NCBI GenBank assembly: GCA_013166835.1
Contig: JABLTI010000015.1
Coordinates: 1 to 64,000 of the forward strand
Origin: Promethearchaeati archaeon
GTDB taxonomy: Archaea > Asgardarchaeota > Heimdallarchaeia > JABLTI01
Direction: 5' to 3'
DNA: 64,000 nt
The notes beneath the pieces were generated by a model. It was not told the origin of the DNA. It did not search any database and saw nothing but the letters and a program-made list of their open reading frames with translations. Position numbers and translations under genes: made by a program. This document shows, one piece after another, positions 1 to 64,000 of this stretch; position 1 is the stretch's first letter, and the number at the start of each line of letters is the position of its first letter.

Positions 1-132
1 CAAATAATCCTCGAGAGCATGCTCTGCCATTTGTTCAGGAGTTAATGGATCATAAGTATATTTTCCTGGGAAAATTTGATCTGTGTTAATGTTCTGTTCT
101 GGGAAAATCCACATTTTACCTTTAAATTTCAT
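1..132 (-). CDS. leuD: 3-isopropylmalate dehydratase/homoaconitase small subunit, N-terminal part (runs off window)
   Basis: Manual translation MKFKGKMWIFPEQNINTDQIFPGKYTYDPLTPEQMAEHALEDYL contains the LeuD/HacB NTDxIxP motif; the start overlaps the large-subunit stop (ATGA). Confidence 0.85.
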   Translation of the reverse strand, partial: MKFKGKMWIFPEQNINTDQIFPGKYTYDPLTPEQMAEHALEDYL

Positions 133-1394
133 GAGTAAACCTCCTTAGGTGGTTCCACGATTTTACCTTCAATGACTGAAGCTGCAACAGTAGCTGGACT
201 ACTTAGATAGATGCTTGTATCTTCTTTGCATCCCATTCGTCCTTTGAAGTTTCTATTTGCTGATGAGATAGCTGTTTCTCCAGGGGCAAGACACCCGCCA
301 TAAGCTCCTAAACAAGGTCCGCAACCCGGAATTGCTAATTCTCCGCCTGCTTCTATTAGGGTTTGAATTATGCCTTTACTCATTCCCTCAAGCAAAATTG
401 TTTGTGAAGCAGGATAAATGAGAAGTCTAACATTTTTCTTGATCTTTTTCCCTTTCAAGATTTTAGCTGCTGCTTCTAAATCATCAATTCGTCCATTTGT
501 GCAAGTTCCTAATAATCCGACATCTACCTCAATCTCTGGAAGTTCGGATATAGGAGATACATTATCTACATTATGTGGTTCTGAAACTACTGGAACGATT
601 TGATCTAAATCATAATCTTTCTCGAGTATATAAGGAGCATCTTTATCTGGTTGAATTTTCTTATAAGCATCTATTGCTCTATTTCTCAAATAATTATCAG
701 TAACTTCATCAGCTGGGAACATTCCAGCCTTCCCATCCATTTCAGCCACCATATTGCAAAGAGTAAGTCGCTCACTTATACTGAAATCTTTAGCTGCTTC
801 TCCATGGAATTCCACTGCTTTGTAACTTGCACCGTCGGATCTCATATCACCAATTATATGTAAAATTACATCTTTAGCGAATACGTTTTTCTTCAGTTTC
901 CCTTCAAGATTGAGTTTAATAGATTCCGGTATCTTTAACCATGTTTGACCAATAGCCCAAATACTGGCTGCTTCTGTTCTTCCTATTGGTATACCAGCTG
1001 CTCCAAGAGCTCCATGAGAAGTAGTATGAGAATCAGAACCAAGAATAATAACTCCCGGAATCACATGCCCCTCTTGTGGCAATACTTGATGGCAAATGCC
1101 AATACCGCAGTCATAAAAATGCTTGATTTTTTGCTCTTCAACAAATCCTCTGATTGCTTTATGATTTGCTGCTTTTTTCTCATCTGGTGGAGGAACTGCA
1201 TGATCTAAAGCTATGAAGATTTTTTCTGGATTCCAAACTTTTTTAGCTCCCATTGAATAGAATTTCTTCATTATAGCTGCAGAATTATCATGCGTTAAAA
1301 TTCTATGTGGTTCAACAAAGACTATTGAACCTTCTTCTGGTTCCTCTATTCCTGTTACGTTGCTAATTATTTTTTGAAATAGTGTTTGACCCAT
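129..1394 (-). CDS. leuC: 3-isopropylmalate dehydratase/homoaconitase large subunit (LeuC/HacA)
   Basis: DH, GICHQ, GSDSHT, GTCTNGR, PGCGPCLG and NRNFKGRMG aconitase-family motifs; substrate specificity (Leu vs Lys pathway) not resolvable. Confidence 0.9.
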   Translation of the reverse strand: MGQTLFQKIISNVTGIEEPEEGSIVFVEPHRILTHDNSAAIMKKFYSMGAKKVWNPEKIFIALDHAVPPPDEKKAANHKAIRGFVEEQKIKHFYDCGIGICHQVLPQEGHVIPGVIILGSDSHTTSHGALGAAGIPIGRTEAASIWAIGQTWLKIPESIKLNLEGKLKKNVFAKDVILHIIGDMRSDGASYKAVEFHGEAAKDFSISERLTLCNMVAEMDGKAGMFPADEVTDNYLRNRAIDAYKKIQPDKDAPYILEKDYDLDQIVPVVSEPHNVDNVSPISELPEIEVDVGLLGTCTNGRIDDLEAAAKILKGKKIKKNVRLLIYPASQTILLEGMSKGIIQTLIEAGGELAIPGCGPCLGAYGGCLAPGETAISSANRNFKGRMGCKEDTSIYLSSPATVAASVIEGKIVEPPKEVYS

Positions 1395-1609
1395 CGTATA
1401 CCAACCACTGAACCAAAGATTGAAAACATCTTTGCTTGTTTGTCGTTGATAAATGTATTGTTGAGCTTTGCCTTTTCATTTTTCCCTAAATAATTTTTTA
1501 ATTTCCATATACATAGTCTTAAATATGTCGGCGTATGTATAATAAATGTAATTGTATGTATTTAGTCAGCTGTGCATTTGACTAAAAACAAACAAAGAGG
1601 TGAAAAAAA

Positions 1610-1834
1610 GTGAAAAATACTGTCAATGCATCTAATCTGGAAGCTGTAAAATCTTTAACTGAAATGGAATTAAATCTTCAATATGCAATAGATGATTTGA
1701 TTGATGAAGCAGAAGATCAATCAAAGATTGTCACTCAACATGTCTCCATGATAATTACTCAATTGGCTATGGTTGCTGCTTCACTTAGAGTCAAGAAGCA
1801 ACAAAAAATCAAGAAAATAAATAGTCCAATTTAA
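1610..1834 (+). CDS. small hypothetical helical protein
   Basis: GAGGTG SD-like motif before the GTG start; T-rich tract downstream. Confidence 0.6.
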   Translation: MKNTVNASNLEAVKSLTEMELNLQYAIDDLIDEAEDQSKIVTQHVSMIITQLAMVAASLRVKKQQKIKKINSPI

Positions 1835-1888
1835 GTTTAGAAAATATTGAACGAGAAATTCCCATTTTTTTCTTCTAATTTTCTTTCA

Positions 1889-3298
1889 TTATTTATCACG
1901 AGGTGAGATGAAAGTCTTTCCACCTATAAAAACGATTTGGGCAGCAATTTCTTGTTTGTTAATTAATTCATAGATAATTTGAATGGTTCTATTATCATCA
2001 TCATTGAAAAACGAGCTTAAAATGTCTATGGGAAGAATTGACACCTGAGCTAGAACATCATTAATTTGTAGTTTAATCATCTTTTGGATTATCTGATTGG
2101 AAAATTGATAGCCTAATTTAGGATCCACAATATCAGATATTTCTTTTATGTTTCCACTATTAAATTGCTTGAGTATTTTTGCTATTGATTCAATGAATGG
2201 TTTCTCAAAGGTATTCTCTAGCTGCGGGGAATCTAAAAACGCTTTCCATTCTGATTGCTTAAATGCTGTAAGCAAAGAATAAGAAATTATTATGGCATTA
2301 TAATTTTTCAAAAATTGAGCAAATTCTTGAGCATCTTCTTTCTTCTTAATTATACTCTTCAAATAATAATAGATTAAAATATCTTGTACGTGGAAATTGT
2401 TTACGAAAATTTTCAAGTTAAGATTATGTATTCTATTCCTTGTGATATTTTTACAGATTTTGCGTTTAATTATTAGTTTGTCAAAAAAGCTTTGGAAGTT
2501 TACTTGTAATATGTTACTATTTGCATTTGTTGCTGTTCTTGTCAAGTAGCTTGTGATCAATTGTTCTACATCTTTACTAGGCTCATTATACAATGATTCT
2601 AAACCTTCCCGAAAGTAAGGAACTAATAATAGATGGCTACTTTCTGAGAGATAATTAAGAATTGTTGCTGTTATATTTCTTATAATCAGATCTGCTTCAG
2701 CCATATTAGCTACAAGTAATTGTACAGCTTTTTTCGCAAAACTCTTGTTTACCGTTAACGTTTTCACAAATTCTACAATACGAACATTTCGAATTTGTGT
2801 ATCCGTTTCTTCAAGAATAGATTGAAAGGAATCATTAAATTGCTCTATATGTTGACTTTTTGCTTTTTTCCCAGATTTTGTTGAGGTTTTCTTACTAGCT
2901 TTCTTAATTACTTCTTGTTTCTCAGTAATAGTTACTTGCTCAACAGGAACTGCTTCTATTATCTCTCCATGCTTTCCAATTTCGGAACTATCCGTAATTT
3001 CATCCGGTATTTCAAAAGTAACTATATCTTCTATAGCTATTGGTTGAATTTCAAACAATTTTTTTAATAAAATTACTTCTCCAATGTTTTTGATCAATTG
3101 TATTGGTATAGTTTCCTTAACAACAAAATCACTATCAAGTTTTGTTTTGATAGCAATTTTCATTCGCAGTTTCTTTTTATCATCCTCAAAAACACCTACA
3201 CATTTTGCTAGTATGTGGCCATTTGGATCCACAATAGATTTTCCAATGAGATTCTCTTCAGAAATTTCCTCATCTTTTGGTGTTTTTGAACGAATCAT
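1889..3298 (-). CDS. hypothetical protein: N-terminal PRC-barrel-like domain, helical repeats, C-terminal PCI-like winged helix
   Basis: LIGKSIVDPNGHILAKCVGV...IPIQLIKNIGEVILLK is a PRC pattern; C-terminal LPIDILSSFF...IIYELINKQEIAAQI resembles a PCI winged helix. Confidence 0.6.
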   Translation of the reverse strand: MIRSKTPKDEEISEENLIGKSIVDPNGHILAKCVGVFEDDKKKLRMKIAIKTKLDSDFVVKETIPIQLIKNIGEVILLKKLFEIQPIAIEDIVTFEIPDEITDSSEIGKHGEIIEAVPVEQVTITEKQEVIKKASKKTSTKSGKKAKSQHIEQFNDSFQSILEETDTQIRNVRIVEFVKTLTVNKSFAKKAVQLLVANMAEADLIIRNITATILNYLSESSHLLLVPYFREGLESLYNEPSKDVEQLITSYLTRTATNANSNILQVNFQSFFDKLIIKRKICKNITRNRIHNLNLKIFVNNFHVQDILIYYYLKSIIKKKEDAQEFAQFLKNYNAIIISYSLLTAFKQSEWKAFLDSPQLENTFEKPFIESIAKILKQFNSGNIKEISDIVDPKLGYQFSNQIIQKMIKLQINDVLAQVSILPIDILSSFFNDDDNRTIQIIYELINKQEIAAQIVFIGGKTFISPRDK

Positions 3299-3506
3299 TC
3301 ACATTCACATTTTAATGAATCTTTTTTCAATGAGTGACTAAAGAATTTCAAACAAAGATGCATCTTATAAAATCTATAATTGCTATAAAATCCTTTATTC
3401 CCAACTTTAAATTTGGGAAATTATGATTATTTAATGTATTGACTCGAGATAATTTACTAGAATAATGGAGATTCCCTCTAAAATTTATATACTGAAATCG
3501 TAACAT

Positions 3507-5018
3507 ATGTTTAGAATGTTAGAACTGTCTCCTTATCTAATTGTTGCTGTTTTCAACCAGATAAAAAATAATAGAGGTATTTCTGAAAGTGAAATAATTA
3601 CACATTTGCTGAAAAAGACAGGTTTGGAATCTGAGAGAATTAAGGAGTCAATAATCAAGTCCATTAAATTTTTACTGGAATCAAAACTTATTTCTGTATT
3701 ACCAGGAGAAAAAAAGAAATACAAAAAAGTGGATCGTGCAAAATTATCCATTTCCGATTCTATAACAAATGGGTTCACAAGAAAAGCAAAGGAAATTGCT
3801 AGAAGAACTGTCTCTTCAGTTCCTGGCGATAAGATCCGAGCAGCTTTACTTGGAAAGAAAGTATCGGATTGCATTTTAGCTGATAATCCTTTTGCAATAA
3901 AATGCTACTCACCAATAGGTTCCATTGAATACCAATTCGAGTTAAGAGATTTGGATTCTGAAAAAGAAATTACTGAACTTATTAAAAAACTGGATAAACT
4001 ACCAAATTTCCAAATTATATACGATTCACCTATCATAGAAAACCTTGATTTGAAATTTACTTTTCCAAAGGATAAACTTATTTCTGCTTCTGATGCAAGT
4101 CGATATACTGTCCCTGTAAAGAGTCCAATAGCAACAAATGATCTTTCTCGTAGTCGGCAATTAATATTCACTGTAGCATCAGCAAGTCGTTGGGTAGGAA
4201 AATTTTCGTCAGAGGGTCCGGAAGGCGAATTCATCAGTATTCCTGATTTGGTAGATATTGATGACAGTTTTGGATATGGTGCTGTAGAAGAAATCACTAC
4301 TTTACAACAACAAGATTTTGTTGCTGATCAGAATTTTGCTCAATCATATTTCCAAATGGAACGAATGCATAATGAAATAGATTTGTTAGGTTTCGATGAA
4401 CAACCAACCCATTATCATATACGCGATGGTCCAATTGTACCTCATAGTTATCGTGATCCAAAATTCTATGAAGCCTTAAGCCAGTCCAAGCGATTAGTAG
4501 ATATTGCCTTACATAGAAATATTCTGTATTTTGGTTTTGTAAAATATTCAGCAGATAAAGCCCTAACATCTTTCATAAATAGTGTAATTTTTAGCAATAT
4601 TCTCAAAGGATCAGTTCCAGAGAATTTCTGGAGTGATTTTGGATTATTAAGTCAAATTCTGGAAGACAAAGATGTAACTGTACCAATTATTAGACTTGAT
4701 AGAGGATTCGATGATCAACAAAGAAAGTGTTTAGTTCCCTACATGAGCTTCTATTTAAAAATATTTGATTGGGTGTCGCGAATTGATATTCCTTGGATGA
4801 TTTGCAAAACAGATCCGATTGGCTATAGAAACCGTGTTGCACAACTTGTATACTCTTTATCATCAATTGAGTATTCCAAACCAGGAACCCCTCAAATTGT
4901 TCCTTTTCCGATAGCTATGGTAGATGAAATGGCAAGAATTGTGGCTCGGAATTTTATAGATATATCAATAAAACAATTCTATGAGGAGCTAGGTCATCTA
5001 ATAGATGATTCCAAATGA
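3507..5018 (+). CDS. NurA-family nuclease with N-terminal winged-helix extension
   Basis: ASDAS, IRDGP, GFVK and PFPIAMVDEMARI match the NurA motifs (AxDGS, DG, GxxK, PxPLxxA[HD]xxAxI). Confidence 0.7.
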   Translation: MFRMLELSPYLIVAVFNQIKNNRGISESEIITHLLKKTGLESERIKESIIKSIKFLLESKLISVLPGEKKKYKKVDRAKLSISDSITNGFTRKAKEIARRTVSSVPGDKIRAALLGKKVSDCILADNPFAIKCYSPIGSIEYQFELRDLDSEKEITELIKKLDKLPNFQIIYDSPIIENLDLKFTFPKDKLISASDASRYTVPVKSPIATNDLSRSRQLIFTVASASRWVGKFSSEGPEGEFISIPDLVDIDDSFGYGAVEEITTLQQQDFVADQNFAQSYFQMERMHNEIDLLGFDEQPTHYHIRDGPIVPHSYRDPKFYEALSQSKRLVDIALHRNILYFGFVKYSADKALTSFINSVIFSNILKGSVPENFWSDFGLLSQILEDKDVTVPIIRLDRGFDDQQRKCLVPYMSFYLKIFDWVSRIDIPWMICKTDPIGYRNRVAQLVYSLSSIEYSKPGTPQIVPFPIAMVDEMARIVARNFIDISIKQFYEELGHLIDDSK

Positions 5019-5045
5019 TTATTCATTTAATAAAATTCGGTTGTT

Positions 5046-5420
5046 TTAAGTAGCAGTAAAAATCCACGCAATCCCAAGAAGTAGGAACAAAATAGCTGGA
5101 ATAACAATTGAGGTGATAATCATAAAGTCTCTTTTATCGCGTTTCTCTTTGAACTCTTGATAAGCATCATAATCAAGATAGAATTTATCCTCACTAGTGT
5201 CAATTTGGAGAATTATGTCGTTTTGGATTAAATGCTCAAATCTGCTTTCATAAAGATTTAAATCTAATCCTAAATGACCAAACTCTATTGATGTATCATT
5301 TGTCAATGCATCCATCATTACAAATTGTTCAATAATGTGTCTTGTTTTTGGTTTGATCTTTGTTTTGGAAAATTCCTCATCCAAAGAATCGGTGTCGTCA
5401 GTCATGGAACCGTTCACCAC
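5046..5420 (-). CDS. small protein with C-terminal transmembrane helix
   Basis: ORF with hydrophobic C-terminal segment; co-oriented with upstream regulators. Confidence 0.65.
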   Translation of the reverse strand: MVNGSMTDDTDSLDEEFSKTKIKPKTRHIIEQFVMMDALTNDTSIEFGHLGLDLNLYESRFEHLIQNDIILQIDTSEDKFYLDYDAYQEFKEKRDKRDFMIITSIVIPAILFLLLGIAWIFTAT

Positions 5421-5430
5421 TCATAAACAA

Positions 5431-6072
5431 TTACTTAGTAAAGCATTTGATCATTTCTTGATAAATCTCTGGATGCTCTCCAATATATGCAAGCCAACAA
5501 ACAGTATCTAAAATATATTTTGTTGCACGAACATCGAAAGTTGCTACAAGATCTAGGATTTCAGGATTACTAATATTATTGATTTTTTCTATATCAATAC
5601 GCTTCTTTTGTGTTGTTTCATCATAGAATTTTCTAAAGCAAGCTTCGTCAAATTTTTTGAAACTTAATAATTGACAAGTGATACGTCCAACTACTGTGAA
5701 ATAGTCATCTACCTTATCTTCCTCTTCATCACCAGATAAATCTAAAGCAATATAGAATACCTTTGCTGTTCGTGAATAGAGTGTCAAAGTTTTAATGTGA
5801 CTTTCAGAGTAAGTGATTATTCTTTTCCCAGCTTCCATTACTAAATGAGCTTTTTTCAATCGATTTAGGTAACCATAAATGGTTTTATCCGATTTCTGAG
5901 CATTAACTGTTTTGAATGCTTCTTTGATATCTTCAAAAGTCAATGGACCATTTAAGAGAAAGTTTAGAAGTAATTCACAATTTTTATCATCTTGTAAGCA
6001 TTTAACACTATCAAGATCATAGATAGTTTTCACAAGTTTTTCTTTATTTATGATGACATCTTGCGTTTCCAT
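5431..6072 (-). CDS. winged-helix (ArsR-like) transcriptional regulator
   Basis: GPLTFEDI...KSDKTIYGYLNRLKKAHLV wHTH; paralogue of the next gene. Confidence 0.75.
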   Translation of the reverse strand: METQDVIINKEKLVKTIYDLDSVKCLQDDKNCELLLNFLLNGPLTFEDIKEAFKTVNAQKSDKTIYGYLNRLKKAHLVMEAGKRIITYSESHIKTLTLYSRTAKVFYIALDLSGDEEEDKVDDYFTVVGRITCQLLSFKKFDEACFRKFYDETTQKKRIDIEKINNISNPEILDLVATFDVRATKYILDTVCWLAYIGEHPEIYQEMIKCFTK

Positions 6073-6211
6073 TTTGACACCGTGTAATATTTAGAATACT
6101 GTCTTATATTTTTTTCATATAAACTAGAATATACTGTAGTTTTTTTCAGAACGAATCTTGAAAAAAATAGACTGTTGTCCAATTACAAAGACTTGTTCTA
6201 TTGATAGATTG

Positions 6212-6850
6212 TTATCTAAAGCATTTACTCAATTCTTTGAAAAATTCAGGATGCTCTTCAAATAATAGGATCCATCCAGTAAAATCCAGAACAGGATACA
6301 ATTCGTGGATTTCAAAATCTTGAATTAAACTAAGAATTTTATCACTATTTACATTTTCAAAAAATTCTTTCATTATTTGATTCCTTTGCTTATAGATGAC
6401 ATCCATTTTACCTTTCAAGCAATCTAAATCTGCGGAATCTCTATGACCCAATCTTTCCTTCAAAATTTCATTTACAAGTTCAAGAGATCTTCTTTCAATC
6501 TTGTCTTGTTGTTCATAGAATTTTATAGGAGCGAAAATAATCTTGGATACTCGAGCAAATAGTGTTTGAGTTTTAATTTGGTTAGCTTGATCAGAAAAGA
6601 TCCTTTTACCCGCTTCAATTACTAAACCTGCTTTTTTGAGCTTGCCTAAATAACGATAAATGCTTTTATCGGATTTCTCATTGCCTGATTTTTCAAATGC
6701 AATCTCTAGCTCTTCTACAGTTAATGGTCCCTTAAACAAGAAATGTAATACTTGTCTGTGGTTTGTTTCAGATAAAAGCTCTTCAATCTCATCCCCAGTG
6801 AAAACTTGCACTACTTTTTGTTGATTAGTTATTATGTCTCTAAAAGTCAT
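6212..6850 (-). CDS. winged-helix (ArsR-like) transcriptional regulator
   Basis: GPLTVEEL...KSDKSIYRYLGKLKKAGLVIEAGKRI. Confidence 0.75.
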   Translation of the reverse strand: MTFRDIITNQQKVVQVFTGDEIEELLSETNHRQVLHFLFKGPLTVEELEIAFEKSGNEKSDKSIYRYLGKLKKAGLVIEAGKRIFSDQANQIKTQTLFARVSKIIFAPIKFYEQQDKIERRSLELVNEILKERLGHRDSADLDCLKGKMDVIYKQRNQIMKEFFENVNSDKILSLIQDFEIHELYPVLDFTGWILLFEEHPEFFKELSKCFR

Positions 6851-7106
6851 CTCTTTCCAACCATTAACTTTAGTTTTAACTTTTCACATCTTCTAATTTA
6901 TTTCATATATATAGTAAATTATTAGTCTAACTTTAACAAACAAATATCTTATTGATGCTTGAAAATCATTTTTTCCAAGTTAATCAACTTAATCCGCTAG
7001 ATTTGTCTGTTTTCTTGGTCTGAAATTTTTTCTTTGCTATAATATAAGGAAATCTAAGATTTATAAGAATATTTATAACCATAAATATAGACTATACTCT
7101 CAAGGA

Positions 7107-7264
7107 TTTGAGAATGGTGTTCACTTCATTCTCAAAAACGATCACCCTTTCCTCAAGAGGTTCGTTGAATAAGGTATGAATCACCAGGGAACCAATAACC
7201 GAAAAAGTAATGCTTAATCACCAACAATTCGGTTCTTCCTTCTGATTTGGTTCTCTTGTGATTC
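7107..7264. other. multi-stem inverted-repeat region, candidate structured RNA
   Basis: TTTGAGAATG/CATTCTCAAA (7107-7136); nested GAATCAC/GTGATTC, GGGAACCAA/TTGGTTCTC and AACCGAA/TTCGGTT (7178-7264). Confidence 0.5.
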
Positions 7265-7393
7265 CTAATTTTTATTTCTTAATTTCATCTTGCATATTAT
7301 AGCATAAGTAAAAACAAGGAACATTTTTATACACGACAAAAATAATCATAGTGTTTCTTAAATTTGTGAATAAATATTTTTGGAGATAGTTAT

Positions 7394-9991
7394 TTGGATA
7401 TAACTAAAAGAAATACTATAATTAGCCTAGCAGTTGTGGGCCTTATTTCTGTTGGGGTTCTTGTCGGGTTTTCAATTCCATTAGGTATTTTTCCACCTCT
7501 AGGAGAGTTACTTTTTCCAGGGAATGGTCTATGGAACATCGACGAAGAAGTACCAAAAATGGAAGTTATAACTTCCTCCTACCTTACAGAAGATGTAACT
7601 ATTTATCGTGACCAGTGGGGAATACCGCATATTTATGGTCATAGTGAAGAAGATCTTGGGTTTGCCATTGGTTATGTACATGCTCAAGATAGACTTTTAC
7701 AAATGGATCTGGCAAGAAGATCAATCAGAGGACAACTGTCAGAAATAATGGGTGAAAGTTATCTCGCTGATGATAGAAATAGTCTAAATAAATTAATGGA
7801 TTATTGGACTGATGAATCATTAAAGGTAATGGAAGCAAGCAGTCATCCTTCAGATGTAAAACTGATGGCTGTACTAGAAGATTATTGCAATGGAATAAAT
7901 TCTTACATTGATAAAATTAGAACTCTCCCATTAGAGTTTCAATTTCTAGGATATGAACCTGAACACTGGACACCATCAGACACTTTCGCTTTCATAAAAT
8001 ACATGTCTGAAATGTTAACTTGGGGGTACGAGGATTTCATAACAGTTCAGATACAAGATGCAATAGGTGCGGATGGTTTTGCTGAATTGTATGATTATCC
8101 AATACCATATCAAGTTCCTATTTGTACAGATTATGGAGAGTATAATGATTCTGCATTACTTACAGCAAGTTCTGAAAGCTCTATTGATCCGATACTTGTA
8201 GAGTTAAGTAATAGCTTTATTGAAAGTATAATGACGATTCCTAAGGAAAAACAATTCTTTGAGCAAACAGAAATTATAGGTTCAAATAATTGGGCAGTAA
8301 ATGGCAGTAAAACAGCATCTGGAAAACCAATTATAAGTAATGATATGCATCTTAGCTTTAACGTACCTGGTATTTGGTATGAAGCACATTTGGTTGACAT
8401 TTCTCCTGGTGCAGATTTCAATCTTTATGGTTTCTTTTTAGCAGGTGTTCCTTGGCCCATTGTCGGACATAATTCATATGTCGGATGGGGTCTAACTAAC
8501 GCAGCATTTGATGTCATTGATTGGTACTATTATGATGTAGTAAATGACACTCACTACATGTATAAAGGTGAACCAACTCCCTATGAAATCATTGAATATG
8601 ATATAAAAGTAAAGGGTAGAGCACCTGAACACTTTGAAATTAAAACAACAGTTCATGGACCTGTATTCGAAACTGTTGGAACAGATTATGATATGACTAA
8701 TTATACCAACAAAGTATTTGCATGTAAATGGATAGGGCAAAGTGTAACACTAGAAAGCAGAGCTATCTATGAATTTTCTCATGCGAAAAACCGGGCTGAA
8801 TTTGATACCGCTTCAAGCTTTTTCTCTACTCCTGCTCAGAACATCCATTATGGAGATATCTATGGAAATATTGGCATTCGTCCTACTGGTAAAGCACCGA
8901 TTAGAAATGATACTGGAATACCTGATTGGCATTTAGGTAATGGATCAATGATTTACAACGGTTCTGCTGGTCATGGTGAATGGATTGGGTTTATCCCCTT
9001 TGAGGATTTACCTCATACAGAAAATCCAGAAACAGGTTATGTATTATCTGCGAATCAGATCTCTGCAGGACCGGAATATTTAGCAAATTATACCATACAA
9101 AATCCAATTGATGTCTCAAATGGTTACAGAGCAAGAAGAATTAATACCTTATTGTCAACACATGATAATTTAACCGTTGAGGACATGATAGAAATTCAAC
9201 TGGATTGTTATTCTACAAAAGCAGGTAATTTCTCAACATATCTTCTTGATGTCATTGGTACCATGCCAAGTAAGACTACAGTACAACAAGAAGCTTATGA
9301 ATTACTCCAAGGTTGGAATTTCATGCAAGACAAAGATCTCGCAGCACCATCTATATTCAATGTATGGTTTGACATATATCAACAAGAAGTTTTTAATGAT
9401 GATGTCATCAATCTTGGAAGTCATAGATATCCATCACGCGCAGTCCTTGAATGGTTAACCAAGAATAATGCTACCTCAAAGTGGTTTGACAACATAGATA
9501 CTCCTGCAGTTGAAACAAGAGATGATATTATTTTACTTGCTTTTGAAAAAGCAATAACAGCATTGGCAACCCACTTTGAATCTCCTGTTGTATCAACATG
9601 GCTTTGGGGTGAAATTCATCGAGCATACTTCCCGCATCTAACAGGATTACCATTTTTAGGATATGGACCTGTATCTGTAGATGGAACAGGTGACACGGTT
9701 ACACCTTTTGGTTGGAGTACTCTCTACTTCAATGGTGAAATTCGTCCTGCTACCGCAACAAGTGGTGCTTCTGAAAGGATGATTCTTGATTTTGGGAATC
9801 TAAGCAATTCAATTTCAGTTATACCATCTGGACAAAGAGGTATTTCTAATTCGATACACTACATAGACCAATTGTTGTTATACTTAGATGGAGAATACCA
9901 TACTCAGTATTTTGCTGCTGACTCCATAGCGGAATTCAAGGAAAGCTGGATTGAATCAACTTTAATCCTAAAAGCTGAAGGAGGATTATAA
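7394..9991 (+). CDS. penicillin acylase family Ntn-hydrolase (peptidase S45), N-terminally membrane anchored
   Basis: RDQWGIPHIY, GYVHAQDRLLQMDL and GSNNWAV...SGKPIISNDMHL (beta-subunit N-terminal Ser). Confidence 0.92.
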   Translation: MDITKRNTIISLAVVGLISVGVLVGFSIPLGIFPPLGELLFPGNGLWNIDEEVPKMEVITSSYLTEDVTIYRDQWGIPHIYGHSEEDLGFAIGYVHAQDRLLQMDLARRSIRGQLSEIMGESYLADDRNSLNKLMDYWTDESLKVMEASSHPSDVKLMAVLEDYCNGINSYIDKIRTLPLEFQFLGYEPEHWTPSDTFAFIKYMSEMLTWGYEDFITVQIQDAIGADGFAELYDYPIPYQVPICTDYGEYNDSALLTASSESSIDPILVELSNSFIESIMTIPKEKQFFEQTEIIGSNNWAVNGSKTASGKPIISNDMHLSFNVPGIWYEAHLVDISPGADFNLYGFFLAGVPWPIVGHNSYVGWGLTNAAFDVIDWYYYDVVNDTHYMYKGEPTPYEIIEYDIKVKGRAPEHFEIKTTVHGPVFETVGTDYDMTNYTNKVFACKWIGQSVTLESRAIYEFSHAKNRAEFDTASSFFSTPAQNIHYGDIYGNIGIRPTGKAPIRNDTGIPDWHLGNGSMIYNGSAGHGEWIGFIPFEDLPHTENPETGYVLSANQISAGPEYLANYTIQNPIDVSNGYRARRINTLLSTHDNLTVEDMIEIQLDCYSTKAGNFSTYLLDVIGTMPSKTTVQQEAYELLQGWNFMQDKDLAAPSIFNVWFDIYQQEVFNDDVINLGSHRYPSRAVLEWLTKNNATSKWFDNIDTPAVETRDDIILLAFEKAITALATHFESPVVSTWLWGEIHRAYFPHLTGLPFLGYGPVSVDGTGDTVTPFGWSTLYFNGEIRPATATSGASERMILDFGNLSNSISVIPSGQRGISNSIHYIDQLLLYLDGEYHTQYFAADSIAEFKESWIESTLILKAEGGL

Positions 9992-9992
9992 A

Positions 9993-10439
9993 ATGTCAAG
10001 CAAAACAGTAGCAAAAGAGGAACAAAAAACCCGAAGCGAGAAAATAGAGCAATTCAACAAAATAATGTTTTATGCTGCTCCCGCTCTTGGTTTTGTCATA
10101 GCGTTTGCATTAGCATTCACACCTGTCTGGCATTTAGCTATACTTGCTGGAATAATTGCAGGAGCATTTTATAATAAAATGAAACAAGGTGTTGTTGCAG
10201 GACTCATTGGCATTGGGTTAGGTTGGACCCTCTACGTGATAATCAAAACTTCCACATCGAATATTGAGACATTGCTGAATCAAGTAGGCGGAATTATTTT
10301 TGATTCCTATGGACTGGGTTGGTTATTCAAAGTAGCCATAATCATTCTTGGGTTTGCATTCGGAGCTCTAGGCGGTACACTCGGAAGTGGAATAAGAAAA
10401 TTAATCTGTCTGCAAAAAGAAACAACACAGAACGAATAA
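9993..10439 (+). CDS. small multi-pass membrane protein
   Basis: Gly-rich hydrophobic helices; 1 nt after the acylase stop. Confidence 0.75.
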   Translation: MSSKTVAKEEQKTRSEKIEQFNKIMFYAAPALGFVIAFALAFTPVWHLAILAGIIAGAFYNKMKQGVVAGLIGIGLGWTLYVIIKTSTSNIETLLNQVGGIIFDSYGLGWLFKVAIIILGFAFGALGGTLGSGIRKLICLQKETTQNE

Positions 10440-10527
10440 GGAGAAACTAACTCCTTTCTTTTTTTCTTTTAAGATTATTACTAAATTAAATAAGGACAAA
10501 ATACAACTTAACTCAAGGGTAAAGAAA

Positions 10528-10854
10528 ATGGCTCGTAAAAAATACAAAATCGAATTAGAGATTTACGAAAGTGGTTGTCCGTATCATAAAATTGGAGATA
10601 AATTTTCAATTCCTCAAGATAAAGGAAAAATCTGCTCGTGGCTCTATGACAGTGCTAATACAATGATTAGAATTCTCGAGTATGATGGAAAACTGCCTTG
10701 GGGATATCAAGGAACGCCATACGAGAAAATCATAAATAAAGATGGGGTAACTACAGAATTTGTTAGATGTCCAGATCCGACCTCAGCGGGAGTAGTTTTA
10801 AAAATAACAAGAACTAAACTACCGAAGGATCAAATAAAAACATTTGTACCATAA
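10528..10854 (+). CDS. TIGR04076-like small Cys protein
   Basis: CPYHKIGDKF...ICSW...RCPDP...VVLKITR pattern. Confidence 0.75.
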   Translation: MARKKYKIELEIYESGCPYHKIGDKFSIPQDKGKICSWLYDSANTMIRILEYDGKLPWGYQGTPYEKIINKDGVTTEFVRCPDPTSAGVVLKITRTKLPKDQIKTFVP

Positions 10855-10882
10855 CAGACGAATGATTTGTAGTTGAAGCAAA

Positions 10883-11656
10883 ATGGCTGAACCAGAAAAA
10901 GACTATGAAATGCTCAATATTGAAGGCGTGTACGCAATTCTTAATGGAGAACTAGAGAAAGCAATAAAGCTCTTTGAAGAAGCAATAAAAATGGAAGAGA
11001 ATTGCTTTGAAAGCTTATGCAATTTAGGAAAAACCTATCTCCTCAAGGAAGAATATGAGAAAGCTATTGAGTACTTTGGGAAGTCTCTGGAGAAGAATCC
11101 TCAATTCGTAGAAACACTTCATAATCTAGGAGTAACCTATTCGCGAATGAGGGATCTAGATAAAGCAATAAATTATTATCAAAAAGTGGTTGAGATAAAC
11201 GAAAAATACTTCGAGAGCTGGTACAACCTTGGAAATAGTTACTACGAAAAAGGGGAACTGCAAGAAGCAATAAAGTACTACAGAAAAGCAGTGAAAGCAA
11301 ATCCGAATTTCGCAGACGCATACTTCAATTTAGGAAATACCTACAGAGAATTGCAACAATACGACCTAGCGAAATCAGCCTATAGAGAGATCTTAAAACT
11401 AAGACAAGACGATGCCGCAGTATATTACAACCTAGGATATGTTTTGCAAATAACAGATGACCTTGAAGGAGCAATAAAGAATTACCTCTTAGCAATAAGA
11501 CTAGATGAAAAATACCTGAAAGCGATGATTAATCTAGGATTAGCCTACCAAAGCAAAGGAGACATAACAGAGGCAAAAGAGTGGTTTGAAAAAACATTGA
11601 AGATTCATCCAGAACTAGAAATAGCAAAAAACAAACTGCAAGAATTAAAAGAATAA
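10883..11656 (+). CDS. tetratricopeptide repeat protein
   Basis: About seven 34-aa repeats of the form NLG..Y...G....A...Y.KA...NP. Confidence 0.92.
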   Translation: MAEPEKDYEMLNIEGVYAILNGELEKAIKLFEEAIKMEENCFESLCNLGKTYLLKEEYEKAIEYFGKSLEKNPQFVETLHNLGVTYSRMRDLDKAINYYQKVVEINEKYFESWYNLGNSYYEKGELQEAIKYYRKAVKANPNFADAYFNLGNTYRELQQYDLAKSAYREILKLRQDDAAVYYNLGYVLQITDDLEGAIKNYLLAIRLDEKYLKAMINLGLAYQSKGDITEAKEWFEKTLKIHPELEIAKNKLQELKE

Positions 11657-11794
11657 ATTCGACTTTTAAACAAACAAAAATATCCAGAAAAAGAGTTTTC
11701 AATAGAGGTTTATCCAAACCTCAGTTCATTTATAAGTATTTAAATAAAATTTGGTGAGTTAGCATCGAATATATGAGCTACAACTCAAAAGACC

Positions 11795-11861
11795 TAGATT
11801 TATTACAGGGTGCAAAATCCAGATAAGAACACCGCTCATTTTTCTGCACCCTATAAATCTA
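11795..11861. repeat. imperfect inverted repeat (hairpin)
   Basis: TAGATTTAT(TAC)AGGGTGCA ... TGCACCCTATAAATCTA. Confidence 0.7.
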
Positions 11862-11950
11862 TATTTTAAATAAATAAACACTCAGTTTATCTGCCAAAAA
11901 AGTAAAAAGGAAAAAATAGATAGAATTCTTAGTTCTAAAAGGTGCAAATT

Positions 11951-12613
11951 ATGAAAGTAAATTGGATTGGTCACTCAGGAGTTATAATCGAAGATCAAGG
12001 AAAGACAATTTTGATAGATCCCTGGATAACAGGGAACCCTGTAGCAAAAATAAAAGTAGAGGATATTAAGAAAGCAGATGTGGTATTTGTTAGTCACGGT
12101 CACGGTGATCATGGCTTTGATGATGCTGTTCTTATCTGTAAGAATACTGGAGCTACTTTTGTTGGTATTTTTGAGCTTGCAAATGAAGCCAAAGGTAAAG
12201 GTGTTGAAACAGTCATTGGAGGAAATGTTGGCGGTACCGCTAAAGCTGCTGATATTGAATTTGTCTATACAACTGCTACCCATAGTACTACTGTTGGTGT
12301 AGCGGTAGGTTTCGTTATCAAGCTTCCTTCCTACACAATCTTCCATCCCGGGGATACAGGACTATTCATGGATATGAAGTTATTAGGTGAATTATACGAT
12401 ATCGATTTAGCTTTTCTTCCGATTGGTTCCTTATATACCATGGGTCCATTAGAAGCTGCTAAAGCTCTCGAGCTTCTTAGTTGTCAAAAAGTAGTTCCTA
12501 TTCATTACATGACTTTCCCAGTTTTAGTTCAAGATGCAGAAGAATTCAAGAAAATTGCGGGTCCAATGGTGGATGTTATTGCTCTTGAACCAGGCGAAGA
12601 AATAGAAATTTAA
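11951..12613 (+). CDS. metallo-beta-lactamase-fold hydrolase (UPF0173)
   Basis: WIGHS, IDPW, SHGHGDH, HPGDT, PIG and PIHY motifs; ATG at 11951 preferred. Confidence 0.9.
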   Translation: MKVNWIGHSGVIIEDQGKTILIDPWITGNPVAKIKVEDIKKADVVFVSHGHGDHGFDDAVLICKNTGATFVGIFELANEAKGKGVETVIGGNVGGTAKAADIEFVYTTATHSTTVGVAVGFVIKLPSYTIFHPGDTGLFMDMKLLGELYDIDLAFLPIGSLYTMGPLEAAKALELLSCQKVVPIHYMTFPVLVQDAEEFKKIAGPMVDVIALEPGEEIEI

Positions 12614-12643
12614 TTGATTTCGCTTTCTTCCTTTTTCTTTTCT

Positions 12644-12832
12644 TTATTGGCCAGCGAATCCAACAATATATCCGCAATCTACACAATAAGCTATAGCATA
12701 TGGCGTTCGTAATAGTACTCTGCCAATTTTAGGGTCTTCTTTTCCTTTCCTTAAGTTTTCTTCACTCATGATGAATTTGTATGTAAACTCGTTTCCTCCG
12801 CACTCTGGGCATTTTGGTTCTGCAATTTTCAT
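12644..12832 (-). CDS. small zinc-ribbon protein
   Basis: CPECG ... CVDCG; GGTGA SD-like motif upstream. Confidence 0.7.
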   Translation of the reverse strand: MKIAEPKCPECGGNEFTYKFIMSEENLRKGKEDPKIGRVLLRTPYAIAYCVDCGYIVGFAGQ

Positions 12833-12979
12833 TTTGTCACCTACTATTTTTCCTTCTATACTTTCTCTTCTCTTTCATTTTATTTTTTCTATCTTTACAT
12901 TGAGATAATAGTTAAAAAGGGTTAAGTTTAAAATTTCTACATCAGTTTTCCTTACTAATAGTTCAAAGAGGGACAATAA

Positions 12980-14236
12980 TTGAAGTGCTGTTACGATCCA
13001 GAAATTGAAGCTGATGGAGCATGTGTGAATTGCCGAGCTCCTTTATGCAAAACTTGTCATACAGAAGCTGATCTAGCTGACGGTCTTTGTATTGCTTGTA
13101 GTCGACAAAAGAAATCCTTTCGTTTCTATGGGTATTTCAGAATAGGTATGTGCAGTCTTGGTATGGTTTGGCTTGCGCTTGCCTTTTTGGTTGTATTCCC
13201 TGGGGACATGCAAAGCGGTTTTACTTATGGTCTCCTAGGTTTATTAGGTGCGTTCGCTCTTAACACCGTTGGAGCTCAAGTAATTCAACGTAGTACTTTG
13301 TGGGGTCTCAAACCGGAAACAAGAGTCTTTGTGAGTCTTCATCGTTATTCAATCACTGGAAATAAAATGTATTTCAATCAAGCATTAAGAGCTATGAAAA
13401 AAATTGAAGACATAACTCCATTTAAAGATGCACTTTTTGATCAAATAGTTTCCATTCTTATTAACTTGCCTTTTGATTTACCCTCTGATTGGGTTGAGTA
13501 TCTTTGCGAAAACTTCAACATGACTGAAGAGGAACTTCTCGGCGGTATCATGGAATTCGGGATAGATGTTTTTGAGGATAACATTTTCAATCATCATGTC
13601 TATCAAGCAATTGAACCTTACATCGAAATTCTTAAACGAACAGATAATGAGAAACTGTATCATGAATTGATTGATAAGATTCTTACTCGATTAAATACCA
13701 TTGATTTCAAAGCGGTTAATCGTCCTCCTGTTTATACTGTTCCCGGAATGCAACAACAGCAACCAGCTCAACAAGAAAATCCAAATGTTATTCGTGATCG
13801 TGCGTTTTTAACCGAACTAAAAATGATTGATGCTGAATTAGAAGATTTTTTGACAAGAACTAAGCGAAAAAGTGATTGGAAAGCAATTTCAGATATCATT
13901 GACAATTATCAGTTACCAAAAGTTCCCAAAAGCACCTTTGAAGCGGCTAAAGCAATGGCTGCTCAAACCCAACAACAACTCAAAGGACCTGATGGTGTTG
14001 CAGGAACTAAAGATGATTTAGGTGATCCGAGTAAAGTGAAAATTTGTGCGGAATGTGGTATTTCTTTCTCAGAGGTGCAACTCTCAACTTATGTTTTCAG
14101 AGACATTTCAGTTAATGTTTGCTCTGAGTGTTTATCTACTTTAGAGAAAGATGGTCATCGAGAGCCACGATTATTAGCTAGTATTCGTAAACCTAAAGAA
14201 TACAAGAAATTAGTAGATGAATCTGAAGAAGATTAA
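12980..14236 (+). CDS. membrane protein with N-terminal B-box-like zinc finger and C-terminal CxxC-CxxC finger
   Basis: CCYDP...CVNC...LCKTC...CIAC, two TM helices, C-terminal CAEC...CSEC. Confidence 0.7.
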   Translation: MKCCYDPEIEADGACVNCRAPLCKTCHTEADLADGLCIACSRQKKSFRFYGYFRIGMCSLGMVWLALAFLVVFPGDMQSGFTYGLLGLLGAFALNTVGAQVIQRSTLWGLKPETRVFVSLHRYSITGNKMYFNQALRAMKKIEDITPFKDALFDQIVSILINLPFDLPSDWVEYLCENFNMTEEELLGGIMEFGIDVFEDNIFNHHVYQAIEPYIEILKRTDNEKLYHELIDKILTRLNTIDFKAVNRPPVYTVPGMQQQQPAQQENPNVIRDRAFLTELKMIDAELEDFLTRTKRKSDWKAISDIIDNYQLPKVPKSTFEAAKAMAAQTQQQLKGPDGVAGTKDDLGDPSKVKICAECGISFSEVQLSTYVFRDISVNVCSECLSTLEKDGHREPRLLASIRKPKEYKKLVDESEED

Positions 14237-14499
14237 GACTAGTTCTTACTTTCCTTCTTTTTCTTTTCATTTTTCCTCTCCTATTTTTCCCATTTTTAAT
14301 TCGAGGTTCAGAGTTATTAGATTAATCGAATTTTGCATTAAAAATCGCAAAAAAACTGTGAATTTCGAAAATTACTTTACAAGTAAAATAAAAGAATCTT
14401 TTTTAATTGGTTTGACAATTAGAGTGTATCAGAAATATTTTTACATTAAAACCTAACATCTTATTGTTTAGCTACTAATTTATTTGTGAGTGGAAGATT

Positions 14500-17445
14500 A
14501 TGAAACGTGGAAAAATCCTCTCGATTTGTCTATTATCACTATTTATTTTCTCAGCTGCAATACCATTTGTATTATCAAAAGCGGATTTTACAAATGTTAC
14601 AGTTCCGGAAACGCTAATCTATAAAAAAACAACTTATGATTTAAATGGCGATAAAATTGATGATAAACTATTGAGAGATGTCAAAAGGAGTAGAAGTATG
14701 TTTATGGAAGCTATCTTGCTCTACGAACATGAGATATCTTCAAGAGATAGAAATCGATTAGATCAATTAGGCGTTATACATTCTGAAGAAACTTGGGATC
14801 TAGGAAGAAGAGTGGTAATCTCTGCAAATAAAGATAGACTTGACTTGATTGCTGGTCTACCAGGTGTTTCTTTAGTAACTACAGCTGAATTAAGATATAT
14901 TATGATTGCCATAAAGGGTGAGGATTTCTCCGATTTATCTGCTTTAGAAAAATATGACGGATCGGAAATTTTTTGGGGTGTTGGTTGCGCATTAGTTCCT
15001 CATTATTCTGGTGTTGAAACTGATATAGCGCGATTAGGAGATTATACTGTAATTTCTGATACAACAGATATCAAACTATATCCAGACGTAATAAAGGAAG
15101 ATAATATTATTTTAAACCCAGATTCACAAATATCAGCTGATGCAATTAATGCTTCAGTAATGTGGTCCTTAGGTTATGATGGGACTGGAATAAAAGTAGG
15201 TGTAATAGATACTGGGATTAATGCTGTTCATCCTGCTTTTGAAGGCAGAGTAGATGATGCTTTAAGTTTTGTTTCAACAATTTATGGTTATGATTATAAT
15301 GATCCAACAACAACAGATCCAAATGGTCATGGTTCTCATACTTCTGGAATTGTTGGTGCAGGTGATACAGCTGTTACCAGAGTTGGGATAGCTAAAAATT
15401 GTAGTATTTATCATGCAAAAATTGGTTCACCAGCTCCTTTACCATCAATAATAGCTGGCCTTGATTGGTTAGTAAACACAAGTAATGTAGATGTAATTAA
15501 TTTTAGTTTTGGTGGCGGTGATGGTGTAGGTCTTGATCCGCTTGAAATTGCATTTTACAACGCAGTTCATATTAAAGGAGTGGTCTGTGCAACTTCTGCA
15601 GGTAATGAGGGTAATCAAGGGTTCTATACAGTTGGTTCCCCAGCTACAGATGATATAATTCATGTTGGTGGGGTTGTTGCTACTGGTGGACCTCCAAGTA
15701 TTATATCTTATAGTTCACGTGGTCCTACTGCTGATGATCATATGAAACCCGATGTATTAGCACCAGGTTATTTGATTGATTCATGTGATAATATAGGTAC
15801 AGGTTATGTTACAATGAGTGGTACTTCTATGGCTTCACCTCACGTTGCAGGAGCAGCAGCGTTACTTATTGATGCTTGTATAGCAAATGGTTATGCAGTA
15901 AATCCTGGTTTGGTAAAAGCTGCTTTGATGAAGACCGCTACACCACTTGGTTCTGTTCACATATTAACTCAAGCTAGAGGTGTTATCAACGTTGGTGCTG
16001 CTTGGCATTATATTAAAACTGCTATCACTGATAATGGGATCAAAGTCGTTGGTGCTTGTAATCCAGTACAACAACCACTACCTTGGTGGTCAACAATGTT
16101 ACAAGGGCAAGTAACTGAACAATACTTAACTTGTATTTCTGCTCACAAAACTGATCTTTCTTTAGAATTGAGTGGAGATGTAGCATCTTTTGTCACAATT
16201 GGATCATTCAGTAATCAATGGACAAATGTTGTGAAGGTTACCTATGACGTTCCAATTGACGCAACTATAGGATCTTATACAGGGACATTGACTTTCAAAT
16301 ATTTGACAAACGTACTTGATACTGTAGATATTGTTCTGACGGTAACTGAGAGTAATGGTCACAATATGCTTCTAAACTTTAAAACTACAGATTATAGTAT
16401 TGATCACATGTATGGTCAATATGCGATTTTCACTCAAGATATCTTAACGAATGATTATGTAATAAGCGAACAACTTGCTGATTTAGATTCCGGAATAATA
16501 GAAAATTATGATTGTATCTGGTTACCAGATCCATTTGATTTAGTTTATCCGAATTCTTATGAAGGAGATTACAATATTGTTGAGACTTATAATGAATGGA
16601 CAGCGAGTGAAAAAACAGCTTTAACTAACTATGTAGCATTAGGGGGTTCTGTTTTCCTTTGTTTCCTTGGTTATAGTGAAACAGATGTTGATGGGTGGGG
16701 ACCAGTTTTACATGGTACAAATGTCTCTGCTATCAATGACTGGACTAACCAATATGGAATAAATATTAGCGATTCCTTATGGACAGGTTCTTATCCAATT
16801 ACAGTGGATACAACAGAATCACATGCATTATCAATTGGAGTTGAAAGCATTGATCATTGGGGTACTTCAATTGAAGTATCAGGTAATGCTGTTCAAATTA
16901 CAGAATTAACTCCTGGTTCACAATATGCTACTTGCGCTACTTACCAACATGAAAGCGGTGGAAGAGTTATTGTCTTGACTACAAACTTCTGTCTAGATAC
17001 TTCTGGCTATATAAACGATTATAATACTGGTACACAAAACGATCAATTTGGTCAAAATCTAGTTAGATGGGCAACAGCTCACTCAAGGATGTCTAGAAAC
17101 ACTATATCATTTACTGACCAATATGCAATATTACGCTACGATTTTATTTCAGGAACTGAAACTTTTGGTGGATATGTTATAGACCCAGATGATAATCAAG
17201 AGGATTTGGTTTGGACAGAAATTGCTCCTGATACTTGGGAAGTAAATTACGAAATGACTAGCGAAGGAATTTATGAATTCTATCCCGAGTGTGGTGAAGT
17301 TGGTTTAGATGATTACGACTACATTAAATACCTAAACGGAGAACTCCTCTCATCAACAAATGGAATTTCAATTATCGTTGTAGCAATAATCTCTGGTTTT
17401 GGTTTAGCTGCATGGACACTTATTCAAAAATTCAGACGAAAATAG
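14500..17445 (+). CDS. secreted, membrane-anchored S8 subtilisin-like serine protease
   Basis: Signal peptide; catalytic triad VIDTG, HGSH and GTSMASP; C-terminal TM plus basic tail. Confidence 0.93.
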   Translation: MKRGKILSICLLSLFIFSAAIPFVLSKADFTNVTVPETLIYKKTTYDLNGDKIDDKLLRDVKRSRSMFMEAILLYEHEISSRDRNRLDQLGVIHSEETWDLGRRVVISANKDRLDLIAGLPGVSLVTTAELRYIMIAIKGEDFSDLSALEKYDGSEIFWGVGCALVPHYSGVETDIARLGDYTVISDTTDIKLYPDVIKEDNIILNPDSQISADAINASVMWSLGYDGTGIKVGVIDTGINAVHPAFEGRVDDALSFVSTIYGYDYNDPTTTDPNGHGSHTSGIVGAGDTAVTRVGIAKNCSIYHAKIGSPAPLPSIIAGLDWLVNTSNVDVINFSFGGGDGVGLDPLEIAFYNAVHIKGVVCATSAGNEGNQGFYTVGSPATDDIIHVGGVVATGGPPSIISYSSRGPTADDHMKPDVLAPGYLIDSCDNIGTGYVTMSGTSMASPHVAGAAALLIDACIANGYAVNPGLVKAALMKTATPLGSVHILTQARGVINVGAAWHYIKTAITDNGIKVVGACNPVQQPLPWWSTMLQGQVTEQYLTCISAHKTDLSLELSGDVASFVTIGSFSNQWTNVVKVTYDVPIDATIGSYTGTLTFKYLTNVLDTVDIVLTVTESNGHNMLLNFKTTDYSIDHMYGQYAIFTQDILTNDYVISEQLADLDSGIIENYDCIWLPDPFDLVYPNSYEGDYNIVETYNEWTASEKTALTNYVALGGSVFLCFLGYSETDVDGWGPVLHGTNVSAINDWTNQYGINISDSLWTGSYPITVDTTESHALSIGVESIDHWGTSIEVSGNAVQITELTPGSQYATCATYQHESGGRVIVLTTNFCLDTSGYINDYNTGTQNDQFGQNLVRWATAHSRMSRNTISFTDQYAILRYDFISGTETFGGYVIDPDDNQEDLVWTEIAPDTWEVNYEMTSEGIYEFYPECGEVGLDDYDYIKYLNGELLSSTNGISIIVVAIISGFGLAAWTLIQKFRRK

Positions 17446-17644
17446 TTTAATTTAAAACTCGAGGACGAAGAATTTACATGATTCTTCGTAAATATTTTCT
17501 TTTTTTTAATTCCTTGATTTTCTTTCAATTTATTTGGAAAATTGCCACAAAAAAAAGCTTTTTACATCAACCGTAGCACTTAATAAAGTTGTATAATAAC
17601 TTTATTCGAATACTATTTAACAAATAATAAGGAGAAAAAAAACG

Positions 17645-18007
17645 ATGTCATTTGAAAACGAAGCTGCACGGTTACAGAAAAATGGGGTTATTGGAGCGCT
17701 TGCTTTAGTTGGAGCTGATGGAAAGGTCTATTGGACAACACAGAACTGGCAAGTTGATGGGGTAACAATAATTGAAGCATGGACTAAAAAAGCTCCCTGG
17801 ATAGTGGTTCAAGGAGTCAAATATTCTACAATTGACATTACAAGTAGTCGTTTGGTTTGTACCAATGTTCAGCAACAAGGTCATATAGTAATCGCAAAAA
17901 CTCCTTTCTGGCAAGGATTTATCATGGCTTGGTGTTCTCCAGCGAATCCTGTACGAATGGCCTATGTTGACATAGCAAAATTAGCTGGTACAGTTAAACC
18001 AGGGTAG
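17645..18007 (+). CDS. profilin (Asgard type)
   Basis: 120 aa; ALVGADGKVYW, IVVQGVKYS, RLVCTN...GHIVIAK and a C-terminal helix match the profilin fold and Asgard profilins. Confidence 0.85.
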   Translation: MSFENEAARLQKNGVIGALALVGADGKVYWTTQNWQVDGVTIIEAWTKKAPWIVVQGVKYSTIDITSSRLVCTNVQQQGHIVIAKTPFWQGFIMAWCSPANPVRMAYVDIAKLAGTVKPG

Positions 18008-18081
18008 TATTATTTGAAATGATTCTCTCACTGAGAATCTTAAAATCTCTTTATTCTTATTAAACAGAATTAGTTGTAAGG

Positions 18082-21000
18082 TTAGTCCGAGAACATATTT
18101 TGAGCTGGGGCATCATGAGTTTTAGTAAAAATCGTTCCCTTTTCTACTACTTGAATAGTTGAGAGATCAAAACCAGTCACATTCATTCTTGAGAGGAGTT
18201 TGCCATAATCAGCAAGTGATTGAACTTTTCTACCAACAATTAATGTTTTCAATATGTTGTGCGAACATAATGAATCCTTGAGATCAACTCCTATTGTTCC
18301 CATAACTGATTGAGAAATATCAGACATTATCTCTTTTTCTACAGTTGCATTTGAAAATAGAACCACAATCTCTCTTGAGAGTTTTTCGCTAACTAATATA
18401 ACTGGGTGATCAGATAAAGATAATCCAAGACAGGTTCCTATATGTCTTCCACTTAAAGTTCTAACTCTTAAACACTCTAAAGGAAATATTTCTGATGGAC
18501 GGAATGTCCGGGAAGAATTTCTAAGTATAACTTTATTTTTAGTTATTTTATCAATGGATCCTCCTGATATAAATATCCTAAATGAATTCAAAATCTCATT
18601 AGGTAAGATGGGGAATCCTCGATTTAAAGAGTAATTAATTAATGTTTTAGGCTTTAATGCTTCGCCTTCAGGAATCTTCAATTGTTTAGCAATTAAGTAC
18701 TTTACCAGCCACATTTTCTCTTTTGTCTTTTCTTCTGTAATATTTAGTCTATTTACTAAGTAATCGATAAGAGTATTATCTGGTTCTTCTTTATCTAAAA
18801 GAAGTAGTTTACCCATTAATGGATGTAAAACAGCTGCAATGACTTTTCCAATTTTAACTCCATGACTCAAATAACAGTATTTTCCTACTGGAGATTTATC
18901 TGCTGTTCCGATTTGCCCATCCCATGGTGCAGTTCTATATGGCTGAGAAGCTAGTATGCTATCTGGACTACAGATAATAGATCCTCTTTTGATTCGAATT
19001 TTATCTACTGGTATGATACCTATTATTTCAGGAACTGGTCTTACCTCACCTTTTGGAAAGTTAACATTTCTGAAGTTTGCAAATTCTTGCAGTCTTGTTA
19101 TATGTAATGCTACATCTTTTTGAACTTGAAGTGATTCCATAACTTCTCGAATAACATAGTTTTTGCGTTTTTCTGCTGATTCAGTTAATTCCTCTGTTAT
19201 CCAGAGGGGTTTTATTTGATCAAATATTTTATCAATTATACTTTGATTTGCTTCTGTTTCTGTTACTAATATGAAACCAAGACGATTATTTCCATAAACG
19301 ACAACTTCTTGTAGATATCCTAAGAATTCTCTTTTGGTATCTTCGAGTAAATTGAAAAGTGCTTTACCAGATAATTTCCACGCTTCTGATGCTGCTTCTA
19401 ACAGTTTAGGAGATACCATTGTTTCCTTCGTTGGTTTAATTAATTGTTCTTCTTCTTTTTCTGGAATTTTTATTTCTTCTTCTACTGCTGCTTCTTGTTG
19501 AACAATTTCGGGAATCGGTTCTGTTTCAGATATAATTTCGTCTGATACAGACAATTCAGGTGGAGGAGGTGGTGGTGGTAGAGTTTGTTGGGGGGGTGGT
19601 GGTGGGGGAAGAACATCTGGTTCTGTAGGAATGGATGGTATTTCAATTACTTGAGCTTCCTTTATCTCAGGAATAATCTCTATATTATCTGTATCTATTT
19701 TAATAAGCTCTTCAGGAGCCATTGGTTCAATTTCAGAAACAATAGTTAGATCTTTAGTTAGTTCAGATAAGCTACCTGAATCATCAATTTGATCTTCAGC
19801 GGAACCGCGACTTGTATCTACTGTTTTTTTGAGATCAGATGATAAACTACTAAACTGAGCTTTTGTTTTGGGAGTTTCTTTCTCGACTTCAACTGATTTT
19901 ACTGTGCTTGTTTCTACTTCGTCTTCTCCGATTAATTTTGATAATAAACCCTCAAAAGATTGAAAGATAATTTGTTCTGTTAAATTATTTAATCTTGCTT
20001 TAGAACCATTTATTTCAAAAGGTAAAGTAAAGTCTTCCATCCCAATAATTTCAAGTTCAACTACTGGTTCATAGACTGGTTGAGGAGTCTCGGGAATTAT
20101 TAATGAATCCGACGGTTGGACCATTTCTTCATCAACAAGCTCAAACTCCTCAATTAAAGAGGAATCTGTTGTGTCTATTAAGAAATAACTGATAGGATCA
20201 TCTATCTGTCTCTCAAATTCTATTGTTTCAATTAAGGAATCAATCGCTTTTTTCTTCTCAACTAATTCTTTAGTTTCTTCCGGAGCAATTTCCAAACCAA
20301 ATTGTTCTGGCATAAATAAATCATGAGAATCATCAATCACTAGTATGTCTTTCTGTAAGAGGTTTAAACAGTTGCAATAATCCTTAATATCTTCTGATAG
20401 AATTTTGATATAATCTTTTAATTCATTAACTGATTGTTGAAAATCTAGTAATGATTTAAAATCAGGCAAACCATTTCTAGCAGTTGAAGTACTAATTTCT
20501 AACTGAGTTGTTTTCACAGTGGCCAACAATTCAGCAATTGCTTTGCGATATTCTTTACGTATCTCAATTTCATGAGTGAGTTCACGTGAGAGTTGCTTCA
20601 ATTCAGCTTCGGTTTCCACTCCATGTCCGTAAGAAAACTTTAGATAATTCTCCAGTGTAAATTTCACTAATTCACCCTTTGATGGGTTTCTCTTCAGATA
20701 TTTTTCTCGAGCACCAAATCTATTTTGTGCTAACCGAAGATCAAATTCAAGTGTTTCAATTTTTATGTTTGCAGTATCCGGATTCACTTTTTTCTCAGCA
20801 ATCAGAATATTTAATTTCTGCATGTTGTGATTTAGATTTCTTATGTTTCTTGCAAGTTCTTGAATTTCTCTTCTTATTTTAAGATGTCTAAAGAATGTTC
20901 GAGGGACATTAAATGTTGGTAATAAATCCTCAATAGAGATTTTGCCAACCAAACTATTTGCACTCAAAGGAATTTCTCTTGCATTTATTGCATCCTTTAA

Positions 21001-21147
21001 TTCATCATCAGTTGGAGCACTTACTGCGAATAGTTGTTTTTCTAGGATTTGCATTTTATTTTCAAAAATTTCAGAATCAATTTCCTCAAGAGCGTATTGC
21101 TTTTCAATTTCCATTATCTCTTTAAGGATATCAATTCTAGTTCGCAT
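18082..21147 (-). CDS. large hypothetical protein: coiled coil, acidic linker with polyproline, three PRC-barrel-like repeats
   Basis: N-terminal heptad-like region; PPPPPPQQTLPPPPPPPE; three C-terminal repeats. Confidence 0.8.
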   Translation of the reverse strand: MRTRIDILKEIMEIEKQYALEEIDSEIFENKMQILEKQLFAVSAPTDDELKDAINAREIPLSANSLVGKISIEDLLPTFNVPRTFFRHLKIRREIQELARNIRNLNHNMQKLNILIAEKKVNPDTANIKIETLEFDLRLAQNRFGAREKYLKRNPSKGELVKFTLENYLKFSYGHGVETEAELKQLSRELTHEIEIRKEYRKAIAELLATVKTTQLEISTSTARNGLPDFKSLLDFQQSVNELKDYIKILSEDIKDYCNCLNLLQKDILVIDDSHDLFMPEQFGLEIAPEETKELVEKKKAIDSLIETIEFERQIDDPISYFLIDTTDSSLIEEFELVDEEMVQPSDSLIIPETPQPVYEPVVELEIIGMEDFTLPFEINGSKARLNNLTEQIIFQSFEGLLSKLIGEDEVETSTVKSVEVEKETPKTKAQFSSLSSDLKKTVDTSRGSAEDQIDDSGSLSELTKDLTIVSEIEPMAPEELIKIDTDNIEIIPEIKEAQVIEIPSIPTEPDVLPPPPPPQQTLPPPPPPPELSVSDEIISETEPIPEIVQQEAAVEEEIKIPEKEEEQLIKPTKETMVSPKLLEAASEAWKLSGKALFNLLEDTKREFLGYLQEVVVYGNNRLGFILVTETEANQSIIDKIFDQIKPLWITEELTESAEKRKNYVIREVMESLQVQKDVALHITRLQEFANFRNVNFPKGEVRPVPEIIGIIPVDKIRIKRGSIICSPDSILASQPYRTAPWDGQIGTADKSPVGKYCYLSHGVKIGKVIAAVLHPLMGKLLLLDKEEPDNTLIDYLVNRLNITEEKTKEKMWLVKYLIAKQLKIPEGEALKPKTLINYSLNRGFPILPNEILNSFRIFISGGSIDKITKNKVILRNSSRTFRPSEIFPLECLRVRTLSGRHIGTCLGLSLSDHPVILVSEKLSREIVVLFSNATVEKEIMSDISQSVMGTIGVDLKDSLCSHNILKTLIVGRKVQSLADYGKLLSRMNVTGFDLSTIQVVEKGTIFTKTHDAPAQNMFSD

Positions 21148-21340
21148 AGCTGTCCCACAATATTTTATCTACATATAACTTTACTTCATTCTAATTTAAA
21201 AAAGCTAACATATAATAACTGAGCTATTTCTGCATTCTCACTTTAGGACCTTTCAATTTACACAGAAAATTCTTAAATAAGTTTAAGTTTTCTTGATTGC
21301 AGTTTATGTTTGGATAGAGAGCAAATAGGTCAGATAATAA

Positions 21341-22105
21341 ATGACGTTCGTTGAATGGTATCACAACAACCAGAATTGGTTAATGTTAGTATGTATGTTT
21401 ATTACGCTTGCAGTTATTTTGTCTATATTTTATCTTTTAAGTAAAAAAGGGATGGATGTTTTTTACACTCGAAAAGGTGTTCACATAACTGCTGGATGTT
21501 ATATCTTCTTCTGGCTCATGGCATCTGATATTGGTTGGGCTAGATATGTTGCTATGATACCTGCTGCGTTGACTGCTATCGTTTTCTTATTAATTGGTCT
21601 AAAAGTAATTCCTGGTGGATTTATGGTAAGAAGTATGTCTAGAACTGGAGAACCATTTGATCTCATCAAAGGAACCATGATTTATGCTATTGTTATGACT
21701 TTAATTTGTGTTTTTGTTTGGAGAGACACTCCATGGGGATTAATTATTATCATGACCATCGCCTGGGGTGATGGTATTGCCCCTATTGCTGGAAGGTTTT
21801 TTGGAAAACACAAATATAGAACAATTGGCGGTGGAGAGAAGACAGTGGAAGGAAGTATTGCAATGTTCATTTTTTCTGTTGCATTTAGTTACTTTATTGT
21901 CTATCTTTTTGGTATAGTCTTAACAGGACAAAACTGGCTATGGGGAAATCTTGAGTGGCCTTGGTTATGGGGAAAAATACTGATACTTGTAGCAATAGGA
22001 ACAATAGCAGAGGGTTTAAGTCCAACAGATATAGATAATTTGGTAGTACCTATTGTTATGTTCTTAATCTCTGTTGCTTTTGGATTAAGACCAACAGTCT
22101 ACTAA
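21341..22105 (+). CDS. CTP-dependent isoprenoid/diacylglycerol kinase (phytol/dolichol kinase family)
   Basis: RKGVH, WGDGIAPIAG, KTVEGS and DNLVVP motifs; multi-TM. Confidence 0.85.
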   Translation: MTFVEWYHNNQNWLMLVCMFITLAVILSIFYLLSKKGMDVFYTRKGVHITAGCYIFFWLMASDIGWARYVAMIPAALTAIVFLLIGLKVIPGGFMVRSMSRTGEPFDLIKGTMIYAIVMTLICVFVWRDTPWGLIIIMTIAWGDGIAPIAGRFFGKHKYRTIGGGEKTVEGSIAMFIFSVAFSYFIVYLFGIVLTGQNWLWGNLEWPWLWGKILILVAIGTIAEGLSPTDIDNLVVPIVMFLISVAFGLRPTVY

Positions 22106-22117
22106 AAAGAAAGGAAA

Positions 22118-22606
22118 TTATCCTTGAGCATTATCAAGGATAAATAATAATTCTTCTTCAAGAGTTGGTTTGTGTTCTGGATTTTCTAACATTTCACCAA
22201 CAAGTTTACCATTTGAATCAACAATATAGATGGTAGGAATCTTTCGTAAATCAAAATCATTAACTTCGAGTGGGGAAGGAGGAACTCTCCAACGAATATC
22301 AGGATCTTTGGGGGCAGTTTTTATTCCCTTATAGAAGACACCATTTATGCCTGGTTTTAATTTAATCATTTTTGCGAAAGCAGCAACATTTGTTTTACAG
22401 TCTCTGCACCAATCAGCACAAAAAACGACAAATAAGTACCCCTTTGCTTTCTCCTCTAATTCTGATAATACATCCATTTTTGGTTCATATTTCTCGAAAT
22501 TTTCCCTAAGAATTTCTCCATCAGTTCCTTTGAGATTCTTGATCATCTCATCTACCTGCATACCTGCTTTTTCTAAATGTTTAACATCATGAATTTCTTT
22601 AACCAT
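22118..22606 (-). CDS. thioredoxin-family protein
   Basis: ADWCRDC and IPT motifs; start MVKEI at 22606 preferred over the longer ORF. Confidence 0.8.
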   Translation of the reverse strand: MVKEIHDVKHLEKAGMQVDEMIKNLKGTDGEILRENFEKYEPKMDVLSELEEKAKGYLFVVFCADWCRDCKTNVAAFAKMIKLKPGINGVFYKGIKTAPKDPDIRWRVPPSPLEVNDFDLRKIPTIYIVDSNGKLVGEMLENPEHKPTLEEELLFILDNAQG

Positions 22607-22828
22607 TTGAATCACTTCATTTAATTTGCCATGCAATCTTGGTTTGTTAATTATTAATTCTTTGCTTTTATATTCTAAGATAATAAAATAGTAAATTTTC
22701 ATAATGTAAATTTGTCGGAAATTATTTTTCCGTTTATTCACGGAATTCTTATAAGTCTTTTTCACCAGATATTACTAGAATTGGGATTATTATTTTGATT
22801 CAAGAAAATCAAATGAAGGTAAATAGGA

Positions 22829-23779
22829 ATGTCTAGGAGTACGTATTCTGAAAGTGAAATTGAGAAATTTCTGCGTGAAGTGTTGAGATCAGAACTTGCC
22901 ATAAACGTCTATAAGCAACTAGCAGAAGATGGAGGAAATACTGCACTGGGAATTTCAGAAAACTTGAAAACTAAAGGAAAGAAAGCATCAAAAACTCGAG
23001 TCTATGAAGAAATTTCTTCACTTCAAAAACTGGGTTTAATAAAACGAGTATCAAATAGGCCACCAATTTATACTACAGTTCCTTCCCACGAAAATTTTGA
23101 ACGTTTAGCTAGATTGTTTTTTATGGATACTCGAGAGGAATTAATGAGACGTTGGGCAGTGACTTATCCGTTTCTTTCTGAAGAAATGAGACTTTCTCCT
23201 GCTACTAAAAATATGAAATTAACAACAGGGCCATTAGTTAATTTCAGTCCTTATCCTGTAGTTGATGTTTTCAATCTTACTAACATTGAAGATCTAAGAA
23301 GATATATGCTCCGTGTTTTTGAATCCAGTACAACTTGTGTTTCCCAAGCAATTGTTGATACAAGTTTTGGTTCTGATCAATTCATCTATGCATTCGAAGA
23401 ATTGAATTTTGTTCCCTTAATTAAACAAATGAAAGAGAACTACGAAAGGTTTGGACGAAATACAACTAGAACTCTTACAAGTTATTACACAGATGAAATC
23501 AAAGATATACTGAAAACAGGTAAATTAAGCAAATTACAAAACCAATTTTTCAGTATAATGGACTATGAAATAAGGGAACCAAAAGAAAAACTATCCAGCT
23601 TTATTCTAGGAAAAAATAATCTATTATATCCAATTGGAATTGGAGGAGTGAATTCAAAAACATTTGTTATTATCGAGATTAGGGATCCTAATATCATCGA
23701 AATAGCACAAGATGCTTTTGAATCCGCTTGGGGATCTGCGAAAATTATTTTAGAAATTAAAGATGGCAAAATTCTCTGA
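22829..23779 (+). CDS. TrmB-family transcriptional regulator
   Basis: N-terminal wHTH (SKTRVYEEISSLQKLGLI...RPPIY); C-terminal ...FESAW..A motif. Confidence 0.75.
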   Translation: MSRSTYSESEIEKFLREVLRSELAINVYKQLAEDGGNTALGISENLKTKGKKASKTRVYEEISSLQKLGLIKRVSNRPPIYTTVPSHENFERLARLFFMDTREELMRRWAVTYPFLSEEMRLSPATKNMKLTTGPLVNFSPYPVVDVFNLTNIEDLRRYMLRVFESSTTCVSQAIVDTSFGSDQFIYAFEELNFVPLIKQMKENYERFGRNTTRTLTSYYTDEIKDILKTGKLSKLQNQFFSIMDYEIREPKEKLSSFILGKNNLLYPIGIGGVNSKTFVIIEIRDPNIIEIAQDAFESAWGSAKIILEIKDGKIL

Positions 23780-23922
23780 TTTTAATTAGAATTGAGGGGA
23801 GTTGTTCTCCCCATTTATTGCCGAGGTTTATGTTAGATCCTTCATTAAGGTGGATAAAGAAAATAAAAATTTATGAAGGTTCTACTAAAGAGTGAAAACT
23901 GCAGTATTTAAAACCCACAAAA

Positions 23923-25641
23923 TTAGATTACAATATAGAATTCAGCTAGTAGTCTCTCTTTAGTAGTACTTTCCATTAATTGTTTTAGTTGTCTAGATTT
24001 ATCTCGTTCTTTCTTCATTTCCTGTAATTGCATTTTCGCTTTTTCTCGAACTACTGGATCCTTTGAGTTTAACAATTTTTTGAGTTTAATACGCTCTTTC
24101 CTTTTTGACTCAACTTCATCTGGTTTTTCAGATCTCTTAGATTCGGTTAATAATTGAGTAGAGGCATCTCTGAGAGATTCTTCAAGTTGTTGCTCATCCA
24201 TTGAGTCAATTATACTTTCATAATCTTGTAAAACAATTCTGGTCTTAGGGAATTCTTCTCCTCTTCTTAATCTGCCAAAAGCTTTGCTTTTACTATCACA
24301 GAAGTAATGGAATTGAAAATTAGTTAATTCTTTTGCATTCATTTTCTTGTATTCCATTAACCATTGAACCTCATCAATAGTCAAAGTTACTTCATCAAGT
24401 AAAGTGATTTTTTTCAATTCAGTAGTAAAATAGGAATCTCTAATTTGTAAGGGAATAGGTCTCCCCCATTCCTGCATTTCATCTGTGAGTACTAGCAAGA
24501 ATGCTAAAGGATTATTATCAAATATATAATCTGGTAGTTGATCCTTGAAATTGTGTAGCGCTATTGCTTGAGCCGCTTTAATATATCCCTCAAGTTCATC
24601 TCTGTTTTCTTTAATTTCTTCTGGAGTGCCTAAGCTTTTGAGTAAACTTAATGCTCCAACTACTCCATGATCAAGTTCTACTTCACTTTTAAATTTAAAT
24701 TCAGGATGACCTTTTTCACTGCTTTGGAAATGTTGTACTGGTGGTATTGGTATTGAATCCAAATTAGTTCGTAATCCTAACTTGATCAGTTTTTGAGCTT
24801 CCTTTGATAATCCATCTGTTATGAAATCTAAATACGGTTTTGTATTCTTACTCGAGATATTTATCTCAAAAGGAACAACATCTAAATCCAACATGGGATA
24901 GCATTTGAGTATCTGGTTTAATAAGGAGTAATTAATTGATGTACTCATTTTTTGTAATGGATAACCAATATCATGAATTAATCCCATGACCCACCAAACT
25001 TTTTCTTTGATTAAATCCTTATCAATTTCAACTAAATCTGAAATATGATTAAGTAATGTTCCTCTCCCAAGATCTTGTTCAAGTAAGAAATCACCTAAGA
25101 CTGCTACTCTCAATTGATGCTCAGTATGATCTCGGTAGTATTTACCTGCACTAGTACTATAGAGAAAACTCTCAAGATCTGGCAAGGATTGAATTAAGTA
25201 TAAAATGCCTTCTGAATCAATACCTCTCTCAATTGCTACATCATATAATGCTGAAGAGAGATTTTTCCTTTTTCCTTTTATAAAATCAATATTAATATCA
25301 GGGACTCCTGATTGAGACAGCTCTTTTTGTAATTTGTCTGTAATACTACTGTGAATATTGGAAGTTAAATTAGAAATATAACTACCCAATGAACCTAAAC
25401 CTTCAAGTTTTTTTTGGGCTCCTTCTATATGTTTCTCAGCTTTCTTGAGCGATTCTTCCATATGGACCATATCTGGAAGGTCATGTTTAGCTTTTTCAAT
25501 ATCTTGAGCGATCTCAGGTCGTTTCTCTTCTAAGGCTTTCGAAACAGTTGCGACCAGATTTTTCGCCCATTCACTGAAACTAGAGCTTTCTTTAGTAATC
25601 CTTTGAAGAACCCAATCATCATTGATAATAAATTCAGGCAT
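23923..25641 (-). CDS. HD-domain metal-dependent phosphohydrolase-like protein
   Basis: RDHTEH, IHDIGYP, DHG, ALHN and LTDEMQEWGR motifs. Confidence 0.75.
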   Translation of the reverse strand: MPEFIINDDWVLQRITKESSSFSEWAKNLVATVSKALEEKRPEIAQDIEKAKHDLPDMVHMEESLKKAEKHIEGAQKKLEGLGSLGSYISNLTSNIHSSITDKLQKELSQSGVPDINIDFIKGKRKNLSSALYDVAIERGIDSEGILYLIQSLPDLESFLYSTSAGKYYRDHTEHQLRVAVLGDFLLEQDLGRGTLLNHISDLVEIDKDLIKEKVWWVMGLIHDIGYPLQKMSTSINYSLLNQILKCYPMLDLDVVPFEINISSKNTKPYLDFITDGLSKEAQKLIKLGLRTNLDSIPIPPVQHFQSSEKGHPEFKFKSEVELDHGVVGALSLLKSLGTPEEIKENRDELEGYIKAAQAIALHNFKDQLPDYIFDNNPLAFLLVLTDEMQEWGRPIPLQIRDSYFTTELKKITLLDEVTLTIDEVQWLMEYKKMNAKELTNFQFHYFCDSKSKAFGRLRRGEEFPKTRIVLQDYESIIDSMDEQQLEESLRDASTQLLTESKRSEKPDEVESKRKERIKLKKLLNSKDPVVREKAKMQLQEMKKERDKSRQLKQLMESTTKERLLAEFYIVI

Positions 25642-25751
25642 CTTAAAACACTTAAACAAAATATGAATTACTCAATAAAAACTATTCCTAGTTATTTCTT
25701 AACATCTAAGAAAAAAATCGGAATATAAAAAAAGAAAAAAAGGAAATTAGT

Positions 25752-26051
25752 CTATTTGACTAATTTGTTTAATTCTGTTTGAATTATAAAGTATCCATAA
25801 TATACAAAGCACAAGAGAAAAACTATCATAGCTTCTTGTTCTTTATATTTCACGATTCGATGCCATTCTTCTGTATATTTATATATGTAGTAAATATTAA
25901 CACCGGGTATAAATATAAACCAAATTGTTGGTAGTTCTGCACCCAATTCTGTTAATTCTTTACTTGTTTCATAAAGCCAGTATAACATATAAAGTCCGCA
26001 TGATATGATCATGAAGACGATTGTCATCATTGGATCTCTTTCTTTAACCAT
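25752..26051 (-). CDS. DUF4234-like small membrane protein
   Basis: ERDP...ISCGLYMLYWLY...IIQTELNKL. Confidence 0.75.
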   Translation of the reverse strand: MVKERDPMMTIVFMIISCGLYMLYWLYETSKELTELGAELPTIWFIFIPGVNIYYIYKYTEEWHRIVKYKEQEAMIVFLLCFVYYGYFIIQTELNKLVK

Positions 26052-26097
26052 TTTGTATCAACTACCTTGATATAGTGAAAAATTACAACTCTATTAC

Positions 26098-26118
26098 TTA
26101 TTAAAATTTAGGAACGAG
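26098..26118 (-). promoter_or_regulatory. conserved promoter-like block (TATA-like), duplicated at 26511-26531
   Basis: TTATTAAAATTTAGGAACGAG is identical upstream of both DUF4234 paralogues. Confidence 0.6.
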
Positions 26119-26161
26119 AAAATTCATACAATTATAAAAAAAGAATATATAATTAGCCTTA

Positions 26162-26464
26162 TTAGGCTAATTTGTTTAATTCACTTTGTATTACATAGAT
26201 TCCAATTGGGAAGACGAGCCACATTAATAGAAATGCAATTAATGCACTTGTATCAGATTTTGTTACTTTTTCCCAACCTTCAGAGTACTTGTAGAACCAG
26301 AAAATAGTTCCAACATAAGGTATGAGCCACATCCAAGCAGTTGGAATACCAGCTCCTTTTTCATTCATTTCATTTTTGGTGGATACACACCAGAAGAGCC
26401 ATGAAATACCTAAAGTACATAGACCCCATATAATTACCATTACTGGATTTCTTTCTTTAACCAT
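26162..26464 (-). CDS. DUF4234-like small membrane protein
   Basis: ERNP...CTLGISWLFW...IQSELNKLA; tandem paralogue. Confidence 0.78.
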   Translation of the reverse strand: MVKERNPVMVIIWGLCTLGISWLFWCVSTKNEMNEKGAGIPTAWMWLIPYVGTIFWFYKYSEGWEKVTKSDTSALIAFLLMWLVFPIGIYVIQSELNKLA

Positions 26465-26651
26465 TTTGTATCAACTACCTTGATATTGCAGAAAATAAAC
26501 ATTAACTAGTTTATTAAAATTTAGGAACGAGCATTGAAAATGATAAATGATGAAATTTAACAAAAACTCCATTAGGAAAAGATTGATAAATAATAAATTA
26601 CAAAAATAAAGAATGTTGACGTTATAGTCAATATTAATAGAGGCGAAAAAA

Positions 26652-26846
26652 ATGGCAGGAGAAACAGACAAAATCATAATGATTTTAGTAACATTTTTCT
26701 TGGGTTATTTAGGAATTCATAGATTCATAAAGGGACATTGGCTATCAGGCATTGTTTACTTATGCACTGGTGGATTATTAACTATCGGTGTTTGGATAGA
26801 CCTTATTTGGATTATTATGGATAAGCCATTAATGTGGCAAAGTTAA
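26652..26846 (+). CDS. TM2-domain protein
   Basis: FLGYLGIHRFIKGHWLSGIVYLCTGGLLTIGVWIDL is a canonical TM2 motif. Confidence 0.85.
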   Translation: MAGETDKIIMILVTFFLGYLGIHRFIKGHWLSGIVYLCTGGLLTIGVWIDLIWIIMDKPLMWQS

Positions 26847-27038
26847 TTCAATAACCCAATTTCAATGAAATTATTTTCATTGATCTCTCTTTTTTTTTCT
26901 AAAAATGATCAGAAATTTCTTATGTTATTATTTTTGATAACTATTTGTTTGTTTTGCAATTTCTAAAGAGAAAAAATTATATTTAAAATAACTAATACAA
27001 AATTTGATTATAATTTTGTAATATATAAGGAAATTAAA

Positions 27039-27233
27039 ATGGCAAGTGATAGCAAAATAGTAGATTTTCTCCTAGCCTTCTTTCTTGGCTTTGGAGTCTT
27101 TAGATTCATAAAAGGGTATAAGACATCAGCGATAGTCAAACTAATTTTATGGCTAGTTGGTGTTAGCTTTATCTGGTGGGTAATTGACTGGGTTTTTGTC
27201 TTACTTGACAAAAAACTACTCTGGCCAGAATAA
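27039..27233 (+). CDS. TM2-like protein
   Basis: FLGFGVFRFIKGY...WWVIDW; paralogue of the previous gene. Confidence 0.75.
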   Translation: MASDSKIVDFLLAFFLGFGVFRFIKGYKTSAIVKLILWLVGVSFIWWVIDWVFVLLDKKLLWPE

Positions 27234-27514
27234 AAATCATTGAATTTTTTTCAATGATATTCTTTTTTTTTCCCCTTTTTCTAATGCAAGTAATCGCTGT
27301 GATTTTTTCTGTTGTTATTGTAAATTTAAATTACAATCAGCATTAAATATTAATTATCAAAAGATAAAAGTCATATCAATGAATGATGTAAAAATAAATA
27401 AGAAAAGTATATATTTAAATAAAGTTAATTTCGTTATTGGTTGGTTTTTGAATAGATATATTAAAAGAAGATACTGTTTATTAAAAAATAGGATAACTAT
27501 AAGGAGAAAAAAAA

Positions 27515-27952
27515 ATGTCTCAAAATGTTCAAGGAACAAGATCATATTTCTTGTGGGTATTTCTAGGAATTATTACATTAGGTATATGTTTTATTGTATA
27601 CAATTTGTTGAATTTCTTGGATTTGGATGAGCACCATAACAGATATGCAACAAAAGAAAATGCTCCTTCAACGAATTCACAAGCTTGGTTAATGGTTCTA
27701 CTGTGTATTTTTGTACCAGTAGTAGGAGGATTAATTGCTTTATACATCAAATATTCAAAACTACATGATCACTTAGCAGTATATCAAGGAGCCCCAAATA
27801 TCCCTGATGGTTTGAGTATTGTATTGATAAGCTTGTTATTGTCTTTGTTAAGTGCTGGAATTGTATTCTTCTATTTTGAATGGAAATGGCAACATGTATT
27901 TAATGAGCACAATCGCTGGCATGCTCGCCAAGAAACACAAGGAACAAGATAA
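27515..27952 (+). CDS. DUF4234-like membrane protein
   Basis: RSYFLWVFLGIITLGIC...WQHVFNEH. Confidence 0.7.
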   Translation: MSQNVQGTRSYFLWVFLGIITLGICFIVYNLLNFLDLDEHHNRYATKENAPSTNSQAWLMVLLCIFVPVVGGLIALYIKYSKLHDHLAVYQGAPNIPDGLSIVLISLLLSLLSAGIVFFYFEWKWQHVFNEHNRWHARQETQGTR

Positions 27953-28496
27953 AAAATTTTGAGAAGGAAAAATATCCTTCATTTTTTTTTTAAAAATTTA
28001 GATAGATAATTTAACTTCTAAAAGCAATAAATATTAATACACATGTTCGTTTTATTTAAATGAAATTCCTAATGGAGGATATGATGTGAAAAACTGGAGG
28101 CGATGTTGGGTCTTCGCCTTGGCTAATACTACTTTCTAGTTTTCTTTCCCAAATTATTCTAGATTTTAAGAAAATTCTTTCTTTTGATAATAATGGATCT
28201 ATAAATTATCGAAGAAATCAGAAAATCATTGAATTGAAAACTAATTCTATTCTTTGTTGCATTAGTCAAGCTTTAACTTTTGGTTATCCAGAACCATTAT
28301 CATCTGGAAATTATAATAAGAGAATAACTGGTAAGATAGACTATCATAGAACCAGCAAAAAAGCTTTTAATGTCTTTTGTGCGACAAAACAAAGAAAAAA
28401 GCGAATAATTCAGAATGAAAATCGCTGCAAGTATTTGCTGAGAAGGATAGATGATATCCTTTGCATTACTAAGGAGAAATGGAAGGAGCAAATAAG

Positions 28497-30989
28497 ATGA
28501 ACAAGAAAAATGATAAAACAAAAGAGCAAGGACCACAGCCCAAATTAGATAAGCACTATAACATAACTGAAACAGAAAGAAAGTTACAGGATCTATGGGC
28601 ATCAGAAGAACACTACAAAGAAATCTATAGCTTTGACTTTGAAGATACAGATAAACCATTATTTGCTATTGATACTCCCCCACCATTTACTAGTGGGATA
28701 TTACATATGGGGCACGCTTATTGGACTTCCATATCAGATCTGATTGGTAGATACAAGCGAATGCAAGGATTCAATGTTATTCTTCCACAAGGCTGGGATT
28801 GTCAAGGATTACCTACTGAATTAAAGGTTCAATATAAGTGGAATATTCCTCGTTCAAATCGTGAGTTGTTCAGAGCAAAATGCAAAGAATGGACTCAAGA
28901 AATGATTGATGATATGAAAGATTCCATGAAACAAATTGGTTACCGTCCAGATTGGGAGGAATTCGAGTATAAAACAATGGATCCGGAATATCAAGCTACC
29001 GTTCAAAAAACATTGATACAAATGCATCAAGTTGGTGATGTTTATGTTGATAATTTTCCCAATATGTGGTGTACCTATTGTGGAACCAGTATAGCTCAAG
29101 CAGAGACTGGTTATCTCGAGAAGAAAGGTTTCATGAATTGGGTTAAATTCCCTATTGCAGGTGAGAAAGATCAATTTATTGAAATTGCTACTTCCAGACC
29201 TGAACTTATTCCTGCTTGTCAAGCAATTCTCATTCATCCGAGTGATAAGCGATTCAAGAAATTCCAAGGGAAGAAAGCTCTCATACCTTTACTTGAAAAA
29301 GAGATTCCTATTATTATTGACAAAGATGTTGACATGGAGTTTGGTACTGGAGCTGTAATGAATTGTACCTTTGGTGATGAACAAGACATCAAGTGGCAAC
29401 AAAGACATAGTTTACCTATCTCAAGTATTGTTTCCCCAGACGGTCTTCTGCAAAATACCGGGTTACAGTATGATGGAATGCTAATTAAAGATGCTCAAAG
29501 AGAAATATCCATTGATTTGAATAAAAAAGGCTTTATGATAAAACAAGAACGAATCAAGCATCGTGTTTTATGTCATACAGAGCGAGGTGACTGTGAGACT
29601 CCAATGGAGTTTCTTACAACAAAACAATATATGATCAAAATCAAAGATTTCGCTCCTGATTTGATAAAAGCTGCAAAGAAGATGAAGTGGTACCCAAGTT
29701 TCTATCTAAGAAGAGCAACTGATTGGATAGGTGCTTTAGAATGGGATTGGATAATTTCGCGTCAAAGATTGTTTGGAACTCCTATTCCTTTCTGGAGTTG
29801 CAGTGATTGCAATGAAGTTATTGCTCCCTCAGAAGATTCAGAATTTCCTATAGATACTTCGTTTACTCCCTCACCAATTAAGAAATGTCCAAAATGTGGG
29901 TCCTCAAGCATAAAAGGAACACAAGATATTTGTGATGTATGGGTTGACTCGAGTCTAACAGCATTAATTATCACAAGATGGTTTGAGGATCCTGAATTTG
30001 CTAAGAAATGGATTACAAAGGATTCACCAGCAATTCTTAGATTACAAGGACATGATATTATTCGAACTTGGTATACTTATACAACTTTTCGAACATTGAA
30101 GCTTACTGATGGACTGTTTCCATATGGTAATGTTTTGATTAATGGTCATGTTCTCGGACCAGATTCTATGAAGATGTCAAAATCTCGTGATAATGTTGTT
30201 GACCCTCGAGATGGTATTGAGAAATTTGGAGCAGATGCTATTAGGCAAACAATATTAGGTAAGAAAGTTGGTTCAGACTTTCCTTTCCAATGGGATAAAG
30301 CACAGTATGGTAAATCTTTCCTACAAAAACTGTGGTCTGTTTCAAGATATCTCAGCATTTTCATTGATGATATTCCTGAGAGTAAACCAAAGTATTCTCC
30401 GATAGATATTTGGCTGCTTTCTGAGCTCGAATCAGCAAGAAAAGAAATCACAAGAACAATGGATATTTATGAATTTCATACAAGCTTGAAGATTATTCAT
30501 GAATTCACTTGGAGTAAACTCTGTGATAATTACTTGGAAAGTGTAAAACCCATTTTTAGATCTGAAGATTTAGCTCGTTCATCAACTGTTAAACAAATAC
30601 TCAAAGACACTTTATGGTCAGTTTTACGTTTGCTAGCACCATTCTGTCCACATGTTTCAGAAGAAATTTACCTAAACATGTTCAAGGACGAAATCGGAAA
30701 AATATCCATTCATGCGACTGATTGGCCAGCTAAAGATAAGAAAAATTATGATCCGAAAGAAATCGAGCTCGGAGCATTACTCATAGAAATCATAGCACTT
30801 GGGAGACAACAAAAAGCAAATATGAGATTAGCTTTGAATGAACCAATTAAACTAGCTACAATCACCATTTCAAAAGAATATCATTCAAAGATTAAAGAAC
30901 ATCAAGAATTACTCAAATTACCTCTACACATTTCCGAGATAAAATTGACTTCCGGAGAAGAATTAACCATTAAGATAGATAAAGAATAG
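28497..30989 (+). CDS. valS: valine--tRNA ligase (archaeal type)
   Basis: DTPPP, HMGH, GWDCQGLPTE, WIISRQR and KMSKS motifs. Confidence 0.93.
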   Translation: MNKKNDKTKEQGPQPKLDKHYNITETERKLQDLWASEEHYKEIYSFDFEDTDKPLFAIDTPPPFTSGILHMGHAYWTSISDLIGRYKRMQGFNVILPQGWDCQGLPTELKVQYKWNIPRSNRELFRAKCKEWTQEMIDDMKDSMKQIGYRPDWEEFEYKTMDPEYQATVQKTLIQMHQVGDVYVDNFPNMWCTYCGTSIAQAETGYLEKKGFMNWVKFPIAGEKDQFIEIATSRPELIPACQAILIHPSDKRFKKFQGKKALIPLLEKEIPIIIDKDVDMEFGTGAVMNCTFGDEQDIKWQQRHSLPISSIVSPDGLLQNTGLQYDGMLIKDAQREISIDLNKKGFMIKQERIKHRVLCHTERGDCETPMEFLTTKQYMIKIKDFAPDLIKAAKKMKWYPSFYLRRATDWIGALEWDWIISRQRLFGTPIPFWSCSDCNEVIAPSEDSEFPIDTSFTPSPIKKCPKCGSSSIKGTQDICDVWVDSSLTALIITRWFEDPEFAKKWITKDSPAILRLQGHDIIRTWYTYTTFRTLKLTDGLFPYGNVLINGHVLGPDSMKMSKSRDNVVDPRDGIEKFGADAIRQTILGKKVGSDFPFQWDKAQYGKSFLQKLWSVSRYLSIFIDDIPESKPKYSPIDIWLLSELESARKEITRTMDIYEFHTSLKIIHEFTWSKLCDNYLESVKPIFRSEDLARSSTVKQILKDTLWSVLRLLAPFCPHVSEEIYLNMFKDEIGKISIHATDWPAKDKKNYDPKEIELGALLIEIIALGRQQKANMRLALNEPIKLATITISKEYHSKIKEHQELLKLPLHISEIKLTSGEELTIKIDKE

Positions 30990-31133
30990 AAGAATTATTC
31001 TTCTTTTTCTTAATTTTTTTTCAAATAACCATCTGTTTCTATTTCTTTACCATTTAATAGAAACCCTTTTGAATTATTTTTATTCCCTTTAGTCGGTCCA
31101 GATGTACCAAAAAATTGGTGTGGTTTAAAAGAA

Positions 31134-32036
31134 ATGATAGGTGAAATATGGTTTTCACAAGTTTTCGGTCAATGGGGATGGTTAATTGCTTTATCTATCG
31201 CTATTGGAGTAAACGTTCCAATTTTTGTTTGGGTCAGGATAAAAAGACATCTAACACCCTTTGCTTGTCTGCTTGCAGGTTTTTTCGGGATAGCTTATTG
31301 GATGATTCATCCGATTTTTTATGCGCTCCTGTTTGCATTTTTCATTTCCAGTAGTATATTGACTAATTATCGTAAAAAGGATAAGAAAGATATCCAGGAT
31401 AAATTCGAGAAAGGTGGAGAAAGGGACACATCTCAAGTTTTGGCAAATGGTTTAGGCGGATTCATTTTCGCTGTAGGTTATTTGTTAACCTTTCTTTTAT
31501 CTACAAATATCATTATTTCAAATGCTTTTATTTTTGCATTTATAGCAACAATTGGAACAGTTAACGCAGATACTTGGGGAACAGAAATTGGAATTTTATC
31601 TAATGATCAACCATATTGGATTCTTAATCTCAGTAAAAAAGTGGATAGAGGAACTTCCGGAGGAGTATCACTAAAAGGTACTGCTGCTTCGTTTATAGGA
31701 GCCTTAATTATCACATTAGTTGCGTTATTAATTGAGATATTTTGGAAAAGTCCCGTACCAGATGTTTCAACTTGGCAAATTTATCTCTTTATCCCCTTGA
31801 CAAGTATTTTTGGTTTTATCGGGGGGATAATTGACAGCATGTTCGGAGCTTCCATACAAGGATTCTTTGAGTGTACAGTATGTGGGAAAGGAACGGAAAA
31901 AAGAGAACACTGTGGCGAACCTACAAAATTGTTGCGAGGAAATGAGTGGTTTAGAAATGATCATGTTAATTACTGGGCATCCTTTTTAGCTGGATTGCTT
32001 ATGTTTGGTGTTAGTTGTTTAGCATTTCTAATATAA
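31134..32036 (+). CDS. DUF92 (TMEM19-like) membrane protein
   Basis: RDTSQVLANG, ADTWGTEIG, GTSGGVS, DSMFGASIQ and NDHVN motifs. Confidence 0.88.
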   Translation: MIGEIWFSQVFGQWGWLIALSIAIGVNVPIFVWVRIKRHLTPFACLLAGFFGIAYWMIHPIFYALLFAFFISSSILTNYRKKDKKDIQDKFEKGGERDTSQVLANGLGGFIFAVGYLLTFLLSTNIIISNAFIFAFIATIGTVNADTWGTEIGILSNDQPYWILNLSKKVDRGTSGGVSLKGTAASFIGALIITLVALLIEIFWKSPVPDVSTWQIYLFIPLTSIFGFIGGIIDSMFGASIQGFFECTVCGKGTEKREHCGEPTKLLRGNEWFRNDHVNYWASFLAGLLMFGVSCLAFLI

Positions 32037-32043
32037 GATTGAA

Positions 32044-33213
32044 TCAATCTGCGAAAATCTCAACTATATCGCCATCTGCCAAAATATGGTTTAAACCAAC
32101 GGTTTGTCCCTCAAATTTCGCACTTGGACCATATATTTTTGCTAGCTTAAAATGATCAAAGAATCTTGTGTGAATTATTTTGGCAACATCAGAAACTGTA
32201 GCTCCTTTCTTCAAAACAATAGGTTTAGGAGCGATTCCACCATTTGGTTCTTTACTCTTAATCCTTATAAGTTCTAATTGTTGAAAAATTGTTTCTTGTA
32301 AAAGAACCAACCCTTCGTCTTCGGTTGCACTAACTGGAACAATAATGAATTGCTTCTCAAAAAATTCTTTCAGTTTCTGATAACTTTCTTTAGAACCTGT
32401 CGTGTCTCCTTTGTTTGCAACAATAATTCCTTTACTATAAGCCAAGCTGTAATCAAGTGCTTCAACTACATCTGATAAAGACATAGGTTTGAAGAATTTT
32501 AATGAGAAATTATAGATCCCGAGATCATGTAGTATTTCAATGATTTCTTCTCGAGACGCATCTACTTTGCTTTCACCAATTAGAATTGCTCCTCCAGAAC
32601 CTGTTTTCCGAAGTTCAATCGGTGGTTTTTCTTTATTTACACGAATGCTACCATTATAGAGCTCTTCTATTAAAATATCCATTTGTTTTTTCGGGTCCTC
32701 AGAGAGATCTATCACGAAAACTATCAAGTCAGAGGCTCGTATTTGTGATAAAAGCATAGCTCCATTTTTAGATTCAGTACGTATATTTGGGAAAATACTT
32801 GGTAAATCAATTAATTGAATGATCGCTCCATCACAATCTAGTACCCCAGGTTCAGGTTTTTCAGTAGTATAAGGGTAGTCACCTACTTTTGTATTAGAGC
32901 CTGTGAGTATTCTCATTAACTGTGACTTGCCAGAGTTTGCAACACCGATAAGAGAAACTTGGGCATCTCCTTCTTTTGGAATAACCCAGGTTGGACCTTT
33001 TGAGAGAGACTTTAGCCTTCTCTTATTCTCCTCTAAATCTGATTTTAACTTTACTAATCGGCTTCTTAATCGAGCAACCAATTTTTCAGTAGCTTTATGC
33101 TTAGGAACAAGGGATATGAATTTCTCTAGCTTGATGATTTTATCTTCTGTAGTATTTGCTTCATTATATTCCTGTTCCGCTAGTTTGGCTTCAGGACTAA
33201 GATTTGTCGACAT
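32044..33213 (-). CDS. DRG/OBG-family GTPase with TGS domain
   Basis: PKHKATE, GVANSGKS, YPYTT, DLP and NKGD motifs; C-terminal TGS. Confidence 0.9.
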   Translation of the reverse strand: MSTNLSPEAKLAEQEYNEANTTEDKIIKLEKFISLVPKHKATEKLVARLRSRLVKLKSDLEENKRRLKSLSKGPTWVIPKEGDAQVSLIGVANSGKSQLMRILTGSNTKVGDYPYTTEKPEPGVLDCDGAIIQLIDLPSIFPNIRTESKNGAMLLSQIRASDLIVFVIDLSEDPKKQMDILIEELYNGSIRVNKEKPPIELRKTGSGGAILIGESKVDASREEIIEILHDLGIYNFSLKFFKPMSLSDVVEALDYSLAYSKGIIVANKGDTTGSKESYQKLKEFFEKQFIIVPVSATEDEGLVLLQETIFQQLELIRIKSKEPNGGIAPKPIVLKKGATVSDVAKIIHTRFFDHFKLAKIYGPSAKFEGQTVGLNHILADGDIVEIFAD

Positions 33214-33322
33214 AGTTAAGACGTATGCTCCTAAACATTAAATATTCTACAAGGAAGAAATGTAGTTATAACTTTTTAATTCTTACCTCTTGCGAGATAA
33301 ATCAATAAAAAAAAGAGAGTAG

Positions 33323-33342
33323 AGTGCGAAGTAAATCGCACT
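33323..33342 (-). terminator. hairpin plus U-tract terminator-like element
   Basis: AGTGCGA-agtaaa-TCGCACT followed by a T-run on the minus strand; a similar hairpin AATGCGAT...ATCGCATT lies near 35077-35097. Confidence 0.5.
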
Positions 33343-33353
33343 AAATAGACTAA

Positions 33354-34931
33354 TTATCTTCGTCTTCTAATGATTGCACCTAATGCTGCTAAACCAATGA
33401 TTGTTGGTATGGCAATAAACCAGGTGAAACCAGGAAGAATGTTGTTATTAATGATTTCAGGGGGATTATAAAGAGGATTTCTGATTTTGAAGTCAACTTC
33501 ACCATGTATGGTACCAGTATCGAAAGAAGTGGAAGAATCATAAACTTCAATATCAATAACTGCTCTAATGTAAATGGCTGCTCCAATACCTGTGTCTGTG
33601 TAGCATATGTATCCATTTTCTTCTAGTGTATAAGTAGCTCCAGTATCATAAGCAACTTCTGGCATGATTGTACCGATAGTAAGATTATTTTCAACTTGAA
33701 CATTTACTGCTTCTTGGAAGTAATAGAAACTACCTTTTTGTTTTAGTGCAAATCCGCCTTCGATTGCGTGGAAGATAAGTTCATCAGCTGGAGGATTGAT
33801 GAAATCCATAAGTTCATCTATGTAAACTCCAACAACGGTGTCGCCAAGGATCATATAGCCTTCGTAGATTGTCCAATCAGGAGTTATTGCAGGTGCAATT
33901 CCTTCTGAGAATCCATGTGATGGTTCATCATAGAATGGTTCATCACCAGTAGTTATGGAACCAAAGAATCCATTGAAAACAACTGGTTCGGAACTTTTTT
34001 CGAGCATACCAGTTTCAAAATTACGGAAGTAAGTATCAGCCATATAATAACATCCTCTAACATCTGTAACAACAATACTCATTAGTGATTCTCCGACAAG
34101 AGCATCAGCTTCAGAAATAACATTGTTTAAATCTGTTTGATTAATGGCAGCATAGAGATCACCAGTACCAGTTACTGAAATATCAGCGATATCGACATCG
34201 AAAGCAATAACATCTCCGTTTGAGACTGGCAATGGATTGTATTCTTTAGAAGTAAATGAAATCTCAAAAGTATATCCTGAGAAATCAGTACCCATAAAGT
34301 AGATATCATCATAAATTAGATGAGTACAAATTCCATCAGATTTTCTCCAAGTACCAGAAATTTCTCCTGTACCATTTACAAAGGTTGCTGAGAAAGTATC
34401 CACAGTATCTGTTACTGTAAAGCCAATAGCACCTAATAATGTTGCATGTTCTGTATAGTCATCATTAATGAAGAACAACGATGGTCCACTACCATAAGTG
34501 TTATTCCAATGTGGAATACCTTCTACAACTGCACTTGGTGTAGCAGCACCAGCTGGTATGATATAATCTGTGGATATTAATCCATCACCAACTGTAATTG
34601 TTTCATCTTCTTCAAAAAGCAATCCTAAAGCATAGTTAATGAAATTACCTTCAACACCAGGTGCAAATTCATGATCATCTTCAACATACATGACCTTGAT
34701 ATAGAGAGTATTATCTGCAAAATTTGGTAAGGTAACATTTTCGGGCTCTGCTTCTGGTGGGAGTACTAGTTGATCAATGTTGTAATACAAAGTATCACCA
34801 GCGACTACTCCTATAGAAGAATCATAGTCTTGAGGAACTACTTGTGTTTGTTCTTGCACAGTTGTTCCCATCACAGATAATGCTGGGGAGAGCATTATCA
34901 TTATAATTAAAAGTATAAAGGACTTGTTCAT
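33354..34931 (-). CDS. secreted surface protein with PGF-CTERM-like anchor (two internal repeats)
   Basis: Signal peptide from MNKSF (34931); acidic composition; PGFTW + TM + RRRR tail. Confidence 0.8.
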   Translation of the reverse strand: MNKSFILLIIMIMLSPALSVMGTTVQEQTQVVPQDYDSSIGVVAGDTLYYNIDQLVLPPEAEPENVTLPNFADNTLYIKVMYVEDDHEFAPGVEGNFINYALGLLFEEDETITVGDGLISTDYIIPAGAATPSAVVEGIPHWNNTYGSGPSLFFINDDYTEHATLLGAIGFTVTDTVDTFSATFVNGTGEISGTWRKSDGICTHLIYDDIYFMGTDFSGYTFEISFTSKEYNPLPVSNGDVIAFDVDIADISVTGTGDLYAAINQTDLNNVISEADALVGESLMSIVVTDVRGCYYMADTYFRNFETGMLEKSSEPVVFNGFFGSITTGDEPFYDEPSHGFSEGIAPAITPDWTIYEGYMILGDTVVGVYIDELMDFINPPADELIFHAIEGGFALKQKGSFYYFQEAVNVQVENNLTIGTIMPEVAYDTGATYTLEENGYICYTDTGIGAAIYIRAVIDIEVYDSSTSFDTGTIHGEVDFKIRNPLYNPPEIINNNILPGFTWFIAIPTIIGLAALGAIIRRRR

Positions 34932-35124
34932 CCTCAAAATTCTTTCACCAATTTTAATTTTAGATAAACTGGTAATCTGGTTATTGTTATAAAACACTAT
35001 GTATTGGGGTAAGGTCAAAAGTGAATTTTCCTTAAGTAATGAGTTAATTAAATTTTTACTTAAAAAAAGAAAAGAATAATGCGATAAAAATCGCATTAAA
35101 GTTAATTTTGGTTATATTCAGTTA

Positions 35125-36771
35125 CTATTTCTTCTTCTTTCTATATACGAAACCAGCTACTGCTACAGCAAATAATGATGGAATAGCTATTATCCATGTA
35201 AAGCCAGGGAAGATGCCACCTTGTATAAGCTCGGGGGGATTATAGAGAGGATTTCGTAATTTGAAGTCGACGTGTATCTCTAAAGCACCTGTTCCTGATG
35301 CTGGGGATGCAGAATCATAATATTCTAGTTCAACATCAGCTCTGACTGCAATTGCTGCTGGGATTCCTTCTTCGGTATAACAAACATATCCTTCTTCATT
35401 TACGGTTATTCTTGATCCATCATCATAAACCATCTGAGGATCGACACCGTCTAATAATGATATAGTGAAAGATGAAGAATAATCGTAATTATCTTCAACA
35501 TCGTAAGTAAGTGCTTGTTGCAAGTAGTAGAAATCTCTTTTCTGCACGAAATCAAAACTACCTCCAAGCGCATGATAAGTCATAGCATCAGTTGGAACTG
35601 AAAACAACTCAAGTATGTCAACAACATAAACACCAAGCATTGTATCATAGAGATTCATGTGACCTTCATAAATTTCCCAATCAGGGGTTACGAACGGAGC
35701 AAAATATGGGAAGTATGTATATGGTGATATTTCTGGCATTAGTGCTTCTGGAGAGGATGCTGCAACATAATAAAATGGCTGATTTGAAGTTAGAATTACT
35801 CCTAAGAATCCATTATAGACTATGTCTTCTGCAATTTTTTCCAATTGTTCAGTTTCAAAGTTATACATGTATACACTGCAGGAATAGTATAAACCAATGA
35901 CTTCATCAATGATGAGTTTTTGGAAAATTTTTCCTTCGAGGGCAGCCATATCATCTAGAAAACTGTTAAGACTTGTTTGGTTGATAGATGTATACAAGTC
36001 CCCTGTACCAGTTACTTCAATATTAGCAATATCCGCTTCAAACTCAACAAAGTCACCTACTGTAACAGGCAATGGTTTGTACTCTACTCTATCAAGTGAA
36101 AGTTCAATTGTTGTATCAGTGAGATTCATACCCATAAAGTAGATATCATCAAATAATACGTGAGTACAAACACCATCTGATTTTCTCCAAGCGGCATTGA
36201 TTAAACCAGTTCCATTGGTAACGGAAATTGAAAAAGTACTTGCTTCATTTGTAACTGTAAATCCAATTGCTTCCAACATTAATTCGTGAGTTGTCCATGC
36301 ATCATTTACCACAAAAACCATTGGGGGGGCGCTAGTTCCATTAAAGTGTGGTACACCTCTTACTCCTGCAGCAGGAGTTGCTGCGCCTGCAGGAATGATA
36401 AAATCAGTAGCTAATAATCCTTCTCCAACGGTAAAGGTTTCTTCTTCACCGAAAAGCAATCCAACTGCATAGAAAATCATTGTCCCTGTTGTATCTGGGA
36501 AAACATAATTTTCAAAAACAGCTTCGATTTTTAGAAAGATTTGATTACCAGCAAAATCTGGTAATGTAACACCTGGAGTATCGAATCCTGGAGGAAATAC
36601 AAGTTGGTCAATATCATAATAAATAGTATCGCCAGCTTGCACACCGACATCTGCATCCCAATAATTCGCAGAAACAGTAGTGTTATCATAAACTGTCATA
36701 CAGAAAACTGAAATTACTGGGGTTAATGTTAACATAACAACTAAGAGTATTATGTATTTTTTCACTCTCAA
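35125..36771 (-). CDS. secreted surface protein with PGF-CTERM-like anchor, paralogue of the previous gene
   Basis: Shared blocks IIPAGAATP, WRKSDG.CTH, TPDW.IYEG and RNPLYNPPE; PGFTW + TM + KKKK. Confidence 0.82.
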   Translation of the reverse strand: MRVKKYIILLVVMLTLTPVISVFCMTVYDNTTVSANYWDADVGVQAGDTIYYDIDQLVFPPGFDTPGVTLPDFAGNQIFLKIEAVFENYVFPDTTGTMIFYAVGLLFGEEETFTVGEGLLATDFIIPAGAATPAAGVRGVPHFNGTSAPPMVFVVNDAWTTHELMLEAIGFTVTNEASTFSISVTNGTGLINAAWRKSDGVCTHVLFDDIYFMGMNLTDTTIELSLDRVEYKPLPVTVGDFVEFEADIANIEVTGTGDLYTSINQTSLNSFLDDMAALEGKIFQKLIIDEVIGLYYSCSVYMYNFETEQLEKIAEDIVYNGFLGVILTSNQPFYYVAASSPEALMPEISPYTYFPYFAPFVTPDWEIYEGHMNLYDTMLGVYVVDILELFSVPTDAMTYHALGGSFDFVQKRDFYYLQQALTYDVEDNYDYSSSFTISLLDGVDPQMVYDDGSRITVNEEGYVCYTEEGIPAAIAVRADVELEYYDSASPASGTGALEIHVDFKLRNPLYNPPELIQGGIFPGFTWIIAIPSLFAVAVAGFVYRKKKK

Positions 36772-36990
36772 AATTGTTCACCTTTGATTTATTCTAAACT
36801 ATACCAAGAATTCTTGACATGTTTATAGCTAATAATTTGCATCCAACATTAATAAAGGGTTGCTCCTTTGACGTAAAGGACTTGAAGAAACAGAAAAATG
36901 ACTTCATTATCATTCCATACTCCTTCTATTTGAAGCATTAAAGCTACTAATCTGTAAATACTAATAAAGAAAGAGATGTAATGTAGAAAT

Positions 36991-37398
36991 ATGCCAAAGA
37001 AACTAACTATTAGACATCTAGAGAGATGTGTTGGATGTCTATGTTGTGTGATGGCTTGTGCTCGAGAGAGATTCAATACTCTATCTATAGATCAATCTGC
37101 CATTAGAGTAAAGGCCGCAGGTCAAACAGCGTATTATGCAGTAGTAGTTTGTAGAGGGTGTAAAGATCCAGTTTGTTTACGAGCTTGCCCTACAAATGCT
37201 CTCCGGAAAAGAAAAGGAGGAGGAGTAATTCTAGATCCATCAAAATGTGATGCTTGTGGGAGTTGCGAAAAAGCATGTATGATCGGAGCAATTAGGTTAG
37301 ATCAAAAACAAGGTATACCAATAGTTTGTATTCATTGTGGAAAATGCGTTCCTTTCTGTCCACATGGAATCTTAGAAATGGAGGAAGTTGAAGGATGA
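36991..37398 (+). CDS. 4Fe-4S polyferredoxin (AOR-associated)
   Basis: Four Cys clusters (CxxCxxCxxxC-type); overlaps the next gene by ATGA. Confidence 0.9.
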   Translation: MPKKLTIRHLERCVGCLCCVMACARERFNTLSIDQSAIRVKAAGQTAYYAVVVCRGCKDPVCLRACPTNALRKRKGGGVILDPSKCDACGSCEKACMIGAIRLDQKQGIPIVCIHCGKCVPFCPHGILEMEEVEG

Positions 37399-39143
37399 AG
37401 ATCATTGATATTGATTTAACTAAAAGGAAAGTTAAAGCTACAGATGACGAAAAGCTCGTTAAATACTTGGGTGGAGTTATCTTAGCAACAGAGATCTTTA
37501 CTAAGAATTGTCCGCCTACAATAGACCCATTATCCAAGGAGAATATTATAGTAATAGCTAATGGCCCATTAACTGCTGCTTTTCCAACTGCATCTAAGGC
37601 AGTAGCAATGTTCAAATCACCATTAAATAATGAGTTGGGTGAAAGCTATGCAGGGGGAAGAATGGCCTCAGCTTTAAGGTTTGCAGGATATGATGCTCTT
37701 ATTATTAGAGGAAAAGCAACTCATCCTGTGTATATAGCAATCCATGATGATAGTATTACTATAAAAAATGCAGAATTATTATGGAATCTTCGAAGTGTAT
37801 TCGCTGTTGGAAGAATATTAAGAGATGCTGAACCTCAAGGTCCAGGACGACGAAGTTTCGTGAGATCAGGACGAGCTGGGGATAGATTAGTAAAGTACGC
37901 AAATATCAATGTTGACAATTATCGTCATTTTGGTAGATTGGGTTTAGGAGCTGTTTTCGGTTCGAAGAACCTAAAAGCACTTGTAGTAGAAGGAACACAA
38001 GACTTTGTTTTTCCAGACATGAAGGCTTACAAGAAAGCCTATCGAGAAATTTACGATCATCTTAGTAACAGCGACGATATGGATAAATATCATAGACTGG
38101 GCACCGCTGCTGGTATAAAAGCAATTAATGCTATGGGAGCACTACCTACAAGGAATTTTAGTAGTGGTAAATTTGAGCATGTAGACAAAATTTCTGGAGA
38201 ATATTTCGCTGATAATTTATTGTTAAGAAAAATCGCTTGTTCACAATGCCCTGTTGGGTGCATACATGTTGCATATCTTCGAGTACCCTACAAAAAAGAG
38301 GAGTACGACGTGGAAACTACTTTTGTTCCCTACGATTATGAGTTAATTTATGCGTTAGGGTCGAATTTAGGGATTGAATCTGGATCAGATGTATTGCGTT
38401 TGATCGAAATTGTTGACAGGAATGGTTTTGATATAATTTCATTGGGGGGAATTCTGGCATGGGCAACAGATGCATTTCAAGAAGGTTTAATCTCTGTAAC
38501 TGATACTATGGGTGTTAATTTTGAGTTTGGTGATACTATAAATTATCTTACTGCAATTAATCTAATTATTAGAAGAGCAAATGATTTCTATTACACTCTC
38601 GGAGAAGGGATAGATGCTTGCGTTGAAAAATACGGTGGAGAACAATTTGCAGTAAGAATAGGTGGGCAAAGCCCCGCAGGTTATATGACAGGACCTGCAA
38701 GTATAATTGGACATATGATTGGGCAAAGACATTCACACCTTTGTAATGCTGGCTATAGTTATGATCAGAAAGCCTTCGGAAAGGAAATGAAACCAACTGA
38801 AGTTGTTGATTCATTAATAAAAGAAGAGAAATGGCGTTTAATACTCAATTCATTGGTAGTCTGCTTATTTGCTAGAAAGGTTTTCAATATTGAACGAACG
38901 TTAAGCAGTTTGAATTCTATTGGTAAAAATTATACTGAAAAATCCTTACTCAAACTTGCGGATGATGCATATCAGAAAAAGAATCAATGGAAAAAGGAAG
39001 CCGGACAAACATTTTCTATGGATAAACTCGCTGAACGTATATTCAGTTTTAAAACTCCACACGGGTTCATAAAGAGAGAATTCATTCATGAAGCAATTGA
39101 ATATTATTCAAAGTTATCTAGTATTCCATTGAACTCTGAATAA
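37395..39143 (+). CDS. aldehyde:ferredoxin oxidoreductase family (tungstopterin)
   Basis: KSPL...ESYAGG, GRLGLGAVFGSKNLKA, ACSQCPVGC and YELIYALGS motifs. Confidence 0.9.
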   Translation: MKIIDIDLTKRKVKATDDEKLVKYLGGVILATEIFTKNCPPTIDPLSKENIIVIANGPLTAAFPTASKAVAMFKSPLNNELGESYAGGRMASALRFAGYDALIIRGKATHPVYIAIHDDSITIKNAELLWNLRSVFAVGRILRDAEPQGPGRRSFVRSGRAGDRLVKYANINVDNYRHFGRLGLGAVFGSKNLKALVVEGTQDFVFPDMKAYKKAYREIYDHLSNSDDMDKYHRLGTAAGIKAINAMGALPTRNFSSGKFEHVDKISGEYFADNLLLRKIACSQCPVGCIHVAYLRVPYKKEEYDVETTFVPYDYELIYALGSNLGIESGSDVLRLIEIVDRNGFDIISLGGILAWATDAFQEGLISVTDTMGVNFEFGDTINYLTAINLIIRRANDFYYTLGEGIDACVEKYGGEQFAVRIGGQSPAGYMTGPASIIGHMIGQRHSHLCNAGYSYDQKAFGKEMKPTEVVDSLIKEEKWRLILNSLVVCLFARKVFNIERTLSSLNSIGKNYTEKSLLKLADDAYQKKNQWKKEAGQTFSMDKLAERIFSFKTPHGFIKREFIHEAIEYYSKLSSIPLNSE

Positions 39144-39380
39144 AAAAGAAGAGAAAGGATATCCTAAATTTAGGAATTCCTATAATTTGTATTCATTGTG
39201 GAAATCATTTCTAGAAAAAAATCCAGCTTCTGACAATAAATTGCCAGTAGCAAATACTAATTTGTAAGTAATAAAATATTAAGTAATTTTTCACTTTTTT
39301 TACTAGTAGTAATCATAATTTGCTTATTTCCCAAACTAATTTATAATGAAATTGTACAAGAATCATAGGGGGAAATTATT

Positions 39381-41087
39381 GTGAAGAAAAAGACACAATT
39401 AACTTTCATTATAACTGTTCTAACGATAAGTTTGGTTTTTGGATTTAGTAATTTTCAATTACCAAATGCAATTCTACATCTTCGTTTTGATTATTTATTA
39501 CTCAATGAACCTAACATGGTTATGCAAGTGTATAATATCACTGCAGGAAATAATACTCAGATGTGGAGTGACTCTGAGATGTATTATACAATGAGATTTG
39601 AGTCAAATATTGATTTGAATATTACTGTAACATCAACAGATGATAATGACGTTTATCCTGCACTATTTAGATTAACTATTCATGTAAATGCAATTCCGTA
39701 TATTGTTGATCAAGATGATTATACATGGGAAGAAACACTCTATTATAGTGGTGATTATAATTATCTTATTTTCACCTATAATGAAATTACTTCAGTGAAT
39801 ATTCATACTGTATTAAACGAAACAGATAGAGAAGATACTAATTTCTGGGTTAAAGCAAGATACTTTGATACTTCAAGTTGGTTATATGAGGATTCTTCAA
39901 CAGAAGAAGAGACTTTTCTTTCATTCCAAGTAATGCCTGGAGAAATTTGGGAAATATATGTTGAAACAGTCGGTAATCCAACTATTTATCCACTAAATTT
40001 TACAATGAATATAGATATTTCAGATAAAACAAGTGTAAATACTAATCCTGCGGAATTTAGTAGTTTTCTAACTGAAGAGGATAGCTCCCACTTTTATGAA
40101 ATAGCCATTACTGAAGCTCCAATTAAAATGCGAGTATTTTATGTATCAAACTATACTCTAAACTTGTATATATTCAATACAACACATGAAATTTTCAACG
40201 AATGGGATCCAGGATGGGATTATACTTTCACTGAAAATGGTGATTATTTACTAAAAGTATCTTGGAATACTCCTATAGCTTTGACAAAGAACAACTATAC
40301 ACTAGAGATTCAAATCGGTGCATTAGAAGTAGATCTCGAACTGGATGAACTTTTAATTTTAGAAGATAATTTCTTCTCTACGAGTGATAATATACAATAT
40401 GATATCAATATACCTGCAGGCCATTATCAATTCAAAATTCTGGAATTAGGTTCCCGTCATAATTGGGTTCTTAACTTTACACAAGGCTACTCTGATGGTT
40501 GGGCTAATTTCTACTATACTGTAACATGGATTCCACCCGTTTTCTTTCTGAAAACTCATAATTTCAAAGATCCAGTTTACTCAAAACTAGTTGATCAATC
40601 TTGTAGTCTAACATTTAATCTGAGCCAACATAGTTCTGCGTTAGATTTCAAAGTAGGACTTCTTATACAAGAATATATTTTACCTGATGACTATGAGGAA
40701 GACATCCTAACAGGTGAATTTCTAAATGAAGCTGATTTTGATATGTATAGAGTAAATGTTACAGAAACAAAATTCCTTAATATTTCACTTGATACTTCTT
40801 TACCAAATTCCATTGAAAATGTTTCAATACAAATCTATAATAACGAATTTGAATCAATTTATTTGTTGGCATTGAATGATTCTTATATAATCGAATTTGA
40901 ACCACCTGCACCAGGAATCTATTATATTGTAATAAAATCTGATGGATCCTTAGGTGAATACTATCTATTAGTTAAAGTTCTGGAAGTAACAAAGAAAAGC
41001 TCAGGATTCGATTTTGCGATATCCATAATCAGTTTGCTAACAATAGAAATTGTCTGTTTAGTTTACTCGAGAAGAAGAAAGAAATGA
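39381..41087 (+). CDS. secreted beta-rich surface protein with PPC-like domains and C-terminal TM anchor
   Basis: Signal peptide; DMYRVNV...PGIYYIVIKS...GEYYL; SGF + TM + RRRKK. Confidence 0.75.
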   Translation: MKKKTQLTFIITVLTISLVFGFSNFQLPNAILHLRFDYLLLNEPNMVMQVYNITAGNNTQMWSDSEMYYTMRFESNIDLNITVTSTDDNDVYPALFRLTIHVNAIPYIVDQDDYTWEETLYYSGDYNYLIFTYNEITSVNIHTVLNETDREDTNFWVKARYFDTSSWLYEDSSTEEETFLSFQVMPGEIWEIYVETVGNPTIYPLNFTMNIDISDKTSVNTNPAEFSSFLTEEDSSHFYEIAITEAPIKMRVFYVSNYTLNLYIFNTTHEIFNEWDPGWDYTFTENGDYLLKVSWNTPIALTKNNYTLEIQIGALEVDLELDELLILEDNFFSTSDNIQYDINIPAGHYQFKILELGSRHNWVLNFTQGYSDGWANFYYTVTWIPPVFFLKTHNFKDPVYSKLVDQSCSLTFNLSQHSSALDFKVGLLIQEYILPDDYEEDILTGEFLNEADFDMYRVNVTETKFLNISLDTSLPNSIENVSIQIYNNEFESIYLLALNDSYIIEFEPPAPGIYYIVIKSDGSLGEYYLLVKVLEVTKKSSGFDFAISIISLLTIEIVCLVYSRRRKK

Positions 41088-41128
41088 AGATTTATTCTTC
41101 AGCTTCTTCTATACCCTCTTTTTCTTGT

Positions 41129-41297
41129 TTTTCTTTTGATAAACTCACTGAATGTCTTTTTAGTTTTAAGACTCGACATGGTTTCACAAAGAAAGAATTC
41201 ATTCAAGAAGCAATTGAATATTATTCAAAAATCTCAAAGATCCCTATAACTTCTGAATAAAAAAGAAGTGAAAGGATATCCTATATTTAGGATTTCC
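41129..41297 (+). pseudogene. diverged duplicate of the AOR 3' end plus downstream sequence (copy of 39012-39180)
   Basis: Translates FSFDKLTECLFSFKTRHGFTKKEFIQEAIEYYSKISKIPITSE* versus AOR FSMDKLAERIFSFKTPHGFIKREFIHEAIEYYSKLSSIPLNSE*. Confidence 0.9.
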
Positions 41298-41309
41298 CAA
41301 ATATATTTT

Positions 41310-42209
41310 TCATTTTGTTTTTAACAGCCAGTCCGGATCAAATTTACCAATATAATCCACTGTTAAAAGTTTCCTGCCAGTAAAGAATGAAGTAAGAGGT
41401 CCAGTTTCTTGAACTATTATTTCCTTATTTTCTGGATTGTATTTTTCAATGTGTTTGAGTATCTCATCTGCTGCTTCTGGCCATCTGGTATGATTGATAA
41501 ATAATGTCTTATTGTCTGGATGCATGTTTCGTAAAGCTTCTACTCCAAGATTCTTCATTTGTTGAATTATTAGATTATCATCTGCTCGGAGTTGTCCATA
41601 AATGTGTACTTCGCCATCGACATATCCACAAACTGGTTTAAATTTCAAAATGTTTGCTAAAAATTTCTTTGTTTTTGAAATTCGTCCTGCTCGGGCAAGA
41701 TTATCCAGAGTATTCATTATTCCTTTTAAATGTAAATCAGGTAACCATTCTTCGACTTTCTTTACAACTTCCTCTTTTGATTTGCCATCAGATGCTAGTC
41801 TTGCTGCTTCAAGTGCTATTAATCCTAATGAAGAACAAGTAACTTGGGAATCATAGACACTGATATCTTTATCTTGTAAGTGTTGCTTAACAACACTTTG
41901 AGCTGTCCTGAATGTTCCAGACAGTTTTTCAGAGATAAAAAGACCAATGACTGTATCAGCAACTGTTAACGCTTCTTCAAAAGCCTTCAGAAAGACACCT
42001 GGACCCGGGATTGCTGTTGTTGGAATTTCTTCGTCAACAAGACTATAGTATTCATCCCAAGTAATGCCTTTCTCTATTCCCTCAACTTTGTATGTTTTAC
42101 TTTCAAAATTTATCAAAATTGGCAGAATAGTTATTTTATGTTTTTCAACAAACTCTGGTGGAAGATCCGATGAAGCATCTGTAATAATTGCTACTTTTCT
42201 TTTATTCAT
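41310..42209 (-). CDS. DegV-family fatty-acid-binding protein
   Basis: IITDASSDLP, ISEKLSGT and L.R.GRI motifs. Confidence 0.9.
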   Translation of the reverse strand: MNKRKVAIITDASSDLPPEFVEKHKITILPILINFESKTYKVEGIEKGITWDEYYSLVDEEIPTTAIPGPGVFLKAFEEALTVADTVIGLFISEKLSGTFRTAQSVVKQHLQDKDISVYDSQVTCSSLGLIALEAARLASDGKSKEEVVKKVEEWLPDLHLKGIMNTLDNLARAGRISKTKKFLANILKFKPVCGYVDGEVHIYGQLRADDNLIIQQMKNLGVEALRNMHPDNKTLFINHTRWPEAADEILKHIEKYNPENKEIIVQETGPLTSFFTGRKLLTVDYIGKFDPDWLLKTK

Positions 42210-42356
42210 AATTATAAATCTCCTGTTATTTAATCACACAATTAGGTGATTAGAATTTAAAATAATTATAAGTTTATAACTTTTTTTTACCGACAAATAC
42301 TTGCTTAATAAAAAAAGAAAAGGAGAAAAGCTCCAAAAAGAGCACAAAATTACTTT

Positions 42357-43256
42357 CTATTTTGTATCCATTAGCCAATTTGAATCGAATTTTCCTATGT
42401 AACCAAAAGCTAGCAATTTCTTTCCAGTATAGAAAGCATTTATTACACCAGTTTCTTGGATGATTATTTCTTTCTTCTCAGGATTTACTGTGTTAAGATA
42501 AGCAACTATTTCTTCTGCTGCTTTAGGCCACCGAGAGTGTGCAAGAAATAATGTATTGTTATCCTCAACCATGTTTTGTAATGCTTGCTCACCAAATTTC
42601 TTCATTTGTTTAATGATTAGGGCATCATCAGCTTTAATATTACCATACACATGTATTTCATCATCAACAAAACCTAAAACTGGTTTGTAATTCAGTATGT
42701 TAGCAAAGAATTTCTTAGTTTTTGATAGCCTTCCAGTTCGTACAAGATTATCGAGTTGGTTAATGATTCCAGCATAATTTACCTTCTTAATCCAATTTTC
42801 AACTTTCTTACAAACATCAGCTTTAGTATGTCCAGCAGCTGCAAGACGAGCTGCTTCTACGACAACAACTCCAACACCCACACTGTTAACACCAGCGTGA
42901 TAGATACTAATGTCATTATCTGGCATATGTTGTTTCGCTACCATTGTGGCAGTATTATATACTCCAGAAAGCTTATTTGAAATGAAAATTCCGATAACTG
43001 ATTCTGCAATTTCAAGTGCTTTGTTAAAAGTTTTCATAAACACTCCTGGACCAGGTATTCCTGTTGAAGGAACTTCCTTCTCAGCAATTTTGTAGAATTC
43101 ATCCCAAGTAAATCCTTTCTCAATACCCTCGGATTTAAAGGATTCTTCCTCAAAATTCATCAGAATTGGAAGTATTGTGATATTATATTTTTCCTCTAAT
43201 TTGGGTGGTATATCACCAGAGGCATCAGTTACAATCGCTACTTTTCTTTTATTCAA
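42357..43256 (-). CDS. DegV-family fatty-acid-binding protein (tandem paralogue)
   Basis: IVTDASGDIP, ISNKLSGV and LVRTGRL motifs. Confidence 0.9.
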   Translation of the reverse strand: MNKRKVAIVTDASGDIPPKLEEKYNITILPILMNFEEESFKSEGIEKGFTWDEFYKIAEKEVPSTGIPGPGVFMKTFNKALEIAESVIGIFISNKLSGVYNTATMVAKQHMPDNDISIYHAGVNSVGVGVVVVEAARLAAAGHTKADVCKKVENWIKKVNYAGIINQLDNLVRTGRLSKTKKFFANILNYKPVLGFVDDEIHVYGNIKADDALIIKQMKKFGEQALQNMVEDNNTLFLAHSRWPKAAEEIVAYLNTVNPEKKEIIIQETGVINAFYTGKKLLAFGYIGKFDSNWLMDTK

Positions 43257-43501
43257 TGTTGGAAATCTCCGTAAAACAATAATTGCTTATTTTTATCGAT
43301 TAATATGTAAGAAAACTTGCATTTATTTAACTTTTATGTACATGGATTCATTAATTACTAAGAAATTTGTATTTACAAGATAAATTTGATTTACTTTCAT
43401 TATAGATAATTTTATTTAAGTTGAATATTTTTCTGTTGGAATATCTTCATTAGAATTTAAATTACAGTATTAGAGAGTATTTAACATATGGTGACAATAT
43501 A

Positions 43502-44803
43502 ATGAATTCATACGAAAAATTAACTCCTCCAACAAATGGTGAAAAAATTACAAAAGATAAAGATGGAAACCTTATCGTTCCTGATAAACCTATTATTCCT
43601 TATATAGCTGGGGATGGTATTGGACCAGAAGTAGTGGATGCAATGCGAACAGTAGTTGATGCTGCTGTAAAAACCGCCTATAAAGGTAAAAAAGAAATTA
43701 TTTGGTTTGAGATTTACGCGGGAGATAAAGCTCGAGTTATCTATGCTCCTGACGTTACTGAAAAGCAACTCAAGGATATGGACCTCAAAGATGTTAGAAA
43801 CCTCTTTCTACCTAAAGATACGTTGAAAGCGATAACTGATTATAGAGTTGCTATTAAAGGACCTCTCACTACACCTATAGGGGGAGGATTTAGAAGCTTA
43901 AACGTAGCAATTAGACAATTACTAGATCTTTATGCTTGTGTTAGACCAGTTTCTCATATTAAGGGTGTTCCTGCACCAGTAAAAGCACCTGAGAAAGTAA
44001 ATATGGTTATTTTCAGAGAAAATATAGAAGATGTTTACTCTGGAATAGAATTTGAACCAGAATCAGAAGACGCAAAGAAATTAATCAAATATATGAATGA
44101 TGAACTAGGAACCAAGATAATTATGGAATCTGGTATTGGAATAAAACCAATGTCTTGGGTAAATACTTCGAGATTAGTTAGAAAGGCTATTAGTTATGCT
44201 TTAGACAAAGGATATGATTCAGTTACCCTTGTACATAAAGGTAATATAATGAAGTTCACTGAAGGCAAGTTCAAGGAGTGGGGTTATAAATTAGCTGCTC
44301 AAGAATTTTCTGACACTGTTATTAGTGAAAATGATCTTTGGGCAAAGCATGATGGAAAACTACCGAAAGGTAAAATCTTGATTAAAGACAGAATTGCGGA
44401 TTCAATGTTTCAACAAATTCTACTTAGACCAGATGAATACGGTGTTCTTGCATTACCAAACCTAAATGGTGACTACATAAGTGATGCTTTAGCAGCTCAA
44501 GTTGGTGGCTTAGGTTTTGCTCCTGGAGCAAATATTGGTGATGAAGCTGCAGTATTTGAAGCAACTCATGGAACTGCACCAAAACATGCTGGTAAAAACA
44601 AAGTAAATCCTGGATCAGTTATCTTTTCTGCTGTAATGATGCTTGACTATATGGGTTGGACAGAAGCTTGTGATATCATTAACACTGCAATAGAGAAAAC
44701 TGTTCTGCAAAAGAAAGTTACCTATGATATTGCTAGACAATTGAAAGATGTGACACCTTTAGGAACATCCAATTTTGCAGATGCAATAATTGAAAATATG
44801 TAA
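43502..44803 (+). CDS. icd: NADP-dependent isocitrate dehydrogenase
   Basis: [42 protein letters not shown] and EATHGTAPK motifs. Confidence 0.95.
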
Positions 44804-44834
44804 AAAAAATCACTACAATCGAAGGTCCTTGATT

Positions 44835-46943
44835 ATGAGTGGTAAAAATATTGTTCAGAAAATCTTAGAAGCTCACAATATATCTGAGAAACCAATAAAT
44901 GAATTCAAACTTGGTGATCCAATATTCGTAACTATTGATCAATGTATAACACAAGATGCTACTGGAACTATGGCTTGGTTGGAATTTGAAGCAATTAATA
45001 TTCCAGAGGTAAAAGTTCCTTTAGTAATTTCTTATATTGATCATAATATGTTACAAACTGATTTTAGAAATGCTGATGATCACCAGTTTCTGCGAACCAT
45101 TGCAGCTAAGAAAGGGGCTATCTTATCAAAACCAGGAAATGGTATAATACATCAAGTTCATCTTGAGAATTTCGCTACACCCGGTAAAATTATGCTTGGA
45201 ACTGATTCTCACACACCAACGGGTGGTGGTGTAGGATCTCTTGCAATAGGTGTTGGAGGATTAGTAGTTGCCACTGTTATGGCAGGAGAACCCTTTGAGT
45301 TAAAATACCCGAATGTTGTAAAAGTGAATCTTAGTGGAAAACTAAATCGTCCATGGGTTACAGCTATGGATGTTATTCTTGAACTCCTAAAACTCCGTGG
45401 TGTCAAAGGTGGATTAAAATCAATCTTTGAATACTCAGGTCCGGGAGTAAAAGATCTCACAGCACCAGAGAGGGCGACAATAACAAATATGGGCGCAGAA
45501 TTGGGTGCAACAACTTCCATATTTCCAAGTGATGAGCTAACAAAACACTTCTTAAAAGCACAAAACCGAGAAGAGGATTATACTTTACTCGTTGCTGATG
45601 ATGATGCTGAATATGATGAAATTGTGGAAATTGACCTTTCTAAGCTAGAACCAAATGTTGCATTACCACATAGTCCAGGTTCTGTCGTAAAAATACGGGA
45701 ATTAGTAGAACGAGTACCAATTTCAAAGCTTCTCGAGCGATTCCCAAAGAAAGTTCATGTAGATATTAAAACACACGTAGGAAGATTGTATGAACGTAAT
45801 TTAGAAGTAGATCAAGTCTGTGTTGGTAGCTGTACTAATGCTTCTTATCTTGTCCTTGCTACTACAGCTTCAATTCTAAAAGATCAAACTGTCGCTTCAA
45901 ATATTAGTATGACTGTTTCCCCCGGTTCAAAAAATGTTTTCATGCAATTAGCAAAAGAAGGGCTTTTAACAGACATCATTGGTTCTGGTGTTAGAATACT
46001 AGAAAGTGGTTGTGGTCCTTGTATTGGGATGGGGCAAACTCCACCAACAAATGGGATTTCTGTAAGAACCTTCAACCGTAATTTCTATGGTCGAACTGGC
46101 GAAAAAACTGCTGGGGCATATTTGATGAGTCCGACATCTGCTTCGTTAATAGCACTTAAAGGAAAATTTGTCGATTCACTAAAAGAGAAAACAATTAAAC
46201 CAAAAATCTTTGATGAACCAGATGATTTCATTACCTCAAAAAACATGTTCATTTATCCCCCAAAAGATAAGTCAGCACGAGAAAAAATAGAAATCATTAA
46301 AGGACCTAATATTGCTGATTGCCCAATAAATGATCCCTTATCATCTGAAATAAAAGGTCTTGTTCTATTGAAAACTACAGATGATATTACTACAGATGAC
46401 ATAATGATGGCTGGCGCAAAAGTTTTACCATTACGATCAAACATTCCTGCCATTTCTCAATACGTCTTTAATCCTATAGATGAAAAGTTTGTTATTAAGG
46501 CTAAAAAATTAAATCCTAATAATAAGCGACGGGTTTTTATTGTAATTGCAGGGAACAATTACGGACAAGGTTCAAGTAGAGAACACGCAGCAATAGCTCC
46601 AATGTGGTTAGGATTAGGAGCAGTATTAGCAAAAAGCATAGCACGAATACATCGAGACAATTTAATTCAATGGGGAATGTTGCCACTCGAATTTGTTGAT
46701 CCGAAAGACTATGACAAAATAAATCAGGAAGATGTTTTGATTTTGAAAGGTTTAGATGCCCTTCGAGAGGGGATTTCTGAAATTGAAATAAAAAATGAAA
46801 CAAAAGAATTCACTTTTAAAGCAAAGTTAAACCTTTCATCAAAGGAAATTGAAATGTTGAGTAAAGGTGGAGCATTACCTTTAATTAAAACAAAAATCTC
46901 ACAAACAATTAATCTAGCTGTTCGCTCAGAGGATTTCCTCTAA
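44835..46943 (+). CDS. aconitate hydratase (single-chain, archaeal/clostridial type)
   Basis: TQDATGT, DHN, DSHT, GSCTN, CGPCIG and GSSREHA motifs; start MSGK at 44835. Confidence 0.92.
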   Translation: MSGKNIVQKILEAHNISEKPINEFKLGDPIFVTIDQCITQDATGTMAWLEFEAINIPEVKVPLVISYIDHNMLQTDFRNADDHQFLRTIAAKKGAILSKPGNGIIHQVHLENFATPGKIMLGTDSHTPTGGGVGSLAIGVGGLVVATVMAGEPFELKYPNVVKVNLSGKLNRPWVTAMDVILELLKLRGVKGGLKSIFEYSGPGVKDLTAPERATITNMGAELGATTSIFPSDELTKHFLKAQNREEDYTLLVADDDAEYDEIVEIDLSKLEPNVALPHSPGSVVKIRELVERVPISKLLERFPKKVHVDIKTHVGRLYERNLEVDQVCVGSCTNASYLVLATTASILKDQTVASNISMTVSPGSKNVFMQLAKEGLLTDIIGSGVRILESGCGPCIGMGQTPPTNGISVRTFNRNFYGRTGEKTAGAYLMSPTSASLIALKGKFVDSLKEKTIKPKIFDEPDDFITSKNMFIYPPKDKSAREKIEIIKGPNIADCPINDPLSSEIKGLVLLKTTDDITTDDIMMAGAKVLPLRSNIPAISQYVFNPIDEKFVIKAKKLNPNNKRRVFIVIAGNNYGQGSSREHAAIAPMWLGLGAVLAKSIARIHRDNLIQWGMLPLEFVDPKDYDKINQEDVLILKGLDALREGISEIEIKNETKEFTFKAKLNLSSKEIEMLSKGGALPLIKTKISQTINLAVRSEDFL

Positions 46944-47002
46944 GCATGTTATATTTAATTAAAAATGTAAAAGAAATTATAGAGAAATTTGAGGTAAGGA
47001 AA

Positions 47003-47293
47003 ATGAAAATTGTGAGAACTGCACAAGCTGGTACATTGGAATCACAAGATATACTCATTATGGTTCATAAGGGTAAACCAAATACGGGTTTAGTGATAGA
47101 ACTTGAGAGTCCATCTGTAGTTCAATATGGTAGGAAAATTCGAGAAGAAATTCAATCCATTGTAGAAAATTATGGTGTTGAAGACGTCATTATCAAAGCA
47201 ATCGATAAAGGAGCTCTAGGATTTACAATTAAAGCAAGAACAGAAGTTGCGATTATAAGAGCAATATCAAAAAAAGAATCAAGCAGGTTATAA
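47003..47293 (+). CDS. citD: citrate lyase acyl carrier protein (gamma)
   Basis: AGTLES.D attachment motif and DKGAL...I.AR; GAGG SD before the ATG at 47003. Confidence 0.9.
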   Translation: MKIVRTAQAGTLESQDILIMVHKGKPNTGLVIELESPSVVQYGRKIREEIQSIVENYGVEDVIIKAIDKGALGFTIKARTEVAIIRAISKKESSRL

Positions 47294-47294
47294 A

Positions 47295-48221
47295 ATGAGC
47301 ACAAAGAAAGATTCTTTCAAGTTTGCCAAAAGAACTATTGAAGATGTCACAAAAATACGTCGAACTAGACTATATATTCCAGGTAATAATCCTGCAATGA
47401 TTCGAAATTCACCTTTGTTTGGTGCTGATCAAATAATCTTTGATTTAGAAGATGGTGTTGCTGTAAATCAAAAAGATGCTGCAAGAGCTCTAGTACGTAA
47501 TGCTTTACAAGAGTTGGATTTTGGCGATACAGAAGTTACAGTAAGAGTGAATGCTCTCGATACTGAATTCTTTGAGAATGATATACATGAAATTGTACCT
47601 GTAAAACCATATGCTATAGTACTTCCAAAATCTGAAGATGAAAAACAAATGCTCGATGTAAATGATCATATAATGATCACTGAAGAGAAAAGTGATTTAT
47701 CAATAGGAACAATAAAATTAACACCTATTATTGAATCAGCTTGGGGCGTGCTAAGAGCTGAAAATATCGCTTTAGCTTGTGATAGAATTGTGGGAATAAG
47801 CCCAGGTGGGGAGGATTTAACAGCTGATTTGGGAGCAGAAAGAACAACTGAAGGAGAAGAACTCCTCTACATTAGATCAAAATTAGTTTTAGCAGCAAGA
47901 GCAGCTGGAATTCAGGTGTATGATACTGTTTATACAAATGTGAGAGATATTCAGGGGCTTTATCATCAAACTGAAAGAATTGTTCGTTTAGGTTTTGATG
48001 GAAAAGCTTGTATTCATCCCTGTCAGATAGAACCAATCCATAACGCCTTCAAACCTTCAGACAGTGATATTGAACGAGCTAAAAGAATTATTGATGCCTA
48101 TAATTTAGCTCAAGCAGAAGGTGTAGGAGTTATTTGTGTAGATAATAGAATGATTGATGTTCCTGTTGTAAAAAGATCGGAACGAATTTTGAAACGAGCA
48201 GAAGCTGCAAAGAACAGGTAA
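47295..48221 (+). CDS. citE: citrate lyase beta subunit (citryl-ACP lyase)
   Basis: RRTRLYIPGN, FDLEDGV, VRVN and GFDGKACIHP motifs; operon context. Confidence 0.9.
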   Translation: MSTKKDSFKFAKRTIEDVTKIRRTRLYIPGNNPAMIRNSPLFGADQIIFDLEDGVAVNQKDAARALVRNALQELDFGDTEVTVRVNALDTEFFENDIHEIVPVKPYAIVLPKSEDEKQMLDVNDHIMITEEKSDLSIGTIKLTPIIESAWGVLRAENIALACDRIVGISPGGEDLTADLGAERTTEGEELLYIRSKLVLAARAAGIQVYDTVYTNVRDIQGLYHQTERIVRLGFDGKACIHPCQIEPIHNAFKPSDSDIERAKRIIDAYNLAQAEGVGVICVDNRMIDVPVVKRSERILKRAEAAKNR

Positions 48222-48236
48222 GCAGAGGTAATTTGA

Positions 48237-49787
48237 ATGGATTACAAAGTAAACGTTGTGGGAAGAAAAATACCCACTGAAATCGTTGGAAAGAAAATAT
48301 TCCCTTTTATGGGCATAGGAAGAGCTCAATTGCCTGATAGAAAAGTTGCACCAAAAATTAGAAGACGATTACCTGGGGAAACAAAACTCTTAGCAACAAT
48401 TGAGGAAGCAATCACAAAATCTGGTTTAAAGAATGGGATGACCATAAGTTTTCATCATCACTTTCGAGGTGGTGATAAATTAATGAATATGGTGATTAAG
48501 AAAATTGCTGAGATGGGTATAAAAGACATAACACTTGCACCTTCATCGATTCATCCCATCCATGCACCTTTAATAAACTATATCGAACAAGGTGTGATTA
48601 TCAATATTCAATGTGGCGTTACTGGACCAGTTGGTGATGCAATCTCTCAAGGAAAATTGAAAGGATTATTAACAGTGAGAAGTCATGGTGGAAGAGCACG
48701 ATCAGTTGAAGATGGAGACTGCCATATTGATATAGCATTTATTGGTGCACCAACAGCTGATGAATTCGGAAATCTTAACGGTGTTGATGGAAAACAGGCA
48801 TGTGGACCACTGGGTTATATGGTTCCAGATGCACAATATGCTGATATGGTTATTGCAGTAACAAATAATCTTGTTCCTTTTCCTTGTAACAATATAAGCA
48901 TTAATCAAAATCATGTGGATTATGTAGTTCAAATAAAGGACCCAATTGGTGATCCAACAGGCATTGTTTCTGGAACAACTCGAATTACAAGAGATCCTGT
49001 TAGATTAAGAATTGCTAGAAACTGCGTAAGTGTTATCGAAGCATCTGGTTTGTTAAAAGATGGTTTTTCTTTCCAAAGTGGTGCTGGTGGGATATCATTA
49101 GCTGTTACACAATTTCTTGGTGAACGAATGCTCGAACTAGAAATTCAAGGTTCTTTTGGTATGGGTGGTTCAACTTCTGCTTTAGTACAATTATTAGAGA
49201 AAGGGCTTTTTAGGAGACTTCTCGATGTTCAAGCTTTCGATAAAGAGGCTATTCGTTCATTAAAAGAAAATCCAAATCACATAGAAATAGGTGCAAGTCA
49301 ATATGCAAATATTCATAGTAGTGGTGCAGCGGTTGATGTTCTTGATACAGTGGTTTTGGGTGCAACAGAAATTGATGTTAATTTTAATGTAAATGTAGTT
49401 ACTGAATCAGATGGTAGAATACTACATGGAATTGGTGGGCATCAAGATACCTCGGAAGGAGCAAAATTAGCAATCATTGCAATTCCATTACTTCGTGGTC
49501 GAAATCCAGTTGTTGTAGATAATGTTACTACTTTAACTACTCCAGGGATGAATATTGATGTAGTAGTAACTGATTATGGTATTGCTTTGAATCCCGAAAG
49601 CAAATATTATCGTAGAATCAAAAGAGCTGAAGATTTGAGGTTTAAAACAATTGAACAACTTCGAGATACAGCTTATACTCTTGTTGGCGGTCCACCTGAT
49701 CCAATACCTTTTGATGACCGGATAGTTGCTATAATTGAACATCGTGATGGAACAGTTTTAGATGTTATTAGAAAAATAAGTGACTGA
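48237..49787 (+). CDS. citF: citrate lyase alpha subunit (citrate:acetyl-ACP transferase)
   Basis: GMTISFHHHFRGGD, SHGGR, FQSGAGG, LGATEIDVNFNVNV and GGHQDT motifs. Confidence 0.93.
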   Translation: MDYKVNVVGRKIPTEIVGKKIFPFMGIGRAQLPDRKVAPKIRRRLPGETKLLATIEEAITKSGLKNGMTISFHHHFRGGDKLMNMVIKKIAEMGIKDITLAPSSIHPIHAPLINYIEQGVIINIQCGVTGPVGDAISQGKLKGLLTVRSHGGRARSVEDGDCHIDIAFIGAPTADEFGNLNGVDGKQACGPLGYMVPDAQYADMVIAVTNNLVPFPCNNISINQNHVDYVVQIKDPIGDPTGIVSGTTRITRDPVRLRIARNCVSVIEASGLLKDGFSFQSGAGGISLAVTQFLGERMLELEIQGSFGMGGSTSALVQLLEKGLFRRLLDVQAFDKEAIRSLKENPNHIEIGASQYANIHSSGAAVDVLDTVVLGATEIDVNFNVNVVTESDGRILHGIGGHQDTSEGAKLAIIAIPLLRGRNPVVVDNVTTLTTPGMNIDVVVTDYGIALNPESKYYRRIKRAEDLRFKTIEQLRDTAYTLVGGPPDPIPFDDRIVAIIEHRDGTVLDVIRKISD

Positions 49788-50316
49788 ATTCTTTTGTGAT
49801 GGAATTTTGAGTGACCTAAATGATTTACGATGGCAAATACTTGATGCTAAAGAAGAAAGATGGTTAAAACAAAAAGCATTTGTAAATTTATACAAATCAA
49901 CCCTGATTGTTTTTAAAATGAATATACCTTCTTGGCCCAAAATTTCAACTGACATTTTAGTTGTCTTTCATAAATCTTTGGAAATTTTCAAGGAGAATTT
50001 GACCAGTTCCAAAATTGCTTTTCGATTAATTGAAATACAAGAAACTCTTCTAGGTCCTGAAGCATTTATTTCTACTAAAATGAATGCAAATGATATTAAA
50101 GATTTAGCAATTCATTTCGAAGAATATCATAATATTGGTCGATTTTTTGACGTTGATGTTATTGATAATACTGGTAAAATGATTGAAAGAAAAATTAAAC
50201 GAAAATGCTTCTTATGTTCAGAACAAGCAATAGATTGCATGAGAAACCAAAGACACAGCCCTGAAGAAATCAAAGAATATTTTGATGAGAAGATTGCTAA
50301 TTATTTAAAATCTTAA
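49780..50316 (+). CDS. citX: citrate lyase holo-ACP synthase
   Basis: ILDAKEER, MNIP, GPE, EE.H.IGRFFDVDV and RKCFLC...C.R...H motifs. Confidence 0.85.
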   Translation: MTEFFCDGILSDLNDLRWQILDAKEERWLKQKAFVNLYKSTLIVFKMNIPSWPKISTDILVVFHKSLEIFKENLTSSKIAFRLIEIQETLLGPEAFISTKMNANDIKDLAIHFEEYHNIGRFFDVDVIDNTGKMIERKIKRKCFLCSEQAIDCMRNQRHSPEEIKEYFDEKIANYLKS

Positions 50317-51167
50317 ACCCCAATAATTACTTCTTCGAACTTTGATGGATCACTGACTATAAAATTAACTAATTCAATATACATGCTCAAAACCTCATAG
50401 GCTTTTTCTCTGGATCTAAATTTTGTAGAAAGAGTAAGTATATTGATCATGCTTAAACCTTCTAATTTTACTCCTCCTTCGATAGTAGAAACTAGAAACA
50501 TAACCCAAACAGGTTTGTTTTTTGCAAAGAGTGAATCTCTAGGATGCGTTCGAGCAAAAATTACTCGAGCTTTCCCTTTGTAGTTTTCCCCGAATTCATT
50601 TTCTAAACTATCGACTTCGATAACTCGTAAATTATGGAATCTTTTTTTGGCTATGATTTCATCAAGTCTAATAATCCAATCATACCTTAAAATAATAGAA
50701 CTACTACTATCTTGTTCCAAGAAAATCCAGATAGGACAGTATTGATGCCTTTTTTGCCCCATCATTTTTTCATTTAACATAACAGTCCAAAGTTTTTCTC
50801 GTAAGCTTTTCATGTCAATATTAACAGGTCCTTTTCTAAACTCTTCTCGATCAACGATTGCTTGTGCATCTTGCTGCATTTGTGCTAGTTTTCTTTCAGC
50901 TTTGGGTTTTGAATAAACAGTGCCTTCTAATACCACCATTCCAAGTTTCTGAATAACAACGCGAGAAATTGCTGCGACAGGTAATTGTGTAACAATTTTT
51001 ATCCACTCTAAGCTAACTTCATCTCGATTACCTATGAGCTCTTTAATTGAGCTAAGCATTTCTTCAGTAATCTTCTGTTCCTTATCCTTAGAGGTCAAAT
51101 TTCTTCTCTCCGGTATATTCCTTTCAATAAACCTTTGATGGGGCTTTATTTGAGGGTTTAAATACAA
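50313..51167 (-). CDS. hypothetical protein
   Basis: 284-aa ORF with no recognised motif. Confidence 0.65.
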   Translation of the reverse strand: MYLNPQIKPHQRFIERNIPERRNLTSKDKEQKITEEMLSSIKELIGNRDEVSLEWIKIVTQLPVAAISRVVIQKLGMVVLEGTVYSKPKAERKLAQMQQDAQAIVDREEFRKGPVNIDMKSLREKLWTVMLNEKMMGQKRHQYCPIWIFLEQDSSSSIILRYDWIIRLDEIIAKKRFHNLRVIEVDSLENEFGENYKGKARVIFARTHPRDSLFAKNKPVWVMFLVSTIEGGVKLEGLSMINILTLSTKFRSREKAYEVLSMYIELVNFIVSDPSKFEEVIIGV

Positions 51168-51177
51168 TTTTACTTAA

Positions 51178-51549
51178 TTATATTTTTTCTTGTTTTTCAA
51201 TTACTATTTCCTTGCCCTCTGTAAGCATTTTCATAATTTTCTCTCTCCCAGAATCTAATAATCTCCAAATAGTACCTCTTGAAACATTCATTAATAAACC
51301 GGCTTCTTCTTGATTTAGTCCCTTTAAATCAATTAATCTCATTGCTTCATATTCAGCAATAGTTAAATTCAGCTGATTTTCTGAAAGAGTTGGATGTGGA
51401 GTAATCTTTGTGATTTTAGGATAATCTTCTATTATAATTTCTTTTAATGGTCTTCCACGTATTTGTAGTTCACTATCAGAATCACCTAAAGATTTTCTTC
51501 TTCTACCTCCTCTTCCTCCTCTGCGTCGATACATTCTCATTTTCTGCAC
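51178..51549 (-). CDS. DUF134 HTH protein
   Basis: EYEAMRLID..GL.QEEAG..MNVSRGT.WR.L.S.R.KI. Confidence 0.88.
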   Translation of the reverse strand: MQKMRMYRRRGGRGGRRRKSLGDSDSELQIRGRPLKEIIIEDYPKITKITPHPTLSENQLNLTIAEYEAMRLIDLKGLNQEEAGLLMNVSRGTIWRLLDSGREKIMKMLTEGKEIVIEKQEKI

Positions 51550-51691
51550 CTTGTATCAATACTAACCTCTTGTTTTATAAGTTTTATATTTTATAAACTA
51601 AAATATTTTTGTGCATATGAACATAAAGATTTTTATAGTAAAAAACGTATTTATTTATGTGCTAATGCACAAAAATCAAAAAGTGATATTT

Positions 51692-52018
51692 ATGAGTAGT
51701 CGTGGAAGAAGATCCTCTGATAGAGGTAGACATAGAAGAATGTATGAATTAACGGGAGTACCAGGTTGGATAAGATTTGGTACCATGCAAGACGGAAGAA
51801 GTGGACGAGGATTAGGTCCTTGTGCAGAATATCTGCAAAGAATTGGTAAATTTGATGAATTTCTAAAAGATTTTGCTGCAAAAAATCCGGGTTTAGCAAA
51901 CACCTTTGGAGATTTTGATAAAAATCCTGATTATGAGAAAAATTTGATTTCCGATCAAATAAGGTTCCTTGAAGAAGAACTTAAAGATCTTAAAAGAAGA
52001 TCAAAAGAGTTAAGATAA
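51692..52018 (+). CDS. DUF5320-like Arg/Gly-rich small protein
   Basis: RGRHRRMYELTGVPGW.RFG, GRGLGPC, C-terminal coiled coil. Confidence 0.7.
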   Translation: MSSRGRRSSDRGRHRRMYELTGVPGWIRFGTMQDGRSGRGLGPCAEYLQRIGKFDEFLKDFAAKNPGLANTFGDFDKNPDYEKNLISDQIRFLEEELKDLKRRSKELR

Positions 52019-52043
52019 AGTAGCTAAGATTTGGTGGTTCAAA

Positions 52044-52427
52044 ATGAAAATTGCAATATCTTCTAGTGGTGACAATTTACAATCCGAAGTTGACCCTCGT
52101 TTTGGTCGATGTAAGAATTTCATAATCATTGAGATTTCCGAAATGTCTTTAGCTGTTCATCAGAATAGTGCCCAATTTGTGGGGCATGGCGCTGGAACAA
52201 AAGCTGCTCAAGATCTATTAAAATTGGGTGTGTCTGCTATAATTTCTGGAAACATTGGTCCCAATGCTTTTCAAGTGTTAAGTGCTGCGAATATCAGAAT
52301 GTATACAAGTTCAGGAACAATAGAAAATGTAGTAGAAGCTTACAAGAAAGGACAATTAATAGAAGTGACACAACCATCCAATGCAGGTCATATGGGTAGA
52401 GGTTCTGGGCGTGGTAGACGTTCTTGA
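52044..52427 (+). CDS. NifB/NifX-family (FeMo-co biosynthesis-like) protein
   Basis: MKIAIS, DPRFGRC, GAG and GNIGPNAF motifs. Confidence 0.9.
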   Translation: MKIAISSSGDNLQSEVDPRFGRCKNFIIIEISEMSLAVHQNSAQFVGHGAGTKAAQDLLKLGVSAIISGNIGPNAFQVLSAANIRMYTSSGTIENVVEAYKKGQLIEVTQPSNAGHMGRGSGRGRRS

Positions 52428-52499
52428 CTGTGAAGGAGAATCTAGTCTAAAAAACTTCTATATATAAAATGTAAGTAATAATTAACATGAGTGATAAAA

Positions 52500-52862
52500 A
52501 TGAAAATAACTTTTCCAACAAATGATCTTAAAGGTTTAGAAAGTCAATTGGCAGACCATTTTGGTCGTGCACCAACATTTACAATAATTGATTCTGAGAC
52601 GGAAGAACTAAAAGTTATAGATAATTCTGGTGAGCATTTCGGTGGTCGTCAATCCGCTCCAGTTCTTATTGTTAATAATGGAACAAATGTACTAATATGC
52701 AAAGCTTTAGGACGTAAAGCAATAGCTAAATTTGTAGAATTTGGCATAGAAGTCTACATTACAGAAAAACTTACTGTTAAAAATGCACTTGAAGCCTATA
52801 ATAAGCAAGAACTAAGAAAGGCAACTGAAAGTGAAGCTTGTGCAGAAAGTAAACATCATTGA
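52500..52862 (+). CDS. NifB/NifX-family protein
   Basis: HFGRAPTF and LGRKA motifs. Confidence 0.85.
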   Translation: MKITFPTNDLKGLESQLADHFGRAPTFTIIDSETEELKVIDNSGEHFGGRQSAPVLIVNNGTNVLICKALGRKAIAKFVEFGIEVYITEKLTVKNALEAYNKQELRKATESEACAESKHH

Positions 52863-52938
52863 ATAAATTTCTACAGCGATGCTATTACTATTTCCTAATT
52901 CGTTTAAGGATGCAAGATAAAGAGATGACAAACTACTT

Positions 52939-53778
52939 ATGAAAATCAGTATAGCTAGTGGTAAAGGGGGAACAGGAAAAACAATTATAGCAACTAGCTT
53001 AGCACTTTCTCTCAGAAATTATCAATTTCTGGATTGTGATGTTGAGGAACCAAATGCCCACATTTTTCTGAAACCTAAGTTTCACACTACGAAAAAAGTA
53101 TTAGTTAATGTTCCATTAATTAATAATGCGAAATGTACAAACTGTGGTATTTGTTCTGATGCATGCGAATTTAATACCCTTGTTCAATTACCTGATCATG
53201 TTATTTTCTTCGCAGATTTATGCATGAGCTGTAATGCTTGCAAAGTATTGTGCCCAGAAAACGCCATTTCAATGGTCAAAAGAGAAATTGGTGAACTAAA
53301 AATCGGAGATGCGAAAGAAAACACTTTATTTGTCAATGGGTTACTAAAGATTGGCTCTCCAAGATCTATACCAATAATTTCTGCAGTGAAAGATTGCATT
53401 GATAATTCAAAGACCGTTATTTTGGATGCTCCTCCTGGTAATTCTTGTCCGGTAATTGAGACTATTTCCGATACCGATTTCTGTCTGCTTGTGACTGAAC
53501 CAACTCCTTTCGGTTTATGGGACCTAAAAATTGCAGCTGAAGTTACTAAAAAACTCGCACTTCCAACTGGAGTTATAATCAACAAATACGGCTTAGGATA
53601 TGAAGAACCAATAGAGGAATATTGTAAGGATGAGAACATCCCAATTCTCATGAAAGTTCCATTTGATCGTTCCATTGCTGAAGCGTATTCTGAAGGCATA
53701 CCATTAGCAGGTCATGATAAAGAATGGCAAAAGAAATTTAGAGATTTGTATGCAACAATTCAGGAGCTTGTAAAATAA
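52939..53778 (+). CDS. MinD-superfamily P-loop ATPase with inserted ferredoxin
   Basis: SGKGGTGKT, DCDVEEPN, two 4Fe-4S motifs, DAPPG..CP and EPTPFG. Confidence 0.9.
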   Translation: MKISIASGKGGTGKTIIATSLALSLRNYQFLDCDVEEPNAHIFLKPKFHTTKKVLVNVPLINNAKCTNCGICSDACEFNTLVQLPDHVIFFADLCMSCNACKVLCPENAISMVKREIGELKIGDAKENTLFVNGLLKIGSPRSIPIISAVKDCIDNSKTVILDAPPGNSCPVIETISDTDFCLLVTEPTPFGLWDLKIAAEVTKKLALPTGVIINKYGLGYEEPIEEYCKDENIPILMKVPFDRSIAEAYSEGIPLAGHDKEWQKKFRDLYATIQELVK

Positions 53779-53779
53779 G

Positions 53780-54646
53780 ATGTTTAAACAAATAACAGTT
53801 ATTAGTGGTAAAGGTGGAACTGGAAAAACTACTCTTACTGCTAGTTTTGCGTATTTGACTCGAGGAAAAGCAATTTTTGCTGATGCCGATGTAGATGCCC
53901 CTGATTTACATTTAATATTACATCCGACGATTATTTCTGAAGAGGAACTATACATTTCTAAAAAAGTAAAAAGAGATGAAGAGAAATGCATTAAATGCAA
54001 TAAATGCGGTGAAGTATGTGAGTTCAAAGCAATAACTGCTGATGAAATAAATTATTTTAAATGCGAAGGCTGTGGGTTATGTGTTCATATATGTCCAGAA
54101 AAAGCCCTTTCAATGGAACCTATTCTGTCAGCAAAAATTTTCGAATCACAAACAAGATTCGGAGTATTTGTTCACGCAGAAATGACAATTGGAGAAGGAA
54201 CCTCAGGAAGAATTGTTGATCAAATTAGACAAAAAGCTAGAAAGATAGCTGGAACGAAAAAGCTAGATTACGTCGTTGTTGATGGTTCACCAGGGATAGG
54301 GTGTCCTGTTATAGCTTCGATCACAGGAGTTGATTTGGCTTGCATAATTGTTGAACCTACTTTAAGTGGAATTCATGATTTAGAGCGAATTTTTGGTGTA
54401 GCGCAACACTTCAAAGTAAAATCAGTTGTTTGTATTAACAAATTTGATTTAAACATAACAAATACAAATAATATCATTCAATTTTGCAGAAAAAACAACA
54501 TTACAGTTGTTGGAAAAATACCTTTTGACAAGATAGTTCCTAAAAGTATCATTCAAGGGAAAAGTACTTTTGAGTTAGAGGAAAATCCAGTTTCAAAGGA
54601 AATAACAAGTATTTGGAAAAACATTCAAACTGAATTATACGCTTAA
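53780..54646 (+). CDS. MinD-superfamily P-loop ATPase with inserted ferredoxin
   Basis: SGKGGTGKT, DADVDAPDL, CEGCG.C...CP and DGSPGIGCP. Confidence 0.9.
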   Translation: MFKQITVISGKGGTGKTTLTASFAYLTRGKAIFADADVDAPDLHLILHPTIISEEELYISKKVKRDEEKCIKCNKCGEVCEFKAITADEINYFKCEGCGLCVHICPEKALSMEPILSAKIFESQTRFGVFVHAEMTIGEGTSGRIVDQIRQKARKIAGTKKLDYVVVDGSPGIGCPVIASITGVDLACIIVEPTLSGIHDLERIFGVAQHFKVKSVVCINKFDLNITNTNNIIQFCRKNNITVVGKIPFDKIVPKSIIQGKSTFELEENPVSKEITSIWKNIQTELYA

Positions 54647-54775
54647 ACTCTTGATTCCTCAAGAAAAAATGCATAAAGTGGAAATTTGGTTAAGCTTGCT
54701 CTAAACAAATAGTATTAAAATCACCTTTTATTTTCGTATGTTACAAAATTACAAATTGCTTTAGGTTATAGACAA

Positions 54776-56467
54776 ATGGCTTTTCAAAATATCACAAATA
54801 ACAAAAGTCAAATCATAAATATTTACTCAATTAATTGTGATACTTGCCAGAAGAATATCGAGGTTCCAATAAAGAAATCTGATAAAGAAAGTTCATCAGG
54901 AGGAATTTTTAGAATAGTGGCTATTCATCAATGCTTTGATGAACAAGTAGCTTATCTCTTGTTTTTTGATGATCATTTAGCCTTAAGACAGAAGGTCGTT
55001 ACTCCTGTAACAATTGCTGGAATTCAAGAAAGTGATATCTTCAATGAGTTTCAAAAAACTATTTTGAAGCAGTATGGTGGATTTAATTTTCTTAGAAAGA
55101 TGTTCAATAAGGATTTAGCTAAAGTAATTTATGGCATTATTTTAGGACAACAAGTAGTGATAGTAGGGAATAAGGTCGAAGTAGAAGCTTCAATATTTAG
55201 CTTAGAATTATTCGCTGGCCACAGAAATTTTATTTGTGATTCTTGGATCGAGGAAAAATCTCTTGCTGATATTATAGGAACAAAACCTGATTTAGTAAAA
55301 TTTTATCCAAATTCAATAATTGTTGATCTTTCTAAAAAAGAAATTATGCGGGGAGAGGAAAATAGCTATGCTTTAAGTTTACTTAATTTTCTCTACGGTG
55401 TTTCCGACATAGAAACCTTTGAGGAGATAATTAAGAATGAAATAAATGCTGTATTAGAAATCACAAAAGAGTTTATCCTAGTTGAGGAATTAAGTGAAAT
55501 AGAATCTTATCTTTCAACATTAACTTTGGAAGAAGTTCCTCAAGAGGTTATAGAATTAGTTGTTGCACTTTCTGCACAATTGAATCATATTATTGCCCAT
55601 TATTACAGAAGTAATTATGAAATTATTTCACCACAAAAAGCAGTGGAAATAATACCAAATAGAATATGGTTTTTTGATTTTATTCTGCCAGAAGTTTATT
55701 TCTATGAGATAAAAGATGATTTGCCTTATAATTTCAAAGAGGAAAAAATACTAAATAGAATAAAAAAATTAATTGCTACTGAAAGATACAATCTGTTATT
55801 GCATGAATATTTTACTCCAATGAATCATTATGTAATTGATTTACAATCCGAAAAATGTTTATTATTTTGTTTTCCAAGATTAGAAGAAGATACTGCTCAT
55901 ATCGCTTACATATTGAAATTCTTACAAAATGGCATTCAGAATAAACATTTCTTGGAACAAAACAACCAATATATAATTGATCAAATCAAAGACAATTGGT
56001 TAGATGATTTCGCATCTTTTAAACTTAAACCGGAATTACAAATACTCATAGATGTGCGCGAAAAATTGCCGGTATTTTTTGAAGATTCGATTCTTGATTC
56101 ATATTACTTTAGGACAAGAGTATGTGAACCTGATTTTAAGAAATTTATAACGGAAATAATAGATCTTATTCTAAAAGAATTTCATACTGAACCCAAAATG
56201 CATCATGTTGATGATCTCTACACTCTAAAGGGTGTAATAAGCGATTTGAAAGCTGATAACGCATCTGAGAATGAAAAAATCGAAATAAAGTATAACCTTC
56301 ATCATTACATAAATGAACGTGGTGAAACTAAAACAGTCAATCTTATTCTAGACCTCTATATAACAACAAAATACAATCAGTTCGGTCTTGAGACCTTTGC
56401 GTTGTATGATTCTCTCTATAAGAAATTTGCAGAACTCATTAAGAAAGCAATGAATAAATGTCTTTGA
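54776..56467 (+). CDS. hypothetical protein with N-terminal zinc ribbon and DENN/folliculin-like core
   Basis: CDTC...HQC; LAKVIYGIILGQQVVIVG...SLELF...IIGT...IIVDL resembles cDENN strands. Confidence 0.55.
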   Translation: MAFQNITNNKSQIINIYSINCDTCQKNIEVPIKKSDKESSSGGIFRIVAIHQCFDEQVAYLLFFDDHLALRQKVVTPVTIAGIQESDIFNEFQKTILKQYGGFNFLRKMFNKDLAKVIYGIILGQQVVIVGNKVEVEASIFSLELFAGHRNFICDSWIEEKSLADIIGTKPDLVKFYPNSIIVDLSKKEIMRGEENSYALSLLNFLYGVSDIETFEEIIKNEINAVLEITKEFILVEELSEIESYLSTLTLEEVPQEVIELVVALSAQLNHIIAHYYRSNYEIISPQKAVEIIPNRIWFFDFILPEVYFYEIKDDLPYNFKEEKILNRIKKLIATERYNLLLHEYFTPMNHYVIDLQSEKCLLFCFPRLEEDTAHIAYILKFLQNGIQNKHFLEQNNQYIIDQIKDNWLDDFASFKLKPELQILIDVREKLPVFFEDSILDSYYFRTRVCEPDFKKFITEIIDLILKEFHTEPKMHHVDDLYTLKGVISDLKADNASENEKIEIKYNLHHYINERGETKTVNLILDLYITTKYNQFGLETFALYDSLYKKFAELIKKAMNKCL

Positions 56468-56470
56468 TAA

Positions 56471-57199
56471 TCATATGGATTTCTTGGTTGGCTTCTTAGT
56501 CGCTGTTTTAGTTGTTTTCTTTGTTGTCTTCTTCTTTTGTCGTCTTTTTTCAGCGCTTATTTGTTTGTAGTATTTATGAACTTCTTTGTTGACTATATTC
56601 CTACATAGAAATTCAAAAGTCTCACGAACGTTAATATTACTTTTTGATGAAGTCTCTATAAAACCAATTATGTTTAAATTATGGTCATCTCTTGAATTTA
56701 TAAACTCTTTAACCATTTCAGGTTCTATTTCTCTTTCATCCAAGAGATCATTCTTTGTAGAAACAATAACTATTGGAATGTTTTCATCGCAGTTCTCCCT
56801 AATTAAGGGGATCCATTCATGATACAAAGAAAAGAAAGTATCAATCCTAGTACAATCATAAGCGAGAATGATGCCTTTACTTCCAGAAAGAAACCTATCC
56901 ATAATTTGTCTAAATTGTGGTTGACCAGCAAGATCCCAAACAGACATTACTACTTTGCCAAAATCAGTATCAACGTTATGAGTGAAAAATTGAACTCCGA
57001 TAGTTATCCTGTAGTTATCAAAAAAATCATCCAAGATATAACCCATTGCTCTTTGACAGAGAGTAGTTTTTCCTACCCCCCCAACGCCTGCAATTGAAAT
57101 TTTAACCAAATGACTTTTGCTTCTTTCCAAGGGTAAGCCTGTTTCAAGTGTCTTTCTTGTAATGGTAGACTTAGCATTGTTGGTCTTAGCTGAAGGCAT
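56471..57199 (-). CDS. Rab/Ras-like small GTPase with polybasic C-terminal tail
   Basis: G1 GVGGVGKT, G2 TIG, G3 WDLAGQ, G4 TKND, G5 ETSSK. Confidence 0.92.
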   Translation of the reverse strand: MPSAKTNNAKSTITRKTLETGLPLERSKSHLVKISIAGVGGVGKTTLCQRAMGYILDDFFDNYRITIGVQFFTHNVDTDFGKVVMSVWDLAGQPQFRQIMDRFLSGSKGIILAYDCTRIDTFFSLYHEWIPLIRENCDENIPIVIVSTKNDLLDEREIEPEMVKEFINSRDDHNLNIIGFIETSSKSNINVRETFEFLCRNIVNKEVHKYYKQISAEKRRQKKKTTKKTTKTATKKPTKKSI

Positions 57200-57279
57200 A
57201 TTTTATTTTAGTAACTCTTTATTTTTAACTTCTTTGTCTGATAAGATGTTGGACAAAGATAGTGAAAATGGCATAAAAA

Positions 57280-57714
57280 TTAAAGTAGCAATGAAATATC
57301 TGAAGCAATTCTTTTCGCTTTTATGGTAATAAATGGTAATCTGCATTTTTTATCGCATTGTAGAAAGAGATAGATCTTCTCATTTGAAAAAGCAATATAA
57401 TTCGCATCTTCAGCTCTAATAATGAAATGATTAATTTCCTTTTTATTGGCTTTTTGTAATTGATTCTTAAGACTCTCAAGTAATTCTAAGGCATCATGTT
57501 CATTTAGAGTTTTAGTGGAATCCCCCCAGCGATTATAACAAAAAATCAATTCTCCTTGTATAGTAAGGATATCTAGTCTGAGAATTCCTCTCATGGAAAT
57601 AAGTTCAGAAACCATTTCACTAATTTCTTTGGGGAAATTTTCAGAAAGATGTGTATATGGTCCATTAGAATTGTGATTGTTATGACTGTTAGATTGTTTC
57701 CTTTTCCTGATCAA
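57280..57714 (-). CDS. Roadblock/LC7-like protein
   Basis: Helix-RGILRLDILTIQGELI-helix-three strands-helix topology. Confidence 0.65.
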   Translation of the reverse strand: MIRKRKQSNSHNNHNSNGPYTHLSENFPKEISEMVSELISMRGILRLDILTIQGELIFCYNRWGDSTKTLNEHDALELLESLKNQLQKANKKEINHFIIRAEDANYIAFSNEKIYLFLQCDKKCRLPFITIKAKRIASDISLLL

Positions 57715-57933
57715 ATACTAGACCCTCAGTTATTAGTGGAACATTTTTGTCGAGGATTTATTCGACAATAATGTTTTATAGTAATTTACAGTTTAAAGTC
57801 TATTGAATAGTGTAAATTTGGATTATTTTTGTCCAATGATAGTTTTTGGTTTAATTTTTCTACATATATTGTTGATAAATTAGACATTTATTTATTATTA
57901 TAAAAAGTTAATTAATGATTTATACAACATCCA

Positions 57934-57959
57934 TTCTCGTCGAAAAATCGACGAATAAT
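57934..57959. repeat. palindromic repeat TCGTCGA-N4-TCGACGA
   Basis: attcTCGTCGAaaaaTCGACGAataat; related copies near 58652 and 63008. Confidence 0.8.
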
Positions 57960-58081
57960 TATCGTGTTTTCGAAAATATTTAATTAAACATTTGTTTTAT
58001 TAAATAGCCATTTATCTGAATATTTTTTAACGCTAACTATTTTAATAACTGATGTGCATTAGACACATATAGTTGATTTCT

Positions 58082-58594
58082 ATGGGTCGACGTAAAATAA
58101 TCTCTATAATCGGTGGGAGCGCCCAAACATCTTTGGAAGAAGACAGAGCTATTGCCTTAACCATTGGTAAATTGCTAATCGATAATGGTTATAGAATTTT
58201 ATGTGGTGGGTATGGTGGAGTCATGGAAGCAGTTTGTAAAGGTGCTAAATCCTCAAAAAAGTATAGAGAAGGAGATACTATAGGAATCATCTCGACTCTT
58301 GAATCCGATGATGCGAATGAATTCTGTGACATAGTAATTGCAACAGGAATTCATTATGCTAGAAATCAAATTATTACAGCTTCTGGAGACGCAATTGTTG
58401 CAATTGGTGGAGGATCCGGAACACTGAGCGAAATTGCTTTTGCTTGGCAAATGGGGAAACCCATCTTCTCGTTTAAAAAAACTGGTTGGTCTGGGAAGTT
58501 ATCTGAAATGCAGTTAGATAATAAACGATCCGATACCATAATAGGATATGATACTGCACAACAATTAATAGAAAAACTAAACGCACTATTTTAG
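58082..58594 (+). CDS. LOG-family (TIGR00725-like) protein
   Basis: CGGYGGVMEAVCKGA, RNQII and GGGSGTLSEIAFA motifs. Confidence 0.9.
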   Translation: MGRRKIISIIGGSAQTSLEEDRAIALTIGKLLIDNGYRILCGGYGGVMEAVCKGAKSSKKYREGDTIGIISTLESDDANEFCDIVIATGIHYARNQIITASGDAIVAIGGGSGTLSEIAFAWQMGKPIFSFKKTGWSGKLSEMQLDNKRSDTIIGYDTAQQLIEKLNALF

Positions 58595-58645
58595 TTAATC
58601 ATTTATTTTATTGTTTAATACTTCAACTAATGTTTTTCTCATTAC

Positions 58646-58696
58646 TTATCTTCGTCGGAAAATCGACGAGAAAATAAGGTCTCAAAAAAATGAGAC
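58646..58696. repeat. bipartite palindromic element (TCGTCG hairpin + GTCTC-A-run-GAGAC hairpin)
   Basis: ttatcTTCGTCGgaaaatCGACGAgaaaataagGTCTCAaaaaaaTGAGAC. Confidence 0.8.
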
Positions 58697-58721
58697 AAAA
58701 ACGAGTAAATATGATACAGTG

Positions 58722-59075
58722 CTACAATTTTATTTGAATATTGCAAACAGGACATACGGGATTATCTTTTAACCAATCTAGTAAATGATTGTGATGAAAA
58801 AGTGAAGTACATTTTGGACAAATTAGGATAACATGTCCTTCTTTCACAGTTTTATTGCATAAAGAATAAATTTGATTCTCAAGATCTCCTTGGAAAACTA
58901 TTGGTTCAAGAATTAATTTAATTTCTGCTTTAGATTCCTTTTGTACAACATCTTTTTCTATTAGAACATCCTGTTCTATTTTATGCTTTTTCACCAGAAT
59001 GCTGTAATAGCTATGATAATTATTGTAATTATATCCGCAAGTGTATAAAGTCCAAAAAACAATAATCGAAACCAA
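58722..59075 (-). pseudogene. degenerate membrane RING-finger gene
   Basis: CPKC...FHHNHLLDWL...CPVC retained, but the first Cys is lost (YSLC) and the TM helix lies in another frame ending in a stop. Confidence 0.6.
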
Positions 59076-59193
59076 AGACCTTCACGTTGTCGAATTTCCC
59101 AAATTTCTACCCTACATTTCAGTGATTTCACTGATTATTTAAAACTATAGAAATCTGAGTGATTAAACTTCAAAACAGTTATTCTTTTGTTAA

Positions 59194-59635
59194 TTATTTT
59201 AAGAAATCGAAATCACAAACAGGACAGGTTGTTTCAAGTTCAAACCAATCATCAAAATGATTTTCGTGATAATGAGTATTGCAGCTAGGACAAATATAGA
59301 TTATATCTCCCGAGCAAATTTCCAATTTACAAATCATGCAAATAAAATCTTCTTCACTTTCTTCAATAAATTTTGATTTATATTTTATTTTCTTTTGAAA
59401 TAATTTTAGTTCGTTTTTAATTCTCTTTCTCCTAAGAAATCCTAAAAGGAATCCAATTAAGATAACTGGGCATGGAAAAACAACTCCAAACATAATTACA
59501 AAAATATATGCAATTTCATCCACTATTTGCATTGATAATAAAATGCTAGAAGTAATGACGATAAGCAAAGAAATAACTGCACATAGATAACCAATATTAG
59601 GCGATTTTCTTTGTTCGTTGATTTTTAAGCCCCAT
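59194..59635 (-). CDS. membrane-anchored RING-finger protein (putative E3 ligase), possible frameshift near start
   Basis: Two TM helices; CMIC...CPSC.THYHENH..W....CPVC; the ATG at 59635 is one base out of frame across an A5 run. Confidence 0.75.
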
Positions 59636-59787
59636 ATAATATTCCTTGTTCAAGTTATTTATTGTAAACTTCTATTTAAATCTAATATTTTCATCTCAAA
59701 ATACCACTACTGGACTACTAATTACTTTGAATTGTTTTTATTTAATATTGAATGAAATTGAGGTCTTAAAAAAATGAGACTTCTATT

Positions 59788-60258
59788 TCATTTCTTCTTA
59801 TTTCTGGTCTTTAAAGCATTTTGATAATAATCAAAACTGCAAACAGGGCATAAAGTATTGACTTGTAACCATTGAAATAGATGTTCTTCATGATAATAGG
59901 AGTGACAATTAGGGCAATTATGAACATCTTGGTTAATTTCGATATCCCTTTTGCAAACCATACAAATGTAGGTTTTAGATGTATCTTTCAACCTAAATGA
60001 CTTATATTGAGATTTAATAAATTCAATCTTTGTTTGAATGTCGGGTGGAGTTTTCCCTCTACGATAAACGATAAATAAGAAGATTAGTGAGATAGGACAA
60101 GTTATAACCAGAATTATTATGAAAACGAGCAATACTGTTGGAAACATACCTGATACAGTAGTTAAAATGATGATTGATGATATAGCTAATACTAAAAACA
60201 AGATTCCACAGTAAAGTAAGGATTTGCTTATTCTTTTAGTACTAATTATTATCCCCAA
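59788..60258 (-). CDS. membrane-anchored RING-finger protein (putative E3 ligase)
   Basis: Two TM helices; CMVC...CPNCHSYYHEEHLFQWL....CPVC. Confidence 0.82.
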   Translation of the reverse strand: MGIIISTKRISKSLLYCGILFLVLAISSIIILTTVSGMFPTVLLVFIIILVITCPISLIFLFIVYRRGKTPPDIQTKIEFIKSQYKSFRLKDTSKTYICMVCKRDIEINQDVHNCPNCHSYYHEEHLFQWLQVNTLCPVCSFDYYQNALKTRNKKK

Positions 60259-60778
60259 CTGACTTATGTTAACAATAATGTTGATTGGTAGTTACACATA
60301 TTTATAGATATTTTATTCAAGAAAGGGATGTGTTCCAAGATTAAGAAAAATTCAAGATTTTCTGAAAAATAATTAAATGCTCTTCTCGTAAGAACTTGTG
60401 CTTAATTGGTCTATACTAATTGAACAAAGTTTATGCTTGCAGAGGCACTTTACTTAACCTTAATAGATCTAACCAAAGAATTTCTGGTCTAAAACAAACT
60501 TTCATGTGGTTATATGATAATGGTTAATATCATATATTCTCTATTTAAAGGCATATATAAATAAAGAAGACTAAAATACAATCAGTATTCAGGTAATTTG
60601 GAACAGAAAATTGGTAAAAAGGGTAAATAACATAATTTGTCCCGTTGTAGCTAATATTTTAGCTCAAAGTAGCTATTCTGTGCTAATTTGATACACTTGC
60701 TTATACCAAAAAAGACTATAAATAGTAAATAATTCCTTTTTTAAGCAGTTCTTAGTTAAAGAAACTGGAGGATAAAAG

Positions 60779-62941
60779 ATGAGTTTCGATCCAACAGATC
60801 TTATACCTATTGAATATCGATCATTATTTGCAATAATTTCTCCTATAGAAAAATCAGGTATATTAAAGATAATAAGAGAAAAATATGCTGAAATGGAAGA
60901 CAAATATGAAGCGTTATTCCTTGGTTTAAAGAATTATTTAACAAAGTTTCAAGGTGAGGATATCTCTTCTCTAGTCTTTATTATGTTTGGACAAATTTCT
61001 TTGGATCTAACTAAAGAAAAAGATATTTCAAACATGGCTGCAGTATATCCATTTTCACCGGAAATGCAATATTATAATATCCAATTGCAAGTAGATAAGG
61101 GAATATTTGACAATATAGAACAAGTAATTTCAAAATCAAGATTAACTGAAGAAGACAGAAATAGGATTTTCAATAGGTTAGTTGCAGCTGATAAATTAGC
61201 AAGCATTATTCTAGATCTTCAAAGCTTTTTACTAGAGATTATGTTTCATGGGATGAAACAAGAATTCGATAAGATAGAGGAATTATCTCAAAAAGCGGAA
61301 GCAATTTGGAAGCGAGCTGTGAAATGGGTAGAAGCGAAAGAAGTTGTTTTTGTACAAGAATTAGCGATTCGTATGGTTTTACAGAAAAGCCAGATATTAA
61401 TGTCTGCACAAAATCTCGATGCAGCTCTTGCTTATTATGAACGAGCTGATATCAAGCAGGTATTGGAATTGAGTAAAAGCACAGTTATGAAAGCTAATAT
61501 TCTGCACGTAAGTGCTATGCTTTATTATAATGCTGGACAACCAACTAAAGGTTTAGACTATCTTGAGAAAGCGGAGAAATTACTAAGAAAAGTTCATGGA
61601 CGTCACTCCTGGAAATCTACTTTCTATCATAATTTAGCTTATATGTATACATTAACAGATTCCGACAGATGTGTAGAAGCTTATGAAAAATGCCTTGATT
61701 TAGTAGAAGGAACAGGCGATTATCAATCAATAGCTACTACACTAAGTAATCTAATAGGACTTCACAATCAAGCAAATAGAAAAGGAGAAGCAAGAAAGTA
61801 TCTAAAACGATTAGTAGAAATTCTAGATACAAGTGAAGAATTAGTGACTCCTTTCAGAGCTTATGCTGTTGCTTCAAATGCTATGACTCTAGATGATTAC
61901 GAATTAGCAGCAAAATATCTTAAGATATTAGAGGAAAAAGTTGCTCAAGCACCAACACTAATGAATAAGGCTATACTCGCAAGCTCAAAATTTGTATATT
62001 ATCTTGATGCAGAGATAAATTCCGAATTGGCATACAAATACGGGGAAGAATCACTCTATTATTTCAATAAACAAAAAGATTATCTCAATGCTTTAGCTTC
62101 AGTATACAATCTAGTAAATACTGATTTACAATTTTACAAAATATCTGAAAAGGAACGATATCTTAGTTCTGCAAAGAAGAGATTAAATGAATTATTAACA
62201 CTTGTTGGAGCATTAGACTTACCAGAATGGGTGGCTACAAAGAATGTTACACTTGCTGGATTTGAGATTCTCTCACAAAATTTGGACGCAGCAGAGAGAT
62301 TCATCAATGAAATACCTGATAGTGAAGATTCGCAAATAACTGCAAACAAGAAAATGATTTCACAATTACTTGAATTCTCAAGAAGAAAGAAATCTGAAGA
62401 AGAAAAAGATGAAAAAGAGATCCTATTCACTGAACCGCTGTTAAATGAAATTGCCACCAATAAAGATGCTGCGAAAGTCATGGTAATGCATGTTCTTGAG
62501 TCAACAATGGAAGAATTAGTACAATTACCACAACAAATCGATCCGATAAAAGCTGATATAAAATTAATTCTTCTAATTAATAATGCAGGATTAACTATTT
62601 ACACAAAAATCTTTGATACTCAGAAGATGAATCAACAATTGATTTCAAATTTCATTTCTGCAATTGATTCATTTGGTAAACAATTATTTGGAACTACAGA
62701 ACCCTATTTCTCCATAAGTAGAGGGAATAATATTATTCTTTATCAAAATGTGACTGATGACTTGAACCTAGCTCTTATTGTTAGCCAAGAGAACTATGAT
62801 GCAGTTATGAAACTAAATACCCTCTCAAAGGAAATATCTGAATTTATGATCGATAAATCTCTAATTCTAAATAAAGAACTCGAAGAATCATCTCCACTAT
62901 ATAACTGGTTAGAAGAAAAAGTTGCTGAATTACTCAGTTAA
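60779..62941 (+). CDS. TPR-repeat protein with C-terminal longin-like domain
   Basis: TPR-like helices; C-terminal LILLINNAGLTIYTK...LISNFISAIDSFGKQLFG is typical of Asgard longins. Confidence 0.75.
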   Translation: MSFDPTDLIPIEYRSLFAIISPIEKSGILKIIREKYAEMEDKYEALFLGLKNYLTKFQGEDISSLVFIMFGQISLDLTKEKDISNMAAVYPFSPEMQYYNIQLQVDKGIFDNIEQVISKSRLTEEDRNRIFNRLVAADKLASIILDLQSFLLEIMFHGMKQEFDKIEELSQKAEAIWKRAVKWVEAKEVVFVQELAIRMVLQKSQILMSAQNLDAALAYYERADIKQVLELSKSTVMKANILHVSAMLYYNAGQPTKGLDYLEKAEKLLRKVHGRHSWKSTFYHNLAYMYTLTDSDRCVEAYEKCLDLVEGTGDYQSIATTLSNLIGLHNQANRKGEARKYLKRLVEILDTSEELVTPFRAYAVASNAMTLDDYELAAKYLKILEEKVAQAPTLMNKAILASSKFVYYLDAEINSELAYKYGEESLYYFNKQKDYLNALASVYNLVNTDLQFYKISEKERYLSSAKKRLNELLTLVGALDLPEWVATKNVTLAGFEILSQNLDAAERFINEIPDSEDSQITANKKMISQLLEFSRRKKSEEEKDEKEILFTEPLLNEIATNKDAAKVMVMHVLESTMEELVQLPQQIDPIKADIKLILLINNAGLTIYTKIFDTQKMNQQLISNFISAIDSFGKQLFGTTEPYFSISRGNNIILYQNVTDDLNLALIVSQENYDAVMKLNTLSKEISEFMIDKSLILNKELEESSPLYNWLEEKVAELLS

Positions 62942-62978
62942 TTCAGCTTATCCATTATTTTTTTGAAGGCAATTAGGC

Positions 62979-63030
62979 AAGTCTCGTTTTTTTAAGACTT
63001 CACTCTTCGTCGATAAATCGACGAGAATAA
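62979..63030. repeat. bipartite palindromic element, inverted relative to the 58646 copy
   Basis: AAGTCTcgtttttttaAGACTTcactcTTCGTCGAtaaaTCGACGAgaataa. Confidence 0.8.
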
Positions 63031-63113
63031 CGACTCTTTAAACAAACATTTATATAAATACTCATCTAAGTAAAACGCTCTTTTTTATCAAAAAAAATAG
63101 CTAAAAAAGTGAT

Positions 63114-63599
63114 TTATTCATCACAATAGTCTCTGATATATTTAGAAGCGACTTCTAAAAGTGATGGAATGAAGATCTTTTCTTTACCAAGTAATTTTAA
63201 TGTAGATTTAGACATTTTTGATAAAAGGGAGTTTCTTTTGACAGCAAGTAAAATAAATCTATCATTGCAAGCAGGAAGATAAATTGATTTCATCCAAATC
63301 ATGTTAGTTTGAGTGACAAAATAGCTTAAGTCAACTCCTCCAACACCCAAATAATCTGATAATTTCTCTGCAGTATCAGTGATCAAACCAGAAGTTGCTG
63401 AAAAATTATCTCTATTATCCTGTGGATGCATTTCTTCAGCCATAAGTAAACCATTATTATCTGTTATAACACAAGACAGAAAATTACCCTTTTTCTTTAA
63501 TTCTAAGAGTATAATACTGAGAGCTGTGCTACGTGAAACATTAGACTTAGTTAACTTTTTCTTCAATATCTTATCAAATGCTGCTTCTGGGTTTCCCAT
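63114..63599 (-). CDS. Roadblock/LC7-domain protein
   Basis: LLELKKKGNFLSCVITDNNGLLMA...FSATSGLI. Confidence 0.78.
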   Translation of the reverse strand: MGNPEAAFDKILKKKLTKSNVSRSTALSIILLELKKKGNFLSCVITDNNGLLMAEEMHPQDNRDNFSATSGLITDTAEKLSDYLGVGGVDLSYFVTQTNMIWMKSIYLPACNDRFILLAVKRNSLLSKMSKSTLKLLGKEKIFIPSLLEVASKYIRDYCDE

Positions 63600-63764
63600 A
63601 ATTAATCACTATCAAGTTAATTTTACCTTAAAATAAAGGTAAGATTCACAGTGAATTTAGCGTATAATAATCTTATTCCATTTACATAAGATTGGCATTT
63701 TCGTGTAGATTCATAAGAAAATACTAATAGTAAATTTTCTAATTATTATTTTAGGTGTAAATTT

Positions 63765-64000
63765 TTGACAGATAAAAAACCGCTTGAGAAAATTGAAGGA
63801 ATGATTGCTACTTTAATGCAACAAATGAAAATCCCAGGATTAAGTTTGACAGTTGTAGATAAAGGTAAAGCAATTTATACTAGAGGAATTGGTGCGAGAT
63901 CATTAAAAGGAAATCTACCAGCAACACCAAATACTTTGTATGGTATTGGTTCTGTAACAAAATCGTTTACATGTGTAGCGTTACTGCAACTTGAAGAACA
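63765..64000 (+). CDS. serine hydrolase (beta-lactamase/AmpC-like family), N-terminal part
   Basis: Manual translation ...KIPGLSLTVVDKGK...TPNTLYGIGSVTKSFT with SxxK motif; AGGTG SD before the TTG. Confidence 0.88.
   Translation, partial: MTDKKPLEKIEGMIATLMQQMKIPGLSLTVVDKGKAIYTRGIGARSLKGNLPATPNTLYGIGSVTKSFTCVALLQLEE

Follow-up and report, generated by a model that had tools for sequence, protein, structure and literature searches.

A profilin gene facing a large unannotated protein

We analyzed a 64,000-nucleotide stretch of Heimdallarchaeal DNA (the window), in which a profilin gene and a 1021-aa open reading frame converge, 74 bp apart. The initial annotation had described this arrangement correctly and had proposed a profilin-actin recruitment system. 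We refer to the genome holding the locus as G000 and to its Asgard family as f1; f2, f3, f9 and so on are other Asgard families. The locus contains the following features.

17645..18007, + strand: Asgard profilin, 120 aa, without N-terminal extension (phmmer, Pfam)
18008..18081: 74-bp gap separating the convergent stop codons
18082..21147, - strand: 1021-aa unannotated scaffold, predicted to comprise a bundle of helical hairpins, then an acidic linker, then three PRC barrels that each carry a helical insert
20344..21147, - strand: N-terminal helical-hairpin / antiparallel coiled-coil bundle, aa 1-268 (alignment, model)
19426..20310, - strand: acidic linker, aa 280-574, poorly conserved, with conserved islands near aa 361-405
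19822..19866, - strand: short amphipathic linker motif, aa 428-442, with LKKT at its end here
19558..19608, - strand: polyproline tract, Pro6 (aa 514-519) and Pro7 (aa 524-530), mixed proline codons
18961..19386, - strand: repeat 1, aa 588-729, barrel with helical insert (PRC via homology to repeats 2 and 3)
18490..18918, - strand: repeat 2, aa 744-886, predicted PRC barrel with helical insert (VIA, conservation)
18121..18489, - strand: repeat 3, aa 887-1009, predicted PRC barrel with helical insert (VIA)

The 120-aa ORF is homologous to solved profilins over its full length and represents the sole profilin match in G000. In phmmer searches it aligns over aa 1-115 with chain P of PDB entry 5ZZA (E=6e-22), and with 7PBH (E=1.9e-11) and 6YRR (E=2.2e-9); altogether, five Asgard profilin chains match at E<=1.3e-8, and the solved Asgard profilins (5ZZA, 5ZZB/5YED, 6YRR, 7PBH) are clear homologues. 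The Pfam Profilin family PF00235 matches with E=6.6e-4 and 20.2 bits, under its curated cut-off of 25. The use of polyproline by Asgard profilins is disputed: according to the available text of PMC8410842, the Loki, Odin and one Heimdall protein have been reported as non-binders, and two further Asgard profilins bind a VASP peptide weakly. In 6YRR, Tyr-52 and Trp-53 shift on polyproline binding, with a KD of 0.3 mM for a truncated form (PMC8410842, available text). Mapping the residue list in that text via a HMMER alignment, we found that the locus profilin retains Gly-26, Tyr-29, Trp-30 and Ile-81, which correspond to Gly-49, Tyr-52, Trp-53 and Ile-106 of 6YRR. Its Y/L-W strand is common to both reported Asgard binders, and the Trp-30 column holds no tryptophan in the structures from Odin and Loki, both reported not to bind. 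The locus profilin lacks the N-terminal extension and the C-terminal aromatic Phe-147 implicated in 6YRR, and there are no aromatic residues at its C terminus. The eukaryote-type groove (Trp-3, Tyr-6, Trp-31, His-133 and Tyr-139 in the human protein, as listed in the available text of 10.1101/2021.08.06.455371) is not intact. Only the Trp-31 equivalent, Trp-30 by the published mapping through 7PBH, is clearly kept, His-133 is replaced by Gly-115, and the chain stops short of Tyr-139. Weakly binding Asgard profilins likewise retain one of these five residues. As the N-terminal helix lies outside the alignment, Phe-3 may replace one more aromatic of the human site.

Predicted fold of the large protein

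The N-terminal segment (aa 1-268) aligns as a homologous domain among the profilin-linked families. Its single-chain model is a monomeric antiparallel helical-hairpin bundle (pLDDT 80.9, pTM 0.77). With this monomeric model, the oligomerizing coiled coil of the initial annotation is putative. Foldseek returned nothing at E<=0.001 for this model, and the VIA structural matches are tied generic hairpins at Z 8-10, including ESCRT-I Vps23, CdvA, CHMP4B, Mrs2 and SMC proteins, so that we make no ESCRT or CdvA assignment. The CdvA family PF18822 matched 1 of 19 N-terminal domains (E 0.03). The linker is acidic as initially described, with 71 Asp and Glu against 22 Lys and Arg over aa 280-574. Its short motif at aa 428-442 keeps a hydrophobic pattern in 30/30 aligned family members, with variable LKKT letters. 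A WH2 reading of this motif lacks support: there is no Pfam WH2 match and the LKKT letters are not kept.

The three C-terminal globular repeats noted initially share homology with one another (hhalign 94-96%, E 8e-9 to 9e-8), and they model as a beta-barrel triplet (pLDDT 88.4, pTM 0.85). Among 48,161 chains compared by VIA, the nine best matches all belong to the PRC family (Z 7.6-5.7), with the first unrelated one at Z 4.8. Repeat 3 matches an A. fulgidus PRC/CdpB protein (8ONW; Z 7.6, rmsd 3.2, 62 aligned residues) and RimM (3H9N; Z 7.3), repeat 2 the C-terminal domain of RimM (7CQ1; Z 7.5) and MTH1859 (1PM3; Z 7.3); CdvA (9S9G) scores Z 4.8. The four best Foldseek matches are CdpB1/B2 proteins at E 0.02-0.14, with nothing at E<=0.001, and PRC is the leading family in the ESM Atlas (0.86-0.87). 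VIA scores below 8 may reflect a common arrangement, and direct PRC matches were obtained for repeats 2 and 3 only, so the structural comparisons give moderate support for a PRC beta-barrel fold of the repeats. A Pfam scan of the 1021-aa protein, 13 C-terminal regions and 32 distant homologues found no family above cut-off, including the PRC family PF05239, and searching PDB sequences with the C-terminal profile produced a single chance match. The PRC label of the initial annotation thus agrees with the predicted fold but not with Pfam. The most conserved stretch of the scaffold is the repeat 2 insert (aa 821-860); the helical insert alone has weak structural matches (Z 4.8 or less, VIA).

We compared this predicted architecture to known PRC proteins. 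PRC barrels function in haloarchaeal division (10.1101/2023.03.28.534520 and PMC11188069, available text) and serve in ribosome maturation and photosynthesis as well (10.1101/2023.03.28.534520, available text). CdpB1 and CdpB2 (PF05239; 8ONW, 8QZO) share with our scaffold the PRC barrel, for which they provide the best structural match (Z 7.6), and its tandem copies. They bind SepF and act at the FtsZ ring, and G000 likewise encodes SepF and FtsZ-family proteins. In contrast to CdpB1/CdpB2, the scaffold has three barrels, each broken by a helical insert of ~70 aa, and joins them to a helical bundle of 270 aa and a long linker; it is undetected by PF05239 and turns up in f3, a family with no SepF match. 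CdvA (PRC plus three-helix coiled coil; PF18822) matches the barrels at Z 4.8 and the hairpins at Z 9.3, the latter with an rmsd of 17.5 and tied with many unrelated hairpins. It consists of a single N-terminal PRC domain, a coiled coil and, at the C terminus, a peptide that binds ESCRT-III, whereas the scaffold has three barrels and lacks a cdvB/cdvC neighborhood. Our models show the same two kinds of parts as in CdvA in reverse order, predicted hairpins followed by three predicted PRC barrels with inserts.

Gene linkage across Asgard families

Of 400 Asgard genomes, 81 encode a member of the scaffold family. Its gene adjoins profilin in five families and in three orientations, an outcome of the synteny check proposed initially that makes the pairing older than a single locus could reveal. 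The genes are convergent in all 11 f1 genomes having the scaffold and in f22 and f15 (1/1 each), tandem in f9 (2/2), and divergent in f2 (n=30), where 20/30 are directly adjacent, one has two genes between, seven lie on separate contigs and two have no profilin match. They are unlinked in f3 (0/17 adjacent among genomes with both genes), f24 (0/3) and f7 (0/1 readable), and f21 carries the scaffold in 5/5 genomes (75-83% complete) with actin but no profilin match. Hodarchaeales are among the lineages with an unlinked scaffold gene. Most Asgard families yielded no scaffold match, including f14 (0/135, with two candidates per genome scored).

As a background we mapped 313 adjacent gene pairs, sampled from one f2, one f22 and one f9 genome, to G000 by best hit, which undercounts conserved pairs in this 85%-complete genome. 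Of these pairs, 71 are also neighbors in G000, and 66 of the 71 are co-directional there as well as in the genome of origin. Among the 104 pairs that are not co-directional, only 2 have stayed together, and 3 of the 313 are still adjacent but in another orientation. The scaffold-profilin adjacency is above this background. Since the linked lineages share one ancestral adjacency, they do not represent independent trials. Within f1, gene order is conserved over a whole 20-kb block whose members are unrelated (TPR, hydrolase, subtilase, cytidylyltransferase, thioredoxin, TrmB), and we therefore discounted synteny inside this family. Of the older neighborhood (DUF167, DNA ligase and an IFT52-GIFT gene), found on a different contig of G000, only the scaffold-profilin pair has moved to the f1 locus. 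These comparisons show that the pairing already existed in an early ancestor shared by several Asgard families and survived reorientations and one relocation.

The two genes could be inherited neighbors with unrelated jobs, with the PRC protein acting as an adaptor elsewhere, for example in RNA or ribosome assembly like RimM, and the proline runs forming a neutral low-complexity linker. The order of the whole f1 block would fit this explanation, as would the unusual stability of the older neighborhood, where DUF167 and its convergent neighbor are also kept between f1 and f2 and DUF167 adjoins the scaffold in f3. In addition, scaffold and profilin show no consistent co-directional arrangement, the family is retained where profilin is unlinked or undetected, and RimM domains match as well as CdpB does (Z 7.5 and 7.3 versus 7.6). 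However, at such evolutionary distances, retention of non-operon adjacency is rare in the sampled background (5/313), and this adjacency outlived two reorientations and a relocation. We regard unrelated jobs as rather unlikely.

G000 carries FtsZ-family, SepF, Snf7 and actin genes, with the cognate actin on contig C176 at 46553-47665. SepF is present in 11/11 f1 and 28/31 f2 genomes, and in f3 it has no match in 22 genomes, while the scaffold gene is kept in 21 of them. No Pfam-detectable plain PRC protein was found in 31 f2 genomes. We recognized no division gene in the neighborhoods read, and a scan with bacterial patterns gave promoter-like sites no more often than by chance (14 versus 15.2), from which we drew no conclusion. 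Among the papers listed, titles and abstract openings contained no description of the scaffold family and no work joining Asgard archaea, profilin and PRC; the supplementary tables of a PRC-barrel survey (10.1101/2023.03.28.534520) may list it.

Proline runs and the proposed role of the scaffold

Pro6 and Pro7 are, as initially noted, unique: no other run of at least 4 prolines occurs in any frame of the window. Among 3232 called genes of G000, five encode a run of at least 5 prolines and one a run of seven, the scaffold Pro7 being the longest. Homologues in f1 have runs of 5-11 prolines in 21 of 31 clusters, spread over most tree branches and shifting in position. Their codons vary at the third position (45 A, 15 T, 11 C, 6 G within runs), so we judged an origin by DNA slippage, or a plain DNA repeat, to be unlikely. 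The initial expectation that the tract would be conserved holds for these clusters but fails in the 10/31 without a Pro5 run and in 12 profilin-linked homologues outside f1 with readable linker, none of which exceeds three consecutive prolines. Runs of at least five prolines are confined to f1, and polyproline consequently does not explain the linkage of the two genes.

In f1, the runs could nevertheless be a physiological profilin ligand, concentrating profilin-actin on an oligomeric scaffold like the proline-rich region of FH1 or VASP. Their length and spread within f1, the mixed codons, and the retention of Tyr-29 and Trp-30 in profilin would be in line with such a ligand. In the clade whose scaffolds lack the runs, profilin Tyr-29 is replaced by His in 4/4 loci, and Tyr is kept at 9 other loci of the genus. 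But this substitution represents one evolutionary event, and G005 keeps Tyr-29 though its scaffold has a Pro3 run only. The lack of Pro5 in a third of the f1 clusters (10/31) and in all linked homologues outside f1, the incomplete human-type groove and the lack of a Pfam actin-binding domain match in the scaffold speak against a ligand, and the available text of PMC8410842 describes polyproline motifs as widespread in Asgard proteins. We consider a physiological ligand unlikely. A complex prediction for aa 505-1021 with profilin scored 0.00 in two runs (mark 0.32); its controls were unfolded and it gives no evidence either way. Alternatively, a folded part, either a helical insert or a PRC surface, might bind profilin or actin directly and keep the genes together. 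Linkage does track the folded domains in families without proline runs, and the repeat 2 insert is the best-conserved surface, but its conservation is just as high in f3, whose scaffold and profilin genes are separate, and in f21, which yielded no profilin match. Such direct binding appears very unlikely.

The initial annotation had likened the protein to a proto-formin or VASP. Formins (FH1 plus FH2) share with it LPPPPP-type runs in a disordered linker, present here and in the 21/31 close clusters but absent from many orthologues. The domain following the runs is a predicted beta-barrel triplet rather than FH2, for which there is no Pfam match in the scaffold at E<=0.1, and both folded regions model as other folds; a genome-wide FH2 search gave no signal anywhere, controls included, and is uninformative. 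Ena/VASP and WASP/WAVE proteins are alike in having a proline-rich linker, a helical oligomerization-like region and one LKKT-like motif. In the scaffold, however, the motif precedes the prolines and varies in its letters, and the barrels follow the prolines where Ena/VASP has GAB/FAB (WH2-like) motifs. A counterpart of the parallel oligomerizing coiled coil of Ena/VASP is putative in the scaffold, whose single-chain model shows antiparallel hairpins. No Pfam EVH1/WH1 or WH2 match was found in the scaffold or its linker. Without FH2, EVH1 or WH2 matches, 'proto-formin/VASP' is unsupported as a description of the scaffold. The initial interpretation was right about architecture and linkage, but the polyproline tract is not what ties the genes together.

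We tentatively favor, at somewhat below an even chance, a non-enzymatic scaffold that resembles CdvA and CdpB, sits in an old cytoskeletal neighborhood and has lineage-limited proline runs. CdvA filaments involve PRC-to-coiled-coil contacts (PMC12818579, available text). By analogy with CdvA and CdpB1/B2, the protein would most likely self-associate through PRC and hairpin contacts and may hold partners at a cortical or division structure. The conserved insert and the short linker motifs are candidate binding sites, and the lasting profilin adjacency hints at a shared cytoskeletal role. The proline runs would be a later addition in f1, probably serving as a spacer, or at best as a weak profilin dock that is dispensable; that they dock profilin even weakly has only a small chance. 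The scaffold is probably not an actin polymerase; Asgard actin regulation is described as mainly relying on gelsolins and profilins (PMC13716822, available text). Counted against a cytoskeletal scaffold are the VIA scores below 8, the retention of the gene in f3 without a SepF match, the use of PRC barrels in ribosome maturation and photosynthesis, the missing linkage in f3, f24 and f7, the presence of the gene in f21 without a profilin match, the lack of matches in most Asgard families, and neighborhoods without a recognized division gene.

It is also conceivable, if improbable, that an ancient scaffold of division-type parts works with profilin-actin and that f1 gained runs docking the neighboring profilin. 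The two would then form the first profilin-polyproline pair native to Asgard archaea, with FH1-like recruitment invented independently, and the clade with lost runs and Tyr-29 changed to His would be a natural control. A cognate profilin, its peptide and natural variants with and without runs make the Asgard polyproline question directly testable, although the value of the locus is lowered by the lineage-limited runs and the putative nature of the dock. More broadly, a large unannotated family with predicted PRC barrels, located beside profilin in lineages near eukaryotes, is a candidate link between an archaeal division scaffold and the actin cytoskeleton.

G000 also encodes a second proline-rich candidate, whose layout is more VASP-like.

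Old linkage of a scaffold gene to profilin

We found the two convergent ORFs, their 74-bp gap and a Pro6/Pro7 tract placed in the window as the initial annotation had described them. The features discussed here are as follows.

14500-17445 (+): 981-aa subtilase
17645-18007 (+): profilin, 120 aa
18082-21147 (-): large scaffold protein, 1021 aa
19558-19608: Pro6/Pro7 tract in the acidic linker of the scaffold
19822-19866 (-): short amphipathic linker motif
25752-27952: three small hydrophobic ORFs (99, 100 and 145 aa)

The small ORF is indeed an Asgard profilin, as judged by its match to 5ZZA chain P (E=6e-22). It is the single profilin found in the source genome G000 (85% complete), which also encodes a bona fide actin (E=2e-134). 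The gene directly upstream of profilin across all of f1, the family of G000, encodes the subtilase, whose signal-like start and C-terminal hydrophobic anchor give it a site-1-protease-like layout, with a weak match to the MBTPS1 fourth domain (E=4.6e-4, under cut-off). The three hydrophobic ORFs are alike in layout; the first and second appear to be tandem paralogues.

A profile search of 400 Asgard genomes located the scaffold family in 81 of them: in 11/11 f1 genomes besides G000 (one via a paralogue only), 30/31 in family f2, 21/22 in f3, 2/2 in f7, two in f9, one in f22, 1/1 in f15, 5/5 in f21 and 6/7 in f24, with one weak match in f29. The same search did not find it in f4 (12 genomes), f14 (135) and most other families. 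All five f21 genomes (G101, G111, G309, G310, G311; 75-83% complete) encode actin, and none has a match with either profilin profile, though the scaffold family is there.

Synteny with profilin, which had been proposed as a check, holds in f1, f2, f9, f22 and f15 but not in f3, f24 or at one f7 locus. A convergent profilin is found in all 11 f1 genomes carrying a scaffold orthologue and at 10 metagenome loci; this says little, because the entire 20-kb block is conserved in f1. In f2 the pair is divergent and directly adjacent in 20 of 30 genomes (8 by gene maps, 12 by coordinates); one more has two genes between, seven have the pair on separate contigs (the sole one read has another gene upstream) and two lack a profilin match. 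The pair is tandem in f9 (2/2) and convergent in f22 and f15 (1/1 each), and a Wukongarchaeum record (L084) carries both genes. It is linked in 0/17 f3 genomes having both genes, with no profilin within 1.5 kb of the scaffold gene at 20/20 loci, and in 0/3 f24 genomes. A profilin homologue of 37% identity (L085:5001-5321), with no scaffold gene within 5 kb, lies on a 44-kb contig titled as a bacterium, reflecting misbinning or transfer.

In f2, f9 and f22 the pair is surrounded by DUF167, DNA ligase and IFT52-GIFT genes. These lie on another contig, C138, in G000, and the profilin and scaffold genes have therefore moved together. As background we took 313 adjacent pairs with both genes matched in G000, from 400-kb samples of G016, G105 and G084: 71 are still adjacent in G000, 66 of them co-directional, and only 5 of the 313 persist in any other arrangement. 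The linked lineages all go back to a single adjacency and cannot be counted as separate trials, and a second non-operon pair of the same older neighbourhood is likewise kept between f1 and f2. We consider it rather unlikely that the scaffold gene is an inherited neighbour of profilin with another job. The linkage itself is real and old.

A PRC-barrel scaffold variant

No Pfam family scores above cut-off for the large protein or the homologues searched. A confident model of residues 575-1021 (pLDDT 88.4, pTM 0.85; 51 sequences used) contains three beta-barrels, and a helical insert of ~70 residues interrupts each of them. Among 48,161 solved chains, all nine best structural matches are PRC-family domains (Z 7.6 to 5.7), led by 8ONW (Z 7.6), RimM 7CQ1 (Z 7.5) and MTH1859 (Z 7.3); the first non-PRC row has Z 4.8. 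These matches span repeats 2 and 3, and repeat 1 is joined by profile comparison (94-96%). Foldseek gave no better than E=0.02, again to CdpB1/B2. As Z stays under 8, support for the predicted PRC fold is moderate. Residues 1-279 are modelled as antiparallel helical hairpins (pTM 0.77) with no specific structural match. CdvA is built of a PRC domain and a helical part, according to PMC12818579; the large protein thus has the same two kinds of part, in reverse order.

The motif at 19822-19866, set in a variable linker, is kept in 30/30 aligned family members and is likely a binding motif. A 533-aa paralogue (L078:9593-11194 (-), equal to G000:C123:41592-43193), matched in most f1 genomes, apparently has two barrels; it lacks a proline run and is not near profilin.

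By analogy with CdvA and CdpB, we tentatively favor a self-associating, non-enzymatic scaffold that would sit at a cortical or division structure and probably share a process with profilin. SepF occurs in 28/31 f2 genomes, where a plain, Pfam-detectable PRC protein is found in 0/31, but f3 has the scaffold family and no SepF match, so co-occurrence does not single out one role. This PRC-barrel scaffold variant appears new: the family is undescribed in the literature found, leaving aside the supplementary tables of the PRC survey, no paper in the library searched uses the words Asgard, profilin and PRC together, and PMC12993045, PMC12962969, PMC13716822, PMC13734099 and PMC12050087 gave no description of it on term look-up.

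Lineage-limited proline runs

The Pro6/Pro7 tract holds the longest proline run among the 3232 called genes of G000. Runs of at least 5 occur in 5/9 full-length orthologues from genomes and in 21 of 31 protein clusters, 8 of these being near-copies of the query; on the tree of the 31 clusters the run label requires 5 changes. Positions shift among homologues, and codons are mixed. No run exceeds 3 in 46 further representatives or in 20 homologues from other loci, which include 12 profilin-linked homologues outside f1 with a readable linker; one f3 homologue has Pro4 close to its N-terminus. The conservation of the tract that had been proposed as a check is seen across those 21 clusters but in none of the 12 profilin-linked homologues outside f1. 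The linkage therefore predates the runs and does not depend on them. That the folded part of the scaffold binds profilin or actin directly is, in our estimate, improbable.

In PMC8410842, polyproline motifs are called widespread in Asgard archaea, and polyproline KD values are 0.3 mM for the truncated 6YRR profilin and 250-500 uM for Thor profilin; Loki, Odin and Heimdall LC2 profilins show no binding in its account of a 2018 Nature paper. By alignment, G49, Y52, W53 and I106 of 6YRR (as named there) correspond to G26, Y29, W30 and I81 in the window profilin, and F147 has no counterpart. From the human site list of 10.1101/2021.08.06.455371, the W31 equivalent alone is clearly kept. Weak polyproline binding is plausible, and tight binding would not be expected. 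A possible clue is that Y29H is present in 4/4 loci of a clade without runs, a single evolutionary event, and Y in the genus's 9 other loci. We regard it as unlikely that the runs form a polyproline dock for profilin, which would operate in f1 only. The earlier comparison to a proto-formin or VASP becomes a minority, though testable, case: Pfam gave no FH2, EVH1 or WH2 match in the large protein, and the runs are lineage-limited.

Other proline-rich proteins of the genome

A competing candidate is a 250-aa protein (L171:14234-14986 (+), equal to G000:C138:44234-44986), encoded ~7 kb from the DUF167/ligase block. From a coiled-coil-like N-terminal segment it continues through a Pro6 region, a first helix with LKKA after it and then another helix to an acidic stretch, a layout that we take to be more VASP/WASP-like than that of the scaffold. 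It has no Pfam match; among 151 Asgard genomes, 15 have weak matches to it, which mostly cover coil and low-complexity parts. The IFT52-GIFT-domain protein (L171:2890-3885 (+)) has a Pro6 linker and a C-terminal coiled-coil-like segment, and its homologues lie a few genes away from profilin in f2, f9 and f22. A 316-aa protein on contig C140 (L172:6319-7269 (-)), with no Pfam family above cut-off, has a hydrophobic segment at its N-terminus and a helical hairpin, together with a proline-rich region of great length and a helix at the C-terminus.
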